Assembly: GCA_000965745.1 (NCBI GenBank)
Contig: CP009479.1
Location: 864,001-928,000 of the forward strand
Length of the DNA stretch: 64,000 nt
Direction of reading: 5' to 3'
Source: an uncultured archaeon
Lineage (GTDB): Archaea > Thermoplasmatota > Thermoplasmata > Thermoplasmatales > Thermoplasmataceae
Shown: in pieces, positions 1 to 64,000 of the stretch
Numbering within the stretch: position 1 is the first letter of the stretch
How the letters are laid out: each line of letters opens with the position of its first letter
Made by a program: the position numbers and the translations under genes
Notes under the pieces: model-generated
The model's database searches: none
The model's input: the letters and a program-made list of their open reading frames with translations, nothing else
Told to the model about the DNA's origin: nothing

Positions 1-795
1 TTCCAATACTTTCCTTTATGAGATCCAGCTCAGTCTGCCCGCTCTCCCCGGATTGCCCAAGGAGGAGCCTTAAGACACTGTTTGATATCAGTAGAAGTGG
101 TGTGGACACATAACCTGCTCAAATCAGTTTTTCCTTGGTTTTGAAAACGTCCTCAAGTACCTGTCCTGACTTCGACCGGTCTCCGGGTTTCATCTTTTCT
201 GATCTCTTGCCGTGGGACAGTTCGTGATCGGTTAGAAGTTCATTTCCGAGAAGCAATTCAAATTTTCTGACGTTTTCTTTTTCCTCCTCTTTCATGTACG
301 CCTCGACACCGCCTTTTCTCAATGAAAAATCGTGAACAAATCGCTTTAATGGAAGAATTCTCTTCTCATCCTCAGGAGGGGGAATTCCGTTTCCTGACCA
401 CTCACTCTACAAACCTGAAACTCTTGAAGGGGCAGCATTTTACCCTCATTATTTCCCATCTTGGAATCACCTCTTGGGATGGCTCCGAATCCTTCCGGAG
501 CATCTCCCGTTGACAGCAGGCCGGACGCCTCGTCCCACCCTTCTTTCATCTTCCCGAACTCTTCAGGTTCGTGCTCATAAAGGAGCCTCATAAACTCGCC
601 AAAGTGCGTTATCTCTTCCTTCGCTATGTCTTCATGGGCCTTCTTGAATGCCCCGTCCGGAATAAGGCTGGACTGCTGTTCATAGAAGTTAATGGCGTCT
701 AGCTCTGCAGCAAGCGCAAGCCTTATGGAGCGCGTAATTTCTTCAGGGCTCATCTTTTCCTTTCTTGAAAGCTCACTCGGATCCTTAGAATAACA
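1..795 (-). pseudogene. Ferritin-like (Flp)-encapsulin shell fusion, disrupted by a frameshift near 365-385 and an in-frame TGA at 119-121; runs off the window edge
   Basis: 346..753 has Flp motifs ALAAELDAINFYEQ and IAKEEITHFGEF. The reading continues in another frame (RILPLKRFVHDF...KMKPGDRSKSGQVLEDV...*AGY...ESGQTELDLIKE), resembling the Pyrococcus-type fused encapsulin shell. Confidence 0.7.
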
Positions 796-966
796 CCAAC
801 AACCACATTTTCATAATCTTAATTCGTATTAACGGTCTTCGGACAGCCTGATTATGGCACAAAACAGCTACCTTTATCCCAATGGGTGGTTTGAAGTTCT
901 CCAGCCAAATTCACGCAGGAATTACGATATAAATTTATAACTGCATAGTTTACTAAAATTGATATT

Positions 967-2829
967 TTGAACATTCCTTACGAACTCAGAGATTACCAGA
1001 AGAAAACCATAGATTTCATCACAAGGTCAATTTCAAGCAACGTTGGCGCAGCCGTAGAATCGCCCACGGGATCCGGAAAGACACTCATGGGCCTGATCTC
1101 AGCAATGAAATATGTTGAGTCAAACCCCGGTTGCAAGATCCTTTATCTTACGCGGACAAACTCTCAGCAGGAACAGGTTATAACGGAACTCAGGGAGATC
1201 AACCGCACCTTCAGAATAAAAGCGCTCCCATTTCAGGGCCGTGGAAATTTGTGCACACTCTATCATGAAATTGAAGGAAATGATGAATTCAATTCCGAAA
1301 GTCTTTCAAAGTTCTGCTCTGCCAGGAAAAAGAAGGTCATGGCAGGAAACCAGAAGGCATGCAGGTTCTTCAATGAGAAGGTGAAGTCCGAGGAAACTTC
1401 AGAGAAGATATTTTCAGAACTTCCGACTGCAGAGCAGCTTTACAGGTACGGGATTAAGAACGTCGTCTGCCCGTACGAGTCCCTGAAGTCGGCGATGACA
1501 AAGTCAGATGTCGTGGTGGCCCCATATGCATTTTTCCTTAATGTTCCAGTGGCCGAGAGGTTCCTTAACCACTGGGGCGTAACGAGAGACAATCTTGTAG
1601 TGGTTATGGATGAAGCACATAATCTTCCTGATCTGGCTAGGGAGGTTTCATCGTTTGAAATATCAGTCAACCAGATAAACATGGCAGAAAAGGAAGCGGT
1701 CGAGTTCGGGGACATAGAGCTTATGCCAAGGGTACGCGCATCAGACTTCACGGAGATGATCAGGTCAGGCATGCTCAGCCTCGTTGATGACAGGCTCGAA
1801 GGAAGGGAAGATACGCGAATCAGATTTGACGAGTTCAGGGAGTATGTAATGATGACAAACTCCGTGAACAGTGAAAAATTCAGGAATCTTATTGTGTATC
1901 TCAGCATCCTCGGCGAAGATATCCTGTCCAAGAAAGAGAACGAGGGGAAAGTTCCAAGGTCAAGGGTAAACGCCCTTGCGGAGCGACTGCAGATGTGGGA
2001 GGACGTGGACGACGATCGCTATGTTGCTATCCTCTCTAACAGAAAAAACGGCTCTATTGAAGCGTTCTGCCTTGACCCCTCCCTGATCCTCTCTCCCCTG
2101 AAGGAGTCCAAGACCATACACATGTCAGGAACGCTTGAACCGGTTGAGATATACAAGAATGTGACTGGGTTCCAGTCCATAAAGCACAGATCAATCCCTT
2201 ACATGTTCCCCGACGAGAGAAGGTCTGTGATTTACTATGAAGGTGTTACTACCAAATTTGACGAGTTTGACCGCAATGAGGTGACAAAGATGAGAGACCT
2301 CATCTCGGAGCTTGTCAATACAGTAAAGAGGAACAGCATCGTATTCTTCCCTTCGTACAGCACTCTCGACAAAGTGGCAGAAGCTGGATTCGATTTCCCG
2401 TACCTATCGGAGAAGAGGGGATCATCCCAGGTGGAGTCCATGGACATGGTAAGGAAATTCAGGAAAGGTGGAAAGCCGATTCTTGCTGTTGCAGGAGGGA
2501 AACTGTCAGAAGGAATGAATTTCCCGGGGAAGGAACTGGAAATGGTAATAATTGCAGGGATACCTTATCCCAGGCCCGATGCCCGTCAACGTTCAGTCTA
2601 CGGCTACTATGAACATCTCTACAGGAGAGGGTGGGAATATTCTGTCACTTTCCCCACGCTTATCAAGCTGAAACAGGAAATAGGGCGCCTTATAAGGACT
2701 GAGGAAGACACTGGCATGGCGGTCATACTGGATAAGCGAGCCTCGTATTTCAGGAGCTACATACCGTTCATGATGCTCAGTGAAGATCCTGTACGAGACG
2801 CATTCAAATTTTTTAACAGATTCGAATAG
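967..2829 (+). CDS. xpd: XPD/Rad3-family Fe-S DNA helicase
   Basis: ESPTGSGKT Walker A, DEAH, Fe-S cysteines (LC..FC..AC..VCPY), SEGMNF, QEIGRLIR; 620 aa. Confidence 0.95.
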   Translation: MNIPYELRDYQKKTIDFITRSISSNVGAAVESPTGSGKTLMGLISAMKYVESNPGCKILYLTRTNSQQEQVITELREINRTFRIKALPFQGRGNLCTLYHEIEGNDEFNSESLSKFCSARKKKVMAGNQKACRFFNEKVKSEETSEKIFSELPTAEQLYRYGIKNVVCPYESLKSAMTKSDVVVAPYAFFLNVPVAERFLNHWGVTRDNLVVVMDEAHNLPDLAREVSSFEISVNQINMAEKEAVEFGDIELMPRVRASDFTEMIRSGMLSLVDDRLEGREDTRIRFDEFREYVMMTNSVNSEKFRNLIVYLSILGEDILSKKENEGKVPRSRVNALAERLQMWEDVDDDRYVAILSNRKNGSIEAFCLDPSLILSPLKESKTIHMSGTLEPVEIYKNVTGFQSIKHRSIPYMFPDERRSVIYYEGVTTKFDEFDRNEVTKMRDLISELVNTVKRNSIVFFPSYSTLDKVAEAGFDFPYLSEKRGSSQVESMDMVRKFRKGGKPILAVAGGKLSEGMNFPGKELEMVIIAGIPYPRPDARQRSVYGYYEHLYRRGWEYSVTFPTLIKLKQEIGRLIRTEEDTGMAVILDKRASYFRSYIPFMMLSEDPVRDAFKFFNRFE

Positions 2830-3920
2830 TGCAGTATTAGGTGTTATCATAGGTATAATAGCTGGACTGGGCTCACTTGCTCTTTACTACGCAATAGAAA
2901 TGGTGACAAATCTGTTTTTCACAGGAGTGGACTGGCCTGACTCTCCCCGATCCTGGAGGTGAGGGAGGTTCCCTTAACTGCTCTTTCGGGCACTATGGGA
3001 GACTGTTAATACCGGTTTCAACAGTTGCCGGAGGCCTGATCTCTGCTTTCACTGTATACCGGTTCGCCCCGGAGACAGAGGGCCATGGGACAGACGCGGC
3101 AATAGCAGCTGTCCACAGGAGCACCAAGATCAAACCCCAGATACCGAGTGTAAAGCTTCTGTCATCAGCAGTCACCATAGGGACCGGCGGAAGTGGAGGA
3201 AAGGAAGGCCCTGCCGCCCTGATTGCTTCCGGATACGGCTCTTTTGTTGCAGATGTTTTCCACATGAGCGATCATGACTGAAGAATTGCCATGGCTGCAG
3301 GCATAGGTGCTGGCATTGGCAGCACTTTCCTTGCCCCTTTCGGTGGAGCCTTGCTCAGCACAGAAATACTCTACAAACAGGATTTTGAAGCTGAAGCACT
3401 GATTCCTTCACCACAGCCATCGCATACTTTGTTTCAGGCACTGGCAACACCATTTACAGGGCACAGTATCTGAACAGGGCTGCCTCTCCTGCGCACAGGC
3501 TGGAATACCCGAAGCCGGTAATGGAGGAAGTAGCCGTCTATGATGCAATGGAAAGGAATTATGGAAGAGTCTCACCAGAAATGGGTATGAGGGAAGCCCT
3601 CATCATTCTTCATTCCACCAGGACCAAGGGTGTTGTGGTTAAGAGAGATGGGGAGCTTGAGGGATACCTCTCCCTTGAAGACGATAAATATGGCATGGAT
3701 CTCTACGGCATCTCAGTAAGCGACATCACGTCAAGGGACCCACTGACCATTTCCAAGGATGAAAACATAAACGTGTCATTGAATCTGCTGACAAAATCCA
3801 CTTCCGGAAAGCTTATCGTAGTGGAAGAAGACCTTCCAGGGAACTCTCGTGTTTGGGGACGTTGCAGAAGCATACAACAGGGAGATCAGACTGATCAAGT
3901 CCAGGCTCATGGCGGAATAG
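2827..3920 (+). pseudogene. ClC chloride channel with C-terminal CBS domains, fragmented
   Basis: ClC motifs GHGTDAAI, GSGGKEGP and APFGGALLSTE are spread over frames with stops. CBS-like fragment at 3521-3920. The 5' end and middle are missing. Confidence 0.85.
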
Positions 3921-4005
3921 TCGCGAATATGCAATAATATGGCGCCGTTTTGCCAAAAATGGCAAAATAGTAATACCTTGAATTGCAATATGAAAGAATA
4001 CTGTA

Positions 4006-4464
4006 ATGGCACTGAAGAGCGAGGATATTGGCAAGATCAGGAACGCTGAAATCTCAGATATCGAGAGAGTGGTTGAAATTGCAAACTCGTCTCTTACTGA
4101 GTATTACACCACAAATCTGATGATGGATCTGTATCATTCCTGGAGGGATGCCTTCATGGTTTACACCCTCAACGATCGCATCATAGGTTTCATAGCAGGG
4201 GGAAAATTCTCAAGGACTGAGGCACGCATACTTCTCCTTGCGGTTGAAGAAAAGTTCAGGCATCTGGGAATCGGTAAAGCCTTGATGAATGATTTCATTG
4301 ATTTGTGCAGGATGCACAACATAATGAGTATAAGGCTTGAGGTGAGGACCGACAACACAGAAGCAATTCATTTCTACCAGAAATACGGGTTCTCCACTAT
4401 ATCCACAATAAGGGCCTACTACAGTGACTCATCAGACGCCTATCTTATGTGGAAATTAATATAA
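4006..4464 (+). CDS. rimI: RimI/Ard1-family N-terminal acetyltransferase
   Basis: GNAT motifs FRHLGIGKAL, LEVRTDN.EAIHFY, YYSDSSDAYLM. Confidence 0.9.
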   Translation: MALKSEDIGKIRNAEISDIERVVEIANSSLTEYYTTNLMMDLYHSWRDAFMVYTLNDRIIGFIAGGKFSRTEARILLLAVEEKFRHLGIGKALMNDFIDLCRMHNIMSIRLEVRTDNTEAIHFYQKYGFSTISTIRAYYSDSSDAYLMWKLI

Positions 4465-4473
4465 AAAAGGGAT

Positions 4474-5676
4474 TTAGAATACAGACAGCTTGCCGTCAAC
4501 AAACATCTGTGTGAGGTCTGTTATGTGTGCAAGTCTTTCATCTGCAATTCTTCTTATGTTGTTCTTGTGCTTTGACTCGTCCACGCCATCTGCATATATT
4601 GCATGAATGCTTGCCACGTGCGGGTCATCGATCGGCCTTCCGATCTGGGACACGATCCTGACAAGAACCTCTTCCACATCATTGCCTGTTTCCTTGACAA
4701 TGTCCTGTGCTATTAGGTTTGAAAGAACATTGTAGAGCTTTCCGACGTGTGTTACAGGATTCTTTCCTGCAGCGGCTTCCATACTCATCGCTCTGTATGG
4801 CGTGATAATGCCGTTTACTCTGTTTCCTCTTCCAACTGACCCGTCATCCCCGTTCTCCATGGAAAGGCCAGTGACTGTGAGATAGGTCGCCGATTTTTCA
4901 TCGCCCTCTTCATCCGCTGTGTTAACGAATACATTTACATCCTTGTCCGTGAACTTGACAGCATTGTCTTTCACCATGTTCATGAGCTCTTCCTTGATGG
5001 AGAAATACTCTTTTCTGTCCTTGACGTATTTGTCCACATAAGCTGCAGCTATGGTCAGGTTTATTGTATCTTTCTGCCTGAACCCCATTACCTTCACATC
5101 GTATCCAATCGCGGGCAACTTGCTCTTAAGGGCCCCATTCACATAGTTTTCGGTTTCAAGGACAAGCCTCTCTGTATCACTGTAGGGCGCGAAACCGACG
5201 CCGAATGAAGTATCATTTGCCCTCAGCTTTGAAGTGTCATACACATCAATAAGATCTATTGAGCCGTGGCCAATTCTGGAATCTATCATTATGTCGGAGT
5301 CAAGGTCAAGGTGCTTGAAATTGGAAGAAAGGTAGCTCTTGGTTGCTTTTATTGCAAGAGACTTGAAAGGTATCCTGTCCTTCCCGACTGTTGTAGTAGC
5401 CCTACCGCTCAACAGAATATATGTCGGCTCAAGAACAACACCGCCGCCAAACTTAGGTGCTGACTGACCTCCCACGACCTCTACCTGGTCTGTGTTATGG
5501 TGAAGTATCCTTCCATATTCTTTGAGGTAATATTTGCTGAGTTCTCTGCTTACTGCTTCTGCAATGCCATCAGAGACACTATCCGGGTGACCTTTTCCCT
5601 TTCTTTCTACTATTTCGACCTCTTTTTTCGCTGTTGGAATCTGACACAGTGTTTCTACTGAAATGTTTCTAGCCAT
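4474..5676 (-). CDS. mat: S-adenosylmethionine synthetase, archaeal type
   Basis: [50 protein letters not shown]. Confidence 0.97.
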
Positions 5677-5853
5677 TGTGCTTCCTCTTCCGTTCATATT
5701 TAAAGAATATTAAATCTTTTGTTGTCGTCTTTGTGAAAATTACCCATATCATAAAAATATTACTAATGGTAATACAATGTGTGACAAGGTCTTTCAAGCA
5801 GTGTGTCCGGTAATAATTACAGTATTATTCAGGAGAATATTGCCCGGGCATTA

Positions 5854-6108
5854 TTAGCTGCTGGGTTCGGGCCCATATTCCGGAAGATCGGAAAGGCTCA
5901 TGTCCGGGTGTTTCTCCCTCCATTCCTCCTCATGCATCTTGCCCTGTGGCCTGACCTGGTCAAAGGCTTTTTTTCCGCATATCGGGCACTTGAAATAAAG
6001 CTCCGCGAAAATATGTGGCCTCAGAATGTCAGATGCCCTGAATTCATGCAAAAATTCATTGCTGCAGGAAGAACACCTGATCTTCCAGATATGAACCATT
6101 CTTTCCAT
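5854..6108 (-). CDS. Small zinc-ribbon protein
   Basis: Two CxxC motifs (CSSC, CPIC); 84 aa. Confidence 0.7.
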   Translation of the reverse strand: MERMVHIWKIRCSSCSNEFLHEFRASDILRPHIFAELYFKCPICGKKAFDQVRPQGKMHEEEWREKHPDMSLSDLPEYGPEPSS

Positions 6109-6209
6109 TATTATATAACAACGAGGAGTTTATTAATATTACTTCGGCCGCAGTTCCCGGCGGGGGCGGGATAAGTCATTTTAATATTGGAAAGGCACAT
6201 TACTTTACG

Positions 6210-7712
6210 ATGAAGGTTTTCATTAGCGTCTTCGACAAAACTGGCCTTGTACAATTCATAAAAGGAATTTCAAACCACCTGGACGAGATATATTCCACCG
6301 GGGGGAGCTACAAGCACCTCAAGGAAAATGGAATCGACGTGAGGAACAGTTCGGAACTCACCGGTTTTGGAGAAATACTTGGGGGGAGGGTCAAGACACT
6401 GCATCCGAAGGTCTTTTCCGGAATCCTTTCAAACAGGGACCAGAAGAGCAGAGAGGAAACTGACAGCATTGGCGCACCCGAGTTTGACATGGTAGTGGTT
6501 AATTACTATCCTTTCGAAAAGGCAGCATCAAGCGGAAACCTCGACGAAATGATCGAAAATATTGACATAGGGGGGGTCTCACTCGTAAGGGCAGCTGCAA
6601 AGAACTACAGGAATGTGATCGTGCTCACCGACCCCTCACATTACAAAGTAGTGTCGGAAGAACTGTCACAGATGGGCTCAATCTCCATGAGGACAAGGGA
6701 GATGCTTGCCATGAGGGCAATGGCGAGGACAGCTGAGTATGACGTGAATATATACAACTCGCTCTACAGGAAGCTGAACAACACAGTTCCTGAGGAACTT
6801 TTCCTGCATTACAAGGGGAAGGAGGAGCTCAGGTATGGGGAAAACCCGGACCAGAAGGGATACCTTTTCTCTGACGGAAGCAGGAATGGCATTGCAAACG
6901 CTGAGCAGTTGAACGGGAAGCAGCTTTCATACAACAACCTTGTTGATGCTGATGCAGCCTTTGAGACAGCACTTGAATTCGATGAGACAACCGCGGTTGT
7001 GGTAAAACATAACACTCCATGCGGAGTGTCTTCAGGAAACACACTTGCGGAAGCACTGAGGAAGGCAATCGACGCTGACAGTGAGTCTGCATACGGTTCA
7101 GTGATTGCACTGAACCGCAAGGTTGACATGGCTACGCTTGACGAGATGAAAAAGCGCTTCATAGAGGTGCTTATTGCACCGGATTATGATGAAGATGCAC
7201 TGGAGCGCCTTAGAACCAGGAAGAACTTGAGAGTCCTGAAGGTTCCGTTCATCAGGGACGATTCCCTCAGGTACAAGGCCATCTCAAACGGAATAGTTGC
7301 CCAGACTCCTTTAAGGTCAGATTTTGGCACGCCCATACTCAAGACCAAGAAAGAAGCAGGCAAGGATGTCATGCGGGATATGGAGTTTGCCTGGAAGGTT
7401 GTAGCGCACTGCAGGAGCAATGCAATCGTTCTTGCGAAGGACAGGACCACGGTCGGAATCGGCGGAGGCCAGACATCCAGGATTGAGGCAATGAGAATAG
7501 CAACCGCAAAGGCAGGAGAAAAGGCAAGGGGGGCAGTCCTGGCATCAGACGCATACTTCCCGTTTTCGGATAATGTGGAACTTGCTGCAGAGAGCGGCGT
7601 GTCGGCTATCATTCAACCCGGAGGCTCAATCAGGGACGAGGAAGTTATAGACGCCTCTGACAGGCTTGGCGTGCCTCTTTACTTCACGGAAAAGAGAGTC
7701 TTCCTACACTGA
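6210..7712 (+). CDS. purH: Bifunctional AICAR formyltransferase/IMP cyclohydrolase
   Basis: GRVKTLHP, ENIDIGG, LRYGENPDQ, KHNTPCG, ASDAYFPF, QPGGSIRD. Confidence 0.97.
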   Translation: MKVFISVFDKTGLVQFIKGISNHLDEIYSTGGSYKHLKENGIDVRNSSELTGFGEILGGRVKTLHPKVFSGILSNRDQKSREETDSIGAPEFDMVVVNYYPFEKAASSGNLDEMIENIDIGGVSLVRAAAKNYRNVIVLTDPSHYKVVSEELSQMGSISMRTREMLAMRAMARTAEYDVNIYNSLYRKLNNTVPEELFLHYKGKEELRYGENPDQKGYLFSDGSRNGIANAEQLNGKQLSYNNLVDADAAFETALEFDETTAVVVKHNTPCGVSSGNTLAEALRKAIDADSESAYGSVIALNRKVDMATLDEMKKRFIEVLIAPDYDEDALERLRTRKNLRVLKVPFIRDDSLRYKAISNGIVAQTPLRSDFGTPILKTKKEAGKDVMRDMEFAWKVVAHCRSNAIVLAKDRTTVGIGGGQTSRIEAMRIATAKAGEKARGAVLASDAYFPFSDNVELAAESGVSAIIQPGGSIRDEEVIDASDRLGVPLYFTEKRVFLH

Positions 7713-7792
7713 GGAGATGCCTCTTTTCCCAAATGGGAACACAATTCTTCCCACCCGGTAAATGGTTTTAAGGGTTCCCGGATTGTCAAAAC

Positions 7793-8722
7793 ATGGATTA
7801 TGTCACTCTTGGAAAATCTGACCTGAAGGTACCAGTCGTAGGTTTTGGTGCCTGGCAGGCAGGAAAATCTGGCTGGGGGGAAGACTACACGGATGAGGAC
7901 AGCATCAAGGCAATCAGGTACTCTCTGGACCATGGGGTAAATTTCATCGATACCGCAGAAGTCTATGGCTACGGCCATTCTGAAGAGGTTGTGGCAAAGG
8001 CAATGGAAGGTTATGCCCGTGATGACGTTGTCATTGCAACCAAGGTAGCAGGATACCACTTTCGTTACAAGGACGTGATCAAGGCAGCAGAGAACAGCCT
8101 TAAGAGGCTGAATACCGATTATATTGACCTGTACCAGCTTCACTGGCCGGACAACTACACCCCTGTCGGAGAGACGATGTCTGCAATGGAGCAGCTGGTC
8201 AAAGAAGGAAAAATCAGGAACATAGGGCTGTGCAACTTCCCAAGGCCACTTGTAGAGGAGATATACGCCAAGAAGAGCCCTGACCTGCCCATTGTATCAA
8301 ACCAGATGAGATACAATATGATTCAGAGAGAGGTTGAGGGTGAACTGTATCCCTATATGAAGCAGAAGGGAATCAGCATGATTGCATGGAGCCCCATTGC
8401 CAAAGGTCTTCTTACCGGCAAGTACAACGAAGGAAATATTCCCGGTGATGAAATAAGGAAAGGAGATGCCCTTTTCACGAAGGATAACCTGAAAAGGCTT
8501 ACCGGCCTGTTGAACGAGATCAGCGAGATTTCGGAAAAGCACGGAAAAACAATGGCACAGGTTTCTTTGAACTATCTCATTTCCAAGGAAGCGATTGTGA
8601 TACCGGGGGCAAAAAATGTCAAACAGGCAGAGGAAAACATGGGTGCTGCTGGCTGGAAACTGTCCAAATCGGAAGTCGATTCACTGGACAGGGCTTCAGA
8701 CGTGGAACTCACATATTCCTAG
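7793..8722 (+). CDS. Aldo/keto reductase
   Basis: DTAEVYG, IATK, DLYQLHWP, IPGAK motifs. Confidence 0.93.
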   Translation: MDYVTLGKSDLKVPVVGFGAWQAGKSGWGEDYTDEDSIKAIRYSLDHGVNFIDTAEVYGYGHSEEVVAKAMEGYARDDVVIATKVAGYHFRYKDVIKAAENSLKRLNTDYIDLYQLHWPDNYTPVGETMSAMEQLVKEGKIRNIGLCNFPRPLVEEIYAKKSPDLPIVSNQMRYNMIQREVEGELYPYMKQKGISMIAWSPIAKGLLTGKYNEGNIPGDEIRKGDALFTKDNLKRLTGLLNEISEISEKHGKTMAQVSLNYLISKEAIVIPGAKNVKQAEENMGAAGWKLSKSEVDSLDRASDVELTYS

Positions 8723-9597
8723 AAAACGTTGAACATGAGGTAGGCAGCGAGAAATCCCAGTATAACACCTGAATTTATGAAAGGCAGGCCAGGGGCCGGC
8801 TTCTTCACAAGGTCGGAGAAGAGAAGTATCATTCCGATGATCCCTCCCAGGAGTGGTAGCAGTATGAACCAGATCATATGGTCCCTTCCGAACATTGCGG
8901 AGGAAACAACCATTATGCTTGGAAGGGCGACATCACCAAATCCAAGCATCAATGCCCTCCTCTCCCCTTCCTGGTCTATCCTCACGTCCTCAAGTTTCAC
9001 ACCTCTCTTTGTAGGCATAACAAAAAGGAGGGGGAGTGACTCATTGATGGCTACCTCTGCCAGGCTTACCATGTGCTTCGTCTTGTAAACTGAGATATAA
9101 TCATACACGGCAAAGGCAATAAGGAAAATTACTGCCGCCCATATGCCTACTATGACACCCCATATGGCAGAGACCCCGGCTGAAAGGAAGAATCCGGCCA
9201 GGTTGGTAACAAACCAGTTGTTCCTGAATATCAGGAAGTAGGCATAAATCAGGGGCGCTGCTATTATTATGATGTAATACTGGAGATACGTGTTGGCTAT
9301 CACTGTTCCGACTATAAGGAACACGTAGAACACAACATAAATGATAAGAAACAGGAATATTGCCCTCATTATCCGCATTTTCTTCTTCTTTGCAAGATAG
9401 AGGATAAAAAACGTCACAGCTATGGCAAACACCATGTAAACAAGGACAGTACTGATCCCGGTTGTCGGCGTGGTATTTGAGAAGCCCGCATTCTGCTGTA
9501 TCAATATGGTCGCAAGGAATATTGCAAAGAGGGAAGAGAGGACAAATAGGACAAGTGTGGAAATCTCAGGAACTCTTAGCCTTATCAGACTTCTCAC
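8719..9597 (-). CDS. Presenilin-family intramembrane aspartyl protease (PSH)
   Basis: AVYDYISV, LGFGD and PGLP motifs; multiple TM helices. Start moved to the GTG at 9597 to limit overlap with topA. Confidence 0.9.
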   Translation of the reverse strand: MRSLIRLRVPEISTLVLFVLSSLFAIFLATILIQQNAGFSNTTPTTGISTVLVYMVFAIAVTFFILYLAKKKKMRIMRAIFLFLIIYVVFYVFLIVGTVIANTYLQYYIIIIAAPLIYAYFLIFRNNWFVTNLAGFFLSAGVSAIWGVIVGIWAAVIFLIAFAVYDYISVYKTKHMVSLAEVAINESLPLLFVMPTKRGVKLEDVRIDQEGERRALMLGFGDVALPSIMVVSSAMFGRDHMIWFILLPLLGGIIGMILLFSDLVKKPAPGLPFINSGVILGFLAAYLMFNVF

Positions 9598-11884
9598 CTT
9601 TCTTGTCTGTTTTTTTCTTGTTGAACTCACAATCCATCTTGGGGCAGAATTTCCACTTTCTCCTGCTCCTGGTAGCGACAATCAGCGGAGACCCGCAATG
9701 CTCGCACTTCTCTCCTGTTGCAGAAAGTAATCCCATCTGGGGAAGTGGGTAGGTCACAGTGCAGTCCGGGTAGTTCGAGCAGCCAAGGAACCTCTTTCCA
9801 TACCTGGACTGCCTGACAACAAGGTTTCCCCCGTCAGATGGGCATGAGCCGAAGTTGTCCTTCCTCTTGTTGAACTCACAGGATGGATCGATGCACCTGT
9901 AATCCGGGGACTGTCCTCTCCTGATGGCTTTAATCTGCGGCAACGAACAGACAGGGCATTCCTTGTCTGTAAGCTGGATAAGGATCCGTGCAGGAGCCTT
10001 GAAATCTATCTTGCAGGTGTCATCCTCGCACTTCAGCCTTGAGAATGACCTTTCCTTAATGTGGAGTATATTCTTTCCTTTGTGAATTGGGCATTCCCCT
10101 ATGGGTGAACCCATTCTGAGGTGCTCCCTGATAGTATCCTTTATGACCGATTCATTCTTCTTGAGATCGTTCAGCACATTGTGGAGCATTTTCCTGGACA
10201 GATCGACAACCTCTGTTTTCTTTATCTCGCTGTTTGCGATCTTGTCCATGTCAACTTCCAGGGCAGCAGTCATTTCCGGCTCGGCTATCTGGGACTCCAC
10301 CGTGAGTATTGACTTGATTAGGCCTATACCTAGGGGTGTCGGCCTGACAGGGTTCCCCTCTATAAAACCCCTGTTCTGGAGTTTGGCAATAATGTCATGC
10401 CGCGTGCTCTTGGTTCCTAGATTCAGATCCTCCATCTTCTTGAGGAGCGAAGACACATCGTATCTCCTGGGCGGTTTCGTGAAATCCTCATTCTTCTGCC
10501 AGTCTCTGGCCTCAACCTCCTCTCCCTCTTCAAGATCGGGGTGGAAATTCTCCTTGGGGTGGTAATACGTGTAGATGCTCAGCCACCCTTTCTTCGTTAT
10601 CCTCACGCCCTTGGTCAGGAAATTATAGTCTGCGACCCTGATGGTTGCCTCCTTGATCTCCCTCCCGCCTTCCTCGTAAAGTGTCGCGAGAAACCTCTTG
10701 GTGACAAGCTCGTAGACTTTTGCGTAGTCACCTTTCAGGGCACCTTTCTTAGCAGCTCCCGTAGGGTAGATCGGAGGATGGTCTGTTGCCTCTGTCCTCC
10801 CTCTGGAAGGCCTGATCTTTTCCTGTGAAAGGACCATGTCAACCTCCTTTGAAAACTCTGTTTCCTTGAGCTTGTTAAGAACACTCTTGAGATTTATTGA
10901 CCTCTGGTAAACGGTGTTGTCAGTTCTCGGGTAACTGATCAGACCCCTCATGTAAAGTGATTCCGCTATATTCATCGCCTTCGCAGGGGCAATCTGGATC
11001 CTGGAAGCCTCCCTTAGAAACTCGGTAGTGTTGAAGGGGGGAGGCCTGCCTATACGCTCATTTCTCTTTTCGAACTGAATTACTGATCCGTTCCTTCCGT
11101 TAATGGAATTGAATATCTTTTCGGCCTCCTCTTCATCGAATATGTCCCCGCCCTCATACTCTCCGGTAAAATCGCCCTCCTTATGGAAGACTACCTGTAC
11201 CTTCCAGAATTGCTGCGGGACGAAGGAGTTGATTTCCAGTTCTCTGTTTACAATGAGGCCGAGGGTGGGGGTCTGAACCCTTCCGACTGAGAGGAAATCC
11301 TTTCCGTACCTGTTTGAGACAACAGATATGAACCTTGTTAGGACTGCCCCCCACATCAGGTCTATCTCTTCCCTTGCGGAAGCTGAGTCTGCAAGGTTAT
11401 AATCAACCTCGATGAGGTCATCAAACGCGCTTGTGATCTCATCCTTGGTGAGTGCACTGAACTTGGCCCTTCTGATGCTGGGTGTAGTCTTGCTTTTCTT
11501 CTGTGCATCCTTTATGATGTCCAGGGCTTCCACCCCGATGAGTTCTCCCTCCCTGTCATAGTCGGTTGCGACTACAACTGTATCAACATCCTTGGAAAGG
11601 GCCTGAAGGGTGTTTACTGCATTCCTGTTCTTGGAAACATGGATTATGTCCGCATCTATCAGTTCACTGAAGTCTACAGACTTCCAGTCCTTCATGGTCT
11701 CCGGAAAATTGATCTCAACAATATGGCCGCTTAGAGGGATTAGATAGTAATGTACCCCATCTTTCTCGAACTCTATATAACTCATTCCCTTGGGCCTTTT
11801 CTGCTTTGAGGAGCCTTCCGACAGGAAGTAGGCAATCCTTCTGCCGGCATCAGCCTTCTCTGCAATTATGATCTTATTGGACAA
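9566..11884 (-). CDS. topA: DNA topoisomerase IA with C-terminal zinc ribbons
   Basis: IAEK TOPRIM start, ATDYDREGE, SVGRVQTP, ISYPRTD (catalytic Tyr), GTKSTR, Cys4 ribbons. Confidence 0.97.
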   Translation of the reverse strand: MSNKIIIAEKADAGRRIAYFLSEGSSKQKRPKGMSYIEFEKDGVHYYLIPLSGHIVEINFPETMKDWKSVDFSELIDADIIHVSKNRNAVNTLQALSKDVDTVVVATDYDREGELIGVEALDIIKDAQKKSKTTPSIRRAKFSALTKDEITSAFDDLIEVDYNLADSASAREEIDLMWGAVLTRFISVVSNRYGKDFLSVGRVQTPTLGLIVNRELEINSFVPQQFWKVQVVFHKEGDFTGEYEGGDIFDEEEAEKIFNSINGRNGSVIQFEKRNERIGRPPPFNTTEFLREASRIQIAPAKAMNIAESLYMRGLISYPRTDNTVYQRSINLKSVLNKLKETEFSKEVDMVLSQEKIRPSRGRTEATDHPPIYPTGAAKKGALKGDYAKVYELVTKRFLATLYEEGGREIKEATIRVADYNFLTKGVRITKKGWLSIYTYYHPKENFHPDLEEGEEVEARDWQKNEDFTKPPRRYDVSSLLKKMEDLNLGTKSTRHDIIAKLQNRGFIEGNPVRPTPLGIGLIKSILTVESQIAEPEMTAALEVDMDKIANSEIKKTEVVDLSRKMLHNVLNDLKKNESVIKDTIREHLRMGSPIGECPIHKGKNILHIKERSFSRLKCEDDTCKIDFKAPARILIQLTDKECPVCSLPQIKAIRRGQSPDYRCIDPSCEFNKRKDNFGSCPSDGGNLVVRQSRYGKRFLGCSNYPDCTVTYPLPQMGLLSATGEKCEHCGSPLIVATRSRRKWKFCPKMDCEFNKKKTDKKGEKSDKAKSS

Positions 11885-11973
11885 TTCGTTCCCTCAATAC
11901 TGGTGGAGTAGGTAGAATCAACATATCTTATATATTTTTACACATAAAACCACAGCGCAGCCAATGGCCCATA

Positions 11974-12936
11974 TCACTTGAAAAGCTCCCTGACCTGCTC
12001 ATCTGGTGAGTTCCCTCCCGTAATAATCAAGGCTATTTTCTTCCCCTTTATCTTTTCCTTCATCTTAAGTGCCGCCGCTATGGAGGATGAAGATGCAGAT
12101 TCCGGGATGATGTGGGCCTTCTCAGCTACAAGCCTCATGGACACCTTTATGTCATTATCGCTGACGAGTGTAAATTCATCGAGGTGCCTTCTCATGATCT
12201 TCTGGGTGAATTCATAACCTTCGGCGGTTGAAAGGCCTTCAGCATATGTCCTGTTTTCAGCCTCAACTATTCTTCCCTCCTTCCACGAAAGGAAGGCTGC
12301 CGGGGAACTTTCAGACTGGACTCCGATAACTTCAATTCCGGAATTAACAGCCTTTGCCACTATGGAAGCGCCGCTCGCACCGCTACCTCCACCTACAGGC
12401 ACTATTATGGCATCTATGTCCGGCACTTCCTCGAGAACCTCGAGTGTGAGGGTACCAACTCCCGCGACAAGATCGGGCTCGTTTGCCGAATGTATGTACC
12501 TGTACCCCTCTTCTCTTGAAAGTGACTCTGCGTATATTCTTGCATCATCAAATCTGGGGCCATGGAAAATTATCTCACCTCCAAGGCTCCTCGTTGCCTG
12601 AACCTTTTCCGGGTTTGACCCCTCAGGCATTACAACCATGGCATGGGTCCCGAACAGCCTTGAAGCATAAGACACTCCTTGGGAGAAATTTCCAGTGGAT
12701 GCTGCTATCACACCTTTCCTCCTCTCTTCGGCACTCAGTTTTGAAATAAGGTAGGTGGCGCCCCTCACCTTGAAAGAACCAGTCGGGAGCATGTTTTCGA
12801 GCTTCAGGTAAGTTTGAGCTCCCAGTTCCGAATCCAGGGCGGGGAAGTTGACCAGTGGGCTTGGAGGAAAATATCTGCGCAGCACCTTTCTCGCAAGCAT
12901 TACATCATTCAGTTTCGGGACCATGTAGTCAGGCAT
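11974..12936 (-). CDS. PLP-dependent threonine/serine dehydratase (short form)
   Basis: KLEN..TGSFKVRG, STGNF, PVGGGSG, ITGGN. Confidence 0.88.
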   Translation of the reverse strand: MPDYMVPKLNDVMLARKVLRRYFPPSPLVNFPALDSELGAQTYLKLENMLPTGSFKVRGATYLISKLSAEERRKGVIAASTGNFSQGVSYASRLFGTHAMVVMPEGSNPEKVQATRSLGGEIIFHGPRFDDARIYAESLSREEGYRYIHSANEPDLVAGVGTLTLEVLEEVPDIDAIIVPVGGGSGASGASIVAKAVNSGIEVIGVQSESSPAAFLSWKEGRIVEAENRTYAEGLSTAEGYEFTQKIMRRHLDEFTLVSDNDIKVSMRLVAEKAHIIPESASSSSIAAALKMKEKIKGKKIALIITGGNSPDEQVRELFK

Positions 12937-13080
12937 GTTACACGCATATAGGAGTAAGTGAATTTAAAGTATTCAAATAATACAAAGAGGCGTTTGGCCT
13001 GAACCGAAAACAGGCAAACTATTTGAGCCAAATAGGAATGCATTGCCAGTAATCTCCTGTTCCGGCTGAAGAAATTAGAT

Positions 13081-13647
13081 ATGAACATGAACGGCAAACT
13101 GAATATTGAAACTTGCAAAGGGGTATATGAGCCCGCAGAAGACAGCTATCTTATGATCAAAACTGCCAGCTGCGGTAAGAAGGTACTAGAAGTTGGTTCA
13201 GGAAGCGGAATCGTGTCAGTGCACTGTGCCATGCTTGGATCAGAGGTTGATGCGGTTGACATTAATGGACAGGCGGTTGAGTGCACCATTAATAATGCCA
13301 GGAAAAATGGGGTGGAAGTTAACACTTTTGTTTCAGACCTGTTCAATGAAGTGGAAATCGGGATAAAATATGATACTATCATCTTCAATCCGCCTTATCT
13401 TCCGACAGACGACAATATTCCGGGAAGTGAGCAATGGGATGGTGGTCCTGACGGATTCAGGCTGGTTCGCCTATTCCTGAGGGAAGCGCCCGTCCGTCTT
13501 TCAGACCGTGGTGAAATATATCTTATTCTTTCAACGCTTACCGACATTGAGGGCCTGAAAGAGGAATTTTCACATCTCAGATTTGAGGAAGCCGGAAGTT
13601 CCAGCTTCTTCTTTGAAAAGATTTTAGTCTTGAGAATCACTTCATAG
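13081..13647 (+). CDS. HemK2/N6AMT1-like SAM-dependent methyltransferase
   Basis: VYEPAEDS, LEVGSGSG, FNPPY, WDGG. Confidence 0.9.
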   Translation: MNMNGKLNIETCKGVYEPAEDSYLMIKTASCGKKVLEVGSGSGIVSVHCAMLGSEVDAVDINGQAVECTINNARKNGVEVNTFVSDLFNEVEIGIKYDTIIFNPPYLPTDDNIPGSEQWDGGPDGFRLVRLFLREAPVRLSDRGEIYLILSTLTDIEGLKEEFSHLRFEEAGSSSFFFEKILVLRITS

Positions 13648-13689
13648 GGCAGCTTCGGAATACAGTGAACATGAATCTGGAAGGAAAAC

Positions 13690-14778
13690 ATGGGCGGCAT
13701 TGAAGACAGGATAAAGGATATCGAGGAAGAACTCAAGAAAACTGAGTACAATAAGGCTACAGAGCACCACATCGGTATTCTTAAGGCTAAGCTTGCAAAG
13801 CTTCAGGCCGAGGCGAATGAGAGGCATGGCAGCGGAGGCGGAGGGTTTGCAATACCAAAGTCCGGAGACGCAACAATTGCGCTCGTAGGATTTCCCAGCG
13901 TTGGAAAGAGCAGCCTCCTGAACGCTATGACCGGGACGGAGAGCAAAGTTGGAAGCTTTGCCTTCACGACCCTTAAGGTCATCCCCGGAACGCTTGACTA
14001 CAGGGGTGCACAAATACAGATTCTCGATCTGCCAGGAATCATTGAAAATGCAGCTCTTGGATCAGGCAGGGGGCGCGAAGTCCTGAGCATGGTCAGATCT
14101 GCAGATCTGATACTCATCATTACCGACACTGATATGAAAGGCATAGACAGGATCGTTTCAGAGCTGGAGAAGGTGGGAATTGTAGTAAACAGGCGAAAGA
14201 AGAACATTGCAATGAAGAAGGCAAATAAAGGTGGAATAAAGATCCACAAGCCCAAGAACGTTAAAATTGACAATGGAGAAATTAAGGCGGTCATCAAAGA
14301 ATTCAAGATAACAAATGCAGACCTTTACATCAGGGAGAACGTCACAATGGAAGATATCATAGATTTTCTTAGCGGGAACAGGGTCTATGCAAAATCTCTA
14401 GTGGTGGTGAACAAGATTGATATACCCCACGACACCAGAAAGGTGAAAAGGGAATCCGCAAAGTACCCAAGGGTAGTGAAGGTTTCAGCCTCAACTGGTG
14501 TTGGGGTGGAGGAACTCAAAGAGAAGATCTACGACGAGCTGGATCTTGTAAGGGTGTATCTAAGGAAGAAATCAGGCGATGTTGATTTTGAAAGACCGCT
14601 CGTTCTGACCCGTGGTGCCACAGTTCGCGAAGTCTGCAGGCGAGTGAGCAGGGAGATGCTCAGGTCGTTCAGGTATGCATTGCTGACTCGGAACAACAAC
14701 AAGGTTATTGACCAGCGTGTCGGCCTGGATTATGATATTGAGGATGAGGACATCGTTACAATAGTCAGCAGGAACTGA
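13690..14778 (+). CDS. DRG/Rbg1-family OBG GTPase with TGS domain
   Basis: NKATEHH, GFPSVGKS, FTT, DLPG, NKID. Confidence 0.95.
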   Translation: MGGIEDRIKDIEEELKKTEYNKATEHHIGILKAKLAKLQAEANERHGSGGGGFAIPKSGDATIALVGFPSVGKSSLLNAMTGTESKVGSFAFTTLKVIPGTLDYRGAQIQILDLPGIIENAALGSGRGREVLSMVRSADLILIITDTDMKGIDRIVSELEKVGIVVNRRKKNIAMKKANKGGIKIHKPKNVKIDNGEIKAVIKEFKITNADLYIRENVTMEDIIDFLSGNRVYAKSLVVVNKIDIPHDTRKVKRESAKYPRVVKVSASTGVGVEELKEKIYDELDLVRVYLRKKSGDVDFERPLVLTRGATVREVCRRVSREMLRSFRYALLTRNNNKVIDQRVGLDYDIEDEDIVTIVSRN

Positions 14779-14821
14779 CGGATCGTTACTATTTTAATTC
14801 ATAAGGCATACTCAGCATCGT

Positions 14822-15094
14822 ATGCCTTTAACCAAGAGAGTCAGATTTTACGGAAGGGTTCAGGGCGTTTACTTCAGGAGGCGCACAAGGGATGCTGCTT
14901 CTGAGTACGGTGTGTCCGGATGGGTGAAGAACTTGCCGGATGGGTCCGTAGAAGCAGAGTTATCCGGTGATACAGATAAGGTTCAGAGGCTGATAGACTA
15001 CTGCCAGAACGAGATGCCTGTGGCAAGAGTAGACAGGGTGGAAATTACTGACATGGGCTATATTGACCACATCGGTTTCAAGATCAAATACTGA
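14822..15094 (+). CDS. acyP: Acylphosphatase
   Basis: GRVQGVYFR, GWVKNLPDGSVE. Confidence 0.95.
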   Translation: MPLTKRVRFYGRVQGVYFRRRTRDAASEYGVSGWVKNLPDGSVEAELSGDTDKVQRLIDYCQNEMPVARVDRVEITDMGYIDHIGFKIKY

Positions 15095-15096
15095 CT

Positions 15097-16329
15097 TCAG
15101 AAATCAGAAGAAGTGAGCACATCGAACTTGTACCCTATTTCCCTTAGCTTCCCGAGGAGTTCGGAAAGATGATCCTGTCCCCTCAGGCTGAGAGTGAACA
15201 TGATGCTCTGAAAGCCTATGGGCGTATCCTGGATCAGGTTGTCTACCTCGGCGTGGAATATGTTCGCGCCAGTCCCCGAAATGGCTGCACTGATCTTCTG
15301 CAGCGTCCCCGGCTTGTCCGGTATCTTGCACATGATCCTTACCAGCTCAGAGTTGTTTTCAAGGCTTTTGAATATTATTTTTGAGAGCAGTAGGAAGTTT
15401 ATGTTTCCTCCTGAAAGAATAACTGCGACGTTCTTTCCTGCCACGTTAACCTTACCCTCCATTATGGCAGCAAATCCGGCAGCCCCGGATGGCTCAACTA
15501 GGGTCTTGTTTCTTTCCAGAAGCTTGAACAATGCCTTTGCAATCCCTTCTTCAGTTACGGTTACTACTTCATCCACATATTTCATTGCAACTTTGAGATT
15601 GAGCTCTCCAGGATACTTCACCGTTATCCCGTCCGCTATGCTGTCATAGCTCACCTTTGGGACAAGTTTCCCCTCGAGCATGGACAGGCGCATTGAATCT
15701 GACAGTTCGGACTGCACTCCTATGATCCTGACGTCTTTTTTGAGGTATTTTGCGCCGAGCGCAACCCCTGCTATGAGACCTCCTCCTCCGACAGGCACTA
15801 CTATGGTGTCGACATCTGGGAGGTCTTCGAGAATCTCCAGGCCTATTGTAGCCTGCCCTGATATGATGGCAGGATCATTGAATGCTTCTATGAATACCCT
15901 ATTCTCATTCTGTGCGATCTCATCAGCCTTTTCCCTGGCCTCCGCGTAGTCGCTTCCATGCAGGATGACCTTAGCCCCGTAGCCAAGTACAGCGTTTGCT
16001 TTAGCGGGTGTTGCAAACTCCGGCATCACAATTTTCGCGTCTATACCGTTCACCATTGCAGAATATGCAAGCCCCTGTGCGTGATTCCCGGCACTGGCAG
16101 TGGTCACCCCCCTCTTTTTCTCCTCTTCTGTAAGATTTGAAATCCTGTACATGGCCCCTCTTGTTTTGAAAGAGCCCGTCTTCTGCAGGTTTTCCATCTT
16201 GAAATGAATATTGCCGGAATAGGTCTTGCTCATAGTGCTTGAATAAAAAAGAGGGGTTCTGTTTATCTTCCCCTTCAGGTATTCCTGCGCCTTTCTTATA
16301 TCATCCAGTGTCGGGATCTCGCCTTCCAT
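15097..16329 (-). CDS. ilvA: Threonine ammonia-lyase with C-terminal ACT domain
   Basis: ENLQKTGSFKTRG, SAGNHAQG, PVGGGGL, SGGN, PDKPG ACT motif. Confidence 0.92.
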   Translation of the reverse strand: MEGEIPTLDDIRKAQEYLKGKINRTPLFYSSTMSKTYSGNIHFKMENLQKTGSFKTRGAMYRISNLTEEEKKRGVTTASAGNHAQGLAYSAMVNGIDAKIVMPEFATPAKANAVLGYGAKVILHGSDYAEAREKADEIAQNENRVFIEAFNDPAIISGQATIGLEILEDLPDVDTIVVPVGGGGLIAGVALGAKYLKKDVRIIGVQSELSDSMRLSMLEGKLVPKVSYDSIADGITVKYPGELNLKVAMKYVDEVVTVTEEGIAKALFKLLERNKTLVEPSGAAGFAAIMEGKVNVAGKNVAVILSGGNINFLLLSKIIFKSLENNSELVRIMCKIPDKPGTLQKISAAISGTGANIFHAEVDNLIQDTPIGFQSIMFTLSLRGQDHLSELLGKLREIGYKFDVLTSSDF

Positions 16330-16392
16330 CAGAAACACTCCAATGAATCCCACATGGTGAAAAAAGGGCTATGAATTTTTCGCACAAAGTCT

Positions 16393-18036
16393 TCAGAATA
16401 GACCAGTGATCTCACCATTTTCATCTACGTCTATCCCCTCGGCGGATGGGTGGGTTGGAAGGCCCGGCATGGTCATTACCGATCCCAGAAGCGGCACAAC
16501 AAAGCCTGCTCCTGAAGAAATCGAGACTGAAGTCACCTTGATCCTGAAATCCTTGGGGGCGTTCAGCAGTGTCGGATCGTCGCTAAATGAGTACTGGGTT
16601 TTTGCCAGGCAGACCGGAGCTTCCTCCATTCCGACTTTCTTGAGGTTTCTGATATCCTTCAGTGCGCCTTTCTCATATATTACACCCGAGGCGCCATAAA
16701 TCTCCGTCGCGATCTTTTCTATCTTCTCCTTGATATCGTCATCATCGTTATAGGTCCTCTTTATCTGGATATCCTTCTCGGGGATGCTTCCGATAACTTC
16801 CTTTGCAAGGTCGATTCCACCATCCCCCCCTTTGGCGAAGACTTCTGAAAGCGCGAATTTTATGCTGTTCTTCTGCAGTATTTCGATCAGGGCTTTTATT
16901 TCGTTCTCAGTATCCTTGGGGAACCTGTTTATCGCTACAACCGGCTCGAACCCGAATTGGCGCATGTTCTGCACGTGTCTGATCAAGTTTTCTGATCCTG
17001 ATTCGAGCGCTTCAACGTTTTCCTGGTTGATATCCTCGGCCCTGCCATGGTGCTTCAAAGCCCTGATAGTTGCGACTACTACCACCGCATCAACCGGAAG
17101 ATTGCCTATTTTGCTTGCGAGGTTCATGAACTTCTCGGCCCCGAGCTCAGAGCCGAAACCCGCCTCAGTTATCAGATAATCTGTAAGCTTCAGTCCTAAC
17201 TTGTCTGCAAGGATGCTCGATGTTCCATGGGCAATATTCCCGAATGGCCCAGTGTGAACGAAAGCTGGAACTCCTTCCTGAGTCTGGACAAGATTTGGCC
17301 TCAAAGCATCCCTCAGAAGCGCAGCCATAGCACCTGCAGCCTTTAGGTCCCCTGCGAACACAGGCTTGTTGTCTGTTGAATATCCCACAAGTATCTTCGA
17401 GAGCCTTTCCTTAAGGTCAGAGTAACTCTGGGAAAGCCCAAGGATTGCCATAATTTCTGAAGCGGGAGTAATCACAAATTTGTCATTGGTTATTGCACCG
17501 GTGTCCCTTCCTCCTACTCCCACAATGATCTCCCTGAGGGACCTGTCATTCATATCTATCGTTCTTGGAAAGAGTATCTTCTTCGGGTCTATATTTAGCG
17601 GGTTTCCATGGTGAATGTGGTTGTTGATCAGCGCAGAGAGCAGGTTGTGTGCAGCTGAGACTGCAGGAAAATCAGAAGTGAACAGAAGGTTGATCCTGTC
17701 GCTTGGCTCCACGGTGGATTTTCCGCCACCGGTAGCACCTCCCTTAATGCCGAAACATGGACCCAGAGAGGGCTCCCTGAGTGCTACCGCCACATTCTTT
17801 CCCAGTTTCTGGAAAGCCTGGGAGAGACCTATGCTTGTAGTGGTCTTCCCTTCCCCCGCCGGTGTCGGGTTTATTGCAGTTACAAGTATGAGTTTCCCTC
17901 TTTTTCTCCCCTCCCTCCTAGACAGGGCCGAAAGCGAGACTTTGGCCATGGTTCTCCCGTAGGGTTCGTACTCATCCTTCCCAAGCCCAAGCTTGGATGC
18001 TATTTCGGATATTTCCCTCAATTCCATCTCATTCAT
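16393..18036 (-). CDS. fhs: Formate--tetrahydrofolate ligase
   Basis: TPAGEGKTT, GIKGGATGGG, GPFGNIAHG, TEAGFG, AKTQYSFSD, MTMPGLP. Confidence 0.97.
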   Translation of the reverse strand: MNEMELREISEIASKLGLGKDEYEPYGRTMAKVSLSALSRREGRKRGKLILVTAINPTPAGEGKTTTSIGLSQAFQKLGKNVAVALREPSLGPCFGIKGGATGGGKSTVEPSDRINLLFTSDFPAVSAAHNLLSALINNHIHHGNPLNIDPKKILFPRTIDMNDRSLREIIVGVGGRDTGAITNDKFVITPASEIMAILGLSQSYSDLKERLSKILVGYSTDNKPVFAGDLKAAGAMAALLRDALRPNLVQTQEGVPAFVHTGPFGNIAHGTSSILADKLGLKLTDYLITEAGFGSELGAEKFMNLASKIGNLPVDAVVVVATIRALKHHGRAEDINQENVEALESGSENLIRHVQNMRQFGFEPVVAINRFPKDTENEIKALIEILQKNSIKFALSEVFAKGGDGGIDLAKEVIGSIPEKDIQIKRTYNDDDDIKEKIEKIATEIYGASGVIYEKGALKDIRNLKKVGMEEAPVCLAKTQYSFSDDPTLLNAPKDFRIKVTSVSISSGAGFVVPLLGSVMTMPGLPTHPSAEGIDVDENGEITGLF

Positions 18037-18652
18037 CTCCTATTGCGGCTTCAACGAGTTGGAGGACTTCGGATTTAAGCCCGTCACAGTCTTTCATGAA
18101 AATGGACATCTTAGACTTCTCCTCACGGGCAAACTCTTCATCCTTCACAGAGTTGAGATTGATCTTTACGTTGTAGAGTACTCCTTCTATTGCAGAATGT
18201 GCAAAGAGAGCAGCACAGCCGGCATCAGTGACGGCATTCCTGTTCCCATGCCTGGCAAGAGCCAGCGCGAGCTCAAGGACTTCCCGTGAGGCTGAGGCTA
18301 TCTTCCACGGTACCCGTATTGCCCCTTTCGAAGCCTCCACAATCTTATCTTTTCTCTCTTTGACCTCTTCGTCAGAATTCTTTGGCATTTTCAAGGCTTT
18401 TATGATCTCATTGAAGGCATCTTCATCATCCTTCATGAATTTCCTGAGGTCAGCATCTATCTTCTTGCTCTTCTCAATGATTGAATTCATCTCGCCTTCG
18501 TATTCCTCGTATTTTCTCTTGTTGACTGTAAGCGAGGCAACCATCTGATTTAGTGATGAGGCGACTATAGATACCATTGCACTTGCTGCCCCTCCACCAG
18601 GAGCAGGGGATGAGCTTGCAAGCCTTTCCAGAAATGTGTCATAGCTTTCCAC
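18029..18652 (-). CDS. Formiminotetrahydrofolate cyclodeaminase (stand-alone domain)
   Basis: LASSSPAPGGG, GNRNAVTD, NVKINL; GTG start just after the ftcD stop. Confidence 0.9.
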   Translation of the reverse strand: MESYDTFLERLASSSPAPGGGAASAMVSIVASSLNQMVASLTVNKRKYEEYEGEMNSIIEKSKKIDADLRKFMKDDEDAFNEIIKALKMPKNSDEEVKERKDKIVEASKGAIRVPWKIASASREVLELALALARHGNRNAVTDAGCAALFAHSAIEGVLYNVKINLNSVKDEEFAREEKSKMSIFMKDCDGLKSEVLQLVEAAIGDE

Positions 18653-18656
18653 ATAA

Positions 18657-19553
18657 TCACTTCCACAGTTTTCTCTCAAGGATCTGGTCGTTCTTGAATG
18701 AATTGAGCTGCAGGTAGAATTTTGTTGCCTCTATCATGGCATCCATTGGAACAAGTCCAACGATTTCCGATTCCACCACAGAGACTCCATATCTTGCAGC
18801 CTCCATTTTGACCATTTCGAAAACTCGATATATGGGGGTTTTCTTGTAATTTGTCAGGTTCATGGAGATCTGCACCATCCTCTTATCCTCAAGGTAGAAT
18901 GCCAGCGATTTCACAAAGGCGAACCCCCCGTCTTTCGCGCGGAGCGCCCTTGCTATTTTTTTCCCGAGATTTATGTCCACGGTGTTGAGATTGACATTGT
19001 AGGCTATTAGAAAATCCCTGGCCCCAATTATTGTGGCTCCTGCACTGCCAACTTTCTGCGGACCAAAGTCAGGCTTCCATTTTTCTTCATCTATGGATGC
19101 CTTTAACTGTTCAAACTGAAATTTCCGGCCCCTGATATCCTCAAGGCTCTTCCGTGATGGGACGAGTGCAGCGTCACTGTATAGGTAAACCGGAATATTG
19201 AGCTCCTCCCCAACTCTCTTTGCTAACATTCTTGCGAGCTTAACGCAGTCATTCATGTCTGCTCCGCTCAACGGTATGAATGGTACAACATCTGTTGCCC
19301 CAAACCGGGGATGCTCTCCCGAGTGCCTGTTCAGGTCAATGAGCTCTGCAGCCTTTTTTATGCCCTGAAATGCAGCTTCCACCACATTTTCATAATCTGC
19401 AGTGAATGTAACAACACTCCTGTTATGGTTTTCGTCCATCTCCATATCGAGAATGGTAACACCCTTTACAGAAGAAATTGCAGAAACTATCTGTTCAACC
19501 CTGTCCTCTTTTCGACCTTCACTGAAATTAGGGACGCACTCGATCAATTTCAT
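18657..19553 (-). CDS. ftcD: Glutamate formiminotransferase
   Basis: ECVPNFSEG, HNRSV, HPRFGATDVVPF, LIAYNVNL, SEIVGL. Confidence 0.95.
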   Translation of the reverse strand: MKLIECVPNFSEGRKEDRVEQIVSAISSVKGVTILDMEMDENHNRSVVTFTADYENVVEAAFQGIKKAAELIDLNRHSGEHPRFGATDVVPFIPLSGADMNDCVKLARMLAKRVGEELNIPVYLYSDAALVPSRKSLEDIRGRKFQFEQLKASIDEEKWKPDFGPQKVGSAGATIIGARDFLIAYNVNLNTVDINLGKKIARALRAKDGGFAFVKSLAFYLEDKRMVQISMNLTNYKKTPIYRVFEMVKMEAARYGVSVVESEIVGLVPMDAMIEATKFYLQLNSFKNDQILERKLWK

Positions 19554-19840
19554 AGTAAGTTATCGGACGAATGGTATTAAATTTGATTAGGTATATTTCA
19601 TGGGGTGAATAATAATTATTGAGCGTTCTAATTTTCATGTTTTACTGTTTTCATAAGTTATTTACAGATTTCATTTTCCATTAGGAAGCGCTTGATTTCT
19701 ATATTATGATCCAGACATGGTAATCATTAGGGTAGGTTATATATGATCGAATTTGCATTCAAAGCTAATAAAATATCAAATAATACAAACTCTATTATTT
19801 GATTTACAGATGGTTAGGTTACCATCTCGGAGGCTTATGA

Positions 19841-22186
19841 ATGATAAACCAGATCGTTAAGAGGGACGGAACAGTTGTGCCGTTCGATAAGACAAAAATC
19901 ACCAGGGCTATCTACAAGGCGATGCTCTCGGTGAAAAATGGCACCATGAATGATGCCGAAAAAATAGCCGACAAAGTAGTCAAGGAACTGGAAAAGAAAA
20001 AGGGAACGCCAACAGTTGAACAGATTCAGGATCTGGTAGAAAGTACCCTGATGACCACCAAGATTAACAACCAGCCCTTCAAGAACGTTGCAAAGACATA
20101 CATCCTTTACAGAGAAAAGAGAAGAACAATAAGGGAAGAGAAGGAGAGACTGGGCGTAAAAGATGATCTCAAGCTTTCAATAAACGCTGTTAAGGTGCTT
20201 GAAGCAAGATATCTTCTTAAGGATGAAGAAGGTAAGATTATAGAAACACCACGCCAGATGTTCAGAAGAGTTGCAATGCATCTAGGAATAGTGGACTCCC
20301 TTTACGATTACAAGTCATTCCAGAAAACTGGAAACGTCAGAAAAGACGGCAAAAAACTCTCATATCTGTCAAATACTCAAATAGAGACCCTCAATCGGGC
20401 GTTCGACAGCATGGTGGAGGATGGAGACCTGACAGGTTCGTTCGAAGAGTTTCTGGATTTTGTATATACAAACTACACCACTGCAGAAGAAACGATCAAC
20501 GAATTCGAGGAGATGATGCAGAACCTTGAGTTTGTGCCAAACTCACCAACCATGATGAACGCAGGCGCTAGGCTTGGCCAGCTTTCAGCATGTTTTGTGC
20601 TTCCAGTTGGCGACAGCATAGAAGACATCTTCGATGCAGTCAAGTACACTGCCCAGATACACAAGTCCGGCGGTGGAACTGGGTTTGCCTTTTCGCGCCT
20701 TAGGGCAAAGGATGACCTAGTAGGATCAACAAAGGGGGTAGCCTCCGGTCCGGTCTCCTTCATGCAGATATTCGACAAAACCACTGATGTTATAAAGCAG
20801 GGTGGAAAGAGAAGGGGAGCAAACATGGGAATCCTGAGGTATGATCATCCTGACATAATGGATTTCATCATGAGCAAGGACAACCAGAACACCAAATTGG
20901 CCAACTTCAACATATCAGTCGGAATGGAAGACGAATTCTTCGAAAAACTTGATCAGGATGGTTATGTAGAGCTCAGAAACCCAAGGTCAAGGAAGGTAGT
21001 CAACAGGATCAAAGCCTCCACTATGTGGGATGCAATCGTCAACCAGGCATGGAAGACCGCAGACCCCGGGCTGATCTTTCTGGATGAAATAAACAGGAAG
21101 AACCCGGTAAGGCACATCGCAGATATAGAGGCAACCAACCCGTGCGGAGAACAGCCTCTTATGCCCTATGAATCCTGCAACCTGGGCTCAATAAACCTTG
21201 CAAAGTTTGTCAAGGACGGGGAAATTGACTATGAGAGATTGAGGAGGGTGATCAGGCTTTCAACAAGATTCCTCGATAATGTAGTAGATGCGAACAACTT
21301 CCCGGTCGATCAGATCAAAAAGATGACAAGGAGCACCAGAAAGATCGGCCTAGGTATAATGGGATTCGCAGACATGCTGATAAAACTCGGCGTGAGATAC
21401 AACAGCGGGGAAGCGCTCGAAATGGCCGAGAAGATTATGAACTTCCTTCAGGAGGAATCACACATGGAGTCTGAGAGGCTCGCTGAAGAGAGAGGCGTCT
21501 TCCCTGGCTGGTACGGCTCAACCTGGCAGGAGATGGGCGTGAAGATGAGAAACTCTACTACAACTACCATAGCTCCGACAGGAACAATCTCAATAATCGC
21601 AGGTTGCTCATCAAGCATAGAGCCTATCTTTGCAATAGCATTCATGAGGCATGTCTTGAACGGTCAGGAACTTATTGAGGTCAACCCGCTGTTTGAATCA
21701 TATCTCAGGGAAAGGAACCTTTACTCGGAAGACCTCATGCACGAAGTAGCCAAGACAGGCAACCTGCACAACGTTGAACTTCCGCAGGAAGTCAAGGAAC
21801 TCTTTGTCACATCACACGAGATAGAGCCGGAATGGCATGTTCTTATGCAGGCCACATTCCAGAGGTATTGTGACTCCGGTGTTTCAAAGACAATAAACCT
21901 TCCAGCAGAGGCATCTCCGGGAGATATCGCAAAAGCCTACAGGATGGCAAAGGATCTCCACTGCAAGGGAATTACGGTCTACAGGGACAGGAGCAAATCT
22001 GAACAGGTTCTATACTCCGGAACAGAAAGCAAGAAGACGGAGGATAAGAAAGAAAGGGTCAAGGACGCACCTTCACATGAAGAGGAGGATAAAGTCATAG
22101 AACTTATAACGAAGGTTCCTGACAAGTACCTGAAGGTTGATGCAACCTTCGATCCTGCCTGCCCCACTGGAAAGTGTGACAAGTAG
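19841..22186 (+). CDS. nrdJ: Class II (adenosylcobalamin) ribonucleotide reductase with ATP cone
   Basis: IVKRDG ATP cone, PNSPT, SACF, RRGANM, TNPCGEQ, APTGT, C-terminal CPTGKC; no intein seen. Confidence 0.96.
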   Translation: MINQIVKRDGTVVPFDKTKITRAIYKAMLSVKNGTMNDAEKIADKVVKELEKKKGTPTVEQIQDLVESTLMTTKINNQPFKNVAKTYILYREKRRTIREEKERLGVKDDLKLSINAVKVLEARYLLKDEEGKIIETPRQMFRRVAMHLGIVDSLYDYKSFQKTGNVRKDGKKLSYLSNTQIETLNRAFDSMVEDGDLTGSFEEFLDFVYTNYTTAEETINEFEEMMQNLEFVPNSPTMMNAGARLGQLSACFVLPVGDSIEDIFDAVKYTAQIHKSGGGTGFAFSRLRAKDDLVGSTKGVASGPVSFMQIFDKTTDVIKQGGKRRGANMGILRYDHPDIMDFIMSKDNQNTKLANFNISVGMEDEFFEKLDQDGYVELRNPRSRKVVNRIKASTMWDAIVNQAWKTADPGLIFLDEINRKNPVRHIADIEATNPCGEQPLMPYESCNLGSINLAKFVKDGEIDYERLRRVIRLSTRFLDNVVDANNFPVDQIKKMTRSTRKIGLGIMGFADMLIKLGVRYNSGEALEMAEKIMNFLQEESHMESERLAEERGVFPGWYGSTWQEMGVKMRNSTTTTIAPTGTISIIAGCSSSIEPIFAIAFMRHVLNGQELIEVNPLFESYLRERNLYSEDLMHEVAKTGNLHNVELPQEVKELFVTSHEIEPEWHVLMQATFQRYCDSGVSKTINLPAEASPGDIAKAYRMAKDLHCKGITVYRDRSKSEQVLYSGTESKKTEDKKERVKDAPSHEEEDKVIELITKVPDKYLKVDATFDPACPTGKCDK

Positions 22187-22202
22187 TCTGCCATAATCCC
22201 CC

Positions 22203-22225
22203 CTTTTCTTTTTTTTTGATTTTTC
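22203..22225 (+). terminator. Oligo-T terminator after nrdJ
   Basis: ttttctttttttttgattttt about 17 nt after the stop codon. Confidence 0.55.
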
Positions 22226-22252
22226 AATAGCAGGATAAGTATAATATCTGGT

Positions 22253-22696
22253 TTGCTCATGCTATCTGGTATGGCAGAAAGGTCCAATTTGATAAGTATG
22301 CTTATTATGATCCAATTCACACTTCTCATTGTGGAATTTCTCGTAGGAATGTACCTCAACCTGTTTCCCCAAATAAATTTCCCACTCTCCATGGGGTCAG
22401 GTTTCAGCTCAGTGATGCTTTCTCTTGCTCCACACATGGCAATAGGAATACTGCTTTTCGTCATTGGCCTAGTGATAGTGATAATATCCGTAAGGGGAAA
22501 GGACCAGAGAATAAGGACAAGTTCAATACTCGCACTGCTGTTCATTATTCTTGCAGGAGTGGCTGGCTATATGTTTGCATTCCAGTCCGGATCAGACCTC
22601 ATGTCTTTCTCAATGGCAACAGGATTCGTCCTTGCGCTGATAATTTACATGATCCCCGTATCAGTTCTGATGAGATCCACTGGTCAGGTAGCATAA
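22253..22696 (+). CDS. Four-TM hypothetical membrane protein
   Basis: Four hydrophobic helices; QF..GM..NLF and H...G pattern. Confidence 0.65.
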   Translation: MLMLSGMAERSNLISMLIMIQFTLLIVEFLVGMYLNLFPQINFPLSMGSGFSSVMLSLAPHMAIGILLFVIGLVIVIISVRGKDQRIRTSSILALLFIILAGVAGYMFAFQSGSDLMSFSMATGFVLALIIYMIPVSVLMRSTGQVA

Positions 22697-22819
22697 CAGG
22701 GCATCAAGAAATATTAACGCAGTAGGAACAGATCATGGGATCAAAGTGGATTCGGTGAGAACATATCCGCCTGCGATACAGTAAATTAAATATTGTATCT
22801 ATTAATCCCTTTCAACAAA

Positions 22820-22904
22820 GCAGGGGTTGTCGAGATTGGTCAAAGGCGCTAGATTGAGGGTCTAGTCCCGTAGGGGTACGTGGGTTCAAATCCCATCCCC
22901 TGCA
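22820..22904 (+). tRNA. tRNA-Leu (GAG)
   Basis: GCAGGGG/CCCCTGC acceptor stem, CTAGA-TTGAGGG-TCTAG anticodon arm, long variable arm, GGTTCAAATCC T arm; no encoded CCA. Confidence 0.96.
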
Positions 22905-22905
22905 T
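22894..22905 (+). repeat. attL core (tRNA-Leu 3' end)
   Basis: CATCCCCTGCAT followed by acc-TCCAAAT. Confidence 0.8.
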
Positions 22906-23166
22906 ACCTCCAAATGTTCAAAACACTACACCAGCAAACGATCCATTTTTGTAACTCTTTAAATACTAAGCGTAATTCATACTACTATATTCATATTTAA
23001 ACATCACTAATTGTGTTTTAAACACATACTCTTTGAGAAGGAATTGTCGGAATTGGCATAGGAAAATGGTTTCCCCATTCTATTAGGTTGAACCTTACAG
23101 CGGCATAGAAAATTCCAAATTTCCGCCTTGTAGAGAAAAATATTAACGAAGATTTAAATTATTGGG

Positions 23167-24237
23167 GTGCCTGTAATACGTAAGGATATGATCGAAGAAA
23201 GCAATCCAGCAGAGGATTCAATTCGACACTTTGCGGCCCAGGCATCTGCTTTTAAAAGTCACAAGAAAGCAAGGGACGCTGCATTTAAAGCTTGGAGAAC
23301 AATGAGAGCTAGAGAGCTTGAAATAGCTTCTAGGGGAGTTCCAAGGCTAGATAAATTCAACAAAGACGCATACCTAGTTCCAGAAGGCGTCAGCTTCTCG
23401 ACATACAGGACTTCTTCTCCTTTAGTTAAAACCTCAAAGCTAACGAGCAAGGAAAATGGCGGTGTTGGGAAGGAACTCTCAGACGGTTGGGTAGCAAATT
23501 ATGCTACAGGATGCACTCATGGATGCAAATTCTGCTACGTGGATGCAATCCATAAAAAATTTGGTCAGAAAAGGGTTGGCAGTATTGTGTATGATGACTG
23601 GGGAGATTACTTTGCTATCCCTTCCAATCTGGACGAGGTTATTGAAAATACTAAGTGGAAGAGGTGGAGCGGGACTGAAGTGATGCTTTCATCAACTCAT
23701 GACCCATATCTTCCTCAGGTTAACAAGTACACAAGAAAAATCCTCGAAAAGGCTCTTCCCGAAGGGGTAAAATTCTGCATACAAACGAGAAATCCACTTG
23801 TGGAGCGTGATATGGAGCTTATAAGTCAATACCGGGACCAAGTGAGACTTCAGGTGTCCATAGCATCAATGAATGAGGATCTCTCCAGAGCTATAGAACC
23901 AAGGGTAGTTAAACCAGAAAGAAGACTGCAAATCCTCGAAAAGGCTAGAGAACATGGGCTGAATACCGGAGTCATAATAGCTCCTGTATTCCCGGAACTA
24001 AAAATCAGACCACACGTTTATGCAGACATAAAAGCCATTGCCTCAAGACTAGAGACATTTAGGCCAGACCACATATATGGCGAATCACTGCATCTAAGGG
24101 GAATAAACATAGCATATGTTGAAGATGCACTTGGGCAAGCAGTGAATATCGATGGGTTTGACAAAAAGGCGGAAGAATGGTTCCACAAAGCCTTAAGTTG
24201 CTATAATCTGAAAGGAATTTGGTGGAAGGAGTTTTGA
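23167..24237 (+). CDS. Radical SAM protein, SplB/spore-photoproduct-lyase-like
   Basis: NYATGCTHGCKFCY (CxxxCxxC), SSTHDPY, TRNPL..RD, IEP...PERRL, IAPVFP. Confidence 0.85.
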   Translation: MPVIRKDMIEESNPAEDSIRHFAAQASAFKSHKKARDAAFKAWRTMRARELEIASRGVPRLDKFNKDAYLVPEGVSFSTYRTSSPLVKTSKLTSKENGGVGKELSDGWVANYATGCTHGCKFCYVDAIHKKFGQKRVGSIVYDDWGDYFAIPSNLDEVIENTKWKRWSGTEVMLSSTHDPYLPQVNKYTRKILEKALPEGVKFCIQTRNPLVERDMELISQYRDQVRLQVSIASMNEDLSRAIEPRVVKPERRLQILEKAREHGLNTGVIIAPVFPELKIRPHVYADIKAIASRLETFRPDHIYGESLHLRGINIAYVEDALGQAVNIDGFDKKAEEWFHKALSCYNLKGIWWKEF

Positions 24238-24244
24238 ACTATTC

Positions 24245-25255
24245 TTATTCAGTATCAAACTTCAGGGTCTGTTGTTCAAAACATTTGTTAAGGGCTGTCT
24301 CAGCATCTTGTCCAGTGACATTTTCAAGATGGTAGGCTATCCAGTTAACAGACTTGACCCAATCACTTCCGGTTAGTGTATTTCTCGTGTAATAACCTAA
24401 GTGATATACGGGTGTATTTTTACGGGAATAAATTGGGAAAGCTTGCCCCTTCTCTTTTCCTATGCTATCTTCGAATTGTTTGTTCAACAGGCTTCTATAG
24501 GTTCCCTTCGAGTTTAGGTCGTTCATTTCAACATCAAGTATTTCCTTCAACTCCTCTGGGGTTTTGCCCAAACTGGTGCATATTGCCTTTACATAACCTA
24601 GATTACCTTTCTTCAGGGCACCATAAACTCGTTCAGATCCAGAGCTAATATTCACTAGGTAATCAACCCCTAAGTATTTTGAAGATAGGTATCTGTAAGT
24701 TCTCCAGTCAGTTTCCATTCCTTCTTGGTCCCCAAGGGCAAAAATAAGTGGCTTTTCAAATTTTTCTTCTATCAATTTGACGGCTTCACCGATTTTTTTA
24801 TTACAGTTGCCCTCGATTACATGAAACTTATCTTGAAGCCCCATTTGACCAACCCTACTTTTCAAGAGGCGAGCTCTCTCTTCGTTGCTCTCAATAAATA
24901 TCGCCATGTCAAATTCTCTGTTTCCCTCTTGTTCCACGGTTGCCGCAAAAGGAGATCCCACAACAGCTCTAAGTTTGCTACCTCTCTTGCCTCTAGTGAC
25001 AGTAAGGCCACCTCCCGCGTACAGGTCAAGATAAATAGCTCCGTCATAATTTGCAGAAATAGCTTTTTCTCCCTTAGCTACCATCAGAAATCTGCTTGCA
25101 ATGCTCCTCACTGCAACCAGTTTAGACAGCGTATAGGGCTTATAACTCACATCGTGGCTCGATGGTTCAAACACTTTTGCTAGCCTGACAATAGTTTCTA
25201 TTCTGTCGCTTAAATATTTGATAGAGGCATCAATACTCGGTTTCCTGACTTCCAA
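24245..25255 (-). CDS. TcmP-like (three-Cys-motif partner) Rossmann-fold methyltransferase
   Basis: T.SKL, YLDLYAGGG, GSP, FIE, GNCN, DQEG..W pattern of the TcmP/GMT family. Confidence 0.75.
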   Translation of the reverse strand: MEVRKPSIDASIKYLSDRIETIVRLAKVFEPSSHDVSYKPYTLSKLVAVRSIASRFLMVAKGEKAISANYDGAIYLDLYAGGGLTVTRGKRGSKLRAVVGSPFAATVEQEGNREFDMAIFIESNEERARLLKSRVGQMGLQDKFHVIEGNCNKKIGEAVKLIEEKFEKPLIFALGDQEGMETDWRTYRYLSSKYLGVDYLVNISSGSERVYGALKKGNLGYVKAICTSLGKTPEELKEILDVEMNDLNSKGTYRSLLNKQFEDSIGKEKGQAFPIYSRKNTPVYHLGYYTRNTLTGSDWVKSVNWIAYHLENVTGQDAETALNKCFEQQTLKFDTE

Positions 25256-25523
25256 TTTAAAGATCAGTTTATATCATGAAACTGACCATAAAAAAATGTA
25301 TCGGTCAAGCAGCCCTTGAATATTTCTCAATAGACTTCTTAATTGATGACATGACTTCAGAGAAACAAGTGCTGCTTACTAAGAGTTTTTGATACCATAG
25401 TATCAAATTTGTGGAGTTAGCGGAATACCATCTCTCCGAGAAACAGTTTTTTGTAGAGACTGACTGCTAACGATTATTAGCAGAGTAATCGCTTTGAAAA
25501 CCAGTATCAGAAAGGGTTTGCAG

Positions 25524-25569
25524 AGGGGGATAATGCCAGGGTATATTACCCCCTTTGACAATTATATAA
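25524..25569 (+). promoter_or_regulatory. Promoter of the element replication operon: inverted repeat plus TATA box
   Basis: AGGGGG(A)TAAT...ATTACCCCCT (25524-25554), then TTATATAA (25562-25569) about 25 nt before the RHH ATG. Confidence 0.55.
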
Positions 25570-25594
25570 GTAGAACACAGGAAGTGATGAGAAA

Positions 25595-25801
25595 ATGGTT
25601 GACAGAATAAGTGTAGCTTGCCATGATGACTTCTTGGAAAGTCTTGATAAGCTTTCAGAAAGGCTTACGCTCTCCAGAAGTGCAACGCTAAGGCTAGGAG
25701 TGTATGAGTTGGCTAAAAAGGAAGGTATGGGCCCTGGTGACGTTAACACCAGGAATCCCGTGGACAGTTCCCAGGAGTTGAACCAAGGAGAGTCCGTATG
25801 A
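25595..25801 (+). CDS. CopG/ribbon-helix-helix DNA-binding protein
   Basis: RISVA beta strand, LDKLSERLTLSRSATLR helix-helix. Confidence 0.8.
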   Translation: MVDRISVACHDDFLESLDKLSERLTLSRSATLRLGVYELAKKEGMGPGDVNTRNPVDSSQELNQGESV

Positions 25802-25932
25802 AAGATACAAACTTTGCTAATAAACATTCGCAATCAGACCGTAAAAATACAGGTTCTCCAGCTAACAATAGGGCTGAACGGATGAAAGAATACATGGATC
25901 TCCTGGACGAGCTCTTTGAGGGTGTTGAGTGA
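25798..25932 (+). CDS. Small hypothetical protein (44 aa)
   Basis: ATGA overlap with the RHH gene, GGAG RBS, abuts the helicase gene. Confidence 0.5.
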   Translation: MKDTNFANKHSQSDRKNTGSPANNRAERMKEYMDLLDELFEGVE

Positions 25933-25943
25933 GGAGGACCAAA

Positions 25944-28094
25944 ATGCAACCAAGTGGTTATTCTGCACTTTCAGTGGCCTTAAGTCCTGGTCAGATAGAT
26001 GAGTTTGAGAAACGCCTGCAGTTCCTCACAGAAGGTCGTTCAAAGAAATTCAGCGAGGTTTTGTCACAATATTCTGCGGTCGCAATCACTTTGCATCAGG
26101 CAAAGGAAATTGATCGCCTGAGAGGGATTCAAAGCAAACTGGTCAGGGTGTATGACATTTACAGCGGATATGACCAGCCCGACCCCGCTCCAGAGCTAGT
26201 TGAGGGATGGATGGAATCTGTAAGAGAGGAGGTCATCAATAAGAACGAAGTTGACCGTCAAAAGCTAGCCCAGGAAATAAACGAGGAATACGGGTTTGCC
26301 AATCTAAATGGTGTCGAGTTCCTTAGATACGATGATGCTGAAGGATATTGGAAGCCTGATGCTGAGTTGTTCATAGGGAAGATAGTCAGACATGTTCTGC
26401 CCGATGAGTCCACACAACATATTGTCAATGAGGTTTGCCATTGGATTAAGGACTATAGACTATTAGCAAACCCTTCTGAATTTGAGAAAGTCCCTGATGG
26501 GTTGATAAATATGCCAAGAGGTGTGTTCAACATCAGAACGGGAAAGCTGGAACCCCACAATCCAGACTACCACTTCAGATATGTGTTGCCTTTCAACTAC
26601 AATCACAGGGCCAGGAAGTCCAAGTTCATGAAGGTCCTTTCCGAGATTACTGAGGATGACCCCCGTAAAGCTGTTAGGGTTCTAGAGATGTTTGCATGGG
26701 TCCTCATTCCTGGATATCCCATACAGAAAGCTATTGCACTGTATGGGAACGGAAACAATGGAAAATCAGTGATTTTGGGAGTTCTGTCTGCATTTGTAGG
26801 CTCCCTAAATGTCTCTGGCGTCACTATGCAGCAGTTATGTGACAACAGATTTGCCGCAGCAAATCTTAGAGGGGCCCTTGCCAACATCTCAGGAGATGTC
26901 GGTGCAGGTGCATTACTGGACACCTCTCAGTTCAAGCAGGCAACGGGAGGGGACAGAATAGATGCGGAGAAGAAGGGCGTTCAGGAACCCTTACGGTTCT
27001 GGAACACAGCTAAGATGATCTTCTCCTTCAATACTCTTCCAAGAACCAGAGATACCACTAATGCGTATTTCAGGCGGTTTGAGTTAATTGAGTTGGTACA
27101 GGACTTTGAAGGCAGAGAGGACAAGAAGCTTCTGAGCAAGCTCACAACAGAGGATGAGTTGCAGTCCATATTCAACACAGTCAGTTCGGTATTCCTGCCA
27201 GCGCTCCTGGATAAGCTGGAGTTCGAGTTCGGAAAGAAGGCTGATGAAATCAGGACAAATTACGAATTGAATGCAAATTCCGCTCTTGCATTCATAGATG
27301 AAAGAATAGCGCCTAACAGCATTGGACAGATACTTTCCCAAGACCTATATGCCAAATATACTGAATGGTGCAAGGAAAAAGGAGTTGTTGCACTCTCAGA
27401 GGAATCCTTCGGAAGTGCACTCATCAAGCTGTCAGGCATAGAAGGGGTTTTTAAGTCTCGAAAGCAGGAGAACGGTGTCAGGAAAAACTACTACGTTGGA
27501 ATATCTTTGACAACACCTGAGAATGATTCTAACAAACCTAAAAACAAGGAAGAGACCCCGACCTATGGCACGTTTGAAGAGGCAGTATTAGACTATATTT
27601 CCAATCACTTCAAGGACCGGAGTGCCATAGGTGGCATAGTATCTGTACTCCCGGATGGTTTGGGAAACGGTACGAGAGTACAAAACCCATGCCACCTATG
27701 GCAGCAAAAGAGAACCATACTCTCAAAAGATGCCGTAATAGCATCTCCAGAGAAGTGCCATAGCTTATCGGTACCTATGGCAGAAGATGATTCCAAAGAC
27801 TGTGTCTCCCCATCTGAAGTTGACGACATCAGCGAAAGTAATGAAAACGAGGGAGTGCAGACAGATACTGAAAAATCACTGCTTGAAAGAGTTATCGACC
27901 TTCTTACTGATTGTACATACAACACCACAGAGAAATTCAGATCTGTTCAGTATCTTGCTGAAGCAGCAATAGACGGAGACATCACACATAGCACAATCTA
28001 CGAGGCTCTGGAGGAAGGGGTTAGCCGGGGACAGGTAGTCAAGAAGGGTGCAAAGTACGGATTCAAGTGTTACGTTGGAGGTGATTCAACATGA
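25944..28094 (+). CDS. SF3 (D5/P4-family) replicative helicase, no recognisable primase domain
   Basis: INMPRGVFNI..G.LEPH.P (D5_N), GNGNNGKS Walker A, FKQATGGD.IDAEKK, FSFN.LP, AYFRRF, LYAKYTEWC wHTH; GAGGAGG RBS. Confidence 0.9.
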   Translation: MQPSGYSALSVALSPGQIDEFEKRLQFLTEGRSKKFSEVLSQYSAVAITLHQAKEIDRLRGIQSKLVRVYDIYSGYDQPDPAPELVEGWMESVREEVINKNEVDRQKLAQEINEEYGFANLNGVEFLRYDDAEGYWKPDAELFIGKIVRHVLPDESTQHIVNEVCHWIKDYRLLANPSEFEKVPDGLINMPRGVFNIRTGKLEPHNPDYHFRYVLPFNYNHRARKSKFMKVLSEITEDDPRKAVRVLEMFAWVLIPGYPIQKAIALYGNGNNGKSVILGVLSAFVGSLNVSGVTMQQLCDNRFAAANLRGALANISGDVGAGALLDTSQFKQATGGDRIDAEKKGVQEPLRFWNTAKMIFSFNTLPRTRDTTNAYFRRFELIELVQDFEGREDKKLLSKLTTEDELQSIFNTVSSVFLPALLDKLEFEFGKKADEIRTNYELNANSALAFIDERIAPNSIGQILSQDLYAKYTEWCKEKGVVALSEESFGSALIKLSGIEGVFKSRKQENGVRKNYYVGISLTTPENDSNKPKNKEETPTYGTFEEAVLDYISNHFKDRSAIGGIVSVLPDGLGNGTRVQNPCHLWQQKRTILSKDAVIASPEKCHSLSVPMAEDDSKDCVSPSEVDDISESNENEGVQTDTEKSLLERVIDLLTDCTYNTTEKFRSVQYLAEAAIDGDITHSTIYEALEEGVSRGQVVKKGAKYGFKCYVGGDST
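27563..27782. repeat. Iteron-like TGCCATAG/CTATGGCA array inside the helicase gene (putative origin)
   Basis: Five exact octamers in alternating orientation, including a perfect 15-bp inverted repeat at 27623-27637 / 27689-27703. Confidence 0.75.
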
Positions 28095-28282
28095 TCCCTT
28101 CACTTGAATCATTCGAGACCAAACAGCAGGACACCATGATACTGGTTGCCATTTCGCAGGACTTCAATGTTGCCTGGAAGGACCGGGACTGGTATCTGCA
28201 CGAACAGGGCCTCGTATATCTTGATGTGGAGCTCGCTGAAATGCTGATTCAGAGGGGCATTGCCAGGAGGGTGAGAAGATGA
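28091..28282 (+). CDS. GINS B-domain-like miniprotein
   Basis: ILVAISQDF...YL..QGLVYL..ELAEMLIQRGIARRV matches the GINS beta-domain pattern; ATGA-coupled to the helicase. Confidence 0.6.
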   Translation: MIPSLESFETKQQDTMILVAISQDFNVAWKDRDWYLHEQGLVYLDVELAEMLIQRGIARRVRR

Positions 28283-28638
28283 AACGAGGACTGAATCCGG
28301 GGAAATCGCTCGCAGACAAGCTCCAGCTATTGCCCAAGAAGGTCCCCAGACTCATCCAGGAAAACCTGGATGGGATAGCATCTCCATACCTTGGAAATAT
28401 TGTGGTTATCTCTGACCAGGGGCAACAGGATGCACTGGGCAGTGAGATTATCAGTTTTCTTGAGGCCGAGGGGTTTGCTCTGGAGGCCGCACCCGTATAT
28501 GTGCGACACAAGGATCACATTGGAAAGGTCTGGAAGTTTTCGCTGGGGCTCTATGTCAGTCTGTTCTACCGCGTACAGGAAGCAAATAACATCTCAATCA
28601 CTGGAAGGATTGCAAGGGTCCAGGGGAGGTTCCCATGA
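28279..28638 (+). CDS. Hypothetical element protein
   Basis: ATGA-coupled in the operon, RBS GGAGG. Confidence 0.7.
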   Translation: MKRGLNPGKSLADKLQLLPKKVPRLIQENLDGIASPYLGNIVVISDQGQQDALGSEIISFLEAEGFALEAAPVYVRHKDHIGKVWKFSLGLYVSLFYRVQEANNISITGRIARVQGRFP

Positions 28639-28838
28639 AATTCGGAAAATACTCTGTCTCGGAGGTTCAGAAATTCAAGGGCCAACTCGTGAAGGTCTAT
28701 TACTTCGATGTCAACAAGGGCCTGGTCACCCACGCTGGCGAAGTGCTGAATCGTTCATTCAAGTATCTGCCCGTAGAATCTCGGACCTGGAGGAAGAGGA
28801 TACCCCTGGAGCAAATCGTGGAGGTCCAGGAAATATGA
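28635..28838 (+). CDS. Small beta-rich hypothetical protein (possibly SH3/Sm-like)
   Basis: ATGA-coupled, GGAGGT RBS; KG.LVKV...G.V...RIPLEQI.EV pattern. Confidence 0.6.
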   Translation: MKFGKYSVSEVQKFKGQLVKVYYFDVNKGLVTHAGEVLNRSFKYLPVESRTWRKRIPLEQIVEVQEI

Positions 28839-28969
28839 CTCTCAGAAAGCTACTCATCAGAATATACGAGAACTATCTCTGGCTAGCATACTACAGGCTG
28901 AAATCACGCATTTTCGGGGAGCCTGAATACATATTTCTTGGGGAGGATGACAATGCAGATCGCCCGTGA
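28835..28969 (+). CDS. Small hypothetical protein (44 aa)
   Basis: ATGA-coupled, GGAGGT RBS; MTLRKLLIRIYENYLW... Confidence 0.5.
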   Translation: MTLRKLLIRIYENYLWLAYYRLKSRIFGEPEYIFLGEDDNADRP

Positions 28970-29213
28970 GGAAAGGGAAAGGGCCCGAATCCTTTGGCTG
29001 GTGAAAGAGTCAGAATGGCAATCGGCCAAGCATATAGCTGCGAGATACCAGGAACTGTATCACGAAGAGATGAGCGTCCAGAAAGTCAAGAATATCCTGC
29101 AGCTCTTCATAGATGAGGGTCTCATAAGAGCCAAATCAACAAGACAGCGGAATTTCGCCAGGAATGTCTATTCCAGGAATGAGCCAACACTTATAAGCGA
29201 GGAAAAACTATAA
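28953..29213 (+). CDS. Winged helix-turn-helix protein
   Basis: RILWLVK...SAKHIA...SVQKVKNILQLFIDEGLI. Confidence 0.75.
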   Translation: MQIAREERERARILWLVKESEWQSAKHIAARYQELYHEEMSVQKVKNILQLFIDEGLIRAKSTRQRNFARNVYSRNEPTLISEEKL

Positions 29214-29250
29214 TTTATTAGGTGTTGAACCAACCATTGTGAGGCAACTC

Positions 29251-29275
29251 TGGGGCAGAGTCAACCACTGCCCCA
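29251..29275. terminator. GC-rich hairpin between the replication and structural operons
   Basis: TGGGGCAG-N9-CTGCCCCA followed by a T-rich tract. Confidence 0.45.
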
Positions 29276-37192: not shown

Positions 37193-38935
37193 GTGAAAAC
37201 CGATGTAACATTCGTCCACCCTCCAAGTATTTACAACTTCAGATCGAGGAATCTACGTCCCGGGCCCATAAGTGACGTAGTACCATCGACACCTGTCTTT
37301 GAAATGTACCCCATAGGCCTCATAAGCATGCTCAACTACCTGACGACTAGGGGGTACGATGCGAGAATCAGTAATCTAGCTGTCCTTATGCTGTCATCCA
37401 GCACTTTTGACGAAGAGGCATACCTCAAGGGGCTGGATTCGGACGTTTTCGGTGTGGACCTTCACTGGCTTCCCCATGTTCATGGCGCCATAAATGTTGT
37501 TAGAACACTCAAGAGGCTCCACCCGGAATCAAAAGTTGTCCTTGGGGGGTATTCGGCTTCATATTTCGCTGAGGAGATAATGCAAACATACCCCGAAGTT
37601 GACTATGTGCTGAAGGGAGACCTCCAGGAGAGGCCCATGCTCGACCTGGTCGAATACACGCAAGGGAAGGGGGATGTAGAGGACATAGAAAATCTGCTTT
37701 ACAGGCAGAATGGTGCTGTCAAGTCAAACAAAAGGTCAAATGACCTCAAGAGAATGGATGATGTGTTCCTCAACTACGAACTTCTTCTGAAGAACGCCTT
37801 GAAATACCACGACATAAAGGGGCACCTCCCATTCCTTTCCTGGATATACAACCCAATGGCCATGACGCTTATCCAGCATGGCTGCAACATGAACTGTGCT
37901 TTCTGCGGGGGCTCGTATTATTCCTACAAGAAGAACTTCTTCCCGCATTCTCCCATAGTCCGTGATGTCAGCAGAGTGGTGGACGAGGTGGAACTGGTGC
38001 ACCAGAAACTGGGTGCCCCCATCTTCATTGCCGGAGACATAAACTACTCAGGCGAAAAATTCTATACCCGCTTCTTTAAGGAGATAAGGGAAAGGGGGAT
38101 AGACATACCATTGCTCACGGAGTACTTCACGCCTCCGGGGCTCGATTACTATCTGGAACTGAAAAAGGCATTCCCCGAGTATACTTCTGAGATTTCTCCT
38201 GAATCTTCCGTGGAGAACATAAGGGCTAGAACAGGGAAGGTGTACTCCAACAAAGACCTTGAAAAAAGCGTAAGGCATGCGGCCGAAAATGGATGCAGAA
38301 AATTTGACATATATTTCTCGATCGGTGTTCCCGGCCAGGAACCGGATGACGTCTTCGCGGATGTAAAGTACTCTGAAAAGCTCTTCAGGGACTTCCATGA
38401 CACTAGAATGCAGCTTTCTGCCTTCATATCGCCATTGACTCCATTCCTTGATCCGGGATCTCTAATATACGAATTCCCCGATAGGTACGGATACAGGATT
38501 AGGGCAACCGGGATACAGGACTATTACGATCTTCTTGATTTCGGATCAGGCTGGGAGGATTTCCTCAACTATGAGACAGACCGGATGAACAGAAAGACCA
38601 TTGAGGAGACTACATACATCGCTGCCAAGATGATGGCAGACCTGAGATTCAGGATGGAATACATAAGCGAAGCAGAACACTCAAGAATAGTAGAGAGCAT
38701 TCAGGAGTATGTTGAGGGAAAGCCTGTGGAACACAAAGGGCGCCTTGACCACCATCTGACTTACATGAGCAAGGAAATACAGTGGTCAAGGAAACACCAC
38801 CTGACGCTGTCGTCATTCATGATCTTCCTGTACCGCCAATACTACGGGCTGGAAAACTCCAGGATGGTCCGGAAACTAATTGCAGGATTTGCGGCTCCGT
38901 CCAAGAAGAAGGAAAGCACCAACGTCCAGCCTTAG
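37193..38935 (+). CDS. B12-binding radical SAM protein, Ta0216/TIGR04190-like
   Basis: HPPSIYNFR, GPISDVVPSTPVFEMYPIG, DLHWLPHVHG, CNMNCAFCGGS, PFLDPGS. Confidence 0.85.
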   Translation: MKTDVTFVHPPSIYNFRSRNLRPGPISDVVPSTPVFEMYPIGLISMLNYLTTRGYDARISNLAVLMLSSSTFDEEAYLKGLDSDVFGVDLHWLPHVHGAINVVRTLKRLHPESKVVLGGYSASYFAEEIMQTYPEVDYVLKGDLQERPMLDLVEYTQGKGDVEDIENLLYRQNGAVKSNKRSNDLKRMDDVFLNYELLLKNALKYHDIKGHLPFLSWIYNPMAMTLIQHGCNMNCAFCGGSYYSYKKNFFPHSPIVRDVSRVVDEVELVHQKLGAPIFIAGDINYSGEKFYTRFFKEIRERGIDIPLLTEYFTPPGLDYYLELKKAFPEYTSEISPESSVENIRARTGKVYSNKDLEKSVRHAAENGCRKFDIYFSIGVPGQEPDDVFADVKYSEKLFRDFHDTRMQLSAFISPLTPFLDPGSLIYEFPDRYGYRIRATGIQDYYDLLDFGSGWEDFLNYETDRMNRKTIEETTYIAAKMMADLRFRMEYISEAEHSRIVESIQEYVEGKPVEHKGRLDHHLTYMSKEIQWSRKHHLTLSSFMIFLYRQYYGLENSRMVRKLIAGFAAPSKKKESTNVQP

Positions 38936-38964
38936 TTAAGCCGGGAATATGTCCTGTCCCCCCT

Positions 38965-39432
38965 CTATTTTCTTTTGTAATTTCCCATGTAGGAAACCAC
39001 TTCTATTATTCTCCCGCCTATTTCACCGTCAAATTCTTTCCTGCTTATGCCTGCTTCAATACGCCCGGCAGGCTTAAGCGCAAAAAGCCTGAAATAATAC
39101 CTGTGGGATCTTCCGCGAGGCGGGCAAGGGCCCCCGTAGCCGATATTTCCGAAGTCGTTCTTCCCCTGCCTTGCACCCGATTCAAGTTTCCCATCAGAAG
39201 GGAGGCTGGCATCCAGGCCCCCATGGTTCAGGCCAATACTGTAAATGATCCAGTGCGTAAATGTGCCCATCGGAGCATCCGGATCATCCATTATAAGGGC
39301 AAGGGAGTCAGTTCCTTCGGGCAGATCTGACCACTCTATGGCCGGGGACCTGTCCGCTCCGTCGCAACTGAACCTTACAGGTATTTCTTCTCCATTCTCA
39401 AACCCCGCCACCACTATTTTCATGAATATCAT
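38965..39432 (-). CDS. YbhB/YbcL (PEBP) family protein
   Basis: DPDAP..TFTHW, GYGGPCPP, HRYYF. Confidence 0.93.
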   Translation of the reverse strand: MIFMKIVVAGFENGEEIPVRFSCDGADRSPAIEWSDLPEGTDSLALIMDDPDAPMGTFTHWIIYSIGLNHGGLDASLPSDGKLESGARQGKNDFGNIGYGGPCPPRGRSHRYYFRLFALKPAGRIEAGISRKEFDGEIGGRIIEVVSYMGNYKRK

Positions 39433-39496
39433 CTAATAATGAATCGGGAGTGTTAAAAATATATGAATAAATTATACAGGGCCCTGACTTATCCGG

Positions 39497-40594
39497 TCAA
39501 TCCTCCTTCCAGCTGAATGTTATGAGAGTTGCGATGAAAATAACCACTGCGACCGCGATACTGACCACTATGTCCACAAGAGCCGCATTCATGTTTGAAT
39601 AGATCATTACCGAATTCAGGCCGTCAATTATGTAATAGAGTGGCAGTATGTGGGCAACAGTCTGGAGCCACCCGGGCATGATCGATACCGGGAAGAACGT
39701 CCCGGAGAGAAACATCATCGGGAAGGTTATGATGTTTCCAATAACTGAAGCCCCCTCCTCGGATTTAGACACAGATCCCGCAAGGATTCCCAGGCTCGTG
39801 AACATGAACACGCCAAGAAGTATGAAAGGAACCATGTATAACGTGAGGGAAACATGCGAGTGGAACAGGAAGTACCCAACCGCCACAATTTCAACAGCCG
39901 AGAGCGCTGATATTATCAGGTACCAGAAGAACTTGGAAATGAACCATTCACCCTTCGAGAGGGGCGTCAGGGATAGTTGCCTGAATATCTTGTTCTTTTT
40001 GTATGAACTAACAACAAAAGTCATTGAGAACATCGGGGAAGTCAGTATCACAAGACCGATAAGCCCCGGAATGAGATAGTCCGAGGTGTTTGTGGCCTTG
40101 AACGATACACTTGCAGTGGAAACTGATATATTTCCGCTGGCCGTTGACCCCTGGTTGTTGAAGGCCTGAACTACAAACTGTATGGCCTGCTGTGCAACCG
40201 CACTTGTTGATTGCGAGGGGTTAAAGTAGTAAGTGAGATTTACCTGCATCCCCTGGACGTAATCCTGCGAGAAACCTTGAGGTATCAGCAGGGCTGAGCT
40301 GATTGAGTTCTCGGATATGTATTTTGTAATGTTCACAGATGCAGGTATCGTCCTTATGCTCACAATATGTGTATCATTAAGGGCTGCTATGAACTGGGAA
40401 GCAAGGGTGCTGTTGCCGTCAAGATTCTGCACATAAAGCGGAGTCGGGCTTGAATTTCCTCCGGAAAAGATGGAACCGAAAATGAGCATGAACAGTAGGG
40501 GAAAAATGAATACAAAGAACAGCGCGGTCCTGCTTCTCATGTAGTTCTTGCCGTATATTTTCAGCTCAGCGACTATATTCCTGATCCTCATCAT
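39497..40594 (-). CDS. ABC-2 type exporter permease
   Basis: N-terminal TM, extracellular loop, five TM, FLSGTFFP. Confidence 0.9.
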   Translation of the reverse strand: MMRIRNIVAELKIYGKNYMRSRTALFFVFIFPLLFMLIFGSIFSGGNSSPTPLYVQNLDGNSTLASQFIAALNDTHIVSIRTIPASVNITKYISENSISSALLIPQGFSQDYVQGMQVNLTYYFNPSQSTSAVAQQAIQFVVQAFNNQGSTASGNISVSTASVSFKATNTSDYLIPGLIGLVILTSPMFSMTFVVSSYKKNKIFRQLSLTPLSKGEWFISKFFWYLIISALSAVEIVAVGYFLFHSHVSLTLYMVPFILLGVFMFTSLGILAGSVSKSEEGASVIGNIITFPMMFLSGTFFPVSIMPGWLQTVAHILPLYYIIDGLNSVMIYSNMNAALVDIVVSIAVAVVIFIATLITFSWKED

Positions 40595-41508
40595 TCTTCC
40601 TCCTTTCCTACCAGGTCTACGAATATGTCTTCAAGGGTGTCCTCCCTCAGCTGAAGGGTGCTTATCGGTATGTTGTTCCTGTCAACGAATGATAGAATAT
40701 CGATCACATCGCTGTTGCTGTTGACATGGGCAGATATGAGGCCGTTTTCCAGGGTGGACTCAAGCTTCAGCTCTTTTCCAATGTATTCTGAAAGTTTTTC
40801 GTCTCTGCTTACAAGAAGGCGCTTCCCTTTTCCCATCTTTTCTATTATCTCCTTTGGAGTCCCCTCCACAATCATTTTTCCGCGTGACACTATTCCGACC
40901 CTGTCTGCCAGCATTTCTGCTTCTTCAAGGTAGTGTGTTGTGAGAATGATCGTCCTCCCCTCTTCCTTCAACTGCCTTATGAGTTTCCAGATTCTTCTTC
41001 TTGCCCTGGGATCAAGCCCCGTAGTGGGCTCATCGAGAAATACTACCTTTGGATTGTTGACAAGGGCGAGGCATATTCCAAGCTTCTGCTTCTGCCCTCC
41101 TGAAAGGTTCTGGAAATAAACATTCCTGACATCATCCAGTTCAACAAGTTCAAGAAGCTCTTTGCTCCTGTCCGCAACTCCAAAGATTGTGCAATAGAAC
41201 CTGATGGCCTCCTCAGGGTTTATACGCTCAACGAACCTGAAGTCCTGCGGCATTATCCCGACCGTTTGCCGTATATCAGCCTGTGAATGCCATGGATCCA
41301 TTCCCAGGACCCTGACCCGGCCGCCATCGGGCTTTCTCAACCCCTCAACTATTTCCACCGTTGTGGTTTTGCCGGCACCGTTTGGGCCGAGAAGGCTGTA
41401 GACCTCTCCTTCATATACCTTGAATGAAAGGCCGTCCACTGCTTTTATGCTCCCATAACTCTTTCGCAGGTTTTCCACCAGAATTGTGACGCCGTCCCCG
41501 TTCATCAA
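40591..41508 (-). CDS. ABC exporter ATP-binding protein
   Basis: GPNGAGKTT, LSGGQ, LDEPTTGLDP, TTHY. Confidence 0.95.
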   Translation of the reverse strand: MMNGDGVTILVENLRKSYGSIKAVDGLSFKVYEGEVYSLLGPNGAGKTTTVEIVEGLRKPDGGRVRVLGMDPWHSQADIRQTVGIMPQDFRFVERINPEEAIRFYCTIFGVADRSKELLELVELDDVRNVYFQNLSGGQKQKLGICLALVNNPKVVFLDEPTTGLDPRARRRIWKLIRQLKEEGRTIILTTHYLEEAEMLADRVGIVSRGKMIVEGTPKEIIEKMGKGKRLLVSRDEKLSEYIGKELKLESTLENGLISAHVNSNSDVIDILSFVDRNNIPISTLQLREDTLEDIFVDLVGKEEE

Positions 41509-41743
41509 AGAAGCAACTCCACAGAGTCAGATTTTCCCCTATTGCAAGATTCAACCAAGAAAAGACATGATGCCAAAGACACTTGGAACTACCTATTAGT
41601 GTAAAGAATGAATGGCTATATAAGATATGCAGGAAACTTATTAGGCATCCGGGAGCAGATTGCCCCGAGACTGATCGGGCACTTGAAACCAACCCAATTG
41701 TTATGTCCTTGGCAGCCATCCACATGTGAGAGTGCTTCTAACT

Positions 41744-42829
41744 ATGTCCGACTACAGGGAAAGATTAGGTGAATTAAGGAAAAAACTGGCCGAAGAAGAA
41801 CTGCAGCAGGCAGTAATACTTTCAAGGGAAAATATCTGCTACCTCACAGGATTCTGTGTTGGAAGTAATGAGAGGTTGACTGCGCTTATTGTAAACGGGA
41901 AGGAAACATCGCTGGTTGTGCCAAAGCTCAGCCAGGGGCAGGTGAGGGATATCGGGGTCGATAAGACAGTAACCTGGGATGACAGGGATGACCCATATGC
42001 AATTGCAAAGGAAATCATTGGATCAGGGGGAAAAGGAAGGATTGCACTGGAATCCCAGACACCTCTTTCGCTGTACATGAGGTTTAAGGATATGTTTGGC
42101 CCTGATCCTGTTTTTGCAGATCAGTTGATGGTGGCCCTCAGGCAGAGGAAACGAGGCGAAGAGGTGGAATTCATAAGAAAAGCTGTCGAAATAAGTGAGA
42201 AAGCCCTTGAAGAAACAACACAGGAAATCAAACCTGGAATGACTGAGAAGGAAGTCGCGGGGATACTTGAGTACAATATGAGGCGGAACGGATCTGACGG
42301 AAATGCATTCTCCACCACGGTCGCATCCGGAAAAAACAGCGCCAACCCTCACCACGTCACGTCTGACAGCAGAATTGAAGCCGGAAGCTCCCTGGTTATC
42401 GACTTTGGGGCATCCTACAGGAATTACTCATCAGACACAACCAGAACCTTTGTAGTGGGTAGCATTCCAGAGGGGTTCAAGGACGTGTACGAAACAGTCA
42501 GAAAGGCCCAGCAGACAGGCATAGACTGCGCTAATCCGGGAATTCCTGCAGGAGATATCGACATAGAGGTAAGAAAAGTGATTGAAAACGCGGGATATGG
42601 GGAATATTTCACCCACAGGACAGGTCATGGTATCGGCCTGGAGACCCACGAGCCTCCGTACATCAATGAAAGCAACAGATCTCCGCTCCAGCCTCCGGCC
42701 ACATTTACCATAGAGCCCGGAATTTACATTCAGGGGAAGTACGGCGTCCGTATAGAGGATACAGTGCTGATGGACGAAAAAGGGACCCGGGCAGTCAACT
42801 CATTTTCGAAGGAACTTCGGATACTGTAG
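41744..42829 (+). CDS. Xaa-Pro (M24) peptidase
   Basis: PHH, DFGA, SDTTRT, HRTGHGIGLETHE, EPGIY, GVRIED. Confidence 0.95.
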   Translation: MSDYRERLGELRKKLAEEELQQAVILSRENICYLTGFCVGSNERLTALIVNGKETSLVVPKLSQGQVRDIGVDKTVTWDDRDDPYAIAKEIIGSGGKGRIALESQTPLSLYMRFKDMFGPDPVFADQLMVALRQRKRGEEVEFIRKAVEISEKALEETTQEIKPGMTEKEVAGILEYNMRRNGSDGNAFSTTVASGKNSANPHHVTSDSRIEAGSSLVIDFGASYRNYSSDTTRTFVVGSIPEGFKDVYETVRKAQQTGIDCANPGIPAGDIDIEVRKVIENAGYGEYFTHRTGHGIGLETHEPPYINESNRSPLQPPATFTIEPGIYIQGKYGVRIEDTVLMDEKGTRAVNSFSKELRIL

Positions 42830-42874
42830 GAAAAATGTGGAAGAATGCCCGATGGGAGCAGTTTGGGCCTGTTC

Positions 42875-43696
42875 TCATCTCACATTTATTTTTGGCGCAA
42901 GCCCTTCCGCCCACTGTGCTGAAATACCACCATCAATAACATGTGTTGCCCCGGTGATGAATGATGCAGCATCCGATGCGAGGAATACAACAAGTTTCGC
43001 AATCTCCTCAGGTTTCGCAATCCTGCCCATTGGATACAGCTCGTTGTATGCTTTTCTTGCCTTCTCCGCATCTCCGAAATGAGCGAAATCCCTCTCCACC
43101 ATGGATGTTTCAACGGAGCCGGGGGCGATGCAGTTTACCCTTATGCCGTATTTTGCAAGGTCCATGGCAGAAGCCCTGGTGAGCCCTATTATGGCACTCT
43201 TTGATGCACAATAGGCAACGGATTCAGTTGAGCCCTGCAGGCCCAGGGCGGAAGAAGTGTTGACAATAACTCCCCTTGTTTTTATGAGGTGCGGTATGGA
43301 ATTTTTTGTGCAATAAAAGGCACCTCCCAGATTTGTGTTGAGTATCCTGTCCCATGTCTCCGTGGAAATATCTTCTATTGAAAACCACTCGTAAATTCCG
43401 GCATTGTTGAACAGAATGTCGATACGGCCAAATCTCACAGCGGCAAAGGATATGAGCATCTGAACCTCATCTTCGCTGCTTACATCGACCTTGAAGGGCT
43501 CAACCTCGCAACCCCTGACTTCTTTCCTGATCAGGTCAACTGTTTCTTTTGCCTTCTCTTCAGATATATCTGCAACGCATACACTGGCTCCGTTCCTTGC
43601 CATTTCCAGTGCAGTTGCCCTACCTATTCCTGAACCGGCCCCAGTGACAATTGCCACTTTTTCGCCTAGTACTCCTGAGTCATTCCCTGCGGACAT
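42875..43696 (-). CDS. Short-chain dehydrogenase/reductase
   Basis: TGAGSGIG, NNAG, YCASK, IAPG. Confidence 0.93.
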   Translation of the reverse strand: MSAGNDSGVLGEKVAIVTGAGSGIGRATALEMARNGASVCVADISEEKAKETVDLIRKEVRGCEVEPFKVDVSSEDEVQMLISFAAVRFGRIDILFNNAGIYEWFSIEDISTETWDRILNTNLGGAFYCTKNSIPHLIKTRGVIVNTSSALGLQGSTESVAYCASKSAIIGLTRASAMDLAKYGIRVNCIAPGSVETSMVERDFAHFGDAEKARKAYNELYPMGRIAKPEEIAKLVVFLASDAASFITGATHVIDGGISAQWAEGLAPKINVR

Positions 43697-43862
43697 AGTA
43701 CATCTAGACTTTGACAGCTTGTCTGTATATATTCATTTCGTGAGGGGCAGAATAAGAACTGAAGTTTTGCCGCTTCATTCCCCAATATCCGGCAAAACAC
43801 GGTCTCCTGTGTAAGTATGGTTAGGCGCCACGCTTAAATACGATGAGTATCTGCACCACGAG

Positions 43863-45230
43863 ATGAGTCACTACGGTTCTGAAACAACGCTGATGCAGGG
43901 GAGCAGCAGCTCAGTCCGCAAGAAAGTTTCGAACTACTGGTTCATCAGCTATCTTTTTTCCAACACTGCCTATGGCCTTACAATACCGCTCATCCCACTG
44001 TTTGTTGTCATGTTCCTGAAGAGTGGGGTAGTGTGGGACGGGATAGTATATTCCCTGGCATCGGCGGCATCGGTTCCGGCCCTTCTATTCTGGGGAAACC
44101 TGTCGGATTCAATCAAAAAAAGGAAAATTTTCGTGATAATCGGGTTCCTGGGTGCCGGAATAGCATTAATCCCAATATTTCTCGTTCACACACTTGGCGT
44201 CTACATCCTGTTCCTGATCGTCGCTCAGGTCGTAGGAATGGCGAGTGTCCCTGTTTCCAACCTTCTGATTTTCGAAAGCACACAGCAGTCCCAATGGCCA
44301 AACGTCATGGCTACATTTAACATGATCGCATCAACAGGCACAGTTCTTGGACTCGCCATAGGTGCCGTAATGGTGGTCCTGTACGGATCCGGAGTGGATT
44401 CTGTTATCCCTCTCTTTTACCTTGTAGCAGGTGCAATATACATTCTTGCGGTGATCAGTGCAATGATTATACTGAAAGAGCCATCCAGGAACATTAACAG
44501 GGCAAAGCTGGGGCCATTTTACTCATTGAGGGTCATTGAAAGGGTCAGGTATTTTCCAAGCAGCGTCATACACATCATTTCCGACAGGAAGATGAAGGCC
44601 CTGAACAAGCTGTCTCCTCCCCTGAGGCATTACATATACGCATCCTCTTTCCTGATGTTCGGCTTTCAGCTCTTTATACTGGCATTTCCAGTCTACGTCA
44701 TTCAGAATGTTGGCGGAACAACAGAGGACATATTCTACCTCTACCTCATCAACGCCATCTTTTCAACCCTCACTTTCAGGTTTGCAGGGAATTACATCCG
44801 ACTTAAAGGAGGAAAGAAGACCCTCACTATGTCGCTTGCGTCAAGGTTCATCACGTTCGGCGCAGCGGCTTTCCTTCCGTACATTGTGATGCAAAGCACT
44901 CAAGCCCTGATGGTTTCAATGATCATATACGCAGTGGTGGGAGCTTTCTGGGGGTTTATAAGCATAGGCCAGATCTCTTTTGTCTCTGATAACGCTCAGC
45001 CGAAGCAGAGGGGAAGGGCAGTAGGCTACTACAACTCATTTTTTGGATTCGGACAGATAGGCGGATCATTCATTTCAGGAGTAATATCCGAATATGTAGG
45101 CTACAGTGCTGATTTTGCCGTTTCGTCCCTGATAGTGCTTGCAGGCACAGTCCTGATACTCAGATACTACCCGCACATAAGGATCATAACTTCTGATCCT
45201 GACAGTGTAGCCTCTACTGACAGTCTTTAA
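43863..45230 (+). CDS. MFS transporter (paralog 1)
   Basis: About 12 TM, WGNLSD..KRK motif A. Confidence 0.88.
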   Translation: MSHYGSETTLMQGSSSSVRKKVSNYWFISYLFSNTAYGLTIPLIPLFVVMFLKSGVVWDGIVYSLASAASVPALLFWGNLSDSIKKRKIFVIIGFLGAGIALIPIFLVHTLGVYILFLIVAQVVGMASVPVSNLLIFESTQQSQWPNVMATFNMIASTGTVLGLAIGAVMVVLYGSGVDSVIPLFYLVAGAIYILAVISAMIILKEPSRNINRAKLGPFYSLRVIERVRYFPSSVIHIISDRKMKALNKLSPPLRHYIYASSFLMFGFQLFILAFPVYVIQNVGGTTEDIFYLYLINAIFSTLTFRFAGNYIRLKGGKKTLTMSLASRFITFGAAAFLPYIVMQSTQALMVSMIIYAVVGAFWGFISIGQISFVSDNAQPKQRGRAVGYYNSFFGFGQIGGSFISGVISEYVGYSADFAVSSLIVLAGTVLILRYYPHIRIITSDPDSVASTDSL

Positions 45231-45287
45231 TAATCCATATCCTGTTTATCAGAAAATAGTTGACTAGAATGAGTTGAACGAAGGAAT

Positions 45288-46625
45288 ATGAGGTGGAGAG
45301 AGATGGAAAACATTACAAAAAGTGATGGAGGCAATGCCATGCCCGGTGCTGGCAGCAAATGGTTCGCCAGTTATCTTCTTTCAAATATTGCAGCAGGAAT
45401 CATTTCGCCTCTGATCCCGCTTTATATTGTAATATACCTGAACTCAAACGTATTTTACGTTGGCCTGGTATCATCACTTGCTTCTGCAGCTGCAGTGCCT
45501 TCCCTAATTTTCTGGGGGAATCTGTCAGACTATGCCGGCAGGAGAAAGATATTCATACTCGTTGGATTCTTTGGCTCCTTCCTGACACTGCTTCAGATCA
45601 TGTTCGTTCGCGATCTTTCCGCTTACATCCTGATGCTGGTATCTTTTCAGGCCATTGCAATGGCTGCAGTCCCTGTGTCCACCCTTATTATACTGGAAAC
45701 CCGGCAGGAGGCAGAATGGCCCCAGGTGATGTCTACCTTCAGCCTGGTTTCGGCTGCAGGCACAGTAACGGGCCTGATTGCAGGATCCGGGATCATCGTG
45801 TACTGGCATTCCCCAAGTGTTCTTCCTGCAATGTATCTCATTGCATCCTTCATATATCTCACCGCAGCTATAGGGGCAATTGCGCTTCTGCCGGAACCGG
45901 GGAGGAAGCTTATAAGAGCGAGGCTGCACAACCTGTTCTCCTACCGAATCGTTGAAAGGGGACGGCACTTTCCGAGCTACGTGCTTCATGTCATACCGTT
46001 TGGCAGAAACAAGGGCGAAACACATGCTTTCTCCCCAACAATGAGGAAGTATCTTTTCACAACAACTTTTCTCATGTTCGGGTTCCAGATTTTCTTCGTG
46101 CCTTTTCCAGTTTTCCTTATAGATTATTTTCACGCTGCAGAATCTCAGATCTTCATTCTTTATCTGTTGAACAGCGCATTATCCATGGTTACGTTCAGAA
46201 TAGCAGGCATCCTTGTGCGAAAAGGGGGCATCCGAAAGACAATTTCCTTCGGCATATTTCCCAGAATAGCAATATTCTCACTGGCTGGGATCCTGCCGCT
46301 CTTGGCAGCCTACGGCAGAGTGGTCCTGATAACCGCAATCATAATGTACGGAATCTTGGGAGCACTGTGGAGCCTCATAAGCATCAGCGAGGTGACAAGC
46401 ATAACAAAGCTTGCGGTCAAGGCCAACAGGGGGAAGGCTATCGGATACTACAACTCTCTCCTGGGCGTGGGGCAGATAGGTGGTGCAAGCATATCCGGTG
46501 TTATTGCGTATGACCTTGGATACACCGTTGACTTTGTTACCGCTGCAGCGGTTGTCCTCATCGGAGCGTACATGATACTCAGGTTCTACCCTGAAAACAG
46601 AGGTGTTCCTGCCCTAAAAACTTAA
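45288..46625 (+). CDS. MFS transporter (paralog 2)
   Basis: About 12 TM, WGNLSD..GRRK; similar to the upstream gene. Confidence 0.88.
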   Translation: MRWREMENITKSDGGNAMPGAGSKWFASYLLSNIAAGIISPLIPLYIVIYLNSNVFYVGLVSSLASAAAVPSLIFWGNLSDYAGRRKIFILVGFFGSFLTLLQIMFVRDLSAYILMLVSFQAIAMAAVPVSTLIILETRQEAEWPQVMSTFSLVSAAGTVTGLIAGSGIIVYWHSPSVLPAMYLIASFIYLTAAIGAIALLPEPGRKLIRARLHNLFSYRIVERGRHFPSYVLHVIPFGRNKGETHAFSPTMRKYLFTTTFLMFGFQIFFVPFPVFLIDYFHAAESQIFILYLLNSALSMVTFRIAGILVRKGGIRKTISFGIFPRIAIFSLAGILPLLAAYGRVVLITAIIMYGILGALWSLISISEVTSITKLAVKANRGKAIGYYNSLLGVGQIGGASISGVIAYDLGYTVDFVTAAAVVLIGAYMILRFYPENRGVPALKT

Positions 46626-46638
46626 ATTCCCATCTGTA

Positions 46639-47013
46639 CTAGAATGACCCTCTGATCCTGTTTCTGTCGATGGCCATGCCTCTCGGGGTTATGGCTATGA
46701 GGTTCTTCGTTATTCCGGCCACGTCACCGTCTACATCCTTGCCTATTGTCCGGACTTCCTGAATTATTCTTCTCATCTGGAGCTCGTCTCCTGCCACAGG
46801 GGTGCAGTCCAGAATCAGTATGTCGCCGTTATAAACAAAATCGCTGATTCTCATGAGATCCTCAAATCTCTGTATTTCCGCAACTTTCAGATGTTTTCTC
46901 TCAACATCTGGGACGTCCGGCAACTTGAAGTCGGCCAGATCAATAAATTTTCTTTCAGGCCTCTCCTTTCCCCTGTCTCCCTCCGGATTTTTTTTCTTCA
47001 GTAACGGCGCCAT
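46639..47013 (-). CDS. sepF: Archaeal cell-division protein SepF
   Basis: FIDL, KVAEI, VYNGDILILD, VDGDVAGI, ITPRGMAIDR. Confidence 0.85.
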   Translation of the reverse strand: MAPLLKKKNPEGDRGKERPERKFIDLADFKLPDVPDVERKHLKVAEIQRFEDLMRISDFVYNGDILILDCTPVAGDELQMRRIIQEVRTIGKDVDGDVAGITKNLIAITPRGMAIDRNRIRGSF

Positions 47014-47114
47014 CGGAACTCTGAGTCAACTATGATCATACACGATAAAAATCTTTTGGGTTGAGCAGCAATATTCCTACCTGCCGTGCAAATTGAGCAG
47101 AAGTATGAGGCAAT

Positions 47115-47774
47115 TTATCTTTCAACCCTCTTTATGAAGAGGTAGAACAGATTGTTGAACCCGTCTCTCCAGGTCTTCAGCTTTGGTTTTGTAATCCTAA
47201 CACCGTATTTCACAGGAATTTCCATGAATTTTCCCCTCCTCACGGCCTCTATCTTTATGTCCTGGGAGAATGACATTCCATCACTGAGCGGCCCCATGGA
47301 ATCATAAAGGGATTTCCTGAATATCCACATGCCGCTTTGGGAATCATTCATCCTTACCTTGAAAAGTATGCTGATTGTCCTGTTCAGGATGCTGTTTCCA
47401 ACATAGTGAAGCGTTGTGTAATTGAGTGAAGTCCTCAAGGTCATCCTGTCGCAGGAAATGAAATCGACCTCATTTATCTCCAGGATATTGATTAGCGGCT
47501 CGACAATCTCCGGAGGATATGTGCCGTCACCATCAAGGCACACCACTATGTCGCCGGTAACTTCAGAGAGGCCGGTCTTGTACGCCTTTCCATACCCTCT
47601 CTCAGGCTGGTTGATGACCTTTGCACCTTTTTCCTGCGCGATTTTCTTCGTGCCGTCTGTTGAGTTTGTGTCTACGACTATGACCTCTACATTGCTCATC
47701 TTCTTGAGTCCGTCTATAACCATCCCAATGGTCTTCTCTTCGTTTATCGTAGGAATCACTGCGCTTATCTTCAA
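47115..47774 (-). CDS. GT2 glycosyltransferase (dolichol-phosphate sugar synthase-like)
   Basis: IPTINEE, VVD.NSTDGT, GYG, DGDGTY, DSQSGM. Confidence 0.9.
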   Translation of the reverse strand: MKISAVIPTINEEKTIGMVIDGLKKMSNVEVIVVDTNSTDGTKKIAQEKGAKVINQPERGYGKAYKTGLSEVTGDIVVCLDGDGTYPPEIVEPLINILEINEVDFISCDRMTLRTSLNYTTLHYVGNSILNRTISILFKVRMNDSQSGMWIFRKSLYDSMGPLSDGMSFSQDIKIEAVRRGKFMEIPVKYGVRITKPKLKTWRDGFNNLFYLFIKRVER

Positions 47775-47907
47775 TCAGCCACATCCTGTTGTATTGTTCA
47801 GGGTAACAGTGTCGAAACTATTAAACCATAATCTTAAACCATTATTAAATTCCGATTGTTTAATCACATGTTAATTTAGGCAAGTATGGATATATTTGTA
47901 ATAATGG

Positions 47908-48909
47908 GTGGTCGCGTTGAATGGTGAGATGGGTGAGAAGATAGTAAGATGGGACTTGGATGATATAGAGATGGAGGCAACAGTCACATTTCCTGGAGAC
48001 GGGAAAGAATACCCGGGTATAGTCATGATTGCAGGAAGTGGTCCGACTGACAGGGACTGGTGTTCCCCACTAATCCCGGGAAGCAACGGTACCGGGAAAC
48101 TGTTGGCTGAAGCTCTCACGAAATCGGGATATGCGACCATCAGGTTTGACAAAAGGGCTTCAGGCCCTTATATACAGGAGAACGTTCAGAAGCTGATGGG
48201 AAGGATCAGCATGAAGGGGCATGCTGAAGAGGTGGAGTCCGCCGTCAAGGCACTCGTTGAAAATACAAACGTGTCCCGGGAAAACTTATGTGCACTAACA
48301 AACAGTGAAGGTGCGATTCATGCCCTGAATTACCAGGCAGGGGCAAGCGAGAACAAGTTCAGTGGGCTCGTTCTTACAGGAGTTCCCGGAAGATCTGTTG
48401 GTGATGTGGCAAGGGAGCAGATATTCAACCAGCTTAAGGGTGCAGAAAATCCGGAATATCTCATGGGTCTTTACGACAAGGCTGTTTCAGATTTTGAGAT
48501 AGGCAAGCCTTATATTCCAGATCCCAAAATCCCTGAAAGCATGGATCTGCTTCTTAGAAGCATAACTTCTCCTGCTAATCAGCCCTTCAGCCTGGAACTC
48601 TGGAAAATGAACCCCGCCGACCTGATAAATGAAGTACCTGATCCGATGCTTCTGCTGATTGGCAAGAAAGATATTCAGGTGAACTGGGAGGTTGACGGTG
48701 CAATTCTTAGAAGAAGACTCTCCGGGAGGCAGAACATAACGATCTCATTTCCTGAAAATGCGGATCATGTCCTGAAATACGAGCCTATGCCAAGGGACCA
48801 GATAGTTCCGGGACTGGCTGGGCAGAACTACAATCAGGCTTCCAGAGACCTTGACGATGAGACCCTTGGAATCATGCTGGGCTGGCTTCGTGAGAACTGC
48901 AGCCGATGA
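47908..48909 (+). CDS. Alpha/beta hydrolase
   Basis: GSGPTDRD, RFDKR, TNSEG nucleophile elbow, GKKDIQV, DHVLK. Confidence 0.85.
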   Translation: MVALNGEMGEKIVRWDLDDIEMEATVTFPGDGKEYPGIVMIAGSGPTDRDWCSPLIPGSNGTGKLLAEALTKSGYATIRFDKRASGPYIQENVQKLMGRISMKGHAEEVESAVKALVENTNVSRENLCALTNSEGAIHALNYQAGASENKFSGLVLTGVPGRSVGDVAREQIFNQLKGAENPEYLMGLYDKAVSDFEIGKPYIPDPKIPESMDLLLRSITSPANQPFSLELWKMNPADLINEVPDPMLLLIGKKDIQVNWEVDGAILRRRLSGRQNITISFPENADHVLKYEPMPRDQIVPGLAGQNYNQASRDLDDETLGIMLGWLRENCSR

Positions 48910-48913
48910 AGTT

Positions 48914-51592
48914 TCAACCCTGATACACGGATGATACGCCATTCACCTTTGTAACCTCGAATGATGCATCGGCAGCTGAGGTCAACTCAGTGTGGTGTGT
49001 GATCATTATCATCTGCTGAACCATGTTTTCATCCTTCAGGGAGTACTGTATGATCTCCTTCAGGTTGTTCCTCCTGTCCTCGTCAAGGAAATTTGTGGGC
49101 TCATCCATAATAACAGTGCTGACCCTTCCTGTCAGATATTTGGCGATGGCGAGTCGCACCGCGATAGCCAAGGAGATTCTCTCCCCGCCACTTAAGGAAT
49201 CAAGTGGCTCTTCAACGCCATTGTTTATCACTTTTATGTCAAAATTCTCGTCTATCCTGACATCGTCAAACTCGAAGTTGAACGACGAAAGGTAATTCCT
49301 TGTCATGTTGTTAATTGAAACGGACGAATCCTTTCTTATGAGGGCCTGAATCCCGTTTCTTTCAAAGGCACTTCTCAGTTTCTCGAGTTTTGCGGAAGCA
49401 GCCTTTATCTTATCCAGTTTCAGTTTGTCCTTCTCCAGGGATGACAATTCGAGTTCTAGCTTTTCAATTGTTGACCTGAAGGTCTTCATCCTTTCAGAAT
49501 ATGCGGTTACATTCTGCCTTATCCCATCCAGCTCTTTCTTCTGCCTGTTGTACAGTTCAACTGCCCTCTCAAGTTCCTGCCTGACATCTCCGAGGGATAT
49601 GATTTCATTACTCTTCTTCTCAAGGTCAGAATCGATCTCGGCCAATGCCCTCCTGTCGTTTTCGAGCTCATTCAGGACCCTGTTGTACTCTGCTTCTGCA
49701 TTCCTTATCCTCTCGTATTTTTCCACCAGGGCCTCAAGCCGGTTCCGGTCCTCATCAGAGGGCTCCATCCCTATGCTGATTACCAGGCTCTCCAGCAACT
49801 CGCTCTTTTCCCTCTCCTCATTTTCGTACCTGGCCAGTTTTTCCCGCAATGTCTCAATGGGGATTCTGCTCACTGCATATGTTATGGAATTGAATTCATT
49901 CTCCTGTTGCTTAAGGGCCTCCTTTTCTTTCATAGCCTCTCCGAGTTTCCCCTCCACGTGTGAAAGTTCTGCAAATTTCGACTTCAACTCATCCATTCTC
50001 TCCTCCTTTTCGGCTATGGAGTCCTTCAGCCTTGAGAGTTCGTCCCTTGCAAGCATGAATCTCTCTATGCCAGGTCTTCTCAGCCGGGCAAGTTCCTCCT
50101 CTCTCTTTCTGTAGGCATTATTGAGGCCGGAAACTTCTGCGCCGGACTCGGCTATTTCCTTCAGAAACTCTTCTTCTCTTGCCTGGTAGGCAGAGTGAAT
50201 CTCCCCGAGGTGAAAATCATCGAGGTCACTTCCGCAAACAGGGCATTTCCTGTTGTCACCAAGCGTCTCCTTATTCTTCCTGAGTTCTGTGAGCTGTCTA
50301 TTGATTCCCCCGACACGCTCTTTCAGGGCATTTCTCTGCCCTTCTATTTCCCTGAGCCCCTTCTCTAGCTCTCCAATTGACCGGGCAACACTGTTCCTGT
50401 CAAGGCTCATCAGGTCGGCAAATTCAGGGGAAGAAAGGGTTCCGGAAAGTTCCATGGCTTTCCTCTTCTCCGCTTTGACTTCTTCATCGGCAGAGTCTTT
50501 CAGCGCTTTATAGCTGTGTAGCGACTTTGCCTTCTCCTCAAGGTCTTTAACAAGGGATTCAACCTCCCTGTACCTTCTGTGGCTTTCTGCAAGTGCCCCT
50601 AGCTTCTTCTTCTCTGCCTCATAGTCACTTATGGCAGTTCTTACATTTTCAAGAGAGACTTCGAGAGTCCTGAACTCGCTCTTGAGGTTGAAAAATCTGG
50701 TAACTTCCGACTTCCTGGCGAACAACGTTTCCTTCTCTATCCTCTCCTTTTCAGCTGCAGAGAACGAGATACCCTTGATGAGCTGCTGGCTCTTCCCGAT
50801 ATTATTCTTGACAGCTTCCGCCTTGGCCTTCAGTTCGTCAATCCTGGTTCTTACCGCATCAAAACCTGCCTTTTTCTGCATTGCGTCGTCTCTTCTTATT
50901 TCGAGCTCCTGCATTGCCTCGTGCGCCTTCTTCTCTCTCCCGGCTTCTTCTGATAAGAGAACTTCAGCCTTTTCTAACTCCTCTTTAGCTTCAGACCTGT
51001 CACCGGATATCCTGTCAAGCCTGTCCTGAATGTTTGAAAAGCGCGCTTCTTCCAAGCGCAGTGCATCCCTTATGCTCTTTATCTTCTGCGCATTCTCCGA
51101 CAGCACATCAATTCCAATGATTTTGCTGAACAGTTTCTCCCTGTTGGCAGGCGTTTCAGAAATGAGCGCGTCCATCTCGCCCTGCCTGACAAAAACAGAA
51201 TTCAGGAATATGTCCTTCGGGATCCTTAGCCCGTCCTTTATCTCCTTGTTTACTCCCTCGGCAGTCTCTGCTATCATCACATTGTCAAGCTTGATCCAGG
51301 AATTTCTTCCGGTTATGCTGCTCTTCCCAAGGGTAAGGCTCCTGAACAGCTCGTAATATCTGTCGTTAAGCCTGAAGCCGATGGTGACTGCACACTCCCT
51401 TGCGCCGCTCCTTATGAGCTCGGCAATCTTGTCGCCGCGCTTCTCGCCGAAAAGGGCGAACCTGATTGCATCAACAATGCTGGATTTTCCCGCACCATTT
51501 TTTCCATAAATGATGTTGATGCCATTCTCGAAGCGAATCAGCGTGTCAGAATGAGACAGGAAATTGTTAAGCTGGATATAGTCAATTATCAT
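48914..51592 (-). CDS. rad50: Rad50 ATPase
   Basis: NFLSH, GKNGAGKSS, QGE, CPVC zinc hook, LSGGE, MDEPT. Confidence 0.96.
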   Translation of the reverse strand: MIIDYIQLNNFLSHSDTLIRFENGINIIYGKNGAGKSSIVDAIRFALFGEKRGDKIAELIRSGARECAVTIGFRLNDRYYELFRSLTLGKSSITGRNSWIKLDNVMIAETAEGVNKEIKDGLRIPKDIFLNSVFVRQGEMDALISETPANREKLFSKIIGIDVLSENAQKIKSIRDALRLEEARFSNIQDRLDRISGDRSEAKEELEKAEVLLSEEAGREKKAHEAMQELEIRRDDAMQKKAGFDAVRTRIDELKAKAEAVKNNIGKSQQLIKGISFSAAEKERIEKETLFARKSEVTRFFNLKSEFRTLEVSLENVRTAISDYEAEKKKLGALAESHRRYREVESLVKDLEEKAKSLHSYKALKDSADEEVKAEKRKAMELSGTLSSPEFADLMSLDRNSVARSIGELEKGLREIEGQRNALKERVGGINRQLTELRKNKETLGDNRKCPVCGSDLDDFHLGEIHSAYQAREEEFLKEIAESGAEVSGLNNAYRKREEELARLRRPGIERFMLARDELSRLKDSIAEKEERMDELKSKFAELSHVEGKLGEAMKEKEALKQQENEFNSITYAVSRIPIETLREKLARYENEEREKSELLESLVISIGMEPSDEDRNRLEALVEKYERIRNAEAEYNRVLNELENDRRALAEIDSDLEKKSNEIISLGDVRQELERAVELYNRQKKELDGIRQNVTAYSERMKTFRSTIEKLELELSSLEKDKLKLDKIKAASAKLEKLRSAFERNGIQALIRKDSSVSINNMTRNYLSSFNFEFDDVRIDENFDIKVINNGVEEPLDSLSGGERISLAIAVRLAIAKYLTGRVSTVIMDEPTNFLDEDRRNNLKEIIQYSLKDENMVQQMIMITHHTELTSAADASFEVTKVNGVSSVYQG

Positions 51593-52745
51593 AGTTACCA
51601 ACTTCGAAATCTATTCCAAGTTTCTCGAGTATTACCCGCCGTGCCTTTTCGAATTCATCATCCCTTAGTGTCTCATAGACCTCATTCGCAAGGGAGGACA
51701 TGCTATCATCACCAAAATACGCTTTGAAGTAATCGATAAGGCTGTTCATGTTGGGTTCTTCAACCGACACCTCTTTTTGAGGGTCGAACCTCACTCTTCT
51801 GAAGAAATACTGGTCTGATAGCTTCTTGAGGGAATTCTTGACCTCTTCCCTGTCGGACTCACCAGTTATCGTGAGAAGCACCATTGGCTTCTTTTCCCCG
51901 AACCTGTCAGCATACCTGCTGTGCATTTTCTCGAGTTCATCAATATAGTTTTCCTGCCTCGCGGTGACTTCGACCTGAAACCTTGTGCTCTTGAGCCTGA
52001 CTCTTTCAACTGATACCTCCCCTCCCTTTACTTCAACGAGATTGACGCCCTTGCCCCCTTTCAGGAACCTTGCGATCTCGCTGGAACTGGTCATGTCGGT
52101 GGACCCTGCGTATGAGAATACTGGATATTCCTTGTCCCTCACCACATGATCGTGGATATGCCCGAATGCAAGGTACGAGAAGGTTTTCGGGAGATCGTCA
52201 TACCTGGCCTCACATGCTTCAGGGTGCAGGTAAGGTGAAACAGCCTGGTGTGAGAGGAGTACTGAGGATCTATAATCTGTTGCCATGGATTCTGCTTTCC
52301 TGTACTCTTCAACAAGCAGATCCTTCCTGAGCCCTTTCATATTTGAAATTCCGTAAAGAAGCATGCTTTCACCGTCGTAGCTGAGCTCAACATTTCTCCG
52401 GGCATCCGGAGCCCCGTCATCGAGCAGCTTAACACCGAGAAAATCAAATATCTTGGAAGCCGGGTCATCCCTTCTTTTAGGCCTGTCGTGGTCGCCCATT
52501 ATTATGTACATGCCCCTGTTTGCATCAGATATCTGCCTGGCGAAATCCTTGAACTTGAGCAGTGCGTGGTTTCCAGGATTCCATGTGTCAAACAGGTCTC
52601 CAGTGTGGATGAAGAAGTCTACATGCTCCGAAAGACCAATATTTATGGCTTCCTGGAAAGCCTCGTAGAAATCCTCTTCCCTGAAAGATTCTCCATATTC
52701 CCTGTTTCCAAGGTGTGTGTCCGAGAAGTGAAGGAACTTGACCAT
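51582..52745 (-). CDS. mre11: Mre11 nuclease
   Basis: SDTHLG, GDLFD, GDHD, HQ, GHIH, YAGS. Confidence 0.95.
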   Translation of the reverse strand: MVKFLHFSDTHLGNREYGESFREEDFYEAFQEAINIGLSEHVDFFIHTGDLFDTWNPGNHALLKFKDFARQISDANRGMYIIMGDHDRPKRRDDPASKIFDFLGVKLLDDGAPDARRNVELSYDGESMLLYGISNMKGLRKDLLVEEYRKAESMATDYRSSVLLSHQAVSPYLHPEACEARYDDLPKTFSYLAFGHIHDHVVRDKEYPVFSYAGSTDMTSSSEIARFLKGGKGVNLVEVKGGEVSVERVRLKSTRFQVEVTARQENYIDELEKMHSRYADRFGEKKPMVLLTITGESDREEVKNSLKKLSDQYFFRRVRFDPQKEVSVEEPNMNSLIDYFKAYFGDDSMSSLANEVYETLRDDEFEKARRVILEKLGIDFEVGNYDN

Positions 52746-54284
52746 TTAATCACCCAGAAGGTTCCTGATCCTTTTGTTGTCCTCAGCTGGATCGGTCTTC
52801 TTTCTTCGGTCCTCCCTGGCCTCACGGAGGAGCGAAACCAGATCAACATCCCCTCCTCCCTCTCGCGTCTTTCTTTCCCTTATCTTTGTCACGACAGGAA
52901 GTTTCACGAATTCCCCAACAAGGACTGCTTCACCGACATTAAGCGATGGAAGGTCGTCTATGACGGCCTGGCTTATGCTTTCTCCACTCTCGAGGACAGC
53001 ATTCTGGTCAAGGGGATTTGTTATCCTGAGAATTATTTCGGAATTGCACTGGCTCAGCACATCCTGGTCAATCTTTCCCGGCCTCTGTGTGATAACCACA
53101 AGGAAAATGCCGAATTTTCTGCCTTCTGAAGCTATCTTCTTGATCATGGCTGATATCTGGGTGTTCTGCTTCGGAGGGACAAAGTTGTGTGCCTCCTCAA
53201 TAAACACAAAAACTGGGTACTTGTAGTCCGATGTTGCCTTTATTTCGTAAATCTCGTTCAGGACCCGGAACGAGAAATAGTTTGCAAGGAACTGGTCCAT
53301 CCCTGAGAGGTCGAGAATGCTCATCTGTCCCGGTGCCAGATACTCTCCTATGCCAGTGGTCCTTTCCCCGAAAATTGACTTTATCTTGGACAGGAACCTG
53401 AGCCTTCCTGCAATCTTTCTCTGGTCTTCCTGCTGCAGCTTGTCCGCACTTTTTATGAAGTCATCAAGGTCCTTTCTTCCGGACATCTGCTTCATCATCT
53501 CATCAACAATTCTGTTAAGGTTCGTCCATGACTCTTTTATTCCCATTATTCCCGAGACATCTTCAGTTTCCATGTCCTGGAACCTCAATGAAAAGTCTTC
53601 GGCAAAGAAGCTTGAGGGGGAATATCTGCCAGTGCTAAGGGGAGTCCTGAATACCTTCACAGAATCCGCGAACTCCTTATCTTCCGAGCCACGCTGCATC
53701 AGCACATAGTCGGCGTGGGGGTCAAGAACTATTATCGTTGCACCCTTCTTCAGGAGCTCTTCCATCAGGACTCCTGCAGTATGGCTTTTTCCCGCGCCTG
53801 TCTGTGCCACAATTGCCAGATGCCTTCTCAGCCCGTTCACGTTTACAGCCACTCTGACATCGGATCTGTCGGCAAGGTACCCTATATGGAGGGATTCCTG
53901 CTCCCCATAACCGAAAATTCCTTCCAGAAGGCCGGTTTCCGCCCTGTACACTTCGGTTCCTGGCTTGATAAGTTCCCTGGTCAGATTCAGCCCATCACCA
54001 TTCAAGGTTCCGAGGGTTCTAGTATAGCATATTATGTTATTGTCGCCTATCTCGCTCGTCACGTATTTCGAGACACTCTCGAAATCGAGGCCCGTATTCA
54101 GCAGCTCGCTCCGGGAGACGATCCTCTCAACTCTTCCTATTATCCTGTCTTTCCCGCTGTTTATGTAAACATACTCCCACTTCTTGACTTCAGCATCGGG
54201 GTTCAGCACAAACATGAACGAGTCTGACGAGTTGTCACCTACTGTAAAACCCAGGTTAGATTCTGATTCTGGCACGTCTTTCAC
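52746..54284 (-). CDS. herA: HerA helicase
   Basis: HAS barrel, RHLAIVAQTGAGKS, DPH, EEAHNF, EGRKFG, TQRP. Confidence 0.95.
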   Translation of the reverse strand: MKDVPESESNLGFTVGDNSSDSFMFVLNPDAEVKKWEYVYINSGKDRIIGRVERIVSRSELLNTGLDFESVSKYVTSEIGDNNIICYTRTLGTLNGDGLNLTRELIKPGTEVYRAETGLLEGIFGYGEQESLHIGYLADRSDVRVAVNVNGLRRHLAIVAQTGAGKSHTAGVLMEELLKKGATIIVLDPHADYVLMQRGSEDKEFADSVKVFRTPLSTGRYSPSSFFAEDFSLRFQDMETEDVSGIMGIKESWTNLNRIVDEMMKQMSGRKDLDDFIKSADKLQQEDQRKIAGRLRFLSKIKSIFGERTTGIGEYLAPGQMSILDLSGMDQFLANYFSFRVLNEIYEIKATSDYKYPVFVFIEEAHNFVPPKQNTQISAMIKKIASEGRKFGIFLVVITQRPGKIDQDVLSQCNSEIILRITNPLDQNAVLESGESISQAVIDDLPSLNVGEAVLVGEFVKLPVVTKIRERKTREGGGDVDLVSLLREAREDRRKKTDPAEDNKRIRNLLGD

Positions 54285-55320
54285 CTCTTGTCTCGTAAAA
54301 CGGGACTCCTACAACACTTTCGAATGTTCTCATGTATAACCCTTCAATTTCTTTCTGCCTGAACTTGACGTCCCTGTCCACGTCAGCAAGCCAGATATTG
54401 TGGGTTTTCAGGCCACCATATCCCCAGAAGATCATCTCCATAATATCGCCGTCCAGGTCGTATGCTGCAGTCCTGGCATCAGCGGAATCCTGTGCTTCAG
54501 GCAGTACAAGGTCAACCTTGATGGGCAGATCATTATGATCAGGCAGGGCATGTAGGGTTACTACATTAAGCCTTGACTGGCCAAGCTCATTCCTGTCAGC
54601 CGGGAATGACACCTTCAGAGGCACGGTGTAGCCACTTGCTTTGGCGAACGATTTGATAAGAAGATGATCGGTTCTCCTGTACTCACGCTCGCTTTTGATC
54701 ATATCTTCGGTGTGCACACTCCTGTCCAGGTTATCAAGCAGGTAATTCCTGAAAAGCAAACTTTCCGAGCTTTTTGCTACGAATGCCATCGGTATCCCGT
54801 TCTCTATGCAGTACCGGAGCAGTGCGTAGAGTTCCCTGAAGTAAATTTCGATGAAGTTTTCATAGTTTTCAGCATCTATCCTGTTTCTCTTATGCCTGAG
54901 CCTTCCAGCCAGAGATCCATCCATGAGGACATAATCGGGCTTCTCCTCCTTCAGGAGATTGAGTGTTGCAACATGTTCTGTGTGCTCCATCAGAAGTATG
55001 GTGAAATTTCTTATTTCGTCCCTGTTCACGTCCATTACCTCGCAGATGAAATCTTTGGCAGTTCTGTTCTTTGTCTTGGCATAAGCCCTTATGAGGATCA
55101 GCTTCTTTCCGTTGTACAGTTCACGGACAAATTCGCTGCTGTCTGTGGCAGAGATCGAACCCGGATTGAACCTGCTGTCTGCTTTCTCTATGAAATTCTT
55201 GCCGAAAGCTTCATCATACAGGCGCCTGAGAGGAGAATCGCTGTCTATCAGCAATGACTCCCTTACCCTCTCCAGATTATCGTTAAGAAACTTAAGGTAG
55301 TCCTCATAGGTATCATTCAT
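54256..55320 (-). CDS. nurA: NurA nuclease
   Basis: ATDSS, E..E, MDGSL, AKSS, D motifs; first gene of the herA-mre11-rad50 operon. Confidence 0.88.
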   Translation of the reverse strand: MNDTYEDYLKFLNDNLERVRESLLIDSDSPLRRLYDEAFGKNFIEKADSRFNPGSISATDSSEFVRELYNGKKLILIRAYAKTKNRTAKDFICEVMDVNRDEIRNFTILLMEHTEHVATLNLLKEEKPDYVLMDGSLAGRLRHKRNRIDAENYENFIEIYFRELYALLRYCIENGIPMAFVAKSSESLLFRNYLLDNLDRSVHTEDMIKSEREYRRTDHLLIKSFAKASGYTVPLKVSFPADRNELGQSRLNVVTLHALPDHNDLPIKVDLVLPEAQDSADARTAAYDLDGDIMEMIFWGYGGLKTHNIWLADVDRDVKFRQKEIEGLYMRTFESVVGVPFYETRGERRARIRI

Positions 55321-55394
55321 AATCAAACACTTGATGGCTGATGTTCCCATGAGATTGTGTGATTAAAAATTTTGTTGTATTGCCTGCTGAACAA

Positions 55395-56480
55395 TCAGGA
55401 AACGGATAATGGCACTATTGTGAAGCTGAGGATGAACATTACAAGCGCAGCTACACCAAGAAGGATATCCCGTGACGGAATGCCTGAATAGTCATCAAGG
55501 GCAGGGGGATGATTGAGGCCCATGAACACGACGAACATGGCAAGGAACCACCACCCGTTGTACCTGAAGCCTATGAGGAAGAGGAAAGCGACAAATATGT
55601 AGTCAACAACTGAAGCCCTTTTCCCCAGAAGCCCCCTGACAACATGCCCGCCGTCAAGCTGTCCCACAGGAATCAGATTCATCGCTGTTGCGAATATGCC
55701 AACCCAAACAGAAAACACCATTGGAAATACCGGTCCCTGAAATTCTGTTGTGAGTCCAAGGAACTGATAGAGCAATGGAAAGTTGATCACGAACGGCATG
55801 TAATTGCCCGTGGCAGGGAAGAAGCCCTGCACGTACTCCGCGACAAACAGGAGTGGAAGTGCTGTCAGGAACCCGGCAATAGGGCCTGCTGCACCGATCT
55901 CCAACATTACTTTCTTGTTTGGAATCGGATCACGCAGGGAAATGAAGGCTCCAAATGTTCCTATCCCCACCGGGAACGGGATGAAAAAGGGGAGGGACGC
56001 TTTCACCTTGTGCCTTCTGGCAACTATATAATGCCCGGTTTCATGCACTCCGAGTATCAGCATGAGTGGGGCCGAAAAGAACACGAACCCGTATATGTAT
56101 TTGAGAGCGCCTCCCCATGCACCGGGCTGGACAAAATTTGCAGCATATATTGACCCCACGTATATGGTTGAAGCCAGAGTTAGGACAAGCATCACGAGAT
56201 TAACGTAATTGCTCCTGTAGGTAGTGGCTGGCCTCCTTGACACCTCTATGAAATTTTCAACGTCCTTGACAAGAAAAGGGACATATCCTTCAGGCACAAG
56301 CTCTGTCCTCAGTTTGTCGAACTCATTTGTAAGATCTGGATTGTCGCTCAGGAAAAAGAAGAATCGGATACTCAGAGGGTTGACATCAGTCTCGTATACA
56401 TTGATGTAGGATCTTACTGTCCTGACCACCTTTTCAAGGTCTTCGCTCTGAATCCTAACAGTCCTCGAGGTATTCTCCAT
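55395..56480 (-). CDS. Site-2 (M50) intramembrane metalloprotease
   Basis: HETGH, GTFGA, AGP, NLIPVGQLDGGH. True start is probably the ATG at 56480; the ORF extension overlaps an ncRNA. Confidence 0.92.
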   Translation of the reverse strand: MENTSRTVRIQSEDLEKVVRTVRSYINVYETDVNPLSIRFFFFLSDNPDLTNEFDKLRTELVPEGYVPFLVKDVENFIEVSRRPATTYRSNYVNLVMLVLTLASTIYVGSIYAANFVQPGAWGGALKYIYGFVFFSAPLMLILGVHETGHYIVARRHKVKASLPFFIPFPVGIGTFGAFISLRDPIPNKKVMLEIGAAGPIAGFLTALPLLFVAEYVQGFFPATGNYMPFVINFPLLYQFLGLTTEFQGPVFPMVFSVWVGIFATAMNLIPVGQLDGGHVVRGLLGKRASVVDYIFVAFLFLIGFRYNGWWFLAMFVVFMGLNHPPALDDYSGIPSRDILLGVAALVMFILSFTIVPLSVS

Positions 56481-56494
56481 AAGGTTCACCGTTA

Positions 56495-56690
56495 AACTGT
56501 TCCCCAGGTTAACGAAGTTATTCACGTTTCGTAACTCTCTGACCCACTGGGGATTTTGTTGCCAGCCGCTGATCGAACCTACATAGCATGAACTTATCAT
56601 ACGCTCAGTCCGAGGCCCATGGCGTGGCAAATTATTGTCTCATGTCGTCATACATGTTCATCAGATCACATGTACTATTTTTTGAGACAA
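56495..56690 (-). ncRNA. Three-hairpin box H/ACA pseudouridylation guide RNA
   Basis: Three stem-pocket-stem hairpins followed by AUA, ACA and ACA. K-loop in the first hairpin. The third pocket is complementary to archaeal 23S helix 69. Confidence 0.8.
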
Positions 56691-56710
56691 CCTAATAGGT
56701 AATACTCTCT

Positions 56711-56724
56711 CTTAAAGTTTTTAT
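56711..56724 (-). promoter_or_regulatory. BRE/TATA of the H/ACA RNA
   Basis: ATAAAAAC-TTTAAG on the minus strand, 21-26 nt upstream of hairpin 1. Confidence 0.5.
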
Positions 56725-56856
56725 CTCAAATGTGTTAAATTAACTGAAATTGCTGAGCTGCCAGTATGAATTATGCATGGTCACTCAGAACATAATATAT
56801 CAACTCTGCTCCATGAACCGCTTCTCTTCCGGCAAAAACGGCAAAAAAAGTGTGGT

Positions 56857-57840
56857 TTAATCTCTCCAGACTTTCCTTACAGAAGCTATTCTGGGAGATT
56901 CCTCGAGGCTCATCCTGGTCCTGTACGTGATCCTGCCCCTCGTGAACAGGATCTCGACTGAACCACCTATGTTCTCATTTGCCATGTATTCGATGAGTTC
57001 CTTCATCCCGTTTATGTTCTTGTCTCCCATTGCAGTAATGACATCACCGGGTTGGAGCCCAGCATAATAGGCCGGGCTGTCCTGGGAGACCCTGGCAACA
57101 AGAACTCCGCTGTCATTGCTCAGGTTGTATGCGCAGGCAACACTGGAGTTGAGCTCCATTCCAGATATTCCCAGCCAGGGCCTGATGACTCTGCCGTTCT
57201 CCAGAATATCATTCATGATCCTCTTCACTGTGTTGACGGGTATTGCGAAACCCACTCCCTGTGCAAACGGGATCATCGCGGTGTTTATTCCTATCACTTT
57301 GCCTGAAAGGTTTGCAAGAGGCCCTCCACTGTTGCCAGGGTTGATCGCTGCATCAGTCTGGATCAGCCCTTCAAAAATGAAGTCCGCCCATGGGAGGGGC
57401 CTTCCCACTGCACTTACAAGCCCAAGCGATACTGTGGGGTCTCCAGGTAGCCCCAGTGCATTTCCTATTGCAAGCGCCATTTGCCCCGGCCTGACCTTGT
57501 CTGAATCGGCGAGATCTGCAACAGGAAGGCCATGCCCCTCGATCCCGACCAAAGCTATATCTGTGGCAGGATCTGTCCCAAGAACCTCTCCAGGCCTGCT
57601 CTCCCCATTTGGAAGTACTACTTCCACATTTTCAGCCCCCTCAAGCACATGGTTATTGGTGACGATGTGCCCCTCTTGGTCAACAATAATGCCGGATGCT
57701 GAACCAATTGAAGGGGACAGACCGTACATGAAGTTGCGCGAAACCCTTGTAGTGTTGATTGTGACAACACTGTTCCTCAATCTCTCCACAGACTTCTCTA
57801 TCTCACTTTGAAATTTCTCCAGCTCGGACATTAGTTTCAC
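56857..57840 (-). CDS. HtrA/DegP-like trypsin protease with PDZ domain (cytoplasmic)
   Basis: TNNHV, DIAL, QTDAAINPGNSGGP, PDZ domain. Confidence 0.95.
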   Translation of the reverse strand: MKLMSELEKFQSEIEKSVERLRNSVVTINTTRVSRNFMYGLSPSIGSASGIIVDQEGHIVTNNHVLEGAENVEVVLPNGESRPGEVLGTDPATDIALVGIEGHGLPVADLADSDKVRPGQMALAIGNALGLPGDPTVSLGLVSAVGRPLPWADFIFEGLIQTDAAINPGNSGGPLANLSGKVIGINTAMIPFAQGVGFAIPVNTVKRIMNDILENGRVIRPWLGISGMELNSSVACAYNLSNDSGVLVARVSQDSPAYYAGLQPGDVITAMGDKNINGMKELIEYMANENIGGSVEILFTRGRITYRTRMSLEESPRIASVRKVWRD

Positions 57841-57966
57841 CTTTTTCCGGAACTTCTCTGTTGTGCACCTTTATTCCTGATCAGGTTGCACTCAGCTCCT
57901 TCGTCAGAAATAACGGACAAATTAATATATGAGGCAGTATTTGAAAGACTATCTGGTGATTGTAAC

Positions 57967-58311
57967 ATGTCAAGGTCTGCTACACTTGACCTGGTAAGGT
58001 TGGAAAAAAAGAGCTCCGAGCAGAAGATCCTTCATGTCTTCAGGACTTGGACAATTCCTGTTGTAAGAGCACTCGGAGAGAAATCACCATCCAGGTTCAA
58101 TGAACTCAAGAGAAAAATAAGGGGAGTAAGTTCAACAAGCCTTTCTGAAAGGCTTTCGAGCCTTGAAAAAGAGGGAATTCTGCAAAGAGTCGTTGTGCCA
58201 GATAACCCTCCAAGTGTTGAATATTCTCTTACTGCCAAGGGCATGGAACTCCACACAATACTCGTTGAACTGGGAGACTGGGCTGAAAAGTGGAACGAAA
58301 ACATCAGGTGA
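57967..58311 (+). CDS. HxlR-family wHTH regulator
   Basis: W...V..L, RFNELKR, LSERL..LE..G, PP.VEYSLT.KG. Confidence 0.92.
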   Translation: MSRSATLDLVRLEKKSSEQKILHVFRTWTIPVVRALGEKSPSRFNELKRKIRGVSSTSLSERLSSLEKEGILQRVVVPDNPPSVEYSLTAKGMELHTILVELGDWAEKWNENIR

Positions 58312-58353
58312 AGTGTCAAATTAAAAATACACAGTTTCACTCACCTTAACTAC

Positions 58354-58426
58354 GGGCTTGTAGTCTAGCGGTCATGACGTCGCTCTCACACAGCGGAGGT
58401 CGCCGGTTCAAATCCGGCCAGGCCCA
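58354..58426 (+). tRNA. tRNA-Val (CAC)
   Basis: GGGCTTG/CAGGCCC acceptor stem, TCGCT-CTCACAC-AGCGG anticodon arm, GGTTCAAATCC T arm. Confidence 0.96.
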
Positions 58427-58791
58427 TCTAGATTGACGTGATGCTGTAAGGTCTTTTTATTCTCACAGGCAGGGAAAGGGCGTGTACCCAACAATCCAGT
58501 ATTACCTGGAATACACTGTCCGTATGCCATCGGGTCTTTTACAAGGCATGTTCCACAATGGAACAGAGTTGGGAGGTCTGGCAGTCCTTCTTTTCAGGGA
58601 TTTTTCGAGTCTAGAAGCTTGGGGCGCTAACTGAGCTTCATCTATTGATCAATAAGCAACAGTAGATCTGGACGCACTAGTGCAAGTCATTTTCTAGGTC
58701 TGCCTAATAAATATTGAGTGAGTGTTATAAGTTACGCATTAGGTTTAAAAACATATTTGTCATTACTGTCAGTCCGTCTGGATAGATACAA

Positions 58792-59643
58792 ATGGCTGAT
58801 TACAGACATCTTGCTAAATTATTTGCAGGTCGCTGGATTCCCGGTCCCAAGGTGGAAGATGGGATGAGGTTTGCAAACTACCTGAATGGAAAGGGAATCA
58901 CTACAATCCTCAATTATCTCGGGGAAGGCTTCAAGGAGACGAAGGACATGGATCACACTTTTGAGGTGTATGATGAAATCCTAAAGGGCCTTCGGAATTC
59001 TATCAACTACCAAATCTCGATCAAGCCCACTCAGATTGGAATACCTGATTATCCCGAACTTGCCGCTTCTTATTATGACAAGCTGGTAGAAGAAGCAGGC
59101 AGGTACGGAATTTTTGTCTGGGTAGACATGGAAGAATCAAACACTGTCGATGCCACCATTGACTTGTACCTTCGCAAAATAGACAGGCCAAATACAGGCC
59201 TCTGCATACAATCTTACCTTAAGAGGAGTTTTGACGACGTCAAGAACCTCGTGGAGAAGGGAGGAAGGATCAGGCTTGTCAAGGGAGCTTACAATGAGGC
59301 CGAATCAATTGCCTACAAAGAACGGTCGGAAACTACAAAGAACTTCAGCAAGATAATGGATTATCTCTTTGAACACGAGAATTACTTTATGGTGGCTACA
59401 CACGATCTGAACCTTGTGAACGAGGCTATTGAAAAGAACAGGAAATACAACAGGAATTTCCATATTGCAATGCTTAACGGAATAAGGAACAAAGAGGTCC
59501 AGAGACTGGGTTTGCACGGGGCCAGGGTAGCACTTTATGTGCCCTTCGGCGAAGCCTGGATGAGCTATGCTGTCAGGAGACTCAAGGAAACCAGCAATTT
59601 GAGGCTTGTCATGAGATCACTCCTGCAGAGCCAGAAAATATAA
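58792..59643 (+). CDS. Monofunctional proline dehydrogenase
   Basis: LGE, SIKPTQIG, VDME, QSYLKRS, RLVKGAY, ATHD, YVPFG..W..Y..RRL.E. Confidence 0.93.
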   Translation: MADYRHLAKLFAGRWIPGPKVEDGMRFANYLNGKGITTILNYLGEGFKETKDMDHTFEVYDEILKGLRNSINYQISIKPTQIGIPDYPELAASYYDKLVEEAGRYGIFVWVDMEESNTVDATIDLYLRKIDRPNTGLCIQSYLKRSFDDVKNLVEKGGRIRLVKGAYNEAESIAYKERSETTKNFSKIMDYLFEHENYFMVATHDLNLVNEAIEKNRKYNRNFHIAMLNGIRNKEVQRLGLHGARVALYVPFGEAWMSYAVRRLKETSNLRLVMRSLLQSQKI

Positions 59644-59740
59644 TAAACAACCATCAGAAGGACAGCTATTGAGACTTGCAACATTTTTTCGGAATTCTCA
59701 ATAACAAAGATTTTAATATTGCTTGTTAGTAGCAATTTTT

Positions 59741-60832
59741 ATGCTGCTAATTGAGGACAATTTCGTCCCACAGTCAATCAACATGGACAATTTAATTGAA
59801 CTGATGGAGAAAGTATTCAGGGAAGAGGCGGAAGGAAAAGCTGCAAATGCCCCAAGACTAAGATACAGGCTCCCCAAAGAGGAAAGTGAAAGAGTTTTCA
59901 TGTCAAACATCATCTGTGGTGCTTCTGAAGGGCTTGGAGTGGCCGCAGTCAGATATGATGCTACAGTGATGCATGAATACACTTACTCGGGAGGAACAAA
60001 GAGGACAGATTTCGAATATTCTGCAGGCAGGAGCTGGGGGTTCGTAATTCTTTCGAGCCTCAAGACGGGAGAACCGCTTTCAATAATACACGACTTTAGC
60101 TTATCGCCGATCAGGGTCGCTGCCACCACAGCAATCGCAATAAGAAAACTTTCCAGAACCAATTCCAAAATTGTAGGGCTATTTGGGTCAGGCAATGAGG
60201 CAAAGAGAAATATAGAAGCAATATGCAAGGTGAGAGAAGTGGATGAAGTGAGAGTATACAGCCCAAACTTGTCGCACAGGGAAAAATTCTCCAAGCAAAT
60301 GACTGAAGAAATGGGTTTACCATTTCTCCCCGTAGACAATCCGGAAAGTGTAGTCAAGGGCTCAGACATAATAATGTGTGCCACCAATTCCAGTGAACCA
60401 GTTTTCAACGGAGATTTATTGGAAGAAGGACAGACGGTTGCCACGATAGGGGCTTCGGATGTAGTCCACAAAAGAAGAGAGGCTGATGATACAACTTTTA
60501 TGAGAAGTAGAAGATTAGTCTTGAACAGTTATCAGACAGCTGTAACTAACAGACAGTCAGAGATTACAGATCTAATAGATTCAGGAAAGATTAGGCGGGA
60601 GGATGTTCATGACCTTGGCGATGTACTGATCGGAAAATCTGAAGGCAGGAAAAATGATAGAGAGATAGTATATTACAACTCAAATGCTGGGGTCGGCATA
60701 CAATTTGCAGCCACCTGCTATCAGATATTCCAGGCATGCAAGAAAAATGGAACAGGAAGGGAAATTCCAACTGAATGGTTTGGTGCAGATGTATCTGAAT
60801 GGACTGAAAAGGGATACTCACCATCCCCATAA
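59741..60832 (+). CDS. Ornithine cyclodeaminase/mu-crystallin family imine reductase
   Basis: PR, IRVAA, GSGNEA Rossmann motif, CATNS, TIGA, GR....I..Y.S..G...QF. Confidence 0.85.
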   Translation: MLLIEDNFVPQSINMDNLIELMEKVFREEAEGKAANAPRLRYRLPKEESERVFMSNIICGASEGLGVAAVRYDATVMHEYTYSGGTKRTDFEYSAGRSWGFVILSSLKTGEPLSIIHDFSLSPIRVAATTAIAIRKLSRTNSKIVGLFGSGNEAKRNIEAICKVREVDEVRVYSPNLSHREKFSKQMTEEMGLPFLPVDNPESVVKGSDIIMCATNSSEPVFNGDLLEEGQTVATIGASDVVHKRREADDTTFMRSRRLVLNSYQTAVTNRQSEITDLIDSGKIRREDVHDLGDVLIGKSEGRKNDREIVYYNSNAGVGIQFAATCYQIFQACKKNGTGREIPTEWFGADVSEWTEKGYSPSP

Positions 60833-60917
60833 TCATTCACAGGAGAATCTGCATGTATGTAAAAACAAATATCCTGATCTTTATATCAGGAAAAAGGTAT
60901 GAATTGAAGAGCATAGC

Positions 60918-62567
60918 TTGGAACTTTTTTACCCGGGGTGCTCCTATTTGAAAGCAACTTCACTGAGGGGTTTCATTGAGCGCTACGGATCATCCTATCC
61001 GGAGGATGTTTTCACCGAACAGTCTGAAGTTGATATTTTCTATGAGCCAACAGCTTATTACAAGCTTATGGAAACTGAAAACCCCCTGCTATTTTTTACA
61101 AAAATCAGAAAGTTCAGAGATTTCAATCTAGTCACTAATACCTTGGGCAGCAGAAGAAGAATGGCATTTGCCATAGGTACCGAAGAGGAAAACCTATATC
61201 AACAGTGGGACGAGGTCATTTCGAACGATGCTGAACCGAAAGTAATTGAAGGGCACAGCCCGGTCAAGGAAACACTTCAGACTGGCGATGGGCTGGACCT
61301 GTTCGGACTGCCTGCGCCGGCCCACTTTTCCATGGACGGTGAAATAAAGGGTTTCATGAGATACATAACAGGCGGACTTGCCGTGGCAAGGGACCCTTTG
61401 AACCCGGAAACGGTGAATCTGAGTTTCACTCGGATTCAGATAATCGGCAAGGACAGGTATGCATTTGATATGGGGAGCCATGGTCATCTCTGGAATTATG
61501 TTTATAACGCTAGAAAAGAAAGCAAACCAATGCCTTTAACAATATTGATTGGGCCTCACCCCGTTTTCTATATGCTTGCGGCGTCTTTTATCGAGAATGA
61601 ATACTCTCACGCCTCATATTTGGCCGACTTCAGGTATACTCCGGGAGAATTCAATGATATTCCTATTCCCGCTGATACTGAAATTGCAATAGAGGCAGAA
61701 GTCATGTTAAACGAAAACTTCAGTGAGGGTCCGTTCAGTGAATTCACTGGATATATGTCCTCAAGGAGTACTGGCAATGTAGCCAGAGTCAAATCAATAA
61801 TGAGGAAGCGCAATCCTATTTTCTACGATATAGCCGCATCCAATTCGCATGAACACGTTGGCTTGTTCAGCATACCGAGAAACGCCTCGATAATCCGGGG
61901 CATAAAACAATACCTGCCGCCTTCAGGGGGTTATCAGATTGACTGGCCATTCAGTTCTTCACACATGGTGGCTTTGTGCAACGTCAGGAATCCTGAGCCA
62001 GGGCTGTCTAAACAGCTGGGGCTTGCAATAATAGGTCTTGACGCGCTATTTACTAAGATAGTCTTTATTTCTGAGGGCGGACAAAAAGTCCCGAGCCTGG
62101 AAGAAGCTCTGCTAAGTCTCGCAGGTTCCGAAATTATTGAAGGGCATAACCTATTGCTTATTCCGGAAGTCTTCACCATAAAGCTTGATCCTTCCTCATC
62201 AAAGGAAGGGACTAACGGTAAGGCAGTGTTCCTCTTTCATAATTCGGTCACCTCATTCGAAAGAGAAATTCTAGAGAATGCTGTCAGGATCACCAGTGAC
62301 TCAAAAAGTGTGGTATTTTCCCATGAAGAAAACGATGCCTGCAGAGTCAATGTATTGGTAGACCATGATATAGATCTGGATAACACAGACGCAGTGATGT
62401 GGGCGATTGCAACACGAACAAGACCCGACAAGGATATCAGGTTAAATAAAGGAAGACTCGTAATCAATGCAAGATCAAAAACCCGCTTGATAGTTCCTGA
62501 ACTGCCCCCTGAGATTGTTGAGAGGATAAAGAAAAGGCTGAATAGTGCGTCCAGCATAAAAAAATAG
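60918..62567 (+). CDS. UbiD-family (prFMN) decarboxylase
   Basis: H..DG..RYIT.G, NLSFTR, IPADTEIAIE, EGPFSEFTGY, LDPS, VDHDID...VMWAIATR. Confidence 0.88.
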   Translation: MELFYPGCSYLKATSLRGFIERYGSSYPEDVFTEQSEVDIFYEPTAYYKLMETENPLLFFTKIRKFRDFNLVTNTLGSRRRMAFAIGTEEENLYQQWDEVISNDAEPKVIEGHSPVKETLQTGDGLDLFGLPAPAHFSMDGEIKGFMRYITGGLAVARDPLNPETVNLSFTRIQIIGKDRYAFDMGSHGHLWNYVYNARKESKPMPLTILIGPHPVFYMLAASFIENEYSHASYLADFRYTPGEFNDIPIPADTEIAIEAEVMLNENFSEGPFSEFTGYMSSRSTGNVARVKSIMRKRNPIFYDIAASNSHEHVGLFSIPRNASIIRGIKQYLPPSGGYQIDWPFSSSHMVALCNVRNPEPGLSKQLGLAIIGLDALFTKIVFISEGGQKVPSLEEALLSLAGSEIIEGHNLLLIPEVFTIKLDPSSSKEGTNGKAVFLFHNSVTSFEREILENAVRITSDSKSVVFSHEENDACRVNVLVDHDIDLDNTDAVMWAIATRTRPDKDIRLNKGRLVINARSKTRLIVPELPPEIVERIKKRLNSASSIKK

Positions 62568-62572
62568 AAAGG

Positions 62573-62596
62573 TTGAAGGGGTTCAAACCCCTCCAA
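62573..62596. terminator. Hairpin between convergent ubiD-like and MFS genes
   Basis: AGGGGT-TCAA-ACCCCT with flanking TTG/CAA. Confidence 0.4.
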
Positions 62597-62619
62597 TAAT
62601 CAATTACACACCCCCTGTT

Positions 62620-63945
62620 TTACTCTATTCTAACATGTCTTGTTTCTTTCACAAACATAAGTGCGATTATGGATGCAATGACGACTATTATCCCAACCGT
62701 TTCTACATACGGCCACGAATTCAGAAGGCCACCGGATAGAACGATAATTGCCGGTAGAACGAATACAGTAATCAGTCCTGCAATAAGTCCGCCAAATGTG
62801 TATGCAAGGCCAGAACCTGAAGCTCTATATCTGGTGGGAAATGATTCCGCGAAAAGCGTGTTTTGTGACGCAATAGTAAATACCGTGGGACCAAACAGCA
62901 TCATGTCTGCAAAAATGACTAGTCCATGATTCATGGTGTTTACCAGCGGGAAAAATATTATAACACTTACCAGAGCCCAACTTGCACCCAAAACAAGCAT
63001 ATTCCTTCTCCCAAGTCTGCTTCCAAGCACGAATCCAAGCATAAGTGTGAATATTCCAAAGGCAAAAGATATGGATGTTGCGTAGGTGAGAAACACGGGG
63101 GGCAGTCCCTTTGTAGCCAGATATCTCACTGAAAATGGAACTTCTATTGCTGATACAAGGGTGATCATGAATCCTATGGCAAAAGCAAGGAGTATTATTT
63201 TCTTCCAGTAGAGTTTAAGAGTCTGGGAGGCAGGGGAGGCCTCAACAGCTTTTCTATCAATCAAATCTCTCATGAATGGGCTCTCTGCAACTTTGTACCT
63301 GATTACAACACCAATTACAACAAGTGCAGCTCCAAACACGAATGGAATTCTCCACCCTACTGTGACAAAGCTTGCCTTGTAGAATGACGCAAGGGCTGCA
63401 AAGCTTAACGAGGCTGCCAACAACCCAAGAGGCACAGGGGTCGCCCATAGATTCCAAAAAGGTCTCCATTTTGAATTCTTTGATGTTTCTGTTATCCATG
63501 ATACGGCCCCGCCAAATTCTCCTCCTATTCCTATTCCGAAAAGGAGCCTGAAGATGAACAGCAGGGCTATAGATGTAACACCGATTGAAGCATACGGGGG
63601 CGCAAGCCCTATACCTAAAAGTCCAACGCCCATTGCCGTCATGGTCAGCAGAAGGGTAGTTCTTCTTCCGGCTCTATCGGCAACCTGCCCAAAGATGAAC
63701 GCTCCGACTGGGCGTGCCAGAAACACTACTCCAAAGGATGCGAAAGAGAGAGCTGAGGCTAATGATGCATTATGAACCCCCGAAAAGAACACTGCAGGCC
63801 AAACACTTGCCGCAGCAAATGATGCAATAAAAAAATCAAAGTATTCCACAAATCCCCCGAAACCTGCCGCAAGGGTAACCTTCGCAAGTGCATTGGTTGA
63901 ATTCTTCGGTTGTGTCTCTAAATTAACATCGACTGTGGTATCCAC
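62620..63945 (-). CDS. MFS metabolite:H+ symporter (MHS family)
   Basis: EYFDF, RPVGA.IFG..ADR.GRR, RL..GIG.GGE.GGA, WRIPF, ESP, E.FPT.YR.SG. Confidence 0.92.
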   Translation of the reverse strand: MDTTVDVNLETQPKNSTNALAKVTLAAGFGGFVEYFDFFIASFAAASVWPAVFFSGVHNASLASALSFASFGVVFLARPVGAFIFGQVADRAGRRTTLLLTMTAMGVGLLGIGLAPPYASIGVTSIALLFIFRLLFGIGIGGEFGGAVSWITETSKNSKWRPFWNLWATPVPLGLLAASLSFAALASFYKASFVTVGWRIPFVFGAALVVIGVVIRYKVAESPFMRDLIDRKAVEASPASQTLKLYWKKIILLAFAIGFMITLVSAIEVPFSVRYLATKGLPPVFLTYATSISFAFGIFTLMLGFVLGSRLGRRNMLVLGASWALVSVIIFFPLVNTMNHGLVIFADMMLFGPTVFTIASQNTLFAESFPTRYRASGSGLAYTFGGLIAGLITVFVLPAIIVLSGGLLNSWPYVETVGIIVVIASIIALMFVKETRHVRIE

Positions 63946-64000
63946 GACTGATCAACATGATTCACTCGCTTGAAATATTTAAATGTTTACTATTGAAAAC

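Follow-up and report, generated by a model that had tools for sequence, protein, structure and literature searches.

A TcmP-linked SPL-type radical SAM enzyme carried by an archaeal integrative element, a candidate DNA-modifying pair

What might a mobile element gain from carrying a radical SAM enzyme gene tail-to-tail with a gene of the TcmP family? The locus lies in a 64,000-nucleotide stretch of the genome of an uncultured archaeon of the Thermoplasmataceae (contig CP009479.1); this whole stretch is the window that was analysed, and all coordinates refer to it. A tRNA-Leu(GAG) gene (22820..22904, + strand; ARAGORN) is the integration target, and its 3′ end forms the left att core (22894-22905). 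The 12-nt repeat CATCCCCTGCAT is found at 22894 and again at 34090; the second copy is the right att core (34090-34101), which together with a tyrosine integrase gene (32731-34035, − strand; PF00589, 8.7e-26) closes an element of 11.2 kb. Because of this tRNA gene, repeat and integrase, the pair is assigned to the tRNA-proximal end of the element, where the initial annotation had placed it, and both genes are cargo of that element. Its replication context includes a CopG-type RHH gene (25595-25801, + strand; PF01402) and a D5/P4-type primase-helicase gene (25929-28094, + strand; PF19263/PF08706/PF03288; TIGR01613, 1e-54). The impression that the two genes are richer in A+T than the host was correct: their G+C content is 42.3%, compared with a mean of 47.0 ± 1.7% outside the element, where 0.4% of segments of equal size have a value as low.

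The radical SAM gene (23167-24237, + strand) and the TcmP gene (24245-25255, − strand) converge, as first described, and a 7-nt spacer (24238..24244) separates their stop codons, so the 3′ ends of the two transcripts must abut or overlap. The convergent genes of homologous loci frequently overlap, by 3-32 nt. Upstream of the radical SAM gene are A+T-rich TATA-like boxes (AAAAATATTA and TTTAAAT; 23136..23160, + strand), a putative promoter that would give a leaderless or short-leader mRNA. ATATAAA and TTTAAA boxes can be read on the − strand immediately upstream of the TcmP start, and the interval between TcmP and the RHH regulator gene of the element (25256..25594) appears to be a divergent control region.

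The radical SAM enzyme is 356 aa long when translated from GTG 23167 and 349 aa from ATG 23188, which has the TTTAAAT box about 30 nt upstream; one of these two codons is likely the true start. The public gene call (311 aa) begins at M46 and thereby loses the N-terminal helix. This basic helix (about residues 32-54), already remarked upon in the initial annotation, is borne out by the invariance of A38, A42, W43 and T45 among 22 homologues. Within Pfam the enzyme matches PF04055 (4e-21) only, with neither PF20903 nor PF07505 matching at E <= 0.01. The cluster motif C116-x3-C120-x2-C123 is directly followed by an invariant Y124; C204 is likewise invariant, and a GGVGKELSDGW loop is conserved. 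The proposed SplB-like identity holds as regards the CxxxCxxC motif and the nearest solved fold, which is that of SPL by a clear margin, viperin scoring below it (18.2 vs 14.5). "SPL-like" refers to fold alone, because the enzyme reaches 15.4 bits against the curated SPL model TIGR04070 (cut-off 400) and the profile of its family matched no solved structure among the PDB sequences. Its score with TIGR04470 (radical SAM mobile pair protein B) is 80.4 bits, where the cut-off is 410, and its neighbour is a TcmP, not a pair-A protein. For the catalytic H-atom relay of the Geobacillus SPL (the H donor Cys140 and Tyr98), comparison at the sequence level showed no Cys at the spacing expected for Cys140, and the invariant Cys204 lies elsewhere. 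Four homologues of the clade (627-649 aa) contain a large insertion within the enzyme, which is most likely an intein; the idea that these long relatives are TcmP fusions was rejected. Inteins are concentrated in replication and repair proteins, SplB among them (PMC4760082).

The second gene encodes a TcmP-family protein of 336 aa with a TTG start. Its identity, first proposed from four short motifs, is upheld by TIGR04474 (63.7 bits vs a curated cut-off of 53), which aligns residues 70-294 with model positions 29-250 of 263. All four motifs are present, and they correspond to the family-conserved positions D77, G81, G83, G100, S101, E122 and N152. The PADLOC candidate PDC-M41A also matches (9.6e-15). 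A word-based search found one relative and an exhaustive search 161. The fold is the Rossmann fold of a class I SAM-methyltransferase, RlmJ/Trm1-like, with motif I (D77-x3-G81-x-G83) intact; on this modelled fold TcmP is a methyltransferase-fold protein with a SAM-binding motif, and methyl transfer is putative. Pfam, including PF04378, gave no match at E <= 0.01, the likeness to RlmJ being one of fold only, and the TcmP-family profile found nothing useful among PDB sequences. At the position of motif IV the protein has D176-Q-E-G (D-P-E-G in the family) rather than the (D/N/S)PP(Y/F/W) of amino-methyltransferases. This D-x-E-G, devoid of an aromatic residue, distinguishes TcmP from RlmJ (the 23S rRNA m6A2030 methyltransferase, PF04378) and Trm1, which are housekeeping proteins, whereas TcmP is hypervariable and mobile. 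The C-terminal part (about 215-295) shows a helix-helix-helix-hairpin order in the predicted model and, to judge from this order of secondary structures, may be winged-helix-like; a wHTH Pfam family is found on 40% of the members of a related TcmP cluster. The least conserved segments are 1-40 and 221-260.

These folds bear on the nature of the substrate. Were the enzyme to convert a free nucleotide or metabolite in the manner of viperin, with TcmP methylating the product, one would not expect SPL to stand so clearly above viperin; furthermore, the N-terminal helix of TcmP, K45 and the winged-helix-like C-terminal part fit nucleic-acid enzymes better, and transporter or biosynthetic genes were not seen among the neighbours. 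We regard such small-molecule chemistry as highly improbable, and a nucleic acid as the likely substrate of the pair.

Is the association of the two genes more than a local accident? Seventy-eight non-redundant loci were fetched via the radical SAM gene alone, of which 64 were evaluable and 14 lay on contigs that were too short. A TcmP-like gene is located <=300 bp from the enzyme in 56 of the 64 (convergent in 45 of them), within 1.5 kb in four others, and is absent from four that have room for it. The co-occurrence elsewhere on which the initial annotation depended is thus found, and chance adjacency is rejected by the same count (56/64). Beyond this locus the two genes remain neighbours in dozens of archaeal DNAs. 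In the reverse look-up, every one of seven TcmP relatives adjoins a Cys-motif radical-SAM-type gene. It is very probable, in our judgement, that the enzyme and TcmP are a functionally coupled pair. A MazG pyrophosphohydrolase occupies the TcmP position in one of the four loci devoid of TcmP, and because of these four loci, and the one with MazG, the enzyme may also work alone or on nucleotides. A prediction of the complex, which used a separate alignment for each protein and no controls, scored 0.00 and is not evidence either way.

The metagenome scan was the only productive source of loci; scanning genome and viral contigs with a single protein gave almost nothing, and an alignment-based viral scan gave one locus. 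The genome search covered 61 genomes, namely the archaeon's own and 60 relatives. A match is present in 45 of these, mainly a SplB-like paralogue of ~285 aa that is not accompanied by TcmP. Only 4/61 contain the TcmP-linked clade, in every case with a convergent TcmP; the TIGR04474 genome search missed TcmP in the archaeon's own genome at a loose setting and was excluded from the counts. The distribution of the pair is patchy, and it is a horizontally mobile module.

A pair of this general kind is already catalogued: TcmP with a three-Cys protein (TIGR04474 and PF07505 DUF5131, "phage Gp37/Gp68"; PDC-M30 and PDC-M41), whose TIGR04474 model the present TcmP passes. The known and the present pairs are both two-gene modules, often tail-to-tail, that lie on mobile DNA close to defence genes. 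They differ in the partner, which here is a full-length SPL-type protein of ~350 aa with a CxxxCxxC motif and a clade-specific basic N-terminal extension, lacking PF07505. Between the enzyme and a real DUF5131 protein, similarity does not extend beyond the Cys motif (hhalign E 0.011), and PDC-M41B matches it weakly (0.0027) over 85 residues around that motif. DUF5131 and SPL are adjacent subgroups within radical SAM megacluster 5 (PMC9477430). No functional study of TcmP, DUF5131, PDC-M30 or PDC-M41 was found in the literature.

The proposal that a canonical CxxxCxxC SPL-type enzyme fills the usual DUF5131 slot is supported by the neighbours of TcmP relatives from a single clade, which adjoin the present enzyme (P0123, P0125, P0127), another SPL-type enzyme (P0124) or PF07505/DUF5131 (P0133, P0140). 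Three loci hold both the present enzyme and DUF5131, and because they occur together the two are not simply interchangeable. The members of the pair evolve very differently, median pairwise identity being 53% for the enzyme vs 23% for TcmP, and enzymes that are 85-94% identical adjoin TcmPs that are ~20% identical (e.g., L058/L063 and L049/L080). Since the enzyme is conserved, TcmP is variable and close TcmP relatives pair with DUF5131, we read the two genes as the archaeal, SPL-type form of the catalogued TcmP/three-Cys-motif pair. Exchange of TcmP between near-identical, conserved enzymes is how a subunit that selects the target would be expected to behave.

The reading that we prefer, to which we give about an even chance, is that the pair covalently modifies DNA at specific sites in element-host conflict, TcmP selecting the site and the radical enzyme modifying it. 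The enzyme, a member of the SPL/DUF5131 branch, would use its [4Fe-4S] cluster and SAM to generate a 5′-deoxyadenosyl radical. TcmP would recognise a DNA site, flip out a base and perhaps methylate it, and the radical enzyme would then carry out hydrogen-abstraction chemistry on the flipped base, leaving the mark. Exchange of TcmP would change the target, and the module would serve the element as conflict cargo, either marking the element's own DNA or excluding other viruses and elements. As for the initial annotation, which had suggested nucleobase modification, repair or an anti-virus role, the gene identities and the replacement in the DUF5131 slot stand, and the interpretation as a whole is partly supported.

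DNA repair is the main rival to this reading. The enzyme might, like SPL, directly reverse a lesion such as a crosslink (intrastrand or interstrand) or an SP-like dimer, with TcmP as a lesion-finding, base-flipping or SAM-handling partner; the element would in this way protect its own genome and that of the host, for example around induction. SPL is after all the closest fold, and Tyr124 follows the third cluster Cys just as Tyr98 does in the SPL structures (cf. the 4k9r Y98F entry). Identity with SplB (PDB 4FHC and relatives; TIGR04070, PF20903) is only ~14%, with no profile-level sequence match; unlike SPL, which belongs to a spore former, the present enzyme has an extra basic N-terminal helix and a TcmP neighbour and resides on an archaeal mobile element. 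A closer comparison is offered by the host's own paralogue (G000:C1, L102 2683-3537), which is encoded directly behind an Nre_N/Nre_C gene and whose catalytic core is 31% identical to that of the element enzyme. Nre proteins, which are PCNA binders, have been linked to DNA repair, and the archaeal Nre-linked SplB-like proteins (Giroux and MacNeill, reviewed in PMC4929162) resemble the element enzyme in that each is tied to a second, DNA-associated protein. SplB-like enzymes are also found in bacterial SOS and repair neighbourhoods (PMC3765255).

The Nre-linked paralogue is, however, core in the host's family, is about 285 aa long, has no N-terminal extension and is never found near TcmP, whereas the element enzyme is accessory and TcmP-linked. 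A patchy, mobile repair pair would thus join a core protein that most of the family already has; a hypervariable, exchangeable partner is not what an enzyme that repairs a common lesion ought to require; restriction and defence genes are commoner than repair genes among the neighbours, in counts that have no baseline; and archaea are not known to contain spore photoproduct (PMC4929162). Taken together, we consider repair unlikely. That the pair serves conflict rather than repair we put a little short of even.

RNA is the other nucleic acid to be weighed. An RlmJ/Trm1-like TcmP and the enzyme could together modify a nucleotide of host or element rRNA or tRNA, tuning translation or conferring resistance to RNA-targeting attack. 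A conserved RNA target is ill-suited to a hypervariable TcmP, the nearest fold and the context of the nearest paralogue of the enzyme point to DNA, and rRNA or tRNA modification genes do not stand out among the neighbours. We therefore think an RNA modification module very doubtful, and DNA somewhat more probable than RNA as the substrate. Counted as pointers to DNA were the SPL fold, the Nre-linked paralogue, the SOS and repair neighbourhoods of SplB, the inteins and the order of structural elements at the C-terminus of TcmP.

The gene neighbourhoods speak to conflict. Here an integrative element carries the pair as cargo at its att end, and in L006 the pair adjoins a D5-type primase; other loci lie among R-M, BREX-like and DISARM-like genes. 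What defines PDC-M41 as a candidate is its location inside BREX, DISARM and type I R-M loci, and PDC systems are listed as candidates whose antiviral protection is putative (bioRxiv 10.1101/2024.01.29.577857). Among the 150 nearest neighbour ORFs are PLD nucleases (6), ResIII (5), N6/MmeI-type methylases (4), SNF2-PLD DrmD-like helicases (3) and mad2 (5). Defence-type neighbours are frequent, in counts that lack a baseline and come from loci of which several are mutually related.

Such surroundings suggest a further explanation, which we rate as improbable, namely R-M-like immunity by radical chemistry. TcmP would read a motif, mark self DNA by methylation and guide the SPL-like enzyme, which would drive SPL chemistry towards damage, by radical crosslinking or injury to bases, on invader DNA that lacks the mark; DUF5131 and the SPL-type enzymes would then represent alternative effectors within a single large defence class, so far unrecognised, that spans bacteria, archaea and their viruses. 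The working analogy is with type III R-M (Mod/Res), likewise mobile and found in defence neighbourhoods, in which a variable, specificity-bearing, SAM-binding subunit lies beside a conserved effector. The division into an exchangeable, specificity-like TcmP and a conserved enzyme agrees with this, as do the embedding in defence loci, the PADLOC match and the convergent arrangement with separate putative promoters, which resembles many R-M systems. The pair nevertheless departs from type III R-M in having neither nuclease nor helicase (Pfam detects no nuclease domain in either protein), in methyl transfer that is putative, and in an effector that stands alone in some loci; the absence of TcmP from four loci having room is unexpected if the effector is toxic. 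TcmP lacks the motif IV of N6/N4 methyltransferases, and the pair shows neither of the features by which R-M systems are recognised, the amino-methyltransferase motif IV and a nuclease partner. No protection phenotype is reported, and we know of no restriction effector among radical SAM enzymes, which also counts against this explanation.

Few two-gene modules are as widespread on the mobile DNA of prokaryotes as the TcmP/three-Cys pair, and a full-length SPL-type enzyme in the partner slot links this class as a whole to an enzyme that acts on DNA, while the same host offers a core, Nre-linked paralogue for comparison. Should the enzyme prove to act in repair, the question of what archaeal SplB-like proteins repair would have its answer. 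If instead the pair writes a radical-derived, site-specific DNA mark, this would amount to epigenetic or immune chemistry of a new kind and to a possible source of programmable base-modifying enzymes.

The spore photoproduct lyase (SPL)-like radical SAM gene (23167-24237, plus strand, 356 aa) and the TcmP gene (24245-25255, minus strand, 336 aa) are convergent, as the initial annotation described, with stop codons 7 bases apart. They directly follow a tRNA-Leu(GAG) gene (22820-22904), the final 12 bases of which, CATCCCCTGCAT (22894-22905), are repeated at 34090-34101, adjoining the gene of a tyrosine integrase (32731-34035). This repeat and the integrase alongside it bound an integrated element of 11.2 kb, whose other genes include those for a CopG-type RHH protein and a D5/P4-type primase-helicase as well as a block encoding small membrane proteins. 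Because the tRNA gene adjoins the pair and the integrase stands at the other boundary, the pair is cargo at the end opposite the integrase, the tRNA-proximal position first proposed. The suspected AT-richness also holds: the G+C content of the pair is 42.3%, against 47.0 ± 1.7% in equal-sized windows outside the element, 0.4% of which are as low. The att core is 12 nt only, followed, after a 3-nt indel, by a further shared TCCAAAT. The integrase possesses a C-terminal zinc-ribbon-like segment (weak DZR match, residues 337-358). A host B12-binding radical SAM protein of 580 aa (37193-38935), 3 kb past the element, is unrelated to the pair.

The element enzyme matches PF04055 at 4e-21 and phrog_13321, a family without known function, at 1.2e-75; matches to NCBIfam are all sub-threshold (PA0069, Rv2578c, "mobile pair protein B" and, weakly, SPL). 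More than 500 homologues exhibit 50-77% identity, the named ones being proteins of Nitrososphaerota or Thermoplasmatota. A profile search with the family against solved structures found none, and "SPL-like" is therefore a statement on fold. Invariant in an alignment of 22 homologues are the three cysteines of the cluster (C116, C120, and C123), Tyr124 directly behind them, Cys204, and an extended stretch ahead of the cluster, GGxGKxLSDGW. The basic N-terminal helix noticed earlier is present and conserved, with A38, A42, W43, and T45 invariant; the public gene call of 311 aa, which starts at M46 and so loses 23167-23301 and with it the helix, therefore truncates the enzyme. The start codon that homologues point to is ATG 23188 or GTG 23167, of which the former, with a TTTAAAT box some 30 nt upstream, is from the sequence most likely the true one. 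Four homologues of the clade (P0272-P0275; 627-649 aa) contain an insertion of about 290 aa after the cluster motif, which is most likely an intein; one of the four has a borderline LAGLIDADG match, and SplB ranks with the most frequent carriers of inteins in the replication and repair network (PMC4760082). The enzyme gene also contains an exact 17-nt direct repeat, AAATCCTCGAAAAGGCT (23738-23754 and 23930-23946), both copies encoding ILEKA in two helices; this is probably chance or a trace of internal duplication.

The partner is a TcmP protein, as initially annotated, scoring 63.7 bits on TIGR04474 (curated cut-off 53). It matches the PADLOC candidate component PDC-M41A at 9.6e-15, and no Pfam family. 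A word-based search returned one relative and an exhaustive search 161. The positions conserved in all partner versions, every one of which is carried by the TcmP of the window, are K45, D77-x3-G81-x-G83 (motif I), G100-S101, F115, D176 and G179 (at the motif IV position), R209, and Y284. Motif IV reads D-Q-E-G (D-P-E-G in the family), unlike the DPPY-type motif of base-amino methyltransferases. Residues 215-295 follow winged-helix order (three helices and a hairpin), and a wHTH Pfam family falls on 40% of the members of one Atlas TcmP cluster, providing a lead to a putative winged helix in the C-terminal part.

Loci were collected with the radical SAM gene as the only query (80 metagenome, 2 genome, and 1 viral), and their six-frame ORFs were searched with an HMM built from the TcmP relatives. 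The two genes do co-occur elsewhere: among the 78 loci left once duplicates were removed, 56 have a TcmP-like gene within 300 bp of the enzyme gene. Forty-five of these tight pairs are convergent, many with an overlap of 3-32 nt, 10 have TcmP downstream on the same strand, and one has it upstream. Four further loci contain a TcmP-like gene within 1.5 kb, 14 are contigs ending too soon to score, and in four with room for one the HMM search found no TcmP. Loci with the enzyme alone speak against a toxic effector, and a radical analogue of restriction-modification is in our opinion unlikely. In the reverse direction, all seven TcmP relatives looked up adjoin a radical-SAM-type gene with a Cys motif. 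Matches to the enzyme occur in 45 of 61 genomes (its own and 60 relatives), most of them to a distant paralogue some 285 aa in length. The clade linked to TcmP (>500 bits) is restricted to four genomes, the host included, each with a convergent TcmP gene, and none of eight paralogue loci fetched has TcmP alongside. The pairing is real and specific, and we are highly confident that the two genes work together.

The two partners differ in conservation. Over the 56 pairs, pairwise identity has a median of 53% (minimum 44%) for the enzyme and 23% (minimum 13%) for TcmP. In 14 comparisons enzymes at least 75% identical accompany TcmPs less than 35% identical; for loci L058 and L063 the values are 94% and 19%, and for L049 and L080, 85% and 19%. 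The radical SAM slot is flexible too. Within the TcmP clade of the window, P0123, P0125, and P0127 are paired with an element-type enzyme, P0124 with two PF20903 SPL-type genes, P0126 with a very distant relative, and P0133 and P0140 with PF07505/DUF5131. In the RadicalSAM.org classification, DUF5131 falls in megacluster 5-2 and SPL in the neighbouring 5-3 (PMC9477430). The direct likeness of one real DUF5131 to the enzyme family is confined to the stretch N-x2-G-C...C-x2-C-Y (hhalign E 0.011), which the weak PDC-M41B match of the enzyme also spans. True DUF5131, SPL-type enzyme, and TcmP occur together in three loci (L014:3230-6407, L028:1280-4385, and L022:3644-7969), and DUF5131 and the enzyme are therefore related alternatives, not strict substitutes. 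TcmP is a long version (370-460 aa) in two of these islands, and 4 kb from its island L028 has another TcmP, belonging to the same clade as the TcmP of the window.

Elsewhere on the host chromosome, beyond the window, an SplB-like paralogue (284 aa, C-x3-C-x-Y-C-Y motif) is encoded directly behind an Nre_N/Nre_C gene (L102:1430-3537; G000:C1:1147929-1150036). Over the catalytic core it shares 31% identity with the element enzyme. This core pair, found in most relatives, is the Nre/SplB-like linkage already reported in archaea, where Nre proteins bind PCNA and the authors stress that the substrate of the SplB-like protein is unknown (PMC4929162). The main rival explanation, lesion repair, draws on this paralogue, on the SPL likeness of the enzyme, and on the SOS links reported for bacterial relatives (PMC3765255), but poorly explains the hypervariable TcmP, and we regard it as unlikely. 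Compared to the paralogue, the element enzyme has an additional N-terminal extension of about 70 residues and a conserved loop before the cluster; both are clade-specific, and they are the obvious candidate contacts to TcmP or substrate.

In locus L006, as in the window, the pair belongs to an element that has a D5-type primase. In L057 (5911-11004) the radical SAM gene is followed by a MazG pyrophosphohydrolase gene, which takes the place of TcmP, and the element shares the three membrane proteins of the window element (31-43% identity). The commonest Pfam families among the 150 ORFs nearest to pairs are PLDc_2 (6), ResIII (5), Helicase_C (4), N6_Mtase (4), MmeI_Mtase (4), DUF5131 (3), and SNF2 (3); PADLOC models matched include mad2 (5), type IIG enzymes (4), and DrmD, PLD-helicase, and BrxH (3). 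Since several loci are related and the counts have no background rate, these defence-type neighbours are only suggestive. They fit the definition of PDC-M30 and PDC-M41 as untested candidates located within loci for BREX, DISARM, Hma, or type I R-M (bioRxiv 10.1101/2024.01.29.577857). Directly behind the pair in L079 (2972-6616), L058 (2089-5481), and their relatives L072, L074, L056, and L063 lies a gene for either a DrmD-like PLD-SNF2 helicase of 1214 aa or an MmeI/type IIG-like methylase of 1131 aa; L063 has a D12-class adenine methylase upstream as well.

In this tight, mobile pair the radical SAM enzyme, of SPL fold, is the conserved member and the SAM-binding Rossmann protein the exchangeable one. 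We infer that TcmP would select and expose a DNA site, at which the enzyme would perform 5′-deoxyadenosyl-radical chemistry, and that the resulting site-specific modification may be used in conflicts between element, virus, and host. DNA is the moderately favored substrate; RNA modification is quite unlikely and nucleotide chemistry very unlikely, and the role in conflict is tentative.

The TcmP/DUF5131 pair has already been catalogued (TIGR04474; PADLOC), and no functional study of it was found in the literature searched. The archaeal SPL-type pair is a variant of this catalogued, uncharacterised pair. What is added here is that SPL-type and DUF5131 partners are interchangeable within one TcmP clade, a measure of partner swapping on 56 pairs, and the contrast of the element enzyme with the core Nre-linked paralogue of the same genome.

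Follow-up and report, generated by a model that had tools for sequence, protein, structure and literature searches.

The described RNAs closest to the one reported here belong to the HgcG family (Rfam RF00064), which includes Pab40 of Pyrococcus abyssi, Pf7, Pho40 and Afu-4 of Archaeoglobus fulgidus. These RNAs carry three tandem box H/ACA motifs with the helix 69 guide in last place: the motif 3 pocket, GGGU(U/C)A/GUUA, serves U1915 (P. abyssi Psi2016), motif 2 combines a GG(U/C)CC-like 5′ strand that has an A-loop option with the 3′ strand AACCC for U2586, and motif 1 is aimed at U2496 (P. abyssi 2588). Target sites here and below are numbered against the E. coli 23S gene, rrl. Haloferax volcanii likewise has a helix 69 guide for Psi1915, sR-h45, whose HP1 and HP2 are homologues of Pf7 stems II and III and which shares the K-turn and ANA boxes, but it has two stem-loops, makes Psi1917 as well through an unpaired UNUN, and targets U2586 with its other hairpin (PMC2584109, PMC7075261).

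Here we describe a relative of these RNAs in a genome of the Thermoplasmataceae (2.23 Mb, single contig). The window is the whole stretch of 64,000 nt that was analysed, G000:C1:864001-928000, and positions refer to it unless a contig is named. An initial annotation had read three H/ACA hairpins on the minus strand, and all three are present in the sequence where it had placed them. Comparative sequence analysis now confirms the locus at 56689-56498 (minus strand) as real: a box H/ACA guide RNA of three hairpins. The system is not new in kind; it appears to be a divergent relative of HgcG/Pab40/Afu-4, and a probable orthologue with two re-aimed pockets, a relationship that the annotation had missed. 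The explanation that best combines the evidence, and that we hold to be distinctly probable, is a Thermoplasmataceae three-motif H/ACA sRNA guiding sites in 23S rRNA. It predicts three pseudouridines, in helix 69 and the peptidyl-transferase centre, and the RNA would most likely direct the pseudouridine-making enzyme to three uridines in the working core of the ribosome. This is apparently the first H/ACA guide for the whole order Thermoplasmatales, since in the literature searched (most subscription papers lay outside its scope) we found no description of this RNA, of another H/ACA guide in the order, or of Thermoplasmatales rRNA pseudouridines. The features of the locus are as follows.

56498..56689, minus strand: three-hairpin box H/ACA guide RNA, about 192-198 nt (predicted ends)
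56633..56689, minus strand: hairpin 1 (Hp1), with hairpin 56689-56636, AUA box 56635-56633 and a 14-nt spacer
56650..56682, minus strand: parts of Hp1 above its lower stem as read from the sequence, namely 5′ strand 56682-56676 and 10-layer GA stem with K-loop 56675-56650
56643..56649, minus strand: 3′ guide of Hp1, GACGACA, predicted target U2511 (2537 in the genome's own 23S)
56555..56629, minus strand: hairpin 2 (Hp2), with hairpin 56629-56560, ACA 56559-56557 and ANA region 56559-56555
56615..56620 and 56568..56571, minus strand: Hp2 guides, 5′ AUGGGC (56620-56615) and 3′ CAGC (56571-56568), predicted target U2554 or U2555 (own 2580/2581)
56498..56553, minus strand: hairpin 3 (Hp3), with hairpin 56553-56501, K-loop stem and ACA 56500-56498
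56540..56545 and 56510..56513, minus strand: Hp3 guides, 5′ GGGUCA (56545-56540) and 3′ GUUA (56513-56510), predicted target U1915 (own 1951)
56711..56722, minus strand: putative promoter, a BRE/TATA-like element with TTTAAG after an A-rich run, located about 22 nt upstream of Hp1
56486..56490, minus strand: Shine-Dalgarno-like GGUGA, as read from the sequence, ahead of the M50 start codon
55395..56480, minus strand: M50 (site-2-type) membrane protease gene, 361 aa (Pfam PF02163, E = 7e-22)
56481..56630, minus strand: spurious 50-codon N-terminal ORF extension from TTG 56630, overlapping Hp2 and Hp3
56857..57840, minus strand: HtrA/DegP-type trypsin-PDZ protease gene (Pfam Trypsin_2 and PDZ_2), the upstream neighbour, outside the RNA

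A conserved RNA between two protease genes

The RNA is intergenic on the minus strand, flanked by the HtrA-type and M50 protease genes. The folding z-score of the region is -2.98, with 1 of 200 shuffles folding equally well. Covariation of the stems, on which the initial annotation had staked its proposal, is present: among 21 homologues and seven helices, 90.1% of cells pair, against 31-42% in slid controls, and 31 of the 45 pairs carry changes on both sides (0/500 shuffles for these values), although the homologues are related and counts across them are not independent. In the same alignment the stems vary while the pocket strands are invariant, as are the tandem GA/GA of the Hp1 and Hp3 K-loops. 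The box consensus across relatives is ANA (ACA, AUA, AGA, AAA) rather than ACA, and the spacing from pocket to ANA is 14 nt in Hp1, 13 nt in Hp3, and 14 nt in the Hp2 of relatives but 13 or 15 nt in the Hp2 found here; a productive H/ACA fold has been defined by a 10-layer GA stem and a 14-nt spacer (PMC4652768), and Hp1 agrees with it in both respects. GC content (43-50% in the RNA, about 44% in the flanking genes) is not a marker of the RNA.

Rfam scans of the region at gathering and E-value thresholds (RF00064 up to E = 10) gave no match. R1 denotes a covariance model built only from Thermoplasmataceae sequences of the RNA; its E-values are rough. R1 found a single copy in 78 of 84 genomes of the family and in 131 of 151 Thermoplasmatales genomes, and it also picks up copies that lie away from the M50 gene. 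Among the 24 family loci first fetched, 21 have the homologue directly upstream of an M50 orthologue.

Two explanations of the locus that do without a guide were weighed against this pattern. One is that the structure arose by chance within an N-terminal extension that the M50 protease really has. The ORF that starts at TTG 56630 encodes 411 aa and is open through Hp2 and Hp3 in the host genome, but a comparison of open frames gives 359-378 aa in relatives against 414 here; the extension is kept open in none of them, and both covariation and pocket conservation lie far above the controls, which refutes the chance reading and leaves it a negligible probability. Since the frames of relatives are this short, the 411-aa extension is an artefact and ATG 56480, 17 nt past the last ACA of the RNA, is the likely start codon, so that the RNA locus corrects the start of the protease gene. 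The initial annotation had held that the ORF caller masks the RNA by extending this gene; the extension is indeed spurious, but from TTG 56630 it covers Hp2 and Hp3 and leaves Hp1 free. The other explanation sees the structure chiefly as a 5′ leader that regulates the M50 mRNA in cis: L7Ae bound to the K-loops would control translation, and the matches to rRNA would be relics. Such a leader would fit the distance of 17 nt from the end of the RNA to the ATG, a stretch with a Shine-Dalgarno-like motif but no U-run, and the fact that most of the family keeps RNA and gene linked; yet the pockets are intact in copies not linked to the M50 gene (G005, G021, G024 and families f3, f5 and f6), and the invariant bases are those complementary to rRNA. 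We consider a leader of this kind very improbable.

The TATA-like box that the initial annotation had placed upstream is there, TTTAAG preceded by an A-rich BRE at 56722-56711, and a similar A-run with a TTWA(A/W) box occurs at the same distance in the relatives examined. A scan for sigma-70 promoters and terminators gave nothing above chance, its bacterial model being ill suited to archaea. No U-run terminator was seen in the sequence between the RNA and the M50 gene, and this, together with the GGUGA motif, suggests that the two share a single transcript whose 3′ end is trimmed. Transcription would start from the RNA's own TATA box and probably run on into the downstream gene, and trimming would leave an end just beyond the last ANA box. 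U-runs that follow unlinked copies measure 4-8, against at most 4 in linked copies. In one clade (L143-L145, from G005, G021 and G024) the RNA lies apart from the M50 locus, and the U-rich runs behind it fit a gene that stands alone.

The M50 gene is followed immediately downstream by a rad50-mre11-herA-nurA cluster (48914-55350, minus strand), in which HerA and NurA were assigned by Pfam and Rad50 and Mre11 by eye from the ORF listing; such a cluster is ordinary in thermoacidophilic archaea. The window also holds genes for tRNA-Val(CAC) (58354-58426, plus strand) and tRNA-Leu(GAG) (22820-22904, plus strand). The 23S gene (G000:C1:355487-358406) and the 16S gene (367220-368689 of the same contig) are unlinked, about 9 kb apart with the 23S first, an arrangement known for the Thermoplasmatales.

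Hairpins 3 and 2 and their predicted targets

The initial annotation had matched the pockets to a euryarchaeal 23S consensus. The sequences it used are present in the genome's own 23S, and pairing of the pockets with its own rRNA yielded complementarity for both Hp2 and Hp3. Hp3 has its best match in 16S and 23S at U1915, as had been proposed, with 4+6 = 10 Watson-Crick pairs flanking the uridine (3/300 shuffles), and both of its guide strands are invariant in the 21 homologues, the pocket thus being kept across relatives. The distance from pocket to ACA had been given as 14 nt and is in fact 13 nt, with the target at +14. This spacer is 13 nt in the Thermoplasmataceae and 14 nt in sister families; it is one short of the 14-15 rule, and a 13-nt spacer is tolerated in Pyrobaculum guides. 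A search of the genome for an RluA/RsuA-type stand-alone enzyme able to make Psi1915 found none, and Hp3 would very probably make Psi1915 in helix 69. U1917 was ruled out as a second target of Hp3. Unlike in sR-h45, the invariant 5′ guide GGGUCA pairs with this base, and the double modification of the Haloferax type is therefore not predicted; Pab40 and Afu-4 do not make Psi1917 in vitro.

The best rRNA match of Hp2 is the A-loop of the genome's own 23S, where 4+6 = 10 Watson-Crick pairs flank U2554-U2555-C2556 (1/300 shuffles), in agreement with the site near 2554 originally suggested; the uridine is U2554 or U2555. The guide covaries with its target: Thermoplasmatales have GCUG in the rRNA and CAG(C) in the RNA, whereas in other Thermoplasmatota helix 92 carries GUUG and the guide is CAAC. 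U2586 was ruled out as a target since this base is C2586 in the own 23S. The ACA that was said to follow Hp2 is found at 56559-56557, but the box conserved among relatives lies one base 3′ and reads CAA here, so that the box in use must be either the ACA at 13 nt or the AAA at 15 nt. The 3′ strand of the Hp2 K-turn (56578-56587, minus strand) has GU here, GC in two congeners and UGA in other genera; this replacement of GA by GU or GC is limited to the host genus and removes one G.A pair, which makes Hp2 the one hairpin whose K-turn is doubtful, and the GU variant may weaken the binding of L7Ae to Hp2.

An A-loop pseudouridine made by Hp2 is likely, with U2554 somewhat likelier than U2555 as its position. 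U2554 is also the eukaryotic site, yeast Psi2923, where modification is guided by snR10, and this counts against U2555. Further, where several uridines are unpaired, modification falls on the most 5′ of them (PMC7075261), and two genomes have A2555 (G029 and G033), of which G029 retains the Hp2 pocket. That Hp2 modifies U2555 instead is possible but doubtful: the conserved ANA register would put U2555 at the +15 position and leave the canonical unpaired UN, and Archaeoglobus Psi2601, proposed for motif 2 of Afu-4, corresponds to E. coli 2555 by published offsets (PMC2377435).

Hairpin 1 and U2511

The stems, K-loop and AUA box of Hp1 are present as initially annotated, and the only lead on its target, a match of the 3′ guide to UGUCGUC, was right: it resolves to U2511 of 23S rRNA. 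GACGACA pairs with U2504-C2510 at -9.1 kcal/mol, with U2511 then at +15. To this the 5′ strand adds one pair, and the resulting 7+1 match is not significant alone (57 of 300 shuffles reach 8). The assignment to U2511 therefore draws mostly on the two-sided pockets of relatives. Sister families f3 (GGAA/GACGAC) and f5 ((U/A)AGGAA/GAC(G)) both have pockets that flank U2511, and two of these score 10 pairs (6+4 and 4+6), reached by 3/300 and 6/300 shuffles. In family f50 the guide reads CCGAC where its own 23S has GUCGG (G2509). Five genomes at a greater distance have GACGAC pockets too, one of them as a bare loop without a K-loop. A 16S match of Hp1 (GUCGUCA) was rejected, since it is not followed by a U. 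On these grounds Hp1 is very likely aimed at U2511 in helix 90.

At this site the archaeal and eukaryotic precedents differ. P. abyssi U2603 and T. kodakarensis U2607 are the same site and are modified by the same enzyme, Cbf5-Gar1, but no guide RNA exists there or is needed, whereas in the Thermoplasmataceae a conserved hairpin is complementary to it (PMC2377435, PMC6138745). The equivalence with Psi2603 of P. abyssi, where no guide was found, follows from an offset of 92, taken from the Pab35 sites 2549/2672/2697, which are the RluE/RluC/RluB sites (PMC2377435); in Thermococcus, Cbf5-Gar1 makes the pseudouridine at the U2511 equivalent without RNA in vivo (PMC6138745). By an offset of 369, U2511 is also yeast Psi2880, where modification is guided by snR34 (PMC11121408). 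Unlike the RNA described here, snR34 and snR10 are eukaryotic two-hairpin snoRNAs without K-turns, and homology is not claimed. No archaeal guide for U2511 was found described in the literature searched, again with most subscription papers outside its scope.

In most members of the family the 5′ strand of Hp1 makes one pair only, although some keep AA or GAA, and with this strand eroded Hp1 would act mainly through the 6-7-bp 3′ duplex. One-sided 3′ guides do work in vivo, as in Sulfolobus islandicus sR148, which likewise uses a single 3′ guide strand with duplexes down to 6 bp but differs in lacking a lower stem and ACA box and in targeting helix 69 sites, not U2511 (PMC11077068). The 3′ guide strand has been found to matter more than the 5′ strand (PMC2377435); in Haloferax both sides of the pocket are required in vivo (PMC7075261). 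On balance Hp1 is somewhat more likely than not to be catalytically productive in this genome. We lean slightly towards a broader proposal, that Hp1 is the first archaeal guide for Psi2511, a site conserved in eukaryotes and served by Cbf5-Gar1 alone in Thermococcales, and that its pocket forms a series within one order, 5′-heavy in f5, balanced in f3, nearly one-sided 3′ in the Thermoplasmataceae and lost in f6 and f4. If true, this would be a natural series for one site whose modification, always by the same enzyme, shifts between guide-free and RNA-guided, and it would make testable both guide-dependence elsewhere in archaea, as in eukaryotes, and the minimum of guide pairing.

It is possible, though unlikely, that Hp2 and Hp3 are working guides while Hp1 is no longer catalytic, Psi2511 being made by Cbf5-Gar1 alone, as in Thermococcales, or absent, and the Hp1 3′ strand being kept as a folding chaperone or a tether, which would keep helix 89/90 open or increase the local concentration of Cbf5. 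The single pair of the 5′ strand in most family members speaks for this, as do RNA-free modification in Thermococcus (PMC6138745) and the fate of Hp1 elsewhere, which is lost altogether in f6 and f4 and has a pocket without clear target in one genome (G007). However, nearly all members keep GACGAC together with a K-loop stem of 10 layers and a spacer of 14 nt, a geometry for catalysis and not for mere pairing, and sR148 indicates that one-sided guides are able to work in vivo. Less probable still is a second or different register of Hp1, either at U2509, with the 3′ strand slid by three and AAUA of the 5′ strand pairing 2511-2514, or inverted, with AANUAG pairing upstream with C2495-U2500. Archaea commonly have H/ACA motifs that serve two or three targets, the U2509 register offers 5+4 pairs with wobbles, and a different register would account for the conserved U-A just before the Hp1 upper stem in 19 of 21 aligned homologues. 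Against it, the U2509 register requires the basal pair to open, which leaves a 9-layer stem of the non-productive kind (PMC4652768), and the duplex energies of the alternatives (-3.5/+1.1 and +0.6 kcal/mol) compare poorly with that of the U2511 register; in f3 and one f5 genus the basal pairs are unable to pair G2508, and f50 retains the pocket with G2509. The U2511 register thus remains our preferred reading.

Several variants of Hp1 were also observed. In L103 (G095) it is a stem with a 9-nt loop of GACGACA only, followed by ACA, with neither 5′ guide nor K-loop. Families f6 and f4 have a two-hairpin form without Hp1 (L152-L156, L198-L204). In G007 (L021:2590-2805) the pocket now reads UACAA/GGAGUGA on a 9-layer stem; an rRNA target for this pocket was sought with no convincing result, and re-targeting or decay is possible.

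Relation to HgcG and the modification machinery

The pocket of Hp3 is the same as that of HgcG motif 3, and Hp2 shares the 5′ strand of motif 2 with its A-loop option. The RNA differs from HgcG in its length of about 195 nt, in the short K-loop that ends Hp3, in the Hp1 pocket and in the 3′ strand of the Hp2 pocket. Relative to the HgcG pattern, Hp1 would have moved from U2496 to U2511, and Hp2, with the 3′ strand CAGC instead of AACCC, would have lost its U2586 pairing where the rRNA has C2586. That U2496 came first is suggested by Pyrococcus and by what most of the phylum has: at least 29 of 50 HgcG-like loci in the Thermoplasmatota have a motif 1 pocket of the U2496 type (CGAAG/GCAA), and most HgcG-like RNAs of the phylum have AACCC for U2586 as the Hp2 3′ strand.

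The RF00064 profile gave no match in the host genome or in three family genomes tested. It matches 52 of 151 genomes of the phylum Thermoplasmatota, one of them over the cut-off and none in the Thermoplasmataceae. Of 50 loci derived from RF00064, R1 recovers 37 at E<0.1, with a highest score of 60 bits and mostly with identical coordinates, and the loci where the two models coincide include the one over the gathering score (39.5 bits). Since the RNA falls below the RF00064 gathering threshold, given here as 77 bits, we file it as a probable orthologue and not as a member of RF00064. These data point to an HgcG family much wider than the Rfam model, with pockets re-aimed in step with changes in the rRNA.

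Scans of the whole genome for other guides returned little. A strict descriptor found only Hp1 and is insensitive, as it misses Hp2 and Hp3; a loose scan re-found Hp3 together with ten other matches, of which the five that were checked all lie within ORFs. One of these five, a U2496-like pocket at G000:C1:858636-858668 (minus strand), has an 8-bp lower stem but lacks an upper stem, lies antisense to a probable ribulose-phosphate epimerase gene and was judged to be due to chance.

The genome encodes Cbf5 with the motif II Asp (TIGR00425, 314 bits), Nop10 (PF04135, 61 bits) and L7Ae (TIGR03677, 150 bits), all over their cut-offs, and a Gar1 that scores 23 bits, under the cut-off, and recurs in 39 of 41 genomes. 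In each hairpin the K-loop or K-turn would bind L7Ae, and the lower stem and ANA box would bind Cbf5, together with Nop10 and Gar1, a mode of binding established for the H/ACA class and carried over to this RNA. The pockets, given the complementarity found, would pair with pre-23S rRNA, each presenting one uridine to Cbf5; of the predicted pairings examined by Muller et al., 6 of 21 were inactive.

Finally, about 50 unannotated HgcG-like RNAs (L063-L112) occur across the Thermoplasmatota below the Rfam cut-off, several of them without Hp3 or with long spacers between the hairpins.
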